A stretch of DNA of 26,015 nucleotides from Burkholderiales bacterium (GTDB lineage Bacteria > Pseudomonadota > Gammaproteobacteria > Burkholderiales > Burkholderiaceae_C). The position numbers were made by a program, and so were the translations under genes. This document shows, one piece after another, positions 1 to 26,015 of the stretch (positions are counted from its first letter, which is position 1; every line of letters starts with the position of its first letter). The DNA is taken from positions 1-26,015 of the forward strand of contig JAABTC010000001.1 of the NCBI GenBank assembly GCA_011390055.1. Direction: 5' to 3'. Below the pieces are notes generated by a model, which saw only the letters and a list, made by a program, of their open reading frames with translations, was not told where the DNA came from and did not search any database.

Positions 1-30
1 ACGCGCGGCGCGTGCAGACAAGGCGAGCGT

Positions 31-1005
31 TCACCGCCCCTGCTGCTCCATCAGCAGATAGGTGTTGTACGCGTTGATGCGGTTGGCCGCACGGAACAGC
101 GGCAGCGCCTGGAAACGCGACCAATCGGCCTTGGCATAGGCTTCCTCGAACGGCTCGAGGTTGCGCGCCGCCTCGCCCATCGTCTGCCGCAGATGGAGCA
201 GGTAGTCGCGCGTCAGGGCCAGATCCTCGCGCGGCGTTCGCGACACGGGGCCGTGGCCGGGGATCAGCATTCGAGGCGCGAACTCGATCAGGCGGTCGAG
301 CGACTCGATCCACTGGCGGCTGTCGGCCTGGCCGACGAACGGGATGCGGCCGCGAAACACCAGGTCGCCCGCGAACAGCGCGCCCGACTTCGGCAGGAAC
401 ACCACCAGGTCTTCCGGCGTGTGCGCAGGCCCCACGTGGCGGATGCGGAACTCCTGGCCGCCCAGCCGCAAGACGGTGTCTGACCGATCGAGCCAGCGAT
501 CCGCCGGCACCAGTCGCGTGCGTTCATCGATCCACGGGAACAGTTCCTCGCGGCTGGACTCCAGGCGTCGCGCCGCGGTGTCGGAGTTCAGGTATTCGCG
601 CCCCGAGGGGTGCGCGATGATCGTCGCACCCACGGCCTTGAAGGCCTGCAAGCCATAGATGTGGTCGGCGTGGTAGTGCGTCACGATCACATGGCGGATA
701 GGCTGGGACGTCACGCGACGGATTTCGGCAATCAGTTCCCGGGCCAAAGTGGGCGAACCGAGCGCATCGATGACCACGACGCCGGCCTGGGTGACGACGA
801 ACCCGGCGTTCGAAATGAAATTCCGGTTGGCCGCCGACCCCAGCGCTGCTTCGCCTTGAACGAACCAGACATCGCGCGCAACCTCGGTGGCCTTCACGGG
901 CGAGGCGGCAACCCCCGACGTGGCGAAGGCAAGCCCACACACGACAAGCAGGCCGATCAGCGCGCTGCGCCGGCTCGCAGCGGCGAAGACCCTGGCCAGG
1001 CGCAT
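31..1005 (-). CDS. Exported metallo-beta-lactamase-fold hydrolase, SoxH/SoxG-like (about 324 aa)
   Basis: Intact metal motif THYHADH, later HTPED and PGHG motifs, and an N-terminal signal peptide (MRLARVFAAASRRSALIGLLVVCGLAFA). Start moved to ATG 1005, just past the stop of the upstream gene at 1010. Confidence 0.85.
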   Translation of the reverse strand: MRLARVFAAASRRSALIGLLVVCGLAFATSGVAASPVKATEVARDVWFVQGEAALGSAANRNFISNAGFVVTQAGVVVIDALGSPTLARELIAEIRRVTSQPIRHVIVTHYHADHIYGLQAFKAVGATIIAHPSGREYLNSDTAARRLESSREELFPWIDERTRLVPADRWLDRSDTVLRLGGQEFRIRHVGPAHTPEDLVVFLPKSGALFAGDLVFRGRIPFVGQADSRQWIESLDRLIEFAPRMLIPGHGPVSRTPREDLALTRDYLLHLRQTMGEAARNLEPFEEAYAKADWSRFQALPLFRAANRINAYNTYLLMEQQGR

Positions 1006-1009
1006 CGCG

Positions 1010-1423
1010 CTACGGCTTGATGTACGCAAAGCCCTGCTTCTGCAGCTTGGCGATCCGCACCACGCCGGAGGGTGTGAACTCGGCCTCCTGAACGAACTGC
1101 TCCTTCTTCAGGTTCCGGTTGCGCAACGTGATCTCGCAGATCTCGAACTTGACGCCACGCGCCACCAGCGCCGCCACCGGACCGGCATACGTGCTGCCGT
1201 TGGCATCCTTGGCACCTTCCATCAGGAAGTCGACGCCGTCGGCGTGCGTCACCACGGTGACCTTGGCGGCCGGATCGACGTCGAGGTGGTTGCGGATGTT
1301 GCGCAGCCCCTTGAGCCCCTGGTTGGCCGCATGGTCGATGTGATAGATGACGGTGTCCTTAGCCGTTGCGGTTACGGACAGCAGCGCGAAGGCGGCGCCG
1401 AGAATCCAGTGCTTGGTTTGCAT
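1010..1423 (-). CDS. Exported DsrE/DsrF-like family protein (137 aa)
   Basis: Sec-type signal peptide, motifs VVTHADGVDFL and GVKFEICEITL (single Cys), C-terminal GFAYIKP, and RBS AGGAGA upstream. Confidence 0.85.
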   Translation of the reverse strand: MQTKHWILGAAFALLSVTATAKDTVIYHIDHAANQGLKGLRNIRNHLDVDPAAKVTVVTHADGVDFLMEGAKDANGSTYAGPVAALVARGVKFEICEITLRNRNLKKEQFVQEAEFTPSGVVRIAKLQKQGFAYIKP

Positions 1424-1497
1424 GAGGTCTCCTGTTGAGGTTCATCGATTGGAATGTACGAGGCTGCGGGCTGCCATAGAGAAAACTGCTCAGGCGG

Positions 1498-2454
1498 CTA
1501 TTCGCGCTCGATCTCGAGGTAGGTGCGGCTGGCGTTGCCAGGATGCAGCTCGGCGCTGTTGGCAAGGCCGCGCCAAGGCGCGAGGTCGAAGCTTTTGATG
1601 GCGGCGCTGACATCGACGCCGTCGTCGACCGCGCGCTTCATGTGCGCGCGCAATGCCCGCAGGTAGCGCGTGGTCTGCTCGGTGGCCGTTCCCACGTCCG
1701 TGACGCGCCCATGGCCGGGCACGATGCGGCTGGGCGACAGCGCGGCAAGCTCATCAAGGCTTGCCACCCAGGCCAGCGTGCTCGACACGGGGATCACGCC
1801 GAGCAGGCGGTCCACGTAGACCAGATCCCCCGAGAACAGCACGCGCGACTGCGGCAGCCAGACCAGCAGGTCGCCCGGCGTGTGGCCACCACCGCGGTGT
1901 TTGAGCTCGAAACGCACGCCGCCCAGCTCAAGCGCCGTGTCGCGTCCGCTCAGCCAGCGCGTGGCCAGCGCGGGCTCGGTCCCGTCGGCCTTGGCGCCCA
2001 GCACGCTGCGCAGCGCCGCGAGCTGGTCGCCACCGCGGTTGGCCATGTCGGCGCGCCCGCTTTCGTGGGCGATGATTTCCGCACCCTGCGCCTTGAAGTA
2101 GCCATTGCCCAGCCAGCGATGGTCCTGGCCGCCGGTGTTGAAAACCCACTTCACCGGCTGCATGGTCACGCGCTGGACGGCCCGATGGATATCGCGTGCG
2201 CTGCTCCAGGTCGCGCCCGGGTCGATCAACACCGCACCGTCGGCCGTGACCACGAGGCCGATGTTGGCATTGAGCCCTTCATTCAGTGCCGTGCGCGCCC
2301 CGGTCTCGCCGACATGGGCGAACACACCGTCGGCCACGCGCTCGAAACGCACCTCCACCGCGAACACCGGCAACGCGGCCAGCACCGTCAGCAGGCTGGC
2401 CACCAGCAGGTCGCGCAACCACGACGGGGGTGCGGCGGAGAACCGGTGCGCCAT
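1498..2454 (-). CDS. Second exported MBL-fold protein, SoxH-like, with a degenerate metal motif (about 318 aa)
   Basis: NANIGLVV, NTGGQDHRWLGN in place of HxHxDH, GHTPGD, VLFSGDLV and PGHG. Start moved to ATG 2454 (MAHRF...), where a signal peptide begins 5 nt after the soxB stop. Confidence 0.85.
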   Translation of the reverse strand: MAHRFSAAPPSWLRDLLVASLLTVLAALPVFAVEVRFERVADGVFAHVGETGARTALNEGLNANIGLVVTADGAVLIDPGATWSSARDIHRAVQRVTMQPVKWVFNTGGQDHRWLGNGYFKAQGAEIIAHESGRADMANRGGDQLAALRSVLGAKADGTEPALATRWLSGRDTALELGGVRFELKHRGGGHTPGDLLVWLPQSRVLFSGDLVYVDRLLGVIPVSSTLAWVASLDELAALSPSRIVPGHGRVTDVGTATEQTTRYLRALRAHMKRAVDDGVDVSAAIKSFDLAPWRGLANSAELHPGNASRTYLEIERE

Positions 2455-2459
2455 GGCTC

Positions 2460-4199
2460 TCACGCGCTCGCGATGCCCGGGTTGCCCGCCACGCCGACAA
2501 GCTTGGGCGTGTTGACCTTGCGCGTCTTCACGCGTCCGCCCTGCGACTTGAGCCAGGCTTCCACATGCTCCCAAACCGGCTTCACGCCGGGCATCGTCCG
2601 CGCCTCTTCAGCCACCGGCGCCCAGCCAGCCACCTTGTACTTCTTCGCGGCCTCGATCGGTCGGCCGCCCAGGCGCATGTCGCCGATGCGCGAGCCCATT
2701 TTCTCGCCCGGTGTGCAGGTGTAAGTCAGGCCACCGACGCGCACCATGTCGCCGCCCTGCTGGTAGTACGGGTCGGGGTTGAAAAGGTTGTCAGCCACGT
2801 CTTCGAGCACCGTCTTGATGAACTCACCCGTCATCTCGCTGACGGTGGCGTAGGGATAGGTGATGGCGAGCTGGTCCATCAGCAACTCGCGCGTGATGGC
2901 CTGCCCCGGCAACAGCGTGGTGCCCCAGCGGAAACCAGGCGAAAAGGCGATCTGCGCGCCCTGCGTGTCCATCAACGCATCGCAGATCAACTGGTCCCAA
3001 CTGCCATTGAAGTTGCCGCGGCGATAGAGCAGGCCTTCGGTCACCGCCAGCTTCTCGGCCAGCTTGGTTTCGTAGGGAGCGCGAACCTTGGCGATCAGCG
3101 CGGCCATGTCGGCGTCGGCCTGCAACTGGTTGGCAAACACCGGCAACAGGCGGTAGCGGAAGTCTGCCACCTTGCCACCCTTGACGTCGAAGTCCAGCAC
3201 GCCGAGGAACTTGCCATTGCTGCCGGCGTTGGTGACCAGGGTCGTGCCGCCCGCGTTCCTGACCGGCACCGCCACCGGCACGCCGTCGTGCGTGTGGCCG
3301 CCCAGGATGGCGTCGATGCCGCGCACGCGCGAGGCCATCTTCAAGTCGACGTCCATGCCGTTGTGCGACAGCAGCACGACCACCTGCGCGCCCTTGGCCC
3401 GCGCCTCGTCGACCACCTTCTGCAGGTTGTCGTCCTGGATGCCGAAGCTCCAGTCGGCGACCAGGTAGCGCGGGTTGGCGATCGGGGTGTAGGGGAAGGC
3501 CTGGCCGACGATCGCACAGGGCACGCCGTTGATCTCGCGCATCACGTAGGGTTTGAACACCGCGTCGCCGAAGTCCTGCGTCTTGACGTTCTGCGCGATG
3601 AACTCGATCTTGCCCTTGAAGTCGTTGTCGACGATCTGCTTGACGCGCTCCATGCCGTAGGTGAACTCCCAGTGGCCTGTCATCACGTCCACGCCGAGCA
3701 GCTTGGCGGCGTCCACCATGTCCTGCGCGTCGGTCCACAGCGACGTGGCCGAGCCCTGCCAGGTGTCGCCGCCGTCCAGCAGCAAGGCGCCCGGACGGCT
3801 GGCCTTCATCTGCTTGACCAGCGTGGCCAGGTGGGCAAAACCACCCACCTTGCCGTAACGGCGAGCGGCACGCTCGAAGTCGAGGTAGGTGTAGCCGTGC
3901 GCCATCGGCGTGCCGGGCGGGATGCCGGCGCGCTTCAGCAGGTGCTCGCCGACCAGGTGCGGCAGCTGCCCGTTCATGTCCGCCACGCCGAGGTTCACGC
4001 TCGGTTCACGGAAGTGGATCGGCTTCAATTGCGCATGGCAGTCCGTCATGTGCAGGAAGGCGACGTTGCCGAACGGAGGAATGTCGTACAGGCCTTTCTG
4101 CGCCGTCGCGGCATCGGCCTCGGACCAGCGGGCCAGACCCATGCCGGCGACGCCGGCCGCGCCGAGCATCTGGACGAATTCGCGCTTCGATAGATTCAT
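2460..4199 (-). CDS. soxB: SoxB thiosulfohydrolase (579 aa)
   Basis: Tat-like leader SKREF, 5'-nucleotidase-family metal motifs (HMTDCHAQ, LDGGDTWQG, MTGHWEF, LSHNG, GGHTHD), and SoxB-typical NPDPYYQQGGDMVR. Confidence 0.97.
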   Translation of the reverse strand: MNLSKREFVQMLGAAGVAGMGLARWSEADAATAQKGLYDIPPFGNVAFLHMTDCHAQLKPIHFREPSVNLGVADMNGQLPHLVGEHLLKRAGIPPGTPMAHGYTYLDFERAARRYGKVGGFAHLATLVKQMKASRPGALLLDGGDTWQGSATSLWTDAQDMVDAAKLLGVDVMTGHWEFTYGMERVKQIVDNDFKGKIEFIAQNVKTQDFGDAVFKPYVMREINGVPCAIVGQAFPYTPIANPRYLVADWSFGIQDDNLQKVVDEARAKGAQVVVLLSHNGMDVDLKMASRVRGIDAILGGHTHDGVPVAVPVRNAGGTTLVTNAGSNGKFLGVLDFDVKGGKVADFRYRLLPVFANQLQADADMAALIAKVRAPYETKLAEKLAVTEGLLYRRGNFNGSWDQLICDALMDTQGAQIAFSPGFRWGTTLLPGQAITRELLMDQLAITYPYATVSEMTGEFIKTVLEDVADNLFNPDPYYQQGGDMVRVGGLTYTCTPGEKMGSRIGDMRLGGRPIEAAKKYKVAGWAPVAEEARTMPGVKPVWEHVEAWLKSQGGRVKTRKVNTPKLVGVAGNPGIASA

Positions 4200-4229
4200 G
4201 TTTCAGCAATCAACGATATGAGATGGTCG

Positions 4230-4254
4230 AAAAAGCCCGCGCGGAGGCGGGCTT
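4230..4254 (-). terminator. Intrinsic-terminator-like hairpin between soxX and soxB
   Basis: On the minus strand AAGCCCGC-(6 nt)-GCGGGCTT is a perfect 8-bp stem whose 3' arm runs into a T5 tract, about 20 nt after the soxX stop. Confidence 0.65.
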
Positions 4255-4273
4255 CGTGCCGTATCGGGTTCGC

Positions 4274-4924
4274 CTACTGGTTGACGGGCGACTTCGGGTC
4301 CAGCAAGAGTGCCATGAGGTCCTTGAGCTGCTTCTCGTCGAGCATGCCCGCATGGCCGAAGCGCGGCATGCCTGAGCATGCGTTGAAGGCCTTGGCGTTG
4401 TACAGCTTGCCCCAGGTGTACTCGACGATCGGCTTGCTCGCCGCGCTTTGCGGATCGGCCACGCCGCGCAACTTGCCGTAGTTGTACAGACTCGGGCCAA
4501 TGGTGCCGTAGGAGATCTCGGCCTTGCTGAGCTGGTGGCAGTTGTAGCAGTTGCCGCCGTTGGCGCTGGTCGCTGCCGACGCGTCGGTCCAGGTCATGCC
4601 GCGGCCATTCTGGGCCAGGCGCTCGCCGGCTTGCCAGTCGCCGATGAACTTGCCGTCAGACGGCAGCTTGACGGTCTTCAGGTTCTCGGCCTCGATGGCC
4701 TTGGTGCGCGCTTCGGCGAGCGGCTTGCCCTCGGAGGCTGAGCACTCGGCATTCGAAGCGTCCTGGTTCAGCCGATCGACCTTGGCGATGCCCTGGTCGC
4801 GGAACGAGGCCTTGATCATCTCGGCGAAGCGTGCGTCGTGGTTCGGCGACGCCGACATCGACGCACATCCAGCCAACGCGGCGAGCGCCGCTCCGAATGC
4901 CGAGGCTGTGAGCTTTCGATTCAT
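4274..4924 (-). CDS. soxX: SoxX monoheme cytochrome c (about 216 aa)
   Basis: GGNCYNCHQ heme motif, GTIGPSL, CSGMPRFG, and a lipoprotein-like leader (LAGC). Start moved to ATG 4924 behind an AAGGGGA RBS. Confidence 0.95.
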   Translation of the reverse strand: MNRKLTASAFGAALAALAGCASMSASPNHDARFAEMIKASFRDQGIAKVDRLNQDASNAECSASEGKPLAEARTKAIEAENLKTVKLPSDGKFIGDWQAGERLAQNGRGMTWTDASAATSANGGNCYNCHQLSKAEISYGTIGPSLYNYGKLRGVADPQSAASKPIVEYTWGKLYNAKAFNACSGMPRFGHAGMLDEKQLKDLMALLLDPKSPVNQ

Positions 4925-4934
4925 GCTGTCCCCT

Positions 4935-5747
4935 TCAGCGCTTGATCGCGGGTGCGATCGATTCGGCACCCTTGGCATTGACGCCCATGTACACGCCGAG
5001 CGCGATGGTCACGTCCGATGCATAGCCCGGGTACGGAAAGCGCTGCTGCCGGTAGCAATCGTTGAGCCGCCGCTGCATGCTCCACAACTCGCCACTGCTC
5101 ACGCGGTAGGCCGGCCAGGCGGCAAAGCCGATGCCGTTGCCCGGGTTCTTGGTCAGGTCCGGCAAGTCCTGCAGACGGATGCGCTTGCCCTCTTCGGAGT
5201 GGCATGACGCACAAGAGAAGTCATAGGGGCCGGCGCGCATGAAGAAGGCACGGCGGCCCATCTCGAGCATCGTCTTTTCCTCCGCATGCCCCTGCGGCAG
5301 GTTGAACTTCTGGCCGCGAGACTCGGCTGAAATCCAGGCCACCAGCGCTTCCATGTTCTGTTGCTCGCCGCGGCCGAAGGGCATCTTGGCAATCTCGGCG
5401 GCGTTGAGCCCCTGGAGCGATTCCATGCAGGTCAACAGGCGCGACTCCAGGTCCTGCACCCGCTTGGTGTCGGCGAACCAGCGCGGCAGCTCGACGAAGA
5501 CGCCCTTGACCTGGCCCGGGCCCTTGCCCAAATCACATCGCTCGAGCGACGCGTTCTTCGGGCCGCGCTTGCTCTTCCACAGGTTCTCGCCCTTGGCCTC
5601 GAAGAGTTCGGCGGGGTTGCCGTCTTCAAGCATCTTGCGGTACTCGGCGATGCCGTCGGCCGTCGACTTCTGCTGCGACTGCACGGGCAGCGCGACCGCG
5701 CTAACGGCGGCGGCGAGCGCCAGAAGCGATATTCGAACGCGGTTCAT
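4935..5747 (-). CDS. soxA: SoxA, monoheme-type L-cysteine S-thiosulfotransferase subunit (about 270 aa)
   Basis: A single CASCH, active-site RLNDCYRQQR, WPAYR, and two extra N-domain Cys (ERCDL, LTCME) as in monoheme SoxA. Start moved to ATG 5747 behind GAGGAG. Confidence 0.95.
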   Translation of the reverse strand: MNRVRISLLALAAAVSAVALPVQSQQKSTADGIAEYRKMLEDGNPAELFEAKGENLWKSKRGPKNASLERCDLGKGPGQVKGVFVELPRWFADTKRVQDLESRLLTCMESLQGLNAAEIAKMPFGRGEQQNMEALVAWISAESRGQKFNLPQGHAEEKTMLEMGRRAFFMRAGPYDFSCASCHSEEGKRIRLQDLPDLTKNPGNGIGFAAWPAYRVSSGELWSMQRRLNDCYRQQRFPYPGYASDVTIALGVYMGVNAKGAESIAPAIKR

Positions 5748-5826
5748 TCGTCTCCTCGGTGTCGTGATGCCAGATCGTTGATCGCGAAAGCGCAAGACGG
5801 CCTCATCGGCGGCCTGCCCGCGACTC

Positions 5827-6138
5827 TCAGGAGACCGTCGCTTCGTCGGTCCGCTTGTCACCCTTGTTGTCCACCCAGGACACGGTGATCTTGTCGCCCG
5901 CCTTCGCGCCCTTGACGTTGAACTGGAGGAAAGGATTCTTCGAGACTGCCGGGCCCCACTGCGCCGTCATCACGGTCTTGCCGTTGTGCTGCGCGGTCAC
6001 GTCCTGGATATGCCAGGCCGGAATCACCTTGCCGGAAGCGTCCTTGCGCTGGCCGGTTTCCATCTCGTGGGCCATCAGCACCCGCACGGTGGCCTTGTCG
6101 CCTGCAACTTGAGCGCGAATGCGCATCGGATCTGCCAT
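5827..6138 (-). CDS. soxZ: SoxZ sulfur carrier subunit (103 aa)
   Basis: MADPMRIRA, HEMETGQRKD and WGPAVSKNPF motifs; AAGGAG RBS. Confidence 0.97.
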   Translation of the reverse strand: MADPMRIRAQVAGDKATVRVLMAHEMETGQRKDASGKVIPAWHIQDVTAQHNGKTVMTAQWGPAVSKNPFLQFNVKGAKAGDKITVSWVDNKGDKRTDEATVS

Positions 6139-6184
6139 GTTGATCTCCTTGATCGTTTGCCGATCGAATCGAATACGTGAATGC

Positions 6185-6655
6185 TCAGCCGCCGCAGCCG
6201 CCGAGCGTGACCTTGACTTCCTTCTTCGCGAAGAGAACCTTGCCGTCGTTCATCATCGCCACGGCATAGACGTCGGACGACTGGCCCATCTTGACGCGCG
6301 TCGAGACGTTCGCTTCGATGGCATCGGTCACGTCGAACATGGCCGTCAACATGGCGGGGTTCTTCTCGACCAGAATCAGCAGGCGCTTCACGCCAGCCAA
6401 CGACGTTGCCGCGCCCACTGGGACGACGGCGCCGTTCTCAGCAATATCCGGTCCGGTCACGGTCACATCCTTGCTCTCGACCGGCGCGCCGCCGCCAAGG
6501 GACTTCATCAGTTCGGCCATGGTCTTGGCATTGAACGCGGCGGTGTTGAAGGTGCCGGCCGCCTGGGCCTGCGCCAGTCCGGGCAACAGGCCCACGGCAG
6601 CCAGCAGGCTTGCGACATGGGCCGAACGGGAAAGCATCTGTCGACGGGATTGCAT
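6185..6655 (-). CDS. soxY: SoxY sulfur carrier (about 156 aa)
   Basis: Tat leader (SRRQML), PDIAENGAVVP, and C-terminal swinging arm VTLGGCGG. Start moved to ATG 6655 behind AAGGAG. Confidence 0.98.
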   Translation of the reverse strand: MQSRRQMLSRSAHVASLLAAVGLLPGLAQAQAAGTFNTAAFNAKTMAELMKSLGGGAPVESKDVTVTGPDIAENGAVVPVGAATSLAGVKRLLILVEKNPAMLTAMFDVTDAIEANVSTRVKMGQSSDVYAVAMMNDGKVLFAKKEVKVTLGGCGG

Positions 6656-6748
6656 AGGGGTCTCCTTGATCAAAACATGTTAGTCCACAACGTGAGTTCG
6701 GACATTCAGATGACTCCGTACTCCATTTGGGTAGTCAGGGCGTACGCC

Positions 6749-7882
6749 CTAGTTCTTGGCACCATCGACCAGCCACTGGGCGATGGCCTTGGCGTCGGCT
6801 TCGCCGAGCGTCTGTGGTGGCATCGGAATCTGGCCCCAGACACCCGCGCTGCCATTCTTGATCTTGCCGGCAAGGTAGCCCACGCCATCGGCCTGCCCAG
6901 CGTACTTCTTGGCGACCTCGCGAAAGCCCGGCCCGACGATCTTGTTGTCGATGCCGTGGCACGCTACGCAGGTGTATTTTTGGGTCAACGCGATGGCCGC
7001 AGCGTTGCTGTTGCTGGCTTCGGGCTTGGCTGCGGGAGCAGGCGCCGGCGCAGCCGATGGCTTGGGCGCTGCGCCTTTCGGGGCCGCTGCAGGCGCCGGT
7101 TTGCTGGTGTCGGCGCCGTGCTGCGCGCCGACCGCCCGGTTCTGCTCCGACAGGTTGCCATGCGCGTCCCGCGCGAAGTCGGGCAGGAACGACGCCAGCG
7201 TCGGTACCGGTCCGCAGTCCTTCATGCACGCCACGGCCTTGACGTCGGGTGGGCGCTGGCCCATGCCGGCACCCGGCCAGAGCGCGTGCTCGGTCGTCAT
7301 GCCATGGCGGTTGGGCAGCAGCTTTTGCACCTCGGCGATGTTCTTGTCGGACAGCACGAAGTTGTCCGGCAGCACCTCGCCCATGTTGAGGATGTACGCG
7401 GTGACGGCATACACCTCCTCGGTGCTCAACGACTTGGGCTGCGTCCACGGCATCGCGCGGTTGATGTAGTCCCACAGCGTCGACACCGTGGACAGCTTCA
7501 TCAAGGTCGTGCGGCCAGGGAACGACGGATCGTTCAAGCGCGCCACGCGGCCGGTCTTCACGTCGTCCTTCGTGGTGCCGCCGACCATCGGGCTGAAGAC
7601 TTCGTTGCTCTCGCCGAAGATGCCGTGACAGGACGAGCACTTGCTCTCCCAGACCTCCATGCCCTTGGCCACCGAACCGGAGCCCTTGGGCAGACCCTTG
7701 AAGTCGGGCCGCACGTCGATGTCCCAGGACTTGATCTCCTTGGCGGTGGCCGGCCGGCCGACGCTCGGATAGGCCGCGGTCTGCGCCTGAGCAACGCCGG
7801 CCATCAAAATCAGCATCGCGGCGAATGCGATGGGGCCGACCCAGACGGCCCAGGCGTCGATGCGATCACGAGAGCTGGACAT
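6749..7882 (-). CDS. soxD: SoxD diheme cytochrome c subunit of sulfane dehydrogenase (377 aa)
   Basis: WDIDVRPD, heme motifs CSSCH and CVACH, WDYINRAMP, an Ala/Pro/Lys linker before a c551-like C-terminal domain, and overlap with the soxC stop. Confidence 0.95.
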   Translation of the reverse strand: MSSSRDRIDAWAVWVGPIAFAAMLILMAGVAQAQTAAYPSVGRPATAKEIKSWDIDVRPDFKGLPKGSGSVAKGMEVWESKCSSCHGIFGESNEVFSPMVGGTTKDDVKTGRVARLNDPSFPGRTTLMKLSTVSTLWDYINRAMPWTQPKSLSTEEVYAVTAYILNMGEVLPDNFVLSDKNIAEVQKLLPNRHGMTTEHALWPGAGMGQRPPDVKAVACMKDCGPVPTLASFLPDFARDAHGNLSEQNRAVGAQHGADTSKPAPAAAPKGAAPKPSAAPAPAPAAKPEASNSNAAAIALTQKYTCVACHGIDNKIVGPGFREVAKKYAGQADGVGYLAGKIKNGSAGVWGQIPMPPQTLGEADAKAIAQWLVDGAKN

Positions 7883-9248
7883 TCTTTACCTCGCCACTCT
7901 CCTGAACCAGCCAGGTCTGCACCGAGTGGTTGTGATAGATCGAACGCGAGCCGCGCACGGCACGCAACTGTTTGTAGGTCGGCTGCACATAGCCGGTTTC
8001 GTCGGTCGCGCGGCTCTGCACCAGCGCCGGCTTGCCGTCCCACACCCAATCGAGGTTGAAACGCGTCAGGCACTTGGACATCACCGGGCCTTCGAGCCGC
8101 GCGGCGCGCCAGTTGCGCCCCCCGTCGACCGACACATCCACCTTCTTGACTTTGCCGCGGCCCGACCAGGCCAGGCCGCTGATGTTGTAGAAGCCCTGGT
8201 CGAGCAGCACCTGGCCGCCCGAGGGCGTGGTCACCACGCTCTTGCACTCCTGAGTGCTCGTGTACTGGCGGTGCAGCCCGCCCGGCATCAGGTCGATGTA
8301 GTGGACGGCCTCGTCCTTGGCGCCGTAGGGCTTGTCGCCGACCTCGATGCGGCGCAGGTACTTGACCCAACTCACGCCCTGCACCCCAGGAACCACGAGG
8401 CGCAGGGGATAGCCGTTCTCCGGGCGCAGCATCTCGCCGTTCTGCCCGTAGGCGACGAGCACCTCGCCGCTCTCGACCAACTCCATCGGCAGCGTACGCG
8501 TCATCGACGAGCCGTCGGCACCCTCACCCAGCACATAGCGCGCGCGTTTGTAGTCGACGCCCGCCATGTCGAGCAGGATCTTCAGCGGCACGCCGGTGAA
8601 CTCGCTGCAACTGAGCATGCCGTGGCTGTACTGGCAGGTCGGCACGGCCACGTTGCCCCACTCCATGCCGGTGTTGGCGCCGCATTCGATGAAGTGAAAG
8701 CGACTCACCGACGGCAGCCGCATCAGCTCGTCCATCGTGAAGACCATCGGCGTCTTCATGATCTTGTCGTCCGAGCCGTTGAGCATCAAGCGGTGCTTGG
8801 ACGGATCGATGTCCCACCAACCCTGGTGATGGCGCTCGAAGTGCAGGCCGCTCGGTGTGATGATGCCGAACAGCGACTGCAGCGGCGCGAACGACACCGA
8901 GGACTGCGTGGTTTGCGTCAGACCGGGGCTGCGCCGGCGCTGGACGTTGGCTTCGTACTTCGACGGCTTGCCGTAGCCGTCGGTGGCCACCGGCTGGCCG
9001 AGGCCCTTGCTGTGCTCGGGCAACTCGAGGATGTTGGGGTCGCCGCCGCTGGGTGGCACCGGGTTGGCCGCAGCCAGGGCGACCGGCGCAGCCACTGCCG
9101 CCCCCGCCGCCGCGAAGGCAGTGCGAATGAAGTCGCGCCGCCCACGCTTGGCTTCAGCGAAGACCTGGCGCACGCCCGCCGGATCGAGGAAGCTCTCCGG
9201 CGCCTTGATCAGGCGGCCGGCCCCTACGGCCTTGTTGTACGAGTCCAA
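7866..9248 (-). CDS. soxC: SoxC molybdopterin sulfane dehydrogenase subunit (about 460 aa)
   Basis: Tat motif GRRDFI, GIITPSGLHFERHH, Moco-ligand FIECGAN, EQ-less QNGEMLRPENGYPLRLVVPG and ATDETGYVQP. Start inferred at TTG 9248 behind AAGGAA, which removes the overlap with the regulator. Confidence 0.93.
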   Translation of the reverse strand: MDSYNKAVGAGRLIKAPESFLDPAGVRQVFAEAKRGRRDFIRTAFAAAGAAVAAPVALAAANPVPPSGGDPNILELPEHSKGLGQPVATDGYGKPSKYEANVQRRRSPGLTQTTQSSVSFAPLQSLFGIITPSGLHFERHHQGWWDIDPSKHRLMLNGSDDKIMKTPMVFTMDELMRLPSVSRFHFIECGANTGMEWGNVAVPTCQYSHGMLSCSEFTGVPLKILLDMAGVDYKRARYVLGEGADGSSMTRTLPMELVESGEVLVAYGQNGEMLRPENGYPLRLVVPGVQGVSWVKYLRRIEVGDKPYGAKDEAVHYIDLMPGGLHRQYTSTQECKSVVTTPSGGQVLLDQGFYNISGLAWSGRGKVKKVDVSVDGGRNWRAARLEGPVMSKCLTRFNLDWVWDGKPALVQSRATDETGYVQPTYKQLRAVRGSRSIYHNHSVQTWLVQESGEVKNVQLS

Positions 9249-9280
9249 TGCAGTTCCTTGTGTAAGCACGGCGTGCGCCG

Positions 9281-9583
9281 TCACGAATGCAATGCCTGGC
9301 GCTCTGAACGCAGCACGTCGCACAACATGAGCGCCTGCGAATTGGCGACGTGATAGAAGATCTGTGCGCCAGCCCTGCGCCGCCCCAGAACCCCGCCGCG
9401 GTACAGCACACCCAGGTGCTGCGAAATGTTGGGCTGACTCACGTCCACTTTCTCCAGGAGCTGGCTCACGTTCTTCTCACCTTCGCAGAGTTCGTACAGG
9501 ATGCGCAGCCGCGTCGGCGTCGACAGCATCGCAAACAACTCTGCGGCGATGTCGAAGACCCGGCTTGAAACGGCATCACTCAT
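9281..9583 (-). CDS. ArsR/SmtB-family repressor, SoxR-like, with two Cys (100 aa)
   Basis: LSTPTRLRIL, SQPNISQHLGVL helix-turn-helix, IFY wing, C33 and C88; directly upstream of soxC. Confidence 0.9.
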   Translation of the reverse strand: MSDAVSSRVFDIAAELFAMLSTPTRLRILYELCEGEKNVSQLLEKVDVSQPNISQHLGVLYRGGVLGRRRAGAQIFYHVANSQALMLCDVLRSERQALHS

Positions 9584-9596
9584 CAGCTTGTGTATT

Positions 9597-9621
9597 CGGA
9601 TATCCGTCTACGCGCATATTA
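9597..9621 (-). promoter_or_regulatory. Candidate promoter/operator for the arsR-soxCD transcript
   Basis: TAATAT (-10-like) on the minus strand at 9616-9621, followed by the perfect palindrome CGGATATCCG (9597-9606), in an AT-rich gap. No convincing -35. Confidence 0.35.
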
Positions 9622-9711
9622 CGGCTTATCGAACTACACGGCACTCGGGGAAACCCGGATCCCCGGCGAAGCGCAGACCGCCAGCGAGGCTGGTGTGCCA
9701 CAGCACCGCCT

Positions 9712-10158
9712 TCAGGGCTTCAGCGTCCCGCGGCGGCGGTGCGGTTGCCAAGCCGCGATGTCGCGCACGATCGCTTCCCAGGGCAGTTGGGTCAGGCTGC
9801 CGTAGCGCTCTTGGGTGGCCACGACCATGGCATGCACGTCGGCTCGTGCATCGCCCAGCGCTCGCTGCAGGCCCACCAGACCGCCGCAGTGCAAACGCAG
9901 CGCCTGCGCGTGAATCATCGGACGCCCGGGGCTGGACAGATGCAGCGCAAAGCGCGCCCGCTCGTGCATGAGCGCCGCCAGCGTGCCGCAATTGGTGCGC
10001 GCCACGACCGAGCGGCACTCGACGATCTCGCGTTCGCCGATGCTGCGCCGGGCCGCCAGCTCGCAAGTCGCGGCCCGGGCCAGCAAGGCCTTGGCAAAGA
10101 CACAGATCGACCCGCTCTCGCAGCATGCGCTCGGTGCGGTTGGATCGTGATCGCTCAT
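9712..10158 (-). CDS. Cys-rich hypothetical protein (about 148 aa, 7 Cys)
   Basis: Co-oriented ORF in an operon-like arrangement. Start moved to ATG 10158, 11 nt after the previous stop. Motifs CVF, ECRS, TNCG, HCGGL. Confidence 0.75.
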   Translation of the reverse strand: MSDHDPTAPSACCESGSICVFAKALLARAATCELAARRSIGEREIVECRSVVARTNCGTLAALMHERARFALHLSSPGRPMIHAQALRLHCGGLVGLQRALGDARADVHAMVVATQERYGSLTQLPWEAIVRDIAAWQPHRRRGTLKP

Positions 10159-10169
10159 CGCACGCGGAT

Positions 10170-10388
10170 TCAGTCGTCGCCGGTCGGACCCGCTTCTCGA
10201 ACCTGGCACAGCAAATCTTCGGCCAGCTGCTGGTTGTCGGCAAACATCACTTTGACCTTCGCGTCCGCGGCCACCGACTGCGACGACCGAAGGGACTTGG
10301 CATGGGTCGACGCTTCCTTGAAGGCAATGAACTCGGCCAGCTTCTCGATCTGCGCGAAAGGCCGCACGCTGAAGACGAAGTAGGGCAT
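10170..10388 (-). CDS. Small hypothetical protein (72 aa)
   Basis: Fills the gap exactly between two co-oriented genes (10- and 11-nt spacers) and has a protein-like composition (MPYFVF...KVKVMFADN). Confidence 0.75.
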   Translation of the reverse strand: MPYFVFSVRPFAQIEKLAEFIAFKEASTHAKSLRSSQSVAADAKVKVMFADNQQLAEDLLCQVREAGPTGDD

Positions 10389-10398
10389 CGTGGTTCGC

Positions 10399-10728
10399 TC
10401 AAAGGTAGTGTTTGGTCAGCCGGCGGCGACCGGGCACGGCCTTCTGGATGACGACGCCATGAACTGCCGCCAGATCGGGCAGCGGCTGTTCGGCATAGGC
10501 CGGGTTGAGCGCGTGCAGACGCCAGCCATCGCCCACCTGCACCAGCTGGCGAAAGGTCCACTCACCGGCCACCTGGGCCAGAACGAAGCAGCCGGGGCGC
10601 AGCGCACCGTCGGGCTCGATGATGATGATCTCGCCGGCGTTGAATTCGGGCGCCATGCTGTCGCCGAGCACGCGCAGCGCGAAGGACTCGCCGCCGCTGC
10701 AGCCGGGGTCGTCGTTGAGCTCGCTCAC
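10399..10728 (-). CDS. Stand-alone S24/LexA-like peptidase-fold protein lacking the catalytic Lys (109 aa)
   Basis: FALRVLGDSMAPEF, GCFVLA, WTFRQL and LHALNPAY. GTG 10728 overlaps the upstream TGA (GTGA). The long N-terminal part of the track ORF 10399-11502 is spurious. Confidence 0.85.
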   Translation of the reverse strand: MSELNDDPGCSGGESFALRVLGDSMAPEFNAGEIIIIEPDGALRPGCFVLAQVAGEWTFRQLVQVGDGWRLHALNPAYAEQPLPDLAAVHGVVIQKAVPGRRRLTKHYL

Positions 10729-12212
10729 AGGATCTCCGACCTCATCTGCGCCGCCGGCACGCCCGCCGCCAGCAACGCGGCACCGAGCCCTTCGACGAAC
10801 GCTTGAGGGCCGGCGAGGTAGAAGTCGCAATCGATGTCGAACTGGTCGGCCCGGATCGCAGCGGCGACCTGTGCAGCGCCCGCCGCCGGATCGAGTTCGC
10901 TGAACGCCGCGTACTCGAAGGCATCCAGCGCCTCGGACCAGGCGCGGCACTGGTTGGCCTGGAAGTGACCGTCGCTGCGCGTGGCCAGCCAGTACAGCGA
11001 CAGAGACGGCGACGCGTCGAGCGACAGCGCGTGCTCGATCAGGCTCTTGATCGGCGCGAAGCCGGTGTCGCAGGCCGCGAACACCAGCGGCCGGTTGCTG
11101 TCGGCGAGCACGAACTCGCCGATGGGGCCCCAAAGGTTGAGCGGGCTTCCGACGGCCAGCAAGCCGTCGAACACCATGCGTGCAAAGGCGCTGGCGCCAT
11201 CGCGCGGGATGTAGAAGTGCAGGTTGCGATCGTCGCACGGGCAACTGGCGATCGGATGCGTGGCTCGGACGTCGTCGCCCGCCGTGGCCGCCGAGCCGGC
11301 GCGGCCGAGCGTGACCGACTGCCCGGCCAGGAACCGCAGGCGGTTGGTGCGCGGGGTCTGCAGGTGCAGCAGCCGCGTGTCGGGTGCGAGCTCCCGCACG
11401 GCGCGCACCGTGGCCACGATCTGCTGCTGCGGGATGTCGGCCGGCCCGCCCGCCTCCAGCGTCTCCAGCGTGAGTTCGCTGCTGGCCGCCGTGTGCGCGC
11501 ACAGCAGCGTGTAGCCCTGCCGCTTCTCGGCCTCCGACAGCGGGTAGTCAAAGGGCATCACCTTGGCAACCTCGCCGGCGATCACGCGCACCTTGCACAT
11601 GCCGCAGCTGCCGTTGCCGCAGCCGTAGTTCAGCGCAAGGCCCGACTTCAGGCCGGCCTGCAGCAGCGTGTCGTGACCCTCGACCGCGAACTGGTGGCCG
11701 CTCGGGCGCAGGGTTACCTGTGCCGCCACGACTTTCAGGATGTCATCCATGACGTCGAGAGGATCGACCGCTTCGGTGGCCAGTGCGCGCGCGAGGCCTT
11801 CGTTCAGTTCTCGCTGCAAGATGCGCAGCGATGCATCGCCGCCCGGCGTCTGCAGCAGCAGCGCGTCGATGCGGTCGCGCAGGCCGATCACCAGGGCGTG
11901 GTAGCGCTGCAGGTGGCGCTGCACGTCGGCCATCTCCTGGCCCTGATGAAACAAGCGCTGGGCCAGCACCTCCTGGCTCGGCAACAGCCGCTCGCGCACG
12001 CGCCGGCCAAACGCATCCTCCTTGATGTGCACGACGCGTTCGAGCATGCCGGACTGCTCGAGCTGCATCTGTGGGTACAGCTCGAGGAGCGCCTGCGTCG
12101 ACACCAGGCCATCTGCGAGCGCGATCTCGCCCGCGCGCACGCGCTGTTGCAGCACGCCGCGCGGCACGCCGACCAGTTGCGCTGCGCGCCAGACGGTTAT
12201 CCATTGGGCCAC
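10725..12212 (-). CDS. Fusion of an HTH-like/coiled-coil N-terminus, a [2Fe-2S] ferredoxin and FNR-like FAD/NAD(P) domains (495 aa)
   Basis: N-terminal ITVWRAAQLVGVPRGVLQQRV (excisionase/MerR-like HTH), CGNGSCGMC...TLLC cluster motif, FLAGQ, IASCPCDD, ACDTGFAPIKS and YLAGP; GTG start. Confidence 0.88.
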   Translation of the reverse strand: MAQWITVWRAAQLVGVPRGVLQQRVRAGEIALADGLVSTQALLELYPQMQLEQSGMLERVVHIKEDAFGRRVRERLLPSQEVLAQRLFHQGQEMADVQRHLQRYHALVIGLRDRIDALLLQTPGGDASLRILQRELNEGLARALATEAVDPLDVMDDILKVVAAQVTLRPSGHQFAVEGHDTLLQAGLKSGLALNYGCGNGSCGMCKVRVIAGEVAKVMPFDYPLSEAEKRQGYTLLCAHTAASSELTLETLEAGGPADIPQQQIVATVRAVRELAPDTRLLHLQTPRTNRLRFLAGQSVTLGRAGSAATAGDDVRATHPIASCPCDDRNLHFYIPRDGASAFARMVFDGLLAVGSPLNLWGPIGEFVLADSNRPLVFAACDTGFAPIKSLIEHALSLDASPSLSLYWLATRSDGHFQANQCRAWSEALDAFEYAAFSELDPAAGAAQVAAAIRADQFDIDCDFYLAGPQAFVEGLGAALLAAGVPAAQMRSEIL

Positions 12213-13111
12213 GGAGCCTCCGTGGTTCGATCCAGGTAGCGCGCCCGATAGAGCAAGCGCGGTTGCGCTGGGTCGTCGGCGAAGGCGTCGCGCGCGTGCA
12301 GCACGTTGTGGGCGACGATGCCCATGCCGGCCTCCAGCCGTACGCGCAGCACGTCGGCGTTGCCGTCGGCCAGGAAGCGCTCGAGGAAGGCGACGGCCTT
12401 CAAGGTGGCGGCATCGTTCTTCCAGAGGATGCTGCGCGTGCGCGCGGTGTAGCGCATGTGCAGCGTGCCGTCGCGCGCATCGACCGAGAATACCGGGCCA
12501 GTTTGGGCGGCACGTGCCACACCGCGCCCATCCTCGCGCGCCGGGATCGTCATCGCGTCGGGCGCCATCAGCGCCCGCAGCCAGCGCGGCGAGGCGTCGC
12601 GCAGCGCGATGTAGGCCAGCTCATGGTCGAGCAGCGAGTTGACGCCGCCGCGGGTGGCCGGCCGCACGCAGTGCAGCACGAAGGCCCGGATGCGCTGTCC
12701 TTGCGGGTGGTAGTAGCCGTCGGTGTGCCAGCCGAGTGGCCGGTCGGTGTACGGGATGTAGCCGCTGCGATCCTGCGTCGCCGGACTTACCGTGATGCTC
12801 GAGACGCCGTCCTCGTCGGCCAGCCAGTTGCCGTCCAGGCGCTGCAGCCCGAGTTGACGCGCCACCGCCAGCGCAACGCCCTTGTGTTGCACGCCGCAGC
12901 GGTTGCGATAAATCACCATGTTCCAGCGCGCACAGGCCTGCAGCAGCGCAACGCGCTCGCCGCGGGTCAAGGCGGCGGCATCGGCGACCTCGACGACCAG
13001 GTCTTCGGCGCGACGGGCGCGGTTCGCCAGCTTGCGGGCACGCCAGGCAAAATAGCCTGCATCGTCGACGAGGTCGAACGGCGACAGCGCGGGATGCAGG
13101 ACAGCGCTCAT
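12197..13111 (-). CDS. TauD/TfdA-family Fe(II)/2-oxoglutarate dioxygenase (304 aa)
   Basis: WHTDG (HxD), LHCVRPA.GG.N, NVLHAR (distal His) and RLLYRAR. Confidence 0.9.
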   Translation of the reverse strand: MSAVLHPALSPFDLVDDAGYFAWRARKLANRARRAEDLVVEVADAAALTRGERVALLQACARWNMVIYRNRCGVQHKGVALAVARQLGLQRLDGNWLADEDGVSSITVSPATQDRSGYIPYTDRPLGWHTDGYYHPQGQRIRAFVLHCVRPATRGGVNSLLDHELAYIALRDASPRWLRALMAPDAMTIPAREDGRGVARAAQTGPVFSVDARDGTLHMRYTARTRSILWKNDAATLKAVAFLERFLADGNADVLRVRLEAGMGIVAHNVLHARDAFADDPAQPRLLYRARYLDRTTEAPWPNG

Positions 13112-13115
13112 GGTG

Positions 13116-13760
13116 TCAGTCGCCGCTCATCGACGTTCGCCGGGACGCGCGTGGCTTGTCGGACAACAGATCGAGGATCGCGCTGCGCACGATGTCGACC
13201 GCTTCAGGGGCTTCGATGGCCATCACCTGATCGAGGACCCAGCGCCGGTCGTGTGGCGGCAGGGTCGGCTCGAGTCGGCTGCCGAGGTAGCGCACGAAAC
13301 CGAAGTCCGGCATGAAGGCCTCATCGGTCGTTGCGCTGGCCGGCTCGCCACCGAACTCGGCATAGTGCGGCGACAGTTCGTTGACCAGGTCGATGAAGCT
13401 GTCCTGGTAGCGCGCACCGTCGGCGCGCGGGCCGAGCAAGTCGCCCTCGTTGCCGGCCAGGGTGTCGGCGCAGCGAACGACCAAAGCCGTGGTGAAGCGG
13501 ATGCGGGTTGAAGCGTCCATCTTCGCGTAAGCGGTGCGGTCAACCACCGCGATCAGGAAGACCAGCACCTCGCGCAGGAAGTCGAAGTAATTGCCGCCCG
13601 CCTCGATGTCGAACTTCGCTCCGCGCATGCGCTTCAACGTGTTGTGCGCCACGCGCCAGACGATGAACGCCATCGCGCTGGCCTGCTGCTCGGCGCTCTT
13701 GGGCTCACTGGCCTTGAACCAGTGGCTCTTGATCCGCATGCGCGGCGGGACGAGGCTCAT
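13116..13760 (-). CDS. Hypothetical protein (214 aa)
   Basis: ATG overlaps the upstream TGA (TGATG) and the stop lies 4 nt before the TauD-family start. Globular, largely helical-looking sequence. Confidence 0.8.
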   Translation of the reverse strand: MSLVPPRMRIKSHWFKASEPKSAEQQASAMAFIVWRVAHNTLKRMRGAKFDIEAGGNYFDFLREVLVFLIAVVDRTAYAKMDASTRIRFTTALVVRCADTLAGNEGDLLGPRADGARYQDSFIDLVNELSPHYAEFGGEPASATTDEAFMPDFGFVRYLGSRLEPTLPPHDRRWVLDQVMAIEAPEAVDIVRSAILDLLSDKPRASRRTSMSGD

Positions 13761-14089
13761 CAGTACCCACCCTTGCCCAAAGGCTGCGGCAGGCCGGCGA
13801 CCTTGCAGCCCTGTTTGGCGGGGCCCACTGGAAACAGGTCGTAGAGCGCCTTGCTGTCGCAGCCCGGCAGCACCTCGGCCAGCCCCTTGAGCATGTTGCG
13901 GAAGTTCGGCGTGTGGCCGTGTTCGCGAAATTCGTCGCGCAGATAGGCGACGACCTTCCAGTGGTCTTCGGTGAGCTCGATCTGCTCGGCCGCGGCGATC
14001 ACCTTCACCACCTCGTCGCTGAAGTCGGCCTCGACCAGGAAGCCCTGCTCGTCGGTGTCGAGCTCGCTGCCGTTGACGACGTACCCCAT
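13760..14089 (-). CDS. DsrC/TusE-family paralogue lacking the C-terminal Cys (RspA-type; 109 aa)
   Basis: DTDEQGFL, ELTEDHWKVV.YLR and LYDLFP.GPAKQGCKVAGLP align with DsrC at 18557, but it ends PLGKGGY instead of PTGCV. Start moved to ATG 14089 behind GGGAGA. Confidence 0.92.
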   Translation of the reverse strand: MGYVVNGSELDTDEQGFLVEADFSDEVVKVIAAAEQIELTEDHWKVVAYLRDEFREHGHTPNFRNMLKGLAEVLPGCDSKALYDLFPVGPAKQGCKVAGLPQPLGKGGY

Positions 14090-14109
14090 GTTGTCTCCCT
14101 TGCAGAATG

Positions 14110-14724
14110 TCAGGCGCCGACGGCCGCGGCCGACTTGTGGGGCACGAACAGGCCGCAACCCAGGCGGCGGTGCCGACCCAGGCCGGACTCGAGCACGCGC
14201 AGCGAATCGCCCGGCGCCAAGCCGTCGAGCATCAGGCTGTAGCCGGTCAGCGTTTGGCCGCCGTTGTCGATCATTTGGCGACGTCCGCAGATGGGCCGGC
14301 ACGGCAGGCTCGCGGCCTCGAGCTCGTGACCGATCGTCGCCAGGAACGCCAGCTCGTCGTCATCGTCGGTCGCCACCAGGTGCGCATAGAGCGTGCTGTG
14401 CGGCAGCAGCTCACGCACCTGGCTGCGGTCGCCCACTTGCAGCGCATGGCCGTCGAGATCGAGGCGAGCGCCTCGCAAGCACTGCAGATCGCCGATCCGT
14501 TCGCGCGCGACGCGCAGCGTCAGCCGCGCGCGCTGCGACAGCAATGCCGTCGGGCCATGCCCCGCCACGGCATTGATGCGGTGCACACCGGCATGGGCCG
14601 GGTCCGCGAGCCAGGGCAGGTGGCGCTCCAACACTGCGGCCAGCGCGCGGCGGTGGTCGCGCGGAACAGCATCGCCGCGCAACGCGAAGGTGACATCGAC
14701 CCGGGACGAAGCGCTCGACCGCAT
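14110..14724 (-). CDS. cas6: Orphan Cas6-family RAMP protein resembling type I-MYXAN Cas6/Cmx6 (204 aa)
   Basis: N-terminal VDVTFAL.G..VP.DH, ARLTLRV, GYSLML.GL...DS..V, and C-terminal Gly-rich loop GLGRHRRLGCGLFVP (GhGxxxxxGhG). Confidence 0.82.
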   Translation of the reverse strand: MRSSASSRVDVTFALRGDAVPRDHRRALAAVLERHLPWLADPAHAGVHRINAVAGHGPTALLSQRARLTLRVARERIGDLQCLRGARLDLDGHALQVGDRSQVRELLPHSTLYAHLVATDDDDELAFLATIGHELEAASLPCRPICGRRQMIDNGGQTLTGYSLMLDGLAPGDSLRVLESGLGRHRRLGCGLFVPHKSAAAVGA

Positions 14725-14728
14725 CTGG

Positions 14729-14950
14729 TCAGGCCTCGGGTCGGGGCTGACCGTCGGCCCAGCGCAGGAGCGCCTCGCCCCACTCGCGCGCCGTCTGCGG
14801 GTCGATGTCGAAGACGGTGAAGCGGCTCTTCTCTCGGATGCGCGTTCGCAGCAGGCTCATGCCACCGGCTTCATGGTCGAGTTGCTGCAGCTCGATTTCC
14901 TGACCGCCCAGGGGCGCGCGCAACTTGGCAAGGCTGGTCGTGCGCGGCAT
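14729..14950 (-). CDS. Small hypothetical protein (73 aa)
   Basis: GAGGA RBS before ATG 14950 (MPRTTSLAKL...). Stop lies 4 nt before the cas6 start. Confidence 0.75.
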   Translation of the reverse strand: MPRTTSLAKLRAPLGGQEIELQQLDHEAGGMSLLRTRIREKSRFTVFDIDPQTAREWGEALLRWADGQPRPEA

Positions 14951-15093
14951 TCGTTTCCTCCGGGTGCCGCATTGAGCGCGGGCGCCCGGCAAGCGTCCAT
15001 ACCCGGTACGGGTGAGCGTCGCCTACGCCATCCGGGTAGTGCCGCAGGCATCGATCCGGTCTATCGTCGCCGCAGCACACAGGAGCGCCCACC
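14951..15093. promoter_or_regulatory. Divergent intergenic region between the accessory block and dsrA
   Basis: The only gap between the two divergent arms, with RBSs at both ends and repeated ACCCGG/CCGGGT words. No clear sigma70 or sigma54 boxes found. Confidence 0.6.
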
Positions 15094-16389
15094 ATGGCCA
15101 AGAAGCAGCACCCGACGCCGATGCTCGACGAGCTGGAAAGCGGCCCCTGGCCCAGCTTCGTCACCGGCTTGAAGCGGCTGGCCGACGACAAGGACTACAT
15201 GGTTGACCTGATGGGTCAGCTCGAGACCTCCTACCGCACGCGCAAAGGCTATTGGAAGGGCGGCACGGTCGGCGTCTTCGGCTACGGCGGCGGCGTGATC
15301 CCGCGCTTCACCGAGCTGAAGGACGAGAAAGGCGCGCCGGTTTTCCCCGACGCCGCCGAGTTCCACACCCTGCGCGTGCAGCCGCCCGCCGGCATGCATT
15401 ACGACACCCAGGTCCTGCGCAAGATGGCCGACATCTGGGAAGAGCACGGCTCGGGCCTGATCGCCTTCCACGGCCAGTCGGGCGACATCATGTTCCAGGG
15501 GGCGAAGACCAACAAAGTCCAGGACGCCTTCGATGCGCTGAACGAACTCGGCTTCGACCTGGGTGGCGCCGGCCCCGCGGTGCGCACCTCGATGAGCTGC
15601 GTCGGCGCCGCACGCTGCGAGCAGAGCTGCTACGACGAATCGCGCGCGCACCGCCAGGTGATCAACAACTTCCTCGACGACATTCACCGCCCAGCCCTGC
15701 CCTACAAGTTCAAGTTCAAGTTTTCGGGGTGCCCGAACGACTGCATGAACTCGATCCAGCGCTCCGACATGGCCGTCATCGGCACCTGGCGCGACAACAT
15801 GCGCACCGACGAGGAACTGGCACGCAAGTGGTTCGACAAGCACGGCATGGACGAGCTGGTCAACGACGTGGTCGCACGTTGCCCGACCAAGACCATCCTG
15901 CTCAAGGAGATCAAGAACGTCGCTGCGGGCGACACCATCTCCAGCGTCAAGGTCAGCGACACGCACGCACTCGAGATCGACAACAGCAACTGCGTGCGCT
16001 GCATGCACTGCGTCAACGTCATGACGGGCGCGCTGGCCAAGGGCACGGACACCGGCGCGTCGATCCTGATCGGCGGTAAGCGCACGCTCAAGATCGGCGA
16101 CCTGATGGGCACCGTGATCGTGCCCTTCATGCCGCTGAAGACCGACGAGGACTACGACGCGCTGGTCGAACTTGGGCAGAAGGTGATCGACTTCTTCGCC
16201 GAGAACGCACTCGAGCACGAGCGCACCGGCGAAATGATCGAGCGCATCGGCTTGGTCAATTTCCTTGAGGGCATCGGCGTCGACATCGACGCCAACATGG
16301 TGGCCACGCCGCGTACCAATCCCTATGTGCGCACCGACGGCTGGGACGACGACGTCGCCCGGATCAACGCCAAGAAACAAGCCGCCTGA
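15094..16389 (+). CDS. dsrA: Dissimilatory sulfite reductase alpha subunit, reverse type (431 aa)
   Basis: TPMLDELESGPWPSFV, FHTLRVQPPAG, siroheme-[4Fe-4S] motif CVGAARC...CPNDC, YKFKFKFSG and CVRCMHC. Confidence 0.98.
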   Translation: MAKKQHPTPMLDELESGPWPSFVTGLKRLADDKDYMVDLMGQLETSYRTRKGYWKGGTVGVFGYGGGVIPRFTELKDEKGAPVFPDAAEFHTLRVQPPAGMHYDTQVLRKMADIWEEHGSGLIAFHGQSGDIMFQGAKTNKVQDAFDALNELGFDLGGAGPAVRTSMSCVGAARCEQSCYDESRAHRQVINNFLDDIHRPALPYKFKFKFSGCPNDCMNSIQRSDMAVIGTWRDNMRTDEELARKWFDKHGMDELVNDVVARCPTKTILLKEIKNVAAGDTISSVKVSDTHALEIDNSNCVRCMHCVNVMTGALAKGTDTGASILIGGKRTLKIGDLMGTVIVPFMPLKTDEDYDALVELGQKVIDFFAENALEHERTGEMIERIGLVNFLEGIGVDIDANMVATPRTNPYVRTDGWDDDVARINAKKQAA

Positions 16390-16404
16390 CCGGGAGACAA
16401 GACC

Positions 16405-17472
16405 ATGGCTCAACGCGCCCCCATCGAAAGCGGCTGCCCCGATCCCAAGCCGTACATGCATCCGACGATGCTGAAGAACTACGGCAACTGGCGCTACCAC
16501 GACCGGCCGCGCCCCGGGGTGCTGCACCATGTCTCGCACACTGGCGACGAGATCTGGACCGTGCGCGCCGGCACCCAGCGCCAGATGGACGTCTACACGA
16601 TCCGCAAGCTGTGCGACATCGCCGACACCTTTGCCGACGGCCACGTGCGCTTCACGATCCGCTCGAACATCGAGTTCATGGTGGCCGACCAGAACAAGGT
16701 GGCGCCACTGATCGAATCGCTCACCAGCAACGGCTTTCCGGTCGGCGGCACCGGCAACTCGGTGTCGATGATCGCGCACACCCAGGGCTGGCTGCACTGC
16801 GACATTCCAGGCACCGACGCCTCGGGCGCCGTGAAGGCGCTGATGGACGACCTGTACGAGGAGTTCATCAAGGAGGACATGCCCAACCGCGTGCACCTGT
16901 CGACCTCCTGCTGCGAGATCAACTGCGGCGGCCAGGCCGACATCGCGATCATCGTGCAGCACACCAAGCCGCCGAAGATCAACCACGATCTGGTGGCCAA
17001 CGTCTGCGAGCGCCCGGCCGTGGTCGCGCGCTGCCCGGTGGCCGCCATCCGCCCCGCACTCGTCAACGGCAAGCCCTCGCTCGAGATCGACGAAAAAAAG
17101 TGCATGTGCTGCGGCGCCTGCTACCCGCCCTGCCCGCCGATGCAGATCAACGACCCGGAGTACACCAAGCTGGCGATCTGGGTCGGCGGCAAGAACTCGA
17201 ATGCGCGCAGCAAGCCGACCTTCATGAAGATGGTGGCCTCGGGCATCCCCAACAACCCGCCGCGCTGGCCCGAGGTGTCGGCCATCGTCAAGAAGATCCT
17301 CTACACCTACAAGGAAGATGCACGGTCGTGGGAGCGCGTCTCCGATTGGGTCGAGCGCATCGGCTGGCCGCGCTTCTTCGAGAAGTGCGACCTGCCCTTC
17401 ACCAAGTACCTGATCGACGACTGGCGCGGCTCACGGGCCAGCCTCAACGCCTCGACGCACATCCGCTTCTGA
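16405..17472 (+). CDS. dsrB: Dissimilatory sulfite reductase beta subunit (355 aa)
   Basis: HTQGWLHC, SCCEINCG, CMCCGAC, GIPNNPPRWPE and C-terminal NASTHIRF. Confidence 0.98.
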   Translation: MAQRAPIESGCPDPKPYMHPTMLKNYGNWRYHDRPRPGVLHHVSHTGDEIWTVRAGTQRQMDVYTIRKLCDIADTFADGHVRFTIRSNIEFMVADQNKVAPLIESLTSNGFPVGGTGNSVSMIAHTQGWLHCDIPGTDASGAVKALMDDLYEEFIKEDMPNRVHLSTSCCEINCGGQADIAIIVQHTKPPKINHDLVANVCERPAVVARCPVAAIRPALVNGKPSLEIDEKKCMCCGACYPPCPPMQINDPEYTKLAIWVGGKNSNARSKPTFMKMVASGIPNNPPRWPEVSAIVKKILYTYKEDARSWERVSDWVERIGWPRFFEKCDLPFTKYLIDDWRGSRASLNASTHIRF

Positions 17473-17479
17473 GCCCGCA

Positions 17480-17839
17480 ATGAAATTCGGACTGATGGTC
17501 AGCGAAGGGCCGTACACACACCAGGCGAGCGACACGGCTTACCAGTTCGCAGCCGCTGCGCTGGCCAAGGGCCACGAAGTCCAGCGCGTCTTTTTCTATC
17601 ACGACGGCGTCTACAACGCGAGCCGCCTGACCGAGCCGCCGCAGGACGACCGCCACATCGTCAACCGCTGGTCGGCGCTGGCGGCCGATCACAAGGTAGA
17701 TCTGGTGGTCTGCGTCGCCGCCGCGCTGCGCCGCGGCATCAAGGACGAAGTGCTGGCGCCGGGCTTTCGCATCTCGGGCCTCGGCCAGTTGGTCGACAGC
17801 GGCATCAAGTGCGACCGCCTGGTCACGTTCGGCGATTGA
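17480..17839 (+). CDS. dsrE: Sulfurtransferase complex subunit DsrE (119 aa)
   Basis: EGPYTHQA, FFYHDGV, active-site VVCVAAALRRG and GFRISGLGQL. Confidence 0.96.
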   Translation: MKFGLMVSEGPYTHQASDTAYQFAAAALAKGHEVQRVFFYHDGVYNASRLTEPPQDDRHIVNRWSALAADHKVDLVVCVAAALRRGIKDEVLAPGFRISGLGQLVDSGIKCDRLVTFGD

Positions 17840-17849
17840 GGTGCAGGCG

Positions 17850-18206
17850 ATGAAGAAATTCATGTTCGTCAACCGCAAGGCCCCGTTCGGCACGATCTAT
17901 GCGCTCGAAAGCCTCGAGGTCGTGCTGATCGCGGCGACCTTCGACCAGGATGTCAGCCTGGCCTTCATCGACGACGGTGTCTACGAGTTGGTCAAGGGCC
18001 AGAACCCGAAGGGCCTGGGCATCAAGAACCACTCGCCGACCTACCGCGCGCTCGACGGCTACGACGTCGAGAAGCTGTACGTCGAACGCGAGTCGATGGA
18101 GATGCGTGGTTTGTCCGAGGCCGATCTGCTGGTGCCGGTCGAAGTGCTCAGCAGCGCCCGCATGGCCGATTTGATGGCCGAGCAGGACGTGATCCTGTCG
18201 TTCTAG
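17850..18206 (+). CDS. dsrF: Sulfurtransferase complex subunit DsrF (118 aa)
   Basis: KFMFVNRKAP.GTIYALESLE, FIDDGVY and LYVERESM. Start moved to ATG 17850 behind GAGG. Confidence 0.96.
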   Translation: MKKFMFVNRKAPFGTIYALESLEVVLIAATFDQDVSLAFIDDGVYELVKGQNPKGLGIKNHSPTYRALDGYDVEKLYVERESMEMRGLSEADLLVPVEVLSSARMADLMAEQDVILSF

Positions 18207-18217
18207 AGGCACACCCC

Positions 18218-18517
18218 ATGCTGCACATCGTCAACAAGTCGCCCACCCAAACCAATGCGCTGCAAAGCTGCCTGCGCCTGGCCAAGCCCGGTCACGCCGT
18301 GTTGCTGACCGAAGACGCTGTCTATGCGGCGACAGCAGCCGGCGCCGAATCCGCCGGCCTGGCGGATCCACTCACGCAGTTCAAGGTCTATGCCCTGCAG
18401 CCCGACGTCGACGCACGCGGCATGGCGGGCAAGCTGGTTGAAGGCGTCACCAGCGTCGACTACGCCGGCTTCGTCGACCTCGTCGCGGAGCACCCGAACA
18501 ACCAGTCGTGGCTCTGA
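18218..18517 (+). CDS. dsrH: Sulfurtransferase complex subunit DsrH (99 aa)
   Basis: MLHIVNKSP, LQSCL, EDAVYA, VDYAGFVDL and QSWL. Confidence 0.96.
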   Translation: MLHIVNKSPTQTNALQSCLRLAKPGHAVLLTEDAVYAATAAGAESAGLADPLTQFKVYALQPDVDARGMAGKLVEGVTSVDYAGFVDLVAEHPNNQSWL

Positions 18518-18556
18518 AGAGTCCACGCGCCACCCATCCCGCAGCAGGAGACCCCC

Positions 18557-18889
18557 ATGGGCATCGAAGTCAACGGCACCACCTACGAAACCGACGAAGA
18601 AGGCTATCTGGCCGATCTGTCCGAATGGACCGAGGACATCGGCAAGGCGCTCGCGGTGGAAGAGAAGGTCGACATGACACCCGGCCACTGGGAGGTCGTG
18701 AATTTCCTGCGCGACTACTACAACGAGTACCAGATCGCGCCGGCCGTGCGCGTGCTGACCAAGGCCATCGGCAAGAAACTCGGCGAGGACAAGGGCAACA
18801 GCAAGTACCTCTACGAACTGTTCCCTTATGGCCCGGCCAAGCAGGCCTGCAAGATCGCCGGCCTGCCCAAGCCGACCGGCTGCGTCTGA
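18557..18889 (+). CDS. dsrC: DsrC sulfur carrier with both conserved Cys (110 aa)
   Basis: TDEEGYL, IAPAVRVL and YLYELFPYGPAKQACKIAGLPKPTGCV. Confidence 0.98.
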   Translation: MGIEVNGTTYETDEEGYLADLSEWTEDIGKALAVEEKVDMTPGHWEVVNFLRDYYNEYQIAPAVRVLTKAIGKKLGEDKGNSKYLYELFPYGPAKQACKIAGLPKPTGCV

Positions 18890-18926
18890 GCCCGCGAGCG
18901 GCCTGCCGATCGAGCATGCGTCCGGC

Positions 18927-19658
18927 ATGAACGCACTCGCGATCGCCTACGCCGCGCTCTTCTACGTCGCGACGGCCGTGCTCGTCGTTGGCGTGGCACT
19001 CAAGATCCGGCGTTATGCCGGCGTGCCGGCGCCGCTGAAGATCCCCACCACACCCGCGCCGACCAGCACGGGCGGCGTGGCGCTGCGGCTGACGCGCGAG
19101 GTGGTCTTCTTCGAGAGCCTGTTCAAGGCCAGCAAATGGACCTGGCTGTTCGGCTGGCTGTTTCACGCTGCGCTGCTGCTGGTGCTGCTGCGCCACCTGC
19201 GCTACTTCCAGCAGCCGGTGTGGGCACCGATCGTCTGGGTGCAGGCCTTCGGCATCTACGCCGGCTTCGCGATGGTCATCGGGCTGGCGGGCCTGTGGGC
19301 ACGCCGCTTCCTGGTCGATCGCGTGCGCTACATCTCCACGCCGTCGGACCATCTGCACCTGGCGCTGCTGCTCGCCATCGGCCTCACGGGCCTGGGCATG
19401 CGCTTTGTCGCCCCGACCGACATCGTCGCCGTCAAGGCCTTCATGCTCGGCCTGATGCGCCTGGACATCCAGCCGCTGCCCGCCGACCCGCTGCTGCTGC
19501 TGCACCTGGCGCTCGTCGCGCTGCTGATGCTGGTCTTCCCGATCAGCAAGTTGATGCACGCGCCAGGCCTGTTCTTCAGCCCGACGCGCAACCAGAGCGA
19601 CAACTCGCGCGAGGTGCGCCACCTGGCGGCCTGGGCCTCGGTGGCCGACAAGCGATAA
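18927..19658 (+). CDS. dsrM: DsrM membrane cytochrome b (243 aa)
   Basis: NarI-like transmembrane protein: APLKIPTTP, FHAALL..LLRHLRY, DRVRYIS and SKLMHAPG. Start moved to ATG 18927. Confidence 0.95.
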   Translation: MNALAIAYAALFYVATAVLVVGVALKIRRYAGVPAPLKIPTTPAPTSTGGVALRLTREVVFFESLFKASKWTWLFGWLFHAALLLVLLRHLRYFQQPVWAPIVWVQAFGIYAGFAMVIGLAGLWARRFLVDRVRYISTPSDHLHLALLLAIGLTGLGMRFVAPTDIVAVKAFMLGLMRLDIQPLPADPLLLLHLALVALLMLVFPISKLMHAPGLFFSPTRNQSDNSREVRHLAAWASVADKR

Positions 19659-19660
19659 CC

Positions 19661-21157
19661 ATGGCCGCCGCCAAGTTCGACACTCCTCCGCTCAAGCCCT
19701 ACCCGGTGATCCCGCTGGTGGCGGTGGGCGCAATGGCGCACAGCAAGCCCTTCGTCGCCTCGCCGAAGATCCAGGAGGCCGTGGGTTTCCCCGGCGAGTT
19801 GACCGAAGGCTGGGAGCAACGCGCGGTCGGCAAGATGGGCGAACTGCTCGGCAAGTACCGCTCACTGCAGGTCTACATGGACGCCTGCGTGCACTGCGGC
19901 GCCTGCTCCGACAAGTGCCATTACTTCCTCGGCACCGGCGACCCGAAGAACATGCCGGTGGCGCGGCAAGACCTGATGCGCGGCGTCTATCGGCGCTACT
20001 TCACCTTCGCCGGCAAACATTTCCCCAAGCTGGTCGGCGCCACCGACCTGACCAAGGAAGTGCTCGACGACTGGTGGAGCTACTACAACCAGTGCTCCGA
20101 GTGCCGCCGCTGCTCGGTGTTCTGCCCCTACGGCATCGACACCGCCGAAGTGACGATGGCGGCGCGCGAGATCATGGACTCGGTGGGCCTGGGCCAGAAG
20201 TACGCCAACGAGATCATCGGCAAGGTGCACCGCATCGGCAACAACCTCGGCATCCCCGAGCCGGCGCTGGCCGACACGCTGCTCGGGCTCGAAGAAGACA
20301 CGAAGGAGGAGACCGGCCTGGACGTGCGCTTCCCGCTCGACGTCGAGGGTGCCGAGGTGCTGCTGGTCACGCCGTCGGCCGACTTCTTCTCCGAGCCGCA
20401 CGTCGAAAGCCTGATCGGCTACGCCAAGGTCTTCCATGCCGCCGGCATCTCGTGGACGCTGAGCTCCAAGGCCAGCGAGGCGGGCAACTTCGGCCTCTTC
20501 ATCGGCAACTACGGGCAGATGCAGAAGATCTCGCTGCGCGTCAAGGAAGCGGCGCAGGAGCTCGGCGTGCGCCGCATCGTCGTCGGCGAATGCGGCCACG
20601 CCTGGCGCGTGGCCTACGCGTTCTGGAACACGCTGATGGGTCCGTTCGACTGGCTCGACTCGCGCTATCCGGTGCCGCAGCACATCTGCGAGATGACCTA
20701 CGACCTGATCCAGCAGGGCGCACTGAAGTTCGACAAGGAAAAGAACGACGACCGCATCATCACCTTCCACGACTCGTGCAATGTCGCCCGTGCCTCGCGC
20801 ATGGGCAGCATGCCGGGCGGGCAATTCGTGATCCCGCGCGAAATCATCAAGGCGGTGGCCCACCGCTTCCACGACATGTCGCCGGGCACGACCCACGAAG
20901 CCACCTTCTGCTGCGGCGGCGGCGGCGGCCTGCTCACCGACGACCTGATGGAGCTGCGCGTCAAGGGCGCGCTGCCGCGCATGGAAGCGCTGAAGAACGT
21001 CGTCGACCAGCACGGCGTGAACTTCATGGCCGCCATCTGCGCGATCTGCAAAGCCCAGTTCAGCAAGGTGCTGCCCTACTACGGCTTCGACATGAGCATG
21101 GTGGGCGGCGTGCACCAGCTGGTCAGCAAAGCGATCCGCCTAGGCGAGCCCCACTGA
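19661..21157 (+). CDS. dsrK: DsrK HdrD-like Fe-S protein (498 aa)
   Basis: CVHCGACSDKC, CSECRRCSVFC, GECGH, HDSCN, FCCGGGGG and CAICK. Start moved to ATG 19661, 2 nt after the dsrM stop. Confidence 0.96.
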   Translation: MAAAKFDTPPLKPYPVIPLVAVGAMAHSKPFVASPKIQEAVGFPGELTEGWEQRAVGKMGELLGKYRSLQVYMDACVHCGACSDKCHYFLGTGDPKNMPVARQDLMRGVYRRYFTFAGKHFPKLVGATDLTKEVLDDWWSYYNQCSECRRCSVFCPYGIDTAEVTMAAREIMDSVGLGQKYANEIIGKVHRIGNNLGIPEPALADTLLGLEEDTKEETGLDVRFPLDVEGAEVLLVTPSADFFSEPHVESLIGYAKVFHAAGISWTLSSKASEAGNFGLFIGNYGQMQKISLRVKEAAQELGVRRIVVGECGHAWRVAYAFWNTLMGPFDWLDSRYPVPQHICEMTYDLIQQGALKFDKEKNDDRIITFHDSCNVARASRMGSMPGGQFVIPREIIKAVAHRFHDMSPGTTHEATFCCGGGGGLLTDDLMELRVKGALPRMEALKNVVDQHGVNFMAAICAICKAQFSKVLPYYGFDMSMVGGVHQLVSKAIRLGEPH

Positions 21158-21179
21158 TTCGAATCGAGGAGAACTCCCG

Positions 21180-23150
21180 ATGTCCGCCCTGCCCCCGACC
21201 GCCGAAGCCAAGCCGCTGACCTTCCGTCGCTACAAGGACGACGACCACAAGCCGCTGGCCTGGCAGAAGGAAATCTTCGACGCCGACCACAGCCACAAGT
21301 GCCCGACCTACATCCAGAGCACGCCGCCCTGCCAGGGCTCGTGCCCGTCGGGCGAAGACATCCGCGGCTACCTCAACATCGTGCGCGGCATCGAGAAGCC
21401 GCCGGCGGGTGTGCCCTGGCAGGAATACGCGTGGCGCCGCCTGACCGACGCCAACCCGTTCCCGTCGGTGATGGGCCGCGTCTGCCCGGCGCCGTGCGAG
21501 TCGGGCTGTAACCGCAATCAGGTCGAGGATTTCGTCGGTATCAATTCCGTCGAGCACTTCCTCGGCGAATGGGCGATCGAGCACAAGCTCGCGTTCAACA
21601 AGCCCGCCGCCTCCAGCGGCAAGACCGTGGCCGTGATCGGCGCCGGCCCGGCCGGCCTCTCGGCCGCCTACCAGCTGGCCAAGAGGGGCCATGCGGTGAC
21701 CGTCTTCGACGAGCGCAAGGAGGCCGGCGGCATGATGCGCTACGGCATCCCGGGCTTTCGCACGCCGCGCGAGGTGCTCGACGCCGAGATCCAGCGCATC
21801 GTCGACCTCGGCATCGCGCTGCGCATGAACTGCCGCATCGGCACCGACATCACCCTCGACGACATCCGGGCCGGCTTCGACGCCGTCTTCCTCGGCATGG
21901 GCGCACAGAGCGGCCGGCCGCTGCCGGTGGAGGGTGCCGAGGCGCCCAACGTCGTCACCGCCACCGCGTTCCTCCAGGCCTTCAACGACGGCCGCATGCA
22001 GCACGTCGGCAGGCGCGTGGTCGTCGTCGGCGGAGGCGACACCTCGATCGACGTCGCCACCGTTGCGCGCCGCCTGGGCCACATCGATCAGGTGCACGAG
22101 AGCGACCGGCCCGAGAACGTGATCGGCGGCTTCGCGGCGCACGACGCGGCCACGCTCTCGGCGCGCATGGGCGCCGAGGTCACGCTGACCTCGATCTTCG
22201 CGATCGAGAAGATGCAGGCTAGCAGGCACGAGGTCGAGCATGCGCTGGCCGAAGGTATCGCGATCCGCGGCGGCCTGGCGCCGGTGGCGGTGATTCGGGG
22301 CGCGGACGGCCGCGCCACCGCCCTGCGCGTGATCCGCTGCGAGGCGCGGATCGTCGGTGGCAAGCTCGACGTGAAGCAGATCGTCGGCACCGAAGAAGAC
22401 ATCGAAGCCGACCTGATCGTCTCGGCCATCGGCCAGGCGGTCGACTTCACCGGCCTGGAGGCGCTCGCCAACGGCAAGGGCGGCATCACCGCCGACAAGA
22501 ACTACCAGGTGCAGGGCCAGGACGGCAAACCCAGCGGCATGTTCGTCGGCGGCGACGTCGTGCGCCCGCACCTGCTGACCACCGCAATCGGGCATGGCGC
22601 GATCGCAGCCGACGGCATCGACCGCATGCTGCGCAGCGAGGCGCTGGACAAGCGGCCCAAGATCGACGTGCACAGCTTCGACCTGGCGCGCAAGATGATC
22701 GAGAAGGGCCTGAAGATCACGCAGATCGAAGAGCCGCTGCGCGGCACCGACGCCAGCACCGGCGCGATCCACAACTTCGACGACCGCTCCGACCGCTACG
22801 TGATCCCGCACAAGGACCTGTTTCTCGGCCACTTCAATTACACCCCGCGCAACAAGCGCAAGATCGTCAACCTCAACGCCGAAGAGGCGCTGAACAATTT
22901 CGAGGAGCGCATGCTGCCGCTGCTTGAAACGCAGGCCCAGGCCGAGGCCAAGCGCTGCATGAGTTGCGGCCAGTGCTTCGAATGCGACAACTGCGTCGTC
23001 TACTGTCCGCAGACCGCGGTGTTCAAGGTCCCGAAGAGCAAATCGACGACCGGCCGCTACGTCGACACCGACTACAACAAGTGCATCGGCTGCCACATCT
23101 GCGCCGATGTCTGCCCCACCGGCTACATCCAGATGGGTCTCGGGGAGTAG
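21180..23150 (+). CDS. dsrL: DsrL NAD(P)H:acceptor Fe-S flavoprotein (656 aa)
   Basis: TPPCQGSCPSGEDIRG, GRVCPAPCE..CNR, VIGAGPAG, VVGGGDT, and C-terminal CMSCGQCFECDNC and CIGCHICADVC. Confidence 0.97.
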   Translation: MSALPPTAEAKPLTFRRYKDDDHKPLAWQKEIFDADHSHKCPTYIQSTPPCQGSCPSGEDIRGYLNIVRGIEKPPAGVPWQEYAWRRLTDANPFPSVMGRVCPAPCESGCNRNQVEDFVGINSVEHFLGEWAIEHKLAFNKPAASSGKTVAVIGAGPAGLSAAYQLAKRGHAVTVFDERKEAGGMMRYGIPGFRTPREVLDAEIQRIVDLGIALRMNCRIGTDITLDDIRAGFDAVFLGMGAQSGRPLPVEGAEAPNVVTATAFLQAFNDGRMQHVGRRVVVVGGGDTSIDVATVARRLGHIDQVHESDRPENVIGGFAAHDAATLSARMGAEVTLTSIFAIEKMQASRHEVEHALAEGIAIRGGLAPVAVIRGADGRATALRVIRCEARIVGGKLDVKQIVGTEEDIEADLIVSAIGQAVDFTGLEALANGKGGITADKNYQVQGQDGKPSGMFVGGDVVRPHLLTTAIGHGAIAADGIDRMLRSEALDKRPKIDVHSFDLARKMIEKGLKITQIEEPLRGTDASTGAIHNFDDRSDRYVIPHKDLFLGHFNYTPRNKRKIVNLNAEEALNNFEERMLPLLETQAQAEAKRCMSCGQCFECDNCVVYCPQTAVFKVPKSKSTTGRYVDTDYNKCIGCHICADVCPTGYIQMGLGE

Positions 23151-23612
23151 GTGGCCCCCCCCCGAAGCGCCTTCGGCGCCTCCCCCCCAGGAGGGCGACG
23201 CCAGCGGACCGGCAAAGCCGGATCCGCGGCGTCCGCTTGGTCGCGGGCGGTGGTACTCACCCTGCTCGCCTGTTCCCAGGCGAGTCTCGCGGCTGAGGGT
23301 CGCACACCGCAGCCGACGATCGAGCCCGCGCGCGCCGGCACGCAATGCCTCGCAGACCCAGCGACGATGCGCCGCGACCACCCCGCCATGCTCGAGCACC
23401 AGCGCGACCTGACGGTGCGCGGCGGCATCCGCGGGGCGAAAGCCAGTCTCAGGGCCTGCATCGGCTGCCACGCCAGTTCAACAACTCACAGCGTCGCCAA
23501 GAGTGACACCAACTTCTGCGTCAGTTGCCACAGCTACGTCGCGGTGCGCATCGACTGTTTCGAATGCCATGCCACCAAGCCGTCGGCCACGGCATTGAGC
23601 CGGTCGCCATGA
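23151..23612 (+). CDS. dsrJ: DsrJ triheme cytochrome c (start uncertain)
   Basis: MRRDH, HQRDLTVR.GIR, CIGCH, CVSCH and CFECH. The N-terminus is interrupted by a palindromic element; an alternative GTG lies at 23250. Confidence 0.88.
   Translation: MAPPRSAFGASPPGGRRQRTGKAGSAASAWSRAVVLTLLACSQASLAAEGRTPQPTIEPARAGTQCLADPATMRRDHPAMLEHQRDLTVRGGIRGAKASLRACIGCHASSTTHSVAKSDTNFCVSCHSYVAVRIDCFECHATKPSATALSRSP
23155..23240. repeat. GC-rich multi-hairpin palindromic element (REP/RPE-like), one copy in the window
   Basis: CCGAAG-cgc-CTTCGG, C-runs, and a 16-bp bulged stem GACGCC-a-GCGGA-CCGGC-aaa-GCCGG-a-TCCGC-GGCGTC (23197-23233). Interspersed-repeat status is from recollection and was not verified. 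Confidence 0.6.
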
Positions 23613-24385
23613 GCGCGCACGAACACGACAGCGCAGACGCCGAAGCCTCTGCGGGCTCGACCCGGCGCGGCTTTCTCGGCGTCGCCGCGGTGGCGATGGG
23701 CGGCACGCTGCTGGCCGGCGGCGTGCGCCTGATCGAGGTCCAGGCCGCGACACCGTCCATGCCGTCGGCCGGTGCCGACCCCCAGGTGCGCTGGGGCCTG
23801 CTGATCGACACCGAGAAGTGCGCCAGCGGCTGCACCGATTGCGTCACTGCCTGCAACACCGAGAACGGCCTGGCCGCGCCGCAGCGCCCGACCGACGTGC
23901 AATGGATCCGCAAGATCGAGATCAAGGAAATCAAGACGCAGCGTGCGGTGTCGTTGCCGGTGATGTGCCAGCACTGCGCCGAGCCGCCGTGCGTCGACGT
24001 CTGCCCGACAGGCGCCTCGTTCAAGCGCGCCGACGGCATCGTGATGGTCGATCGTCACACCTGCATCGGCTGCCGCTATTGCGTGATGGCCTGCCCCTAC
24101 CAGGCGCGCTCCTTCGTGCACGAGCCGCTGGTCGATCAAAAACCCGAGGTGCCGCGGGGCAAGGGCTGCGTCGAGAGCTGCACGCTGTGCGTGCACCGCA
24201 TCGACCAGGGCCAGCAGAACACCGCCTGCGCCGAAGCCTGCACGCAAGCCGGCCATGGCGCGATCGTCTTCGGCGACTTGAACGACCCCGCCAGCGAAAT
24301 CTCTCGCCGCGCCAAGGCCGCGGCGACGAAGCAGTTGCGCGCGGACCTACACCTGGACCTCGGTGTGCGTTATCAAGGCCTTTGA
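23609..24385 (+). CDS. dsrO: DsrO periplasmic NrfC-like Fe-S protein (258 aa)
   Basis: Tat TRRGFLG, CASGCTDCVTAC, CQHCAEPPCVDVC, CIGCRYCVMAC and CTLC. ATG 23609 overlaps the dsrJ stop (ATGA). Confidence 0.95.
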   Translation: MSAHEHDSADAEASAGSTRRGFLGVAAVAMGGTLLAGGVRLIEVQAATPSMPSAGADPQVRWGLLIDTEKCASGCTDCVTACNTENGLAAPQRPTDVQWIRKIEIKEIKTQRAVSLPVMCQHCAEPPCVDVCPTGASFKRADGIVMVDRHTCIGCRYCVMACPYQARSFVHEPLVDQKPEVPRGKGCVESCTLCVHRIDQGQQNTACAEACTQAGHGAIVFGDLNDPASEISRRAKAAATKQLRADLHLDLGVRYQGL

Positions 24386-24386
24386 G

Positions 24387-25580
24387 ATGAGCGCCGTGCT
24401 GCTCCAAAAATCGCGCCGCGACGAACGCTGGTTCTACGCCGTGCTTGCCCTCGGCGTCCTGAGCGTGCTGGGTGGCCTCGGCGCGGCGCACTGGATGGAA
24501 GTCGAGGGCCATGTCGTCACCGGCATGAACAACCAGGTCGTCTGGGGCCTGCCGCATGTCTTCGCGATCTTCATGATCGTCGCCGGTTCAGGCGTGCTCA
24601 ACGTCGCCTCGATCGGCTCCGTCTTCGGCGTGCCGCTGTACAAGAAGCGCGCGCCGCTGTCGGCGCTGCTGTGCCTGGCGCTGCTGGCCGGCGGGCTGAT
24701 GGTGCTGATGCTCGACCTCGGCCGGCCCGAGCGCCTCGTCGTCGCCGCCACGCACTACAACTTCACGTCGGTCTTCGCCTGGAACGTCTTCCTCTACAGC
24801 GGCATGTTCGCGATCGTCGCGATTTACCTGTGGACGATGTTCGAGCGGCGATTCAACGGCTACACCCAGGCCATCGGCGTGGCCGCGCTGCTGTGGCGCT
24901 TTGCACTGACCACCGGCACCGGCTCCATCTTCGGCCTGCTCGTCGCGCGCCAGGCCTACCAGTCGGCGCTGCTCGCGCCGCTGTTCATCGTGCTGTCCTT
25001 CGGCTGGGGGCTGGCGGTGTTCATCGTTGCGCAGTCCGCGCTGCTGCGCTGGAGCGGCCGTGAGCTCGACGGCGTCGTGCGGCAGCGCATCGATCGGCTG
25101 CTCGGCATCTTCGTGGCCGCCGCGCTGTACCTCGTTGCGGTCCACCACCTGACGAACCTGTACTTCGCGCGCCAGGCCGGCTTCGAGTCCTTTATCCTGC
25201 TCGGCCGCGGCGGTGGCGGCCTTTTTGCCACGCTGTTCTGGGGCGGCTTCGTGCTCGCGGGCTCGCTGCTGCCGATGCTTCTCGTCTTTCACCCGCGTTT
25301 GGCCAGCGAGCGCAACAGCCTGGCCGCGGCGCTGCTGGTGCTGCTTGGCGCCTTCGCCTGGCTCTATGTCTTCGTCATCGGCAGCCAAGCCTTCCCGCTC
25401 GACATCTTCCCGGGCTTCGAAGTCCGCAGCACCTTCGGCGACGGCATCGTCGCGCGCTACAGCCCCCGCTGGCCCGAGTGGCTGCTCGGCATCGGCGGCC
25501 TTGGCGCGGCCTTCGTGATCACGACGGTCGGCGTGCGCCTGTTCGACTTCCTGCCACACGACGAGGTCGCTGCGCGATGA
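24387..25580 (+). CDS. dsrP: DsrP NrfD/PsrC-family membrane protein (397 aa)
   Basis: TGMNNQVVWGLPHVFAIF, LDLGRPERL, TTGTGSIFG and many transmembrane segments. Start moved to ATG 24387. Confidence 0.95.
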   Translation: MSAVLLQKSRRDERWFYAVLALGVLSVLGGLGAAHWMEVEGHVVTGMNNQVVWGLPHVFAIFMIVAGSGVLNVASIGSVFGVPLYKKRAPLSALLCLALLAGGLMVLMLDLGRPERLVVAATHYNFTSVFAWNVFLYSGMFAIVAIYLWTMFERRFNGYTQAIGVAALLWRFALTTGTGSIFGLLVARQAYQSALLAPLFIVLSFGWGLAVFIVAQSALLRWSGRELDGVVRQRIDRLLGIFVAAALYLVAVHHLTNLYFARQAGFESFILLGRGGGGLFATLFWGGFVLAGSLLPMLLVFHPRLASERNSLAAALLVLLGAFAWLYVFVIGSQAFPLDIFPGFEVRSTFGDGIVARYSPRWPEWLLGIGGLGAAFVITTVGVRLFDFLPHDEVAAR

Positions 25581-26015
25581 GCTCGATCCGCTGCCCGCGC
25601 CTGCTCGTCTCCGCGGCCCACAAGTCCTCGGGCAAGACGACGCTCGCCGTCGGGCTGGCCCGGGCGCTGGCCGAGCGCGGTCTGGCGGTGCAGACCTTCA
25701 AGAAGGGTCCCGACTACATCGACCCGATGTGGCTGGCGCGCGCCAGCGCCCGCCCCTGCTTCAACCTCGACCCGCACTTGATGCACGACGCCGAAATCGG
25801 CAGTCTGTTCGCACGGCATGCGCGCAATGCCGACGTGAGCCTGGTCGAGGGCAACAAGGGCCTCTACGACGGCCTGGCCCTGGACGGCAGCAACAGCAAT
25901 GCCGCGCTGGCACGGCGCCTGGACATGCCGGTGCTGCTGGTGATCGACGCCCGCGGCATGACGCGCGGCATCGCGCCGCTGATCCTCGGCTACCAGGCCT
26001 TCGACCGCCAGGTGC
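25577..26015 (+). CDS. dsrN: DsrN cobyrinate a,c-diamide synthase-like siroheme amidase (partial, runs off the window)
   Basis: Not in the ORF track because it has no stop in the window. Translated by hand: MSSIRCPRLLVSAAHKSSGKTT...FKKGPDYIDP...LVEGNKGLYDG. ATGA overlap with dsrP. Confidence 0.92.
   Translation, partial: MSSIRCPRLLVSAAHKSSGKTTLAVGLARALAERGLAVQTFKKGPDYIDPMWLARASARPCFNLDPHLMHDAEIGSLFARHARNADVSLVEGNKGLYDGLALDGSNSNAALARRLDMPVLLVIDARGMTRGIAPLILGYQAFDRQV

Follow-up and report, generated by a model that had tools for sequence, protein, structure and literature searches.

Analysis of the window (the whole stretch of DNA analysed, 26,015 nt) showed nine tightly packed genes, g1 to g9, running in the same direction on the minus strand at 9712-14950, head-to-head with dsrA. 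On the plus strand, dsrA begins at 15094, which leaves 143 nt to the ATG of g1 at 14950. From the coordinates, gaps of 4 nt (g1/g2) and 20 nt (g2/g3) were followed by a 1-nt overlap (g3/g4, TGATG), a 4 nt gap (g4/g5), overlaps of 16 nt (g5/g6) and 4 nt (g6/g7, GTGA), and gaps of 10 nt (g7/g8) and 11 nt (g8/g9). The close-set, co-oriented nine genes divergent from dsrA that an earlier note on this DNA had described were confirmed, and the junction lengths agreed with that description. The reading frames of all nine genes were backed by GC3 periodicity, and pairwise dN/dS values against six orthologous loci ranged from 0.10 to 0.64, mostly below 0.5. Purifying selection acts on all nine genes.

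The dsrA-g1 spacer contained a conserved non-coding block (14970-15068) in the alignment of 52 distinct spacers. Four sequence boxes were present in the block, including TACCC-N4-GGNTA and CACCCGTACCGGGTATGGAC; box 2 was located at 15024-15038, and box 3 was unique within the genomes of three relatives. The 52 spacers showed no hairpin with covariation (alifold -2 kcal, negligible on either strand), the conservation being at the level of sequence, and no Rfam family was matched in 9000-15300.

The nine encoded proteins

The gene g1 (14729-14950, minus strand, as are all nine) encodes a small DUF6967 protein of 73 aa (PF22295, E 3e-30) with a dN/dS of 0.10-0.34. An orphan Cas6/Cmx6-like RAMP protein of 204 aa (PF09559, E 2e-52) is encoded by g2 (14110-14724), which scored 142 bits against TIGR02807 (cut-off 98.85) and matched PDB 8fcj_B, a type I-B Cas6 (E 4e-12). 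Among nine diverse members, the Gly-rich loop, LPW, R65, R71 and K197 were invariant and the DH pair was kept in eight, while no His was invariant. Against a reading at the protein level, g2 retains both the Gly-rich loop for RNA binding and the invariant basic residues, so that it may have a role with RNA. The window contained no CRISPR array, Cas6 was the sole match in the defence-model search, and a search of two complete genomes carrying the module gave no Cas1; this agrees with the repurposed defence fold suggested in the earlier note.

The g3 product (13760-14089) is a DsrC/TusE-family paralogue with a KGGY end (PF04358, E 2.5e-32), 43% identical to the true DsrC encoded at 18557-18889 and without the penultimate Cys of DsrC. 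Of 65 clade members, 64 retained the KGGY end, as did 7 distant loci, and the inner Cys was variable. An all-helical protein of 214 aa from an unnamed family (365 clusters at 50% identity) is encoded by g4 (13116-13760), for which Pfam and NCBIfam searches gave no match and no match was obtained in the plasmid collection. The best solved match of its AF2 model (pLDDT 90.8) was the Cbp3 homologue 6rwt_A, with a Z of 9.1 over 162 residues, which lies under the level safe for helical bundles. Elsewhere g4 adjoins rhodanese, TusA or MoxR/DUF2201 genes.

The g5 gene (12197-13111) codes for a TauD/TfdA-family Fe(II)/2-oxoglutarate dioxygenase (PF02668, E 1.6e-18) whose WHTDGYY (HxD) motif, distal His and Arg were conserved in 76 orthologues. 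Identity was 52% to the TauD-like gene of genome G640, which is the immediate divergent neighbour of dsrA in this typical gammaproteobacterial locus. The nearest curated models of g5 were gamma-butyrobetaine and trimethyllysine hydroxylases, not TauD, all scoring far below cut-offs. According to Loeffler et al. 2020 (PMC7596348), the tauD-like gene divergent from dsrA was named dsrQ by Lenk et al. 2012, and its function is speculative, with sulfonate utilisation suggested. The earlier statement that no named sox or dsr gene is among the nine therefore stands for eight of them and fails for g5, which is an orthologue of dsrQ (PMC7596348). In a literature search outside the original dsrQ paper, dsrQ was the sole name found, and no description of the Cas6-like, KGGY-DsrC, g4, DUF6967 and g6-g9 partners was found.

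A 495-aa fusion of a putative HTH part, a plant-type [2Fe-2S] ferredoxin domain (Fer2, E 2.3e-14) and an FNR-like part is encoded by g6 (10725-12212). Its NAD_binding_1 (E 0.0011) and FAD_binding_6 (E 0.083) matches were both below cut-off, and its best NCBIfam match, BenC, was far below the cut-off of that model. The N-terminal domain of 165 residues, a putative HTH with a helical linker, was highly conserved, and 10 of 13 orthologues gave sub-threshold HTH_psq matches; the Cys residues of the cluster and the ASCPCDD motif were invariant in the orthologue alignment. The earlier reading of an HTH fused to a redox module was upheld for the Fer2 domain, with the HTH part sub-threshold.

The g7 product (10399-10728) is a stand-alone, catalytically dead S24 domain (PF00717, Peptidase_S24, E 1.9e-18) that matched the lambda cI C-terminal domain (E 2e-11) and LexA (1.6e-7). 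The general-base Lys was replaced by an invariant Arg, the Ser was replaced by Asp in several orthologues, and Cys10 was invariant. The repurposed folds with missing catalytic residues noted earlier were borne out for g3 (penultimate Cys) and g7 (S24 dyad). A 72-aa protein without family match is encoded by g8 (10170-10388); it was conserved in 54 related loci (dN/dS 0.11-0.31) and accompanies g7 and g9 in genome G421, and g6 and g7 in locus L107. The g9 product (9712-10158) is a Cys-rich protein of 148 aa, also without family match; in 43 aligned orthologues, five Cys were invariant, a sixth was nearly so, and two His were invariant. Its AF2 model (pLDDT 85.9) had no solved-fold match (best Z 4.0), and its relatives in AlphaFold DB were uncharacterised only.

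Conservation beside dsrA and composite make-up

About 80 Burkholderiales genomes at species level (Rubrivivax, Ideonella, Rhizobacter group) shared the gene set and its order beside dsrAB, and all 80 related loci with sufficient flanking sequence had the arrangement dsrBA<- ->g1..g9. In the genus sample, DUF6967 adjoined dsrA in 10 of 10 dsrA-positive genomes and in 0 of 30 dsrA-negative genomes, save one 1.9-kb contig end. The class-wide sample of 340 genomes (about 230 families) contained 99 genomes with both the Cas6-like protein and DsrA, 4 with DsrA only, 9 with the Cas6-like protein only and 228 with neither, the co-occurrence reaching about 100 families; related genomes are non-independent observations in these synteny and co-occurrence counts. 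All PF09559 matches in two genome samples were in dsrA-bearing genomes or in ones too fragmented to exclude dsrA, a statement for which two exceptions were inspected from the 9 Cas6-only and 4 DsrA-only cases, both being contig ends at the dsrA/module junction. Visual inspection of 35 pairs showed the Cas6-like gene and dsrA to be divergent and 1.6-2.6 kb apart in 22 of them. Module parts were scattered in some genomes (G102), and the Cas6-like gene was distant from dsr in G102 and G487. The Cas6-like protein and g4 were both absent from six oxidative-type dsrA genomes of other classes, so Dsr works without the module.

The core g1-g5 accompanies oxidative dsrA in almost every genome of the class sampled, and almost never occurs otherwise. 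The statement in the earlier note that similar genes recur beside other dsr operons holds for the roughly 80 syntenic genomes and the class-wide co-occurrence, and dedication to reverse Dsr (rDsr) is supported by the strict synteny and the nearly one-to-one pairing of the Cas6-like protein with DsrA across the class. The placement between rDsr and Sox did not extend to relatives, as ArsR and Sox neighbours were missing from most related loci. The nine-gene boundary also proved peculiar to this genome: a DUF6866 gene came straight after g9 as a tenth gene in 42 of 57 related loci with room and, unlike in most relatives, was missing from the present locus.

Two sub-modules that are fused in this clade describe the nine genes better than a single indivisible system does. 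The core consists of DUF6967, the Cas6/Cmx6-like protein, the KGGY-ended DsrC-like protein, the helical g4 and the TauD-like DsrQ (g1-g5), and it accompanies dsrA also in lineages with g6 elsewhere or not found. The add-on consists of the putative HTH-[2Fe-2S]-FNR-like protein, the pseudo-S24 domain, the 72-aa protein and the Cys-rich protein (g6-g9); its position differed in other lineages, where in one case it adjoined genes for a MoxR ATPase and a DUF2201 protein. AAA_5/MoxR and DUF2201 genes adjoined g4 in other lineages, and also g6; the window contained no MoxR/DUF2201 pair, and two genus relatives gave no DUF2201_N match. A rhodanese gene was located between g3 and g4 in locus L104 and next to g4 in L103, while tandem TusA with CPGP motifs occupied the g3 position in L107. 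These sulfur-trafficking neighbours within the module in other lineages count for a reading at the protein level.

Proposed function and alternatives

The nine genes may serve the oxidative (reverse) Dsr pathway of sulfur oxidation as an accessory set, a service or control device at the protein level and not one of defence or SOS (probability about 0.5). The core proteins would work around g3 as a DsrC mimic, which keeps the DsrC fold and flexible C-terminal arm and has an invariant Lys-Gly-Gly-Tyr in place of the reactive Cys; because of this combination, g3 could dock at DsrC sites without carrying sulfur, with DsrAB, DsrEFH or DsrK as candidate sites. The Cas6-like protein, DUF6967 and g4 could be binding partners or a scaffold of g3, the role of g4 being suggested by its Cbp3-like assembly-factor shape and its MoxR AAA+ ATPase/DUF2201 (VWA-like) neighbours elsewhere. 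The seemingly intact DsrQ dioxygenase would add an O2-dependent step, and the likely outcome would be that the Dsr machinery is assembled, repaired or controlled in dependence on O2 or redox state. The Rubrivivax-group add-on g6-g9, usually with DUF6866, most plausibly senses redox state and would act on the conserved, operator-like block that separates the divergent promoters of dsrA and g1.

Control at the RNA level was considered unlikely. Here a hairpin in transcripts of dsr or of the module would be bound or cut by g2, possibly together with DUF6967, which would set Dsr expression post-transcriptionally, and the remaining genes would play accessory parts. The true Cas6-family membership of g2 (Pfam, TIGR02807, 8fcj_B), its Gly-rich loop and invariant Arg/Lys kept in distant lineages, its DH pair (8/9) and its constant placement no more than a few kb from the 5' region of dsrA speak for this reading; however, the spacer was without compensatory changes and its consensus structure was negligible, Rfam gave no match in 9000-15300, no His of g2 is invariant, and g2 was far from dsr in G102 and G487. 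It is quite improbable that the locus is a purely transcriptional unit with g6 as the dsr regulator and the rest as unrelated passengers through operon inertia, since g1-g5 accompanies dsrA where g6 is elsewhere or not found and purifying selection extends to all nine genes, even though the highly conserved N-terminal domain of g6, with its sub-threshold HTH matches, and the operator-like block between the divergent genes would fit such a unit.

Sulfonate utilisation, following the speculation on dsrQ reported in PMC7596348, would have g5 free sulfite from an organosulfonate, with its neighbours merely in support. The TauD fold and intact HxD...H motif are in line with this, but the module has no transporter or sulfonate-pathway gene, the nearest curated models of g5 are not TauD and its scores were far below cut-offs, and the translational coupling of g5 to the Cas6-like, DsrC-like and g4 genes is left unexplained; the probability of this explanation is very low. 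Hardly any credence was given to a decayed CRISPR-Cas locus or prophage SOS-type switch lying next to dsr by chance, which is already contradicted by the conservation data. The Cas6 and S24 (lambda cI-like) folds are indeed present, but gene order was kept in about 80 species, co-occurrence with dsrA extended to about 100 families, selection is purifying on all nine genes, the window was without a CRISPR array, defence models matched Cas6 only, and g4 was unmatched in the plasmid collection.

Comparison with known systems

As in the dsrQ arrangement reported in PMC7596348, g5 is a TauD-family gene of an operon divergent from dsrA; it differs in occupying fifth place in the operon, at a distance of 2 kb from dsrA, whereas the TauD-like gene of G640 is directly beside dsrA. 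Compared with Cas6 of type I-B and I-MYXAN (Cmx6), g2 showed a full-length match above curated cut-offs and the Gly-rich loop, but was without a CRISPR array or second cas gene in the window. The g7 domain shares a beta-barrel match with the S24 domain of LexA, UmuD and lambda cI, but has no DNA-binding domain or cleavage-site region and has lost the catalytic dyad.

MoxR AAA+/VWA-type maturation pairs include CoxD/CoxE and NorQ/NorD. Elsewhere, g4 and g6 directly adjoin AAA_5/MoxR and the VWA-like DUF2201, whereas the window is without such a pair and a target enzyme for the module is only conjectural. With BenC/MmoC-type [2Fe-2S]-FAD-NAD(P)H reductases, g6 shares the order of Fer2 then FNR-like and the C-x4-C-x2-C...C pattern. 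It differs in the added 165-residue N-terminal putative HTH and helical domain, in THPIAS replacing RxYS and ACDTGFAP replacing GGxGxxP (read from the sequence), and in scores far below every curated cut-off. In comparison with DsrC/TusE, the invariant KGGY of g3 replaces the penultimate reactive Cys and the second Cys is unconserved across the subfamily, so that DsrC-type persulfide/trisulfide chemistry is impossible through the g3 arm, whereas the fold family is the same and the C-terminal arm AGLPxP is kept.

Gene content and surroundings of the operon divergent from dsrA

The reverse Dsr (rDsr) pathway is the main route of stored-sulfur oxidation in many bacteria, and the textbook list of its genes, dsrABEFHCMKLJOPNRS, is regarded as complete. 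The G+C content of the window was about 67%, because of which most of its long ORFs were spurious, and the gene map was built from GC3 periodicity and family matches. On the plus strand the order was dsrA (15094-16389), dsrB, dsrEFH, the true dsrC (18557-18889), dsrMK, dsrL, dsrO and dsrP. Divergent from dsrA, nine genes (g1 to g9) lay on the minus strand. The first was g1 (14729-14950, DUF6967), followed after a 4-nt gap by g2 (14110-14724, Cas6/Cmx6-like) and after 20 nt by g3 (13760-14089, DsrC-like), which overlapped g4 (13116-13760, 214 aa, no assignment) by 1 nt at a TGATG junction. After a further 4-nt gap came g5 (12197-13111, TauD family), overlapping by 16 nt with g6 (10725-12212, an N-terminal domain with Fer2 and FNR-like parts), which shared a 4-nt GTGA overlap with g7 (10399-10728, S24 domain). 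Gaps of 10 and 11 nt led to g8 (10170-10388, 72 aa, no assignment) and g9 (9712-10158, Cys-rich, no assignment), where the operon ended. These junctions, derived from the coordinates, agreed with the description of nine co-oriented, tightly packed genes in the earlier note. Compared with their orthologues in six other genomes, all nine gave dN/dS values between 0.10 and 0.64, most of them under 0.5; all, the small ones included, are real genes.

A minus-strand gene for an ArsR/SmtB-family regulator (9281-9583) was located 128 nt downstream of g9; its closest specific likeness, below the cut-off, was to the sulfite-sensing BigR, and its 3' end overlapped the 5' end of a minus-strand SoxC-like molybdoenzyme ORF (7866-9323) by about 40 nt. 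Genes for a dihaem cytochrome, SoxY, SoxA, a SoxX-like cytochrome and SoxB followed on the same strand. Downstream of soxB (31-2574, minus), a DsrE-like gene was flanked by two metallo-beta-lactamase-fold genes; these may serve the Sox cluster as accessories of the persulfide dioxygenase or sulfur-transfer type.

Scanning one genome per species yielded 80 loci, all from Burkholderiales (the Rubrivivax, Ideonella, Rhizobacter, Ramlibacter, Aquabacterium and Leptothrix group), among them the isolates Rubrivivax albus ICH-3 and Ideonella sp. A 288. The tblastn search with the window proteins found g1-g7 in practically every sufficiently long locus, g8 in most and g9 in about half, while dsrA, dsrB, dsrE and dsrC were on the opposite side in every locus with enough flank. 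Gene order and orientation, with dsrBA reading away from g1 to g9, were identical across related loci, and g3 was lost in three of the 80. ArsR and Sox were not conserved as neighbours of the module, and therefore the placement between rDsr and Sox claimed by the earlier note holds for the window but is local to its genome. A tenth gene, DUF6866 (about 350 aa), directly followed in 42 of the 57 Rubrivivax-group loci (within L013-L092) with room for it, usually after g9, otherwise after g8 or g7, and a family search gave the same picture in three genomes. The window lacks it, and a search of the 62%-complete genome to which the window belongs did not find it either; just after g9 (9583-9712), the ArsR/BigR-like regulator and the Sox cluster occupy its place. 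Among 41 relatives, DUF6967 and DsrA occurred adjacently in the same ten genomes, and one further DUF6967 match was on a 1.9-kb contig that ended where dsrA would start. The dsrA match of one genus relative (G013:C24:175166-176855) came in two overlapping pieces beside a truncated DUF6967 match, which may be due to an assembly error or to decay of both dsr and the module in this relative.

In the dsrA-g1 spacer, some 100 nt of non-coding sequence (14970-15068) were conserved across 52 distinct spacers, and the distance of this block to the g1 start codon was constant. The block comprised four boxes, namely GAYGATAGACCG (box 1), CAYTACCC-N4-GGKKTA (box 2), CACCCGTACCGGGTATGGAC (box 3) and GCGCTCAATG (box 4), and box 3 had a single copy in each of three relatives' genomes, in every case within this spacer. 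There was no match to Rfam at the locus, and RNA hairpins drawn from the spacer palindromes were rejected for lack of covariation. The conservation was at the level of sequence, without covariation, and the consensus fold was negligible on either strand; the block is probably promoter/operator DNA of the divergent operons rather than an RNA element.

Co-occurrence with oxidative dsrA and the two sub-modules

A gammaproteobacterial sample of about 230 families (340 genomes) had DsrA (E <=1e-100) in 103 genomes and PF09559, the family of the Cas6-like g2, in 108. Both were present in 99 genomes and both absent from 228, vs 4 with DsrA only and 9 with the Cas6-like gene only, in a sample where related genomes are not independent observations. 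Despite this kinship, the co-occurrence of the core (g1-g5) with dsrA across these families was strong, and the genes track with rDsr as the earlier note had expected. Two exceptions were inspected, and both are assembly breaks at the junction and not true exceptions: the contig ended within the TauD-like gene adjoining the Cas6-like gene in genome G596, and 125 nt past the dsrA start in genome G717. Compared by eye, the Cas6-like gene and dsrA were divergent and 1.6-2.6 kb apart in 22 of 35 pairs, the remaining pairs being on different contigs or far apart. In a phylum-level sample, PF09559 and the g4 family occurred in one and the same five genomes, each of which had DsrA; neither PF09559 nor the g4 family was found in six genomes of other classes with oxidative-type DsrA (64-70% identity).

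The nine genes form two sub-modules, g1-g5 and g6-g9. The single nine-gene module of the earlier note stands as a fixed order within the clade, but g6-g9 are a separate set in other lineages. Two genomes from other families of the same order, G421 and G358, had g1-g5 alone beside dsrA; G421 carried g6, AAA_5/MoxR, DUF2201, DUF411, DUF302, g7, g8 and g9, in that order, 200 kb from dsr, and G358 a solitary g6 far from dsr. On a 498-kb metagenome contig (locus L107), g6-g7-g8-DUF6866 formed an operon of its own, parted from g1-g5 by fccAB and tusA. At the same locus, a tandem-TusA protein (9458-9982; 174 aa, two CPGP motifs) filled the slot between the Cas6-like gene and g4, and the DsrC-like gene with the C-terminal KGGY had moved 7 kb off, beside an SCP2-domain gene; the idea that TusA replaces the DsrC-like protein was softened, as the latter persists at that distance.

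The typical gammaproteobacterial locus, that of genome G640, showed dsrA divergent from a TauD-like gene, a small protein, Cas6-like and KGGY-DsrC-like genes, more genes and then g4. One intervening gene resembled a PKHD-type 2-oxoglutarate oxygenase confirmed at the equivalent position of G596, a region that also had DUF6866, a Sel1-repeat protein and an AAA_5/MoxR ATPase. A second oxygenase (2OG-Fe(II) PKHD-type hydroxylase) was observed within the gammaproteobacterial version of the module in locus L114 (7624-8304), with a similar ORF at the equivalent place in locus L116 (5748-6422); this adds to the hint that O2-dependent hydroxylation matters to the module. A low-GC relative from the class, G102, retained the parts of the module although they were scattered. 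Its solitary Cas6-like gene (L112, G102:C11:1188000-1204000, at 8146-8817) was followed by a thioredoxin-fold protein gene and was divergent from rnc-era-recO, g4 was beside a small rhodanese gene 355 kb from the Cas6-like gene, dsrA was 600 kb away, and of g6 only the N-terminal domain occurred, as a 145-aa protein.

Predicted proteins of the core and the add-on

The g2 protein matched PF09559 (178.5 bits, cut-off 26.7) and TIGR02807 (142.3 bits, cut-off 98.85) over its full length and is assigned from these matches as a true Cas6-family member; its nearest solved chain was 8fcj_B, a type I-B Cas6 (E 4e-12). Nine diverse dsr-linked members conserved the C-terminal Gly-rich loop GLGxxRxxGCGxFxPxK, an LPW motif, two Arg, a Glu, a Phe and the final Lys without variation, and 8 of the 9 kept a DH pair. 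No CRISPR array was found in the 26-kb window and no defence-model match among the other eight operon proteins. Two complete module-bearing genomes (G388 and G453) yielded no Cas1 match, and three others had Cas1 elsewhere in the genome. The g3 protein (PF04358, E 2.5e-32) was 43% identical to the window's true DsrC up to the arm and ended in ...PLGKGGY, without the penultimate sulfur-carrying Cys. Of 65 clade members, 64 had this KGGY end, as did all 7 distant loci examined, while the inner Cys ten residues upstream, present here (KQGCK), was C, A, G or S across the subfamily; the hallmark of the subfamily is therefore an arm that is inert to sulfur and whose end is fixed.

Homologues of the g4 protein fell into at least 859 clusters at 90% identity, none of them named, and the plasmid collection gave no match to g4. 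The AF2 model of g4 was confident (pLDDT 90.8) and all-helical, with no PDB match below E 0.4 in Foldseek. An exhaustive aligner gave one outlier, a homologue of the cytochrome b assembly factor Cbp3 (Z 9.1 over 162 residues; next match Z 6.7), which counts as no more than a lead among helical bundles. Elsewhere, g4 was beside rhodanese genes (loci L103 and L104), tandem TusA with CPGP motifs (L107), or a MoxR ATPase with DUF2201 (locus L095 and Candidatus Thiodiazotropha). In the ESM Atlas, g4, g9 and g1 led only to the unnamed or DUF families to which they themselves belong.

The g5 protein (PF02668, E 1.6e-18) kept an intact HxD...H iron-binding motif, with WHTDGYY and the distal H/R conserved in 76 orthologues. 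The nearest curated models, gamma-butyrobetaine and trimethyllysine hydroxylases, were far below their cut-offs, and a single-sequence PDB search gave a lectin match only, which was judged spurious. The gene is in the operon divergent from dsrA and is orthologous to the TauD-like gene directly beside dsrA in G640. Loeffler et al. 2020 (PMC7596348) state that the tauD-like gene divergent from dsrA was named dsrQ by Lenk et al. 2012, that it occurs in most of the aerobic chemotrophic sulfur oxidisers examined by Lenk et al., and that its role in sulfite release from sulfonates is speculation; another paper gives DsrQ/DsrU as of unknown function. The earlier note had proposed an undescribed system without named dsr genes; g5 corresponds to dsrQ, while no description of the DUF6967, Cas6-like, KGGY-DsrC, g4 or g6-g9 genes was found in the literature searched.

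In the add-on, g6 had a plant-type [2Fe-2S] motif (Fer2, E 2.3e-14) with Cys residues invariant across orthologues, as was an ASCPCDD motif. The flavin (RxYS) and NAD(P)H (GGxGxxP) positions read THPIAS and ACDTGFAP, and matches to FAD_binding_6 and NAD_binding_1 were below cut-off. The N-terminal 165 residues had 77% mean identity across orthologues and no solved relative was found for them; for HTH domains the matches stayed below cut-off throughout, with HTH_psq in 10 of 13 orthologues (E 0.0018 at best) and HTH_17 in 3 of the 13. The HTH part of the fusion proposed in the earlier note is putative. The g7 protein matched PF00717 (E 1.9e-18) and the lambda cI C-terminal domain (E 2e-11), with an invariant Arg60 at the catalytic Lys position and Ser or, in several orthologues, Asp at that of the nucleophile. 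Lacking the Ser-Lys dyad, g7 is not a peptidase; together with the missing Cys of g3, this supports, for two of the proteins, the catalytic-residue losses noticed earlier. Among the g9 orthologues, two His and five Cys were invariant and a sixth Cys nearly so; the g9 model was confident (pLDDT 85.9), with no solved-fold match and only uncharacterised relatives in AlphaFold DB.

Candidate roles and relation to known systems

The conservation, the linkage and the condition of the catalytic residues are direct observations, and the function is inferred. The reading preferred here is that the core serves or controls the Dsr machinery at the protein level, with a probability of about one half. It is favoured because sulfur carriers (rhodanese, TusA) and chaperone-type ATPase/VWA pairs enter the module elsewhere, and because its constant members are a DsrC look-alike inert to sulfur and an intact hydroxylase that depends on O2. 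Within the Rubrivivax group, g6-g9 would be a redox-sensing regulatory add-on fused to the core. An RNA-level role of the Cas6-like g2 would fit the Gly-rich loop and the invariant Arg and Lys that it keeps, but no conserved hairpin was found in the dsrA-g1 spacer, and such a role is unlikely. Sulfonate utilisation through g5, the role speculated for dsrQ, accounts for one gene only and is very improbable, whereas a defence or SOS remnant is ruled out by the conservation data.

Servicing or control at the protein level could take a more specific form, in which the Cas6-derived protein, the KGGY DsrC mimic, g4 and DUF6967 would make up a device that plugs into or matures rDsrAB/DsrC, with DsrQ modifying the arm or a partner O2-dependently. 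This version is something of a long shot; if true, dissimilatory sulfur oxidation would have an oxygen/redox switch, or a system of repair, in which a CRISPR nuclease fold is reused and its immunity role gone. That the core occurs in about 96% of the gammaproteobacterial dsrA genomes sampled suggests that a step by which the rDsr machinery is made, protected or regulated has so far gone unrecognised. The module would also offer a clear case of the Cas6 fold recruited outside CRISPR immunity and a DsrC paralogue working without sulfur chemistry. Since Rubrivivax albus ICH-3 and Ideonella sp. A 288 are cultured carriers, both with the long form of the module, the function is directly testable.

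Compared with known systems, g2 shares sequence and Gly-rich loop with CRISPR Cas6 (PF09559/TIGR02807 Cmx6) but has neither array nor cas genes beside it in the window, and g3 has the fold and sequence family of DsrC/TusE but not their penultimate sulfur-carrying Cys. Similarly, g7 shares the domain sequence of the S24 peptidases (LexA/UmuD/cI) without their Ser-Lys dyad, and g6 has the [2Fe-2S] Cys motif of BenC-like FNR-type reductases, from which it differs at the flavin and NAD(P)H motif sites. The g5 protein shares with DsrQ the TauD-family domain, the HxD...H triad and an operon divergent from dsrA.

Follow-up and report, generated by a model that had tools for sequence, protein, structure and literature searches.

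A possible regulator of reverse Dsr sulfur oxidation that joins a winged HTH to a putatively flavin-less ferredoxin-reductase fold

The DNA analysed here, referred to as the window, is a stretch of 26,015 nucleotides from a Burkholderiales bacterium (GCA_011390055.1, contig JAABTC010000001.1, positions 1 to 26,015). It carries, divergent from dsrAB, an operon in the order DUF6967, Cas6-like, DsrC-like, orf214, dsrQ (TauD-like), the gene under study, S24-like, and orf72. The genes and features of this locus, with the parts of the 495-aa protein and the basis of each assignment, are as follows.

15000..15038, no strand: two copies of the imperfect palindrome YACCC-N5-GGNTA in the dsrA/DUF6967 intergenic region, a candidate operator
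14729-14950, minus strand: DUF6967 (NCBIfam/Pfam)
14110-14724, minus strand: Cas6/Cmx6-like protein (NCBIfam, 142 bits versus a cut-off of 99)
13760-14095, minus strand: DsrC-like protein without the penultimate Cys (NCBIfam/Pfam)
13116-13760, minus strand: orf214, in the operon upstream of dsrQ (NCBIfam/Pfam searches, synteny)
12197..13111, minus strand: dsrQ, TauD-family Fe(II)/2-oxoglutarate dioxygenase-like, the upstream neighbour (Pfam TauD, E 1.6e-18)
10725..12212, minus strand: the whole gene, encoding a 495-aa HTH/helical hairpin/[2Fe-2S] ferredoxin/FNR-fold protein, predicted to be flavin-less (ORF and translation)
12069..12212, minus strand: residues 1-48, winged HTH of the excisionase/MerR (HTH_17) type (Pfam relatives, Xis match, Foldseek)
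11727..12068, minus strand: residues 49-162, linker and helices (AF2 secondary structure)
11457..11726, minus strand: residues 163-252, plant-type [2Fe-2S] ferredoxin domain (Pfam Fer2)
11112..11429, minus strand: residues 262-367, FAD-binding-type β-barrel without the flavin residues (GcoB 5ogx alignment, family alignments, Foldseek)
11235..11243, minus strand: invariant C324-P325-C326, in the turn after the strand that bears RxYS in flavin-binding relatives
10728..11096, minus strand: residues 373-495, Rossmann domain of the NAD-binding type, in which CDTG replaces GGTG and AGP replaces CGP (alignment)
10399..10728, minus strand: stand-alone S24 (LexA/UmuD-like) domain, the downstream neighbour (Pfam Peptidase_S24, E 2e-18)
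10170..10388, minus strand: orf72, the last conserved gene of the operon (no Pfam or NCBIfam match; present in 71 of 80 loci)

The open reading frame at 10725-12212 is real. It starts with GTG at position 12212, preceded by GGAGG 5 nt upstream, and the N-terminus is kept from residue 1 in an alignment of 58 homologues. The start overlaps the end of dsrQ by 16 nt, and the TGA overlaps the GTG of the S24-like gene (GTGA). The AF2 model of the protein has a pLDDT of 86.5 and a pTM of 0.80. The related-locus search was run from a 7-sequence alignment, and full-length homologues are present in more than 558 species genomes; Azohydromonas sediminis, Rubrivivax albus, Piscinibacter defluvii, and Hydrogenophaga aromaticivorans are among the cultivated carriers.

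Within Burkholderiales, the gene keeps its operon place beside dsrAB in 80 of 80 loci, with dsrA itself adjacent in 62, counted where the contig reaches that far. The neighbour dsrQ adjoins it in 78 loci, the four genes from orf214 to DUF6967 (13116..14950) are syntenic in 64-73, and the S24-like gene is detected by tblastn in 38. An ArsR-type gene is also recognised by Pfam in the window, at 9281-9583. The TauD-like gene divergent from dsrA was named dsrQ by Lenk et al. 2012, according to the passage on it in PMC7596348, which already links dsrQ to dsrA in aerobic sulfur oxidisers. A description of the family studied here is absent from the literature searched (for the family, dsrQ, and the Allochromatium dsr-flanking genes Alvin_1250, 1266, and 1267), and the HTH-Fe-S protein is probably undescribed; of these genes, only its neighbour dsrQ carries a name in the literature found.

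A genuine Cas6/Cmx6-family protein and an S24 domain in the Burkholderiales operon could point to an RNA- or nucleic-acid-directed module, serving post-transcriptional control or a defence-like role, in which the target of the HTH would be RNA, or DNA that has nothing to do with dsr. We consider this extremely improbable. In the loci examined outside Burkholderiales, neither a Cas6-like nor an S24-like gene stands beside the gene, the fused form has no S24-like or orf72-like gene after it, and the phyletic tie of the family is to DsrA across many bacterial families, not to mobile or defence contexts.

That tie is evident in a sample of 400 genomes drawn evenly from the class. The HTH module is present in 61 of them, from about 41 families, and 56 of these 61 have DsrA; a close homologue of the C-domain is present in 80, of which 72 have DsrA. 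Close homologues of the Fe-S/CPC module thus occur in ~59% of DsrA-bearing genomes (72/123) versus 8 of the ~277 without DsrA. One sampled genome, G099, has a paralogue-level match only and supports no claim. Both halves of the protein are almost confined to bacteria that oxidise sulfur via reverse DsrAB, and it therefore probably serves that pathway in sensing or control. Genomic linkage and co-occurrence with DsrA together place the gene in the Dsr-associated set, in agreement with the dsr connection drawn in the initial annotation; for the sox connection drawn alongside it, nothing is seen beyond neighbourhood within the window.

The initial annotation had also raised the question of whether the fusion is split in other genomes, and it is: among the 61 genomes with the HTH module, the two halves are fused in 35, split but adjacent in 6, and unlinked in 20, a Rosetta-stone pattern that counts in favour of a regulatory reading. 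The HTH-hairpin is also encoded on its own, as a protein of 143-147 aa. A stand-alone CPC paralogue of about 340 aa, lacking the HTH, is commoner than the HTH-bearing form; in the six genomes checked, it is found past dsrN on the dsr strand, at the 3' end of the operon in G440. In that genome, the 385-aa protein preceding the paralogue was considered as a relative of orf214 and found to be unrelated. At least 15 genomes carry a fused copy as well as a stand-alone one, the two falling mostly into separate clades, and Burkholderiales genomes of this locus type hold the fused copy only. In lineages other than Burkholderiales, no neighbour of the fused gene is conserved; GGDEF/EAL and ABC genes recur nearby and look incidental. 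Absence of conserved neighbours is common for regulators.

The ferredoxin domain is complete, with the CX4CX2C...C pattern ascribed to it at the outset. Fer2 scores 53.5 bits against a Pfam cut-off of 21 (E 2.3e-14) in the window protein and is detected in 58 of 58 members, and all four Cys of the ligand set, C198-x4-C203-x2-C206...C238, are invariant. Behind this N-terminal plant-type ferredoxin lies a two-domain FNR fold, a β-barrel followed by a Rossmann domain, which is seen in the AF2 model and recovered both by Foldseek, with E-values of 1e-21 to 1e-23 to GcoB (5ogx), T4moF (4wqm), carbazole dioxygenase reductase (7c3a), and BenC (1krh), and by phmmer against GcoB 5ogx (E 1.7e-21).

The residues that hold flavin and pyridine nucleotide in such reductases are largely replaced, and both substitutions singled out in the initial annotation hold on alignment to the solved reductase GcoB. 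ATHPIASCPC (residues 317-326) aligns with RRQYSLAN, so that ATHPIAS stands at RxYS with a CPC added behind it, and R, Y, and S are conserved neither in the 58 fused nor in the 14 stand-alone members. At the GxxS/T motif, the position of the T in GcoB PGGVAT is taken by F343, a residue that does not vary among the 7 aligned sequences. CDTG (residues 381-384; full motif CDTGFAP) aligns with the GGTG of GcoB, and the first positions of this GGxGxxP motif vary across the family, some members showing GxG. Canonical paralogues in the same genomes retain RxFS and GGTG. The CPC, which the AF2 model places in a turn between strands 315-320 and 330-336, is constant: C324 and C326 are invariant in alignments of 34 and of 58 sequences, and [AG][SN]CPC is found in 160 of 164 family members. 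The altered motifs are therefore features of the family rather than chance. The CPC is likewise present in 14 of 14 stand-alone paralogues, and C422, in the Rossmann domain, is at least 90% conserved. Judged from these alignments, the protein would hold no flavin, and the CPC may be redox-active.

The proposal that the protein is an NAD(P)H-dependent sensor or a working reductase fares poorly, as the FAD-binding residues are lost family-wide and GGxG is not conserved. A functional NAD(P)H-dependent ferredoxin-type reductase that feeds electrons to the TauD-like DsrQ, or to another oxygenase, would account for a domain order like that of BenC/GcoB-class enzymes and for the coupling to a dioxygenase-like gene in nearly every Burkholderiales locus. 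Pfam also detects FAD_binding_6 in 39 and NAD_binding_1 in 31 of the 58 members, and the GxG found at the NAD motif in some family members would fit such a role. The window protein itself falls below each corresponding cut-off (NAD_binding_1, 20 bits versus 22; FAD_binding_6, 13.7 versus 21.1; NCBIfam BenC, 102 versus 430), and true reductases in the same genomes keep the RxYS, GxxS/T, and GGxG residues that this family has lost or varies. Fe(II)/2-oxoglutarate dioxygenases, moreover, work without a reductase partner, and the family is also found far from any dsrQ. A catalytic reductase is thus very improbable, and the module is probably misannotated where it is called an NAD(P)H reductase; databases label it "CDP-4-dehydro-6-deoxyglucose reductase" or a generic 2Fe-2S protein.

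At the N-terminus, the suggested excisionase/MerR-like HTH is supported by the model, in which residues 4-45 form a β-α-α-β-β-α winged-helix fold. Residues 2-48 superpose on Xis of mycobacteriophage Pukovnik (4j2n) with Z 6.0 and an rmsd of 1.6 Å over 47 of 54 residues, and Foldseek gives a probability of 0.99 for the winged-helix fold. The window protein has no Pfam HTH match at E<=5 in this region. HTH_17 is matched by 13 of 20 family N-domains (best E 8.2e-6) and by 8 of 58 full-length members, and a MerR/MerR_1 signature by 1 of 20, weakly (E 0.094). The Foldseek comparison called for in the initial annotation returns HTH-type matches that are weak and mostly of the MerR family (BmrR, NmlR, CueR, CadR, MerR, and SoxR; E 0.09-0.7, high rmsd), the top one being CbpM. 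An N-domain profile run against PDB sequences yields nothing beyond coiled-coil noise, and an Atlas look-up returns unnamed clusters plus HTH_17 clusters at low scores.

Conservation in the N-domain is concentrated on a few positions: R18, G35, and P47 are invariant, and R9, A10, and Q22 at least 90% conserved, in the 58 homologues. Of these, R18 and Q22 lie on the predicted recognition helix, where they are maintained across fused and stand-alone forms. Residues 1-28 contain four Arg and no acidic residue, for a charge of +4, and the whole N-domain in Burkholderiales is neutral to acidic, from -2 to -6. On the model, the HTH would bind DNA; HTH folds may also serve protein binding. The heptad-like helices remarked on earlier correspond to a long predicted helix, 80-121, followed by 127-145 and 151-162, beyond a low-confidence linker (51-73). 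Residues 79-160 give only generic coiled-coil or helical-hairpin matches (VIA-align, Z about 6-7). The modelled hairpin 80-145 probably dimerises the protein and continues straight into the ferredoxin domain.

A search for the DNA target of such a head centred on the dsrA promoter. The two copies of YACCC-N5-GGNTA, at 15000-15014 and 15024-15038, lie in a block conserved in 60 Burkholderiales loci, and the window's own genome contains one exact copy of the motif. Upstream of dsrA elsewhere it is essentially absent, with 4 weak matches among 40 HTH-positive versus 1 among 40 HTH-negative genomes, and a discriminative palindrome and k-mer search found no motif that separates the dsrA promoters of these two groups. 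Upstream of 33 N-domain genes, no common palindrome or direct repeat rises above shuffle level, and no MerR-type long-spacer promoter was identified for the HTH-Fe-S protein. No operator can accordingly be attributed to this protein, either upstream of dsrA or upstream of its own gene.

These observations bear on whether the fused protein controls the Dsr pathway or takes part in it. As an electron- or sulfur-transfer component, it would use the CPC to reduce or oxidise a disulfide, persulfide, or trisulfide on DsrC, the DsrC-like protein, or TusA/DsrE, with the HTH-hairpin serving only to dimerise or dock. The greater abundance of the HTH-less paralogue and its place at the end of dsr operons are consistent with such a role, as are the translational coupling of the fused gene to dsrQ and the S24-like gene, the DsrC-like protein encoded in the same operon, the failed operator search, and the overall acidity of the N-domain in Burkholderiales. 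With only the fused copy present there, the task of the paralogue may fall to it. Transfer is nonetheless a rather unlikely role for the fused form: R18 and Q22 of the recognition helix and the basic face of the first 28 residues are hard to square with a scaffold, the stand-alone HTH-hairpin protein matches a minimal MerR-like regulator in size, and the fused gene is monocistronic in other lineages.

The reading we favour, tentatively and at somewhat less than even confidence, is that the protein regulates the Dsr pathway as a one-component system in which a DNA-binding head is coupled to a flavin-less Fe-S/thiol sensor. The helical hairpin would dimerise the protein, and the HTH head would bind DNA, while the Fe-S/CPC module would read the redox or sulfane-sulfur state of the pathway. 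For this, the CPC, roughly one electron-transfer step from the cluster on this reading, could change among thiol, disulfide, and polysulfide forms, and the signal would travel via helix 151-162 to the head. Dimerisation of the hairpin and the identity of the regulated genes are inferred. Because the commoner stand-alone form has no HTH, the core function of the CPC module would not be DNA binding. Sensor domains usually originate from a pathway protein, and we propose from the sequence relationships that the sensor half derives from the paralogous stand-alone Dsr-operon protein, giving a regulatory logic like that of PutA or SoxR. A broader proposal, which we hold to be doubtful, is that the CPC-bearing flavin-less fold is an unrecognised Fe-S-to-thiol relay of reverse Dsr, working with DsrC-type or persulfide carriers. 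The window protein would then be its sensor derivative, representing a class of Fe-S/polysulfide-responsive transcription factors that set dsr expression by pathway state.

In many environmental bacteria, sulfur is oxidised in the cytoplasm mainly by way of reverse DsrAB; to our knowledge, how this route is regulated, and how some of its electrons and sulfur are passed on, is still poorly understood. A regulatory role of the fused form would provide a direct handle on dsr gene switching, and if the module is catalytic, it would be a candidate for a missing Dsr protein. The family might also be useful for recognising oxidative Dsr metabolism in genomes.

On present evidence, the 495-aa protein is a dsr-dedicated, probably flavin-less three-domain ferredoxin-reductase fold joined by a hairpin to an excisionase/MerR-type winged HTH, and its resemblances to known systems are partial. 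The reductases BenC (1krh), GcoB (5ogx), T4moF (4wqm), and 7c3a share its domain order and fold at 20-26% identity. The window protein differs from them in adding a 160-residue HTH/hairpin N-terminus and an invariant CPC at the flavin site, in lacking RxYS, GxxS/T, and GGxG, in scoring far under the family cut-offs, and in being linked to dsr rather than to oxygenase clusters. The oxygenase-like dsrQ is its overlapping upstream neighbour and is not to be confused with the HTH-Fe-S protein itself.

Among regulators, SoxR and the MerR family also place a winged HTH before a long helix and a sensory part with a [2Fe-2S] cluster, although no sequence or fold score to them is significant (E 0.08-0.7), and the cluster of SoxR is held in a short CX2CXCX5C tail, whereas the window protein has an entire ferredoxin domain for it, with an FNR fold behind. 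Xis-type HTH_17 proteins (Pukovnik Xis 4j2n, BldC) are the closest in fold, as the superposition on 4j2n indicates, but here the HTH heads a 495-aa Fe-S protein or a 145-aa HTH-hairpin protein, away from any recombination context. Enzyme-derived regulators such as PutA offer a likeness in the proposed working principle only, that of a DNA-binding head on a redox-cofactor module taken from a pathway enzyme, through which the state of the cofactor could govern DNA binding; their folds and cofactors are unrelated. With CstR, SqrR/BigR, and ArsR-type SoxR/sHdrR, finally, the protein shares two neighbouring conserved Cys, a DNA-binding fold, and the company of sulfur-oxidation genes; the ArsR-type gene at 9281-9583 belongs to that kind. 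The folds differ, and its Cys pair is the CPC of an FNR-type barrel beside a [2Fe-2S] domain, with putative reactivity.

The gene studied here, a 495-codon open frame at 10725-12212 on the minus strand of the window, encodes a helix-turn-helix (HTH) and helical hairpin (the N-domain) followed by a [2Fe-2S] ferredoxin and an FNR-fold region (the C-domain). The start is assigned to a GTG at 12212, preceded by GGAGG 5 bases upstream; this start is right, because homologues align from residue 1 and have the same length. It overlaps the 3' end of the preceding TauD-like gene by 16 bases, and at the other end the TGA stop shares bases, as GTGA, with the GTG that starts the downstream S24-like gene. 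The TauD-like neighbor is dsrQ, named by Lenk et al. (2012) according to PMC7596348, where a role in sulfonate breakdown appears only as speculation. No mention of a target-type Fe-S gene was found in the literature searched, and public databases label the family generically, as "2Fe-2S iron-sulfur cluster-binding protein" or as "CDP-4-dehydro-6-deoxyglucose reductase". The source is a metagenome-assembled genome, 62% complete, from an organism that is Rubrivivax/Ideonella-like within Burkholderiales, as judged by its nearest relatives. Other members of the operon are as follows:

10399-10728, minus strand: S24-like (LexA/UmuD-like) stand-alone domain of 110 aa with no DNA-binding domain, translationally coupled to the target through the GTGA overlap
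13760-14095, minus strand: DsrC/TusE-family protein ending ...GLPQPLGKGGY, with the inner Cys kept and the penultimate Cys absent
14110-14724, minus strand: Cas6/Cmx6 (type I-MYXAN)-like protein (NCBIfam 142 bits versus a cut-off of 99), in the dsr-divergent operon
14729-14950, minus strand: DUF6967 protein (PF22295, E 1.7e-30), first gene of the divergent operon

The DsrC/TusE-family protein is not the product of the true dsrC, which lies at 18557-18889, and the DUF6967 gene really begins with the ATG at 14950 rather than, as in the ORF listing, with the TTG at 14992.

The C-terminal half retains its ferredoxin, has lost the flavin and NAD motifs across the family, and has gained a CPC motif (C324-P325-C326). 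All of the sequence elements listed in the initial annotation are present, namely the ferredoxin Cys set, ATHPIASCPC (residues 317-326), and CDTG (381-384). Pfam Fer2 matches residues 167-240 (E 2e-14), and the [2Fe-2S] ligands, C198, C203, C206, and C238, are invariant across the family. NAD_binding_1 and FAD_binding_6 appear only below the Pfam threshold, and the nearest NCBIfam model to the C-terminal 330 residues, that of BenC-type reductases, scores 102 bits where the cut-off is 430. Foldseek matches to the predicted structure are GcoB, T4moF, carbazole dioxygenase reductase, and BenC (E 1e-21 to 1e-23). Residue-by-residue comparison with GcoB pairs RRQYSLAN with RATHPIAS, PGGVAT with DGASAF, and GGGTGLAP with ACDTGFAP. 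In family alignments of 23, 34, and 58 members, RxYS is conserved at neither its Arg nor its Tyr nor its Ser (consensus x-x-P-I-A-S), a conserved Phe replaces Ser/Thr at the GxxS/T position, and GGxG is freely variable at its first positions (CDTG, DNG, GAG, ELG, ENG, and others). C324 and C326 are invariant, P325 nearly so, and C422 is found in at least 90% of members. Alignment to GcoB and the model place the CPC immediately after the strand that bears RxYS in flavin-binding relatives, in a modeled turn between strands 315-320 and 330-336. Canonical Fer2-FNR paralogues from the same genomes retain RRAFS/RSFS and GGGTG, so the change is specific to the CPC family. Judged by sequence, the family would lack canonical FAD and NAD(P)H binding, and the CPC beside the [2Fe-2S] domain would be its functional center. 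Despite the reductase matches and the adjacency to dsrQ, it is thus very improbable that the target is a working NAD(P)H reductase serving DsrQ.

The initial annotation took the N-terminus for a DNA-binding HTH and named failure to model as an HTH as a ground for refutation. The N-terminus does model as an HTH, so that refutation fails, and the protein stays a putative DNA binder. Residues 1-160 have no Pfam HTH match of their own, but 13 of 20 family N-domains match HTH_17 (best E 8e-6). An AlphaFold2 model built with 58 homologues as input is confident (pLDDT 86.5, pTM 0.80) and places a strand, two helices, two strands, and a further helix within residues 4-45. After a low-confidence stretch come a 42-residue helix (80-121) and helices 127-145 and 151-162, the last of which runs directly into the first ferredoxin strand. 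Residues 2-48 superimpose on the mycobacteriophage Pukovnik excisionase with an rmsd of 1.6 Å over 47 residues (Z 6.0). Foldseek with the whole N-domain returns weak rows, none significant, mostly of the MerR family (BmrR, NmlR, CueR, CadR, MerR, and SoxR) together with MerR-like CbpM. R18, G35, and P47 are invariant in fused and stand-alone forms alike, in which R9, A10, Q22, and G28 reach at least 90% conservation; residues 1-28 of the target contain four Arg and no acidic residue.

Both halves are strongly tied, physically and phyletically, to the reverse Dsr pathway. With each species represented by one genome, relatives of the target turned up in at least 558 genomes, and the best 80 belong without exception to Burkholderiales (Rubrivivax, Hydrogenophaga, Rhodoferax, Polaromonas, Ramlibacter, Piscinibacter, Ideonella, and Azohydromonas). 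All 80 loci share the order DUF6967, Cas6/Cmx6-like, DsrC-like, orf214, TauD-like, target, S24-like, orf72, with the Cas6/Cmx6-like gene kept in 69 and the S24-like gene detected in 38, and the operon is divergent from dsrAB wherever the contig extends far enough. No other cas-family gene is among its conserved members. The target gene occurs, as the fused copy only, in 10 of 29 genomes of the window's genus and in none of 7 further genera in the family, a patchiness that marks it as an accessory trait traveling with dsr.

Across 400 evenly sampled genomes of the class, an N-domain profile matches 61 genomes from ~41 families. DsrA, called at E<=1e-50, is present in 123 genomes, including 56 of these 61; the remaining five are 72-93% complete, and for four of them the family's other sampled member has DsrA. 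Judging from where the open frames lie and how long they are, the N-domain is fused to the C-domain in 35 genomes; in 6 (G224, G178, G355, G389, G220, and G275) a stop codon or short gap parts it from a C-domain gene next door; and in 20 it is unlinked to any C-domain gene and has an open frame of ~145-230 codons. The fusion thus does split in other genomes, a point that the initial annotation had proposed to check. Stand-alone N-domain proteins that were read have 143-147 aa. In a Sulfuricella-like genome (L024, G054:C5, 7335-9358), the fused gene stands divergent to a DsrC-like gene, behind which come three small genes with cupin domains; this genome additionally carries a stand-alone CPC paralogue.

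An HTH-less paralogue is encoded inside dsr operons. Close C-domain homologues (E<=1e-50) occur in 80 of the 400 genomes, 72 of which have DsrA, and many are stand-alone proteins of ~330-360 aa. All 14 such proteins that were read from genomes lacking the HTH module have (I/L)A(S/N)CPC and no RxYS, as do those from three genomes with the HTH protein encoded elsewhere. Six genomes of different families carry a CPC gene on the same strand as dsr and downstream of dsrN, stand-alone in five and fused in G212. One dsr operon, that of G440, has the order dsrABEFHCMKLJOPN and then:

L244 (G440:C1), 11599-17881: DsrR-like protein, MoxR-type AAA ATPase, DUF2201 metallopeptidase/VWA-like protein, 385-aa protein, CPC protein

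The CPC protein there starts four bases after the 385-aa protein, which has no family. Fused and stand-alone copies coexist in at least 15 sampled genomes. In G318 (C86:12103-14669) the two adjoin on opposite strands. A C-domain tree of 164 sequences, rooted with canonical paralogues, restricted to the length bands 320-400 and >=460, and made without P0143 and P0161, which are frameshifted, places the two forms mostly in separate clades; parsimony counts about five switches between them. With CPC proteins encoded in dsr operons without an HTH, the main rival is that the target itself relays electrons or sulfur, with the HTH-hairpin just docking or dimerizing it; beside an N-domain that also exists unlinked, this is conceivable but rather unlikely.

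The dsrA/DUF6967 intergenic region (14951-15093) contains a block whose sequence is conserved across 60 loci of Burkholderiales and which includes:

15000-15014 and 15024-15038: an imperfect palindrome, YACCC-N5-GGNTA, present twice with the centers 24 bp apart

This palindrome is essentially absent upstream of dsrA from both 40 HTH-positive and 40 HTH-negative genomes, no palindrome or k-mer convincingly separates these two sets of upstream regions, and no shared repeat was found upstream of the N-domain genes themselves. The window's genome has one exact copy. A third match with one mismatch (TACTCCATTTGGGTA) lies at 6719-6733, just after a soxD-like ORF; a tally of three for the window is within chance expectation, as 28 of 100 shuffles reach three. 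Taken together, the motif searches give no particular operator for the target protein computational support. The pair at 15000-15038 may belong to another regulator, and its form presumably recalls CsoR/CstR-type operators. Separately, 19 of the 80 sampled genomes (L164-L243; 7 of 40 HTH-positive and 12 of 40 HTH-negative) have the different palindrome TATCCC-N4-GGGATA in the 600 bp before dsrA, where a widespread regulator of dsr may use it as its operator.

The most economical reading, which we favor tentatively and at somewhat under even odds, is that the target is a one-component regulator derived from a Dsr-pathway protein and a winged HTH. A Dsr-pathway Fe-S/thiol protein would have been duplicated, and the duplicate joined to a dimeric winged-HTH module, giving a regulator that would sense whatever its parent handles. 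The same regulatory logic is found in PutA and SoxR, and the proposed sensing would involve a Cys pair, as in CstR and SqrR.

Follow-up and report, generated by a model that had tools for sequence, protein, structure and literature searches.

Transposons are known to have taken over Cas proteins, and occasionally such proteins have been recruited to regulate genes. The closest described relatives of the protein reported here are the Cmx6 proteins of type I-B ('I-MYXAN') systems, for example those of Synechocystis PCC 6714 pSYLB and of Gloeothece PCC 7424 plasmids, in which the gene lies in cas6-cas3-cas8-cas7-cas5-cas4/1-cas2 operons beside arrays, and the Cas6 of a type I-B CRISPR-transposon Cascade (PDB 8fcj and 8fcu, chain B). 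The clade that we describe, by contrast, lies beside dsrAB, with no cas genes or arrays. As for the dsr genes, DsrC of Allochromatium vinosum was reportedly proposed by Grimm et al. in 2010 as a possible DNA-binding regulator, and we know of no Cas6 homologue in that system. The locus studied here resembles the Allochromatium case in encoding a DsrC-fold protein and in carrying conserved palindromic motifs in the dsrA promoter region; it differs in that the DsrC paralogue lacks the terminal cysteine and in that TusA domains are found instead in some lineages.

One gene of the locus has a name. In sulfur oxidizers that are aerobic or facultative, the tauD-like gene dsrQ stands upstream of dsrA and in divergent orientation to it (Lenk et al. 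2012, as cited by Loffler et al. 2020, PMC7596348); this literature speculates on sulfonate cleavage and names the dioxygenase only, and the latter text mentions neither Cas6 nor CRISPR. The window, by which we mean the whole stretch of 26,015 nucleotides analysed, from a Burkholderiales bacterium, contains a TauD-family gene (12197–13111) that matches dsrQ in position and orientation and belongs to the same operon as a gene for Cas6. A literature search turned up no paper on a Cas6 linked to dsr genes. We show here that this Cas6 comes from a large clade that has departed from CRISPR–Cas and is fixed in an accessory operon divergent from dsrAB, the genes for the reverse dissimilatory sulfite reductase.

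Family, fold and conserved residues of the Cas6 protein

The minus-strand reading frame at 14110–14724 encodes an intact Cas6/Cmx6-family protein of 204 amino acids, as a preliminary description of the window had proposed. It matches the Pfam Cas6 profile PF09559 from end to end (178.5 bits against a cut-off of 26.7 bits, E = 1.9e-52; residues 9–198 on profile positions 1–191 of 191) and the NCBIfam profile TIGR02807 cas6_cmx6 ('type I-MYXAN Cas6/Cmx6') at 142.3 bits, above the equivalog cut-off of 98.85 bits; several PADLOC Cas6 models also match. Its only sequence relative in the PDB is 8fcj_B, the Cas6 of the CRISPR-transposon Cascade (E = 3.9e-12). In an AlphaFold2 model built with 137 homologues (pLDDT 96, pTM 0.90), the protein follows the order beta-alpha-beta-beta-alpha-beta twice, giving two tandem ferredoxin-like (RRM/RAMP) domains. 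Foldseek placed 8fcu_B and 8fcj_B at the top (TM 0.86, r.m.s.d. 2.0 Å, at 24% identity), and the remaining PDB matches were all Cas6 enzymes. As modelled, the window protein is a true RAMP/Cas6 fold, in agreement with the earlier assignment.

The C-terminal glycine-rich loop GhGxxxxxGhG reads G181-L-G183-R-H-R-R-L-G189-C190-G191, and the D-H that follows strand 1 is retained as D23-H24; both elements had been picked out from the sequence at the start. In the clade as a whole, R71 is 100% conserved, and G181, G183, R186, G189, G191 and F193 are conserved at 96–100% (loop glycines 98–100%). All of these residues are common to the cas-linked reference proteins, with which the window protein also shares its Pfam/NCBIfam family and the two-RRM fold. 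Retention of the loop and of R71 and R186, which are hallmark nucleic-acid-facing elements of Cas6, argues for a putative nucleic-acid ligand.

Other features set the clade apart. His24, which by analogy with other Cas6 enzymes would be the catalytic histidine, is present in six of six reference Cmx6 proteins but varies across the clade (H 67%, Y 26%, other residues 7%, with N at 3%). Of the 90 loci proven to be dsr-linked, 80 have histidine. At the D-H position, the solved CAST Cas6 carries D-N. The variability of His24 in the clade would count against a conserved nuclease role. The cas-linked references are uniformly basic (pI 8.7–9.6, net charge +2 to +10), whereas the dsr-linked clade has a median pI of 6.9 and a net charge of about 0, with half of its members acidic, a loss of basic charge that would count against generic RNA binding. 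The clade also has conserved residues of its own, absent from the cas-linked references: E124, C146-G147, H48, W38, R65 and H196-K197. Of the four cysteines of the window protein, the clade conserves C146 (83%) and C190 (92%) but not C82 and C142. The idea that the loop cysteine and the three others could make the protein redox-sensitive has lost ground, because C190 is found in five of the six reference Cmx6 proteins as well and is thus ancestral to the family, not a dsr-specific innovation; C146 is the sole clade-specific conserved cysteine.

Among close relatives, Cas6 has a dN/dS of 0.18–0.35, compared with about 0.1 for dsrA. By these values the gene is under purifying selection, yet is among the least constrained and fastest-evolving of the module. 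Its frame is intact in every complete locus. One broken copy was found, in genome G013, and it looks like an assembly error, as the adjoining genes in that locus are broken too.

The accessory operon and its control region

A densely packed minus-strand operon, with Cas6 in second place, diverges from dsrAB and begins at a distance of 143 nt from the ATG of dsrA. The order is DUF6967, Cas6, a DsrC paralogue, a 214-amino-acid protein, the TauD-like DsrQ, an HTH-Fer2-FNR protein, an S24-like protein and a 165-amino-acid protein, followed by soxCD-YZAXB. The divergent neighbours dsrA (15094–16389) and dsrB (16405–17472) are on the plus strand, assigned from their reading frames, and DsrA was used as a marker. 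The distance of 370 nt from the dsrA ATG (15094) to the Cas6 ATG was confirmed, and the DsrC paralogue begins 17 nt past the Cas6 stop.

The first gene (14729–14950, minus strand) encodes a DUF6967 protein (PF22295, 104 bits) of 73 amino acids from a conserved ATG; the open frame extends further, as far as a TTG at 14992. In 79 of 90 loci the DUF6967 stop falls between −8 and +6 nt of a candidate start of Cas6, and in 49 the two genes overlap by 4 nt. From this arrangement DUF6967 is the predicted translationally coupled partner upstream of Cas6. A PDB sequence search with DUF6967 returned no relative, only repeat-protein artefacts, and Atlas gave no lead.

Behind Cas6, the DsrC/TusE-family paralogue (13760–14092, minus strand; PF04358, 112 bits) lacks the penultimate cysteine and ends in ...GKGGY. 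This slot is always occupied by a sulfur-carrier-family protein, usually the Cys-less DsrC, and the family varies by lineage: a double TusA, arranged in tandem and with its CPGP motifs intact, substitutes for it in several lineages (L015, L051, L071, L082 and L122), and in L086 double TusA and Cys-less DsrC stand together. The constant presence of a sulfur-carrier gene points to a sulfur-relay link, in which the carrier would be a sensed input or a direct binding partner. In L122 the substitute, at 8668–9162, is a protein of 164 amino acids with two CPGP motifs.

The next gene (13116–13760, minus strand) encodes a conserved protein of 214 amino acids with no assigned function, syntenic in the 80 fetched loci where the contig reaches. 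It has no Pfam or NCBIfam match. Its AlphaFold2 model (pLDDT 90) is a bundle of seven helices with no PDB fold match at E ≤ 0.001, and we rejected it as a hidden RAMP (Cas5 or Cas7), as it is all-helical and lacks a fold match. In the window it abuts the DsrC paralogue, and in relatives this junction is a hot spot of REP- or MITE-like insertions (L080, 10950–11170; L016, 11500–11920; L002, 11040–11240) that comprise a tandem repeat of 81 nt, a MITE whose inverted arms measure 92 nt, and hairpins of 36 nt. These gaps were discarded as candidate sRNA or array sites: the insertions are lineage-specific and not conserved. The 81-nt tandem in L080 was likewise rejected as an array, its units being near-identical throughout, without spacers.

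The remaining genes are all on the minus strand. The dsrQ of the literature, a TauD-like Fe(II)/2OG dioxygenase gene (PF02668, 68 bits), was found in all fetched loci of sufficient extent except two (L060 and L096). It is followed by a [2Fe-2S] ferredoxin fused to an FNR-like reductase and extended at the N terminus (HTH-Fer2-FNR, 10725–12212; Fer2 53.5 bits, NAD_binding_1, BenC-like), syntenic where the contig reaches; by a stand-alone S24 (LexA/UmuD-like) domain protein (10399–10728; PF00717, 66.7 bits); and by a conserved 165-amino-acid protein with no Pfam match (9712–10209), the last module gene before soxC and syntenic in many loci.

An alignment of 89 intergenic regions revealed three conserved motifs in the divergent control region between DUF6967 and dsrA (14951–15093): CTACCC-N4-GGNNTA (15024–15039), CACCCGTNCCGG..AT(A/G)GACG (about 14994–15016) and CGCGCTCAAT (about 14971–14980). 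The first could form a hairpin of 3–4 bp, but its arms show no covariation across the 89 loci, and C or A can stand in place of the third G without compensation. In a relaxed form the pattern of this motif occurs twice in the window, against 0.01 expected; in its stricter form it has a single occurrence in the 2.29-Mb assembly. The second window copy, TACCC-N4-GGNNTA at 6719–6733 on the minus strand, lies between soxD and soxY. Three relatives (G004, G006 and G340) have few genomic copies of the motif, all within 10–35 kb of dsrA on the same contig, and in G340 the full three-block unit is duplicated at the divergent soxY/dsrE2-yeeE promoter with the same geometry as at dsrA/DUF6967. The unit of three motifs spans about 75 nt (L112, 9714–9790 and about 19440–19518).

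We therefore rejected an RNA hairpin in 14951–15093 as the Cas6 substrate: sequence conservation without covariation, together with recurrence at a second promoter, leads us to read the motifs as DNA elements. They are probably a shared operator-promoter of a sulfur-oxidation regulator and its regulon, for which the HTH-Fer2-FNR protein and the Cys-less DsrC, both encoded in the operon, are candidate regulators. It is possible that a transcribed copy of the motif is bound by Cas6. An Rfam scan of the window gave nothing at the gathering threshold. Just before the second motif copy, a perfect GGGCGTACGCCC palindrome (6735–6760, minus strand) starts from within the soxD stop codon; it may be a terminator or a processing hairpin between soxD and soxY.

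In metatranscriptome contigs matching a relative's locus, dsrA is covered at summed depths in the thousands, and DUF6967 and Cas6 are covered by only two near-identical contigs, at a depth of about 5, from one activated-sludge run. This coverage is compatible with low, regulator-like expression of Cas6 and DUF6967, and is weak evidence of expression, since contigs of an RNA library can stem from DNA.

Distribution, phylogeny and independence from CRISPR

A k-mer periodicity scan of the window's own assembly (2.29 Mb including the window, 62% complete) found no CRISPR array, and no Cas1 was found in this 62%-complete assembly; at that completeness, the argument that the gene is an orphan rests on relatives. 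The one repeat match, on contig C111, was rejected as an array: at about 350–620, three tandem 87-nt copies carry a REP-like TCCTGAGGTATCGAAGG / CCTTCGATACCTCAGG hairpin.

Among 41 related genomes, all DsrA-positive ones have Cas6, with one more Cas6 on a 1.9-kb contig, and Cas1 is distributed independently of Cas6. Cas1 and Cas2 are both absent from two complete carriers in which Cas6 adjoins dsrA (G340, a single contig of 5.4 Mb, and G037), and no Cas3 scored over the cut-off in G037 or in four same-genus carriers (G004, G006, G010 and G014). Some carriers do have cas1 elsewhere in the genome (G002, G017, G320 and G362).

Scanning one genome per species with a narrower alignment as query, as the broad alignment was too divergent, we found at least 567 species genomes that encode a relative with the C-terminal motif of the clade. 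The best 80 of these loci all share the order dsrBA and, divergently, DUF6967-Cas6-DsrC'-214aa-DsrQ (80/80), DsrC' being the DsrC paralogue. They are labelled betaproteobacterial, save two that are labelled only Proteobacteria or Pseudomonadota and one labelled Bacillota. Cultured carriers represented among the loci include Curvibacter sp. PAE-UM, Rubrivivax albus ICH-3, Caenimonas terrae KACC 13365 and Piscinibacter sp. MQ-18. The k-mer periodicity scan detected no CRISPR-like array within 10 kb at any of the 80, and no cas genes lie beside Cas6 in them, its neighbours being the same non-cas genes of the dsr module.

Further dsr-linked placements behind DUF6967 were found at the G340, G320, G362 and G037 loci and on three metagenome contigs, and distant members (34–38% identity, on metagenome contigs and in other families) also stand back to back with dsrAB. 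One distant dsr-linked member (L105, 7078–9091; 34% identity) is followed by a DsrC-family gene; proteins of 63 and 237 amino acids without a Pfam match precede its Cas6, in place of a recognizable DUF6967. An even sample of 400 Pseudomonadota genomes contained the family in four, all four with an oxidative-type DsrA and three of them with Cas6 adjacent to it. In the fourth (L111, contig C11 of G102, 9646–10317), a solo Cas6 of the same clade lies 600 kb from dsrA without DUF6967; it is flanked by a thioredoxin-like gene on one side and by rnc-era-recO on the other, and an IS3-type transposase is close by.

In cas-linked Cmx6 systems, the repeats adopt the hairpin AUGCC-GNAA-GGCGU. A search for this type of repeat hairpin in five carrier genomes gave matches no more often than a control pattern did, and those listed were scattered, not periodic.

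A maximum-likelihood tree of 240 sequences included 90 loci, 144 cluster representatives, five cyanobacterial-plasmid Cmx6 proteins and P0270, a reference with a Cas5-like neighbour. The six reference sequences split from the other 234 with an SH-aLRT of 99. Proven dsr-linked loci occur in every major subclade of the 234-sequence side, on which the genomic context was checked for a minority of the 144 representatives. Without an independent outgroup in the tree, we take the direction of change from the CRISPR context being the more widely distributed one. Among the six references, the one from Gloeobacter (L118) has no cas neighbour within its 1.5-kb flanks. This annotated Cas6/Cmx6 of 263 amino acids, on Gloeobacter morelensis plasmid pGMOR1 (1474–2265), is flanked by hypothetical genes and a PAPS-reductase-family gene and may represent another non-canonical Cmx6 context.

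The preliminary description had called the gene an orphan in a sulfur-oxidation operon, with no array or cas neighbours, and had proposed exaptation. Both points have held, and the homologues proved to be dsr-linked and separate from cas-linked Cmx6 in the tree. For the putative job that it had suggested, binding or processing of dsr/sox mRNA, the evidence is mixed: the glycine-rich loop and R71/R186 are retained, but His24 is replaced in one third of the clade, the basic charge is lost, and no covarying hairpin was found in 14951–15093. That the clade is orphan and dsr-dedicated, by exaptation, is well supported. It is very unlikely that Cas6 acts on a distant array, because its presence tracks DsrA and not Cas1, and complete carriers lack cas1 and cas2.

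Possible roles and competing explanations

What the protein does is a more evenly balanced matter. We give about an even chance to a role in which the clade would still recognize a nucleic acid, most likely RNA, or another anionic ligand of the sulfur-oxidation regulon. On this proposal, Cas6 would be co-produced with its 73-amino-acid DUF6967 partner at a low, regulator-like level; its glycine-rich loop and the Arg71/Arg186 surface would recognize a specific nucleic acid (most likely RNA) or other anionic ligand; and the protein would link the state of the adjoining sulfur-carrier-type protein to Dsr/Sox expression or maturation. Cleavage by the window protein, in which D23-H24 is kept, is possible, and cleavage is probably not a conserved function of the clade. 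A more specific version is speculative and on balance unlikely: the whole clade would have been taken over as an RNA-binding housekeeping subunit, and Cas6 would join DUF6967 and either the Cys-less DsrC or a double TusA in a ribonucleoprotein switch that responds to the sulfur state and that controls dsr/sox transcripts or processes them. If that is true, Cas6 would be the first Cas protein dedicated to energy metabolism and not to defence or transposition. A credible competitor, though one that we think somewhat improbable, is that the Cas6 fold persists only as a scaffold without RNA binding, and that the protein would serve the sulfur-carrier protein and DUF6967 as an adaptor, chaperone or small-ligand binder. 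The fall in median pI to 6.9 from 8.7–9.6, the replacement of His24 in one third of the clade and the clade-specific residues listed above would all suit such a scaffold, as would the rank of Cas6 among the fastest-evolving module genes and the sulfur-carrier gene that always stands behind it, though its family differs by lineage. It fits poorly with the glycine-rich loop, R71 and R186 being kept at 96–100%, and with His24 being kept in 80 of 90 proven dsr-linked loci.

Two explanations would leave the protein within CRISPR–Cas, or as what remains of it. An ordinary crRNA-processing Cas6 could serve an array elsewhere in the genome, and some observations leave room for this: the window's genome is 62% complete, arrays assemble poorly in MAGs, and some carriers have cas1 elsewhere. 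We nevertheless consider it highly improbable, given that Cas6 follows DsrA and not Cas1, that the complete genomes G340 and G037 have neither cas1 nor cas2, that all 80 loci keep one and the same synteny with dsrAB, that the clade stands apart from cas-linked Cmx6, and that matches to the Cmx6-type repeat hairpin are no more frequent than a control pattern, with those listed being scattered. That Cas6 is a decaying, functionless remnant of a lost CRISPR–Cas locus might seem to suit a gene that evolves faster than its neighbours, but this reading has next to no chance of being correct: it is refuted by conservation and purifying selection, seen in frames that are intact in complete loci, a dN/dS of 0.18–0.35, the relatives bearing the C-terminal motif in at least 567 species genomes and the conserved coupling to DUF6967, and the one broken copy, in G013, looks like an assembly error.

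The integration of a large, vertically stable clade of Cas6 proteins into a locus of core energy metabolism would amount to exaptation of a new kind. The clade also draws attention to an undescribed accessory operon of the reverse Dsr pathway, in which dsrQ is the sole named gene, in abundant sulfur oxidizers of freshwater, wastewater and sediment. At present all genome annotation pipelines label such genes 'type I-MYXAN CRISPR-associated Cas6' and so wrongly imply CRISPR in CRISPR-free genomes. If members of the clade still bind a specific RNA, they would provide a compact and naturally orthogonal RNA-binding module.
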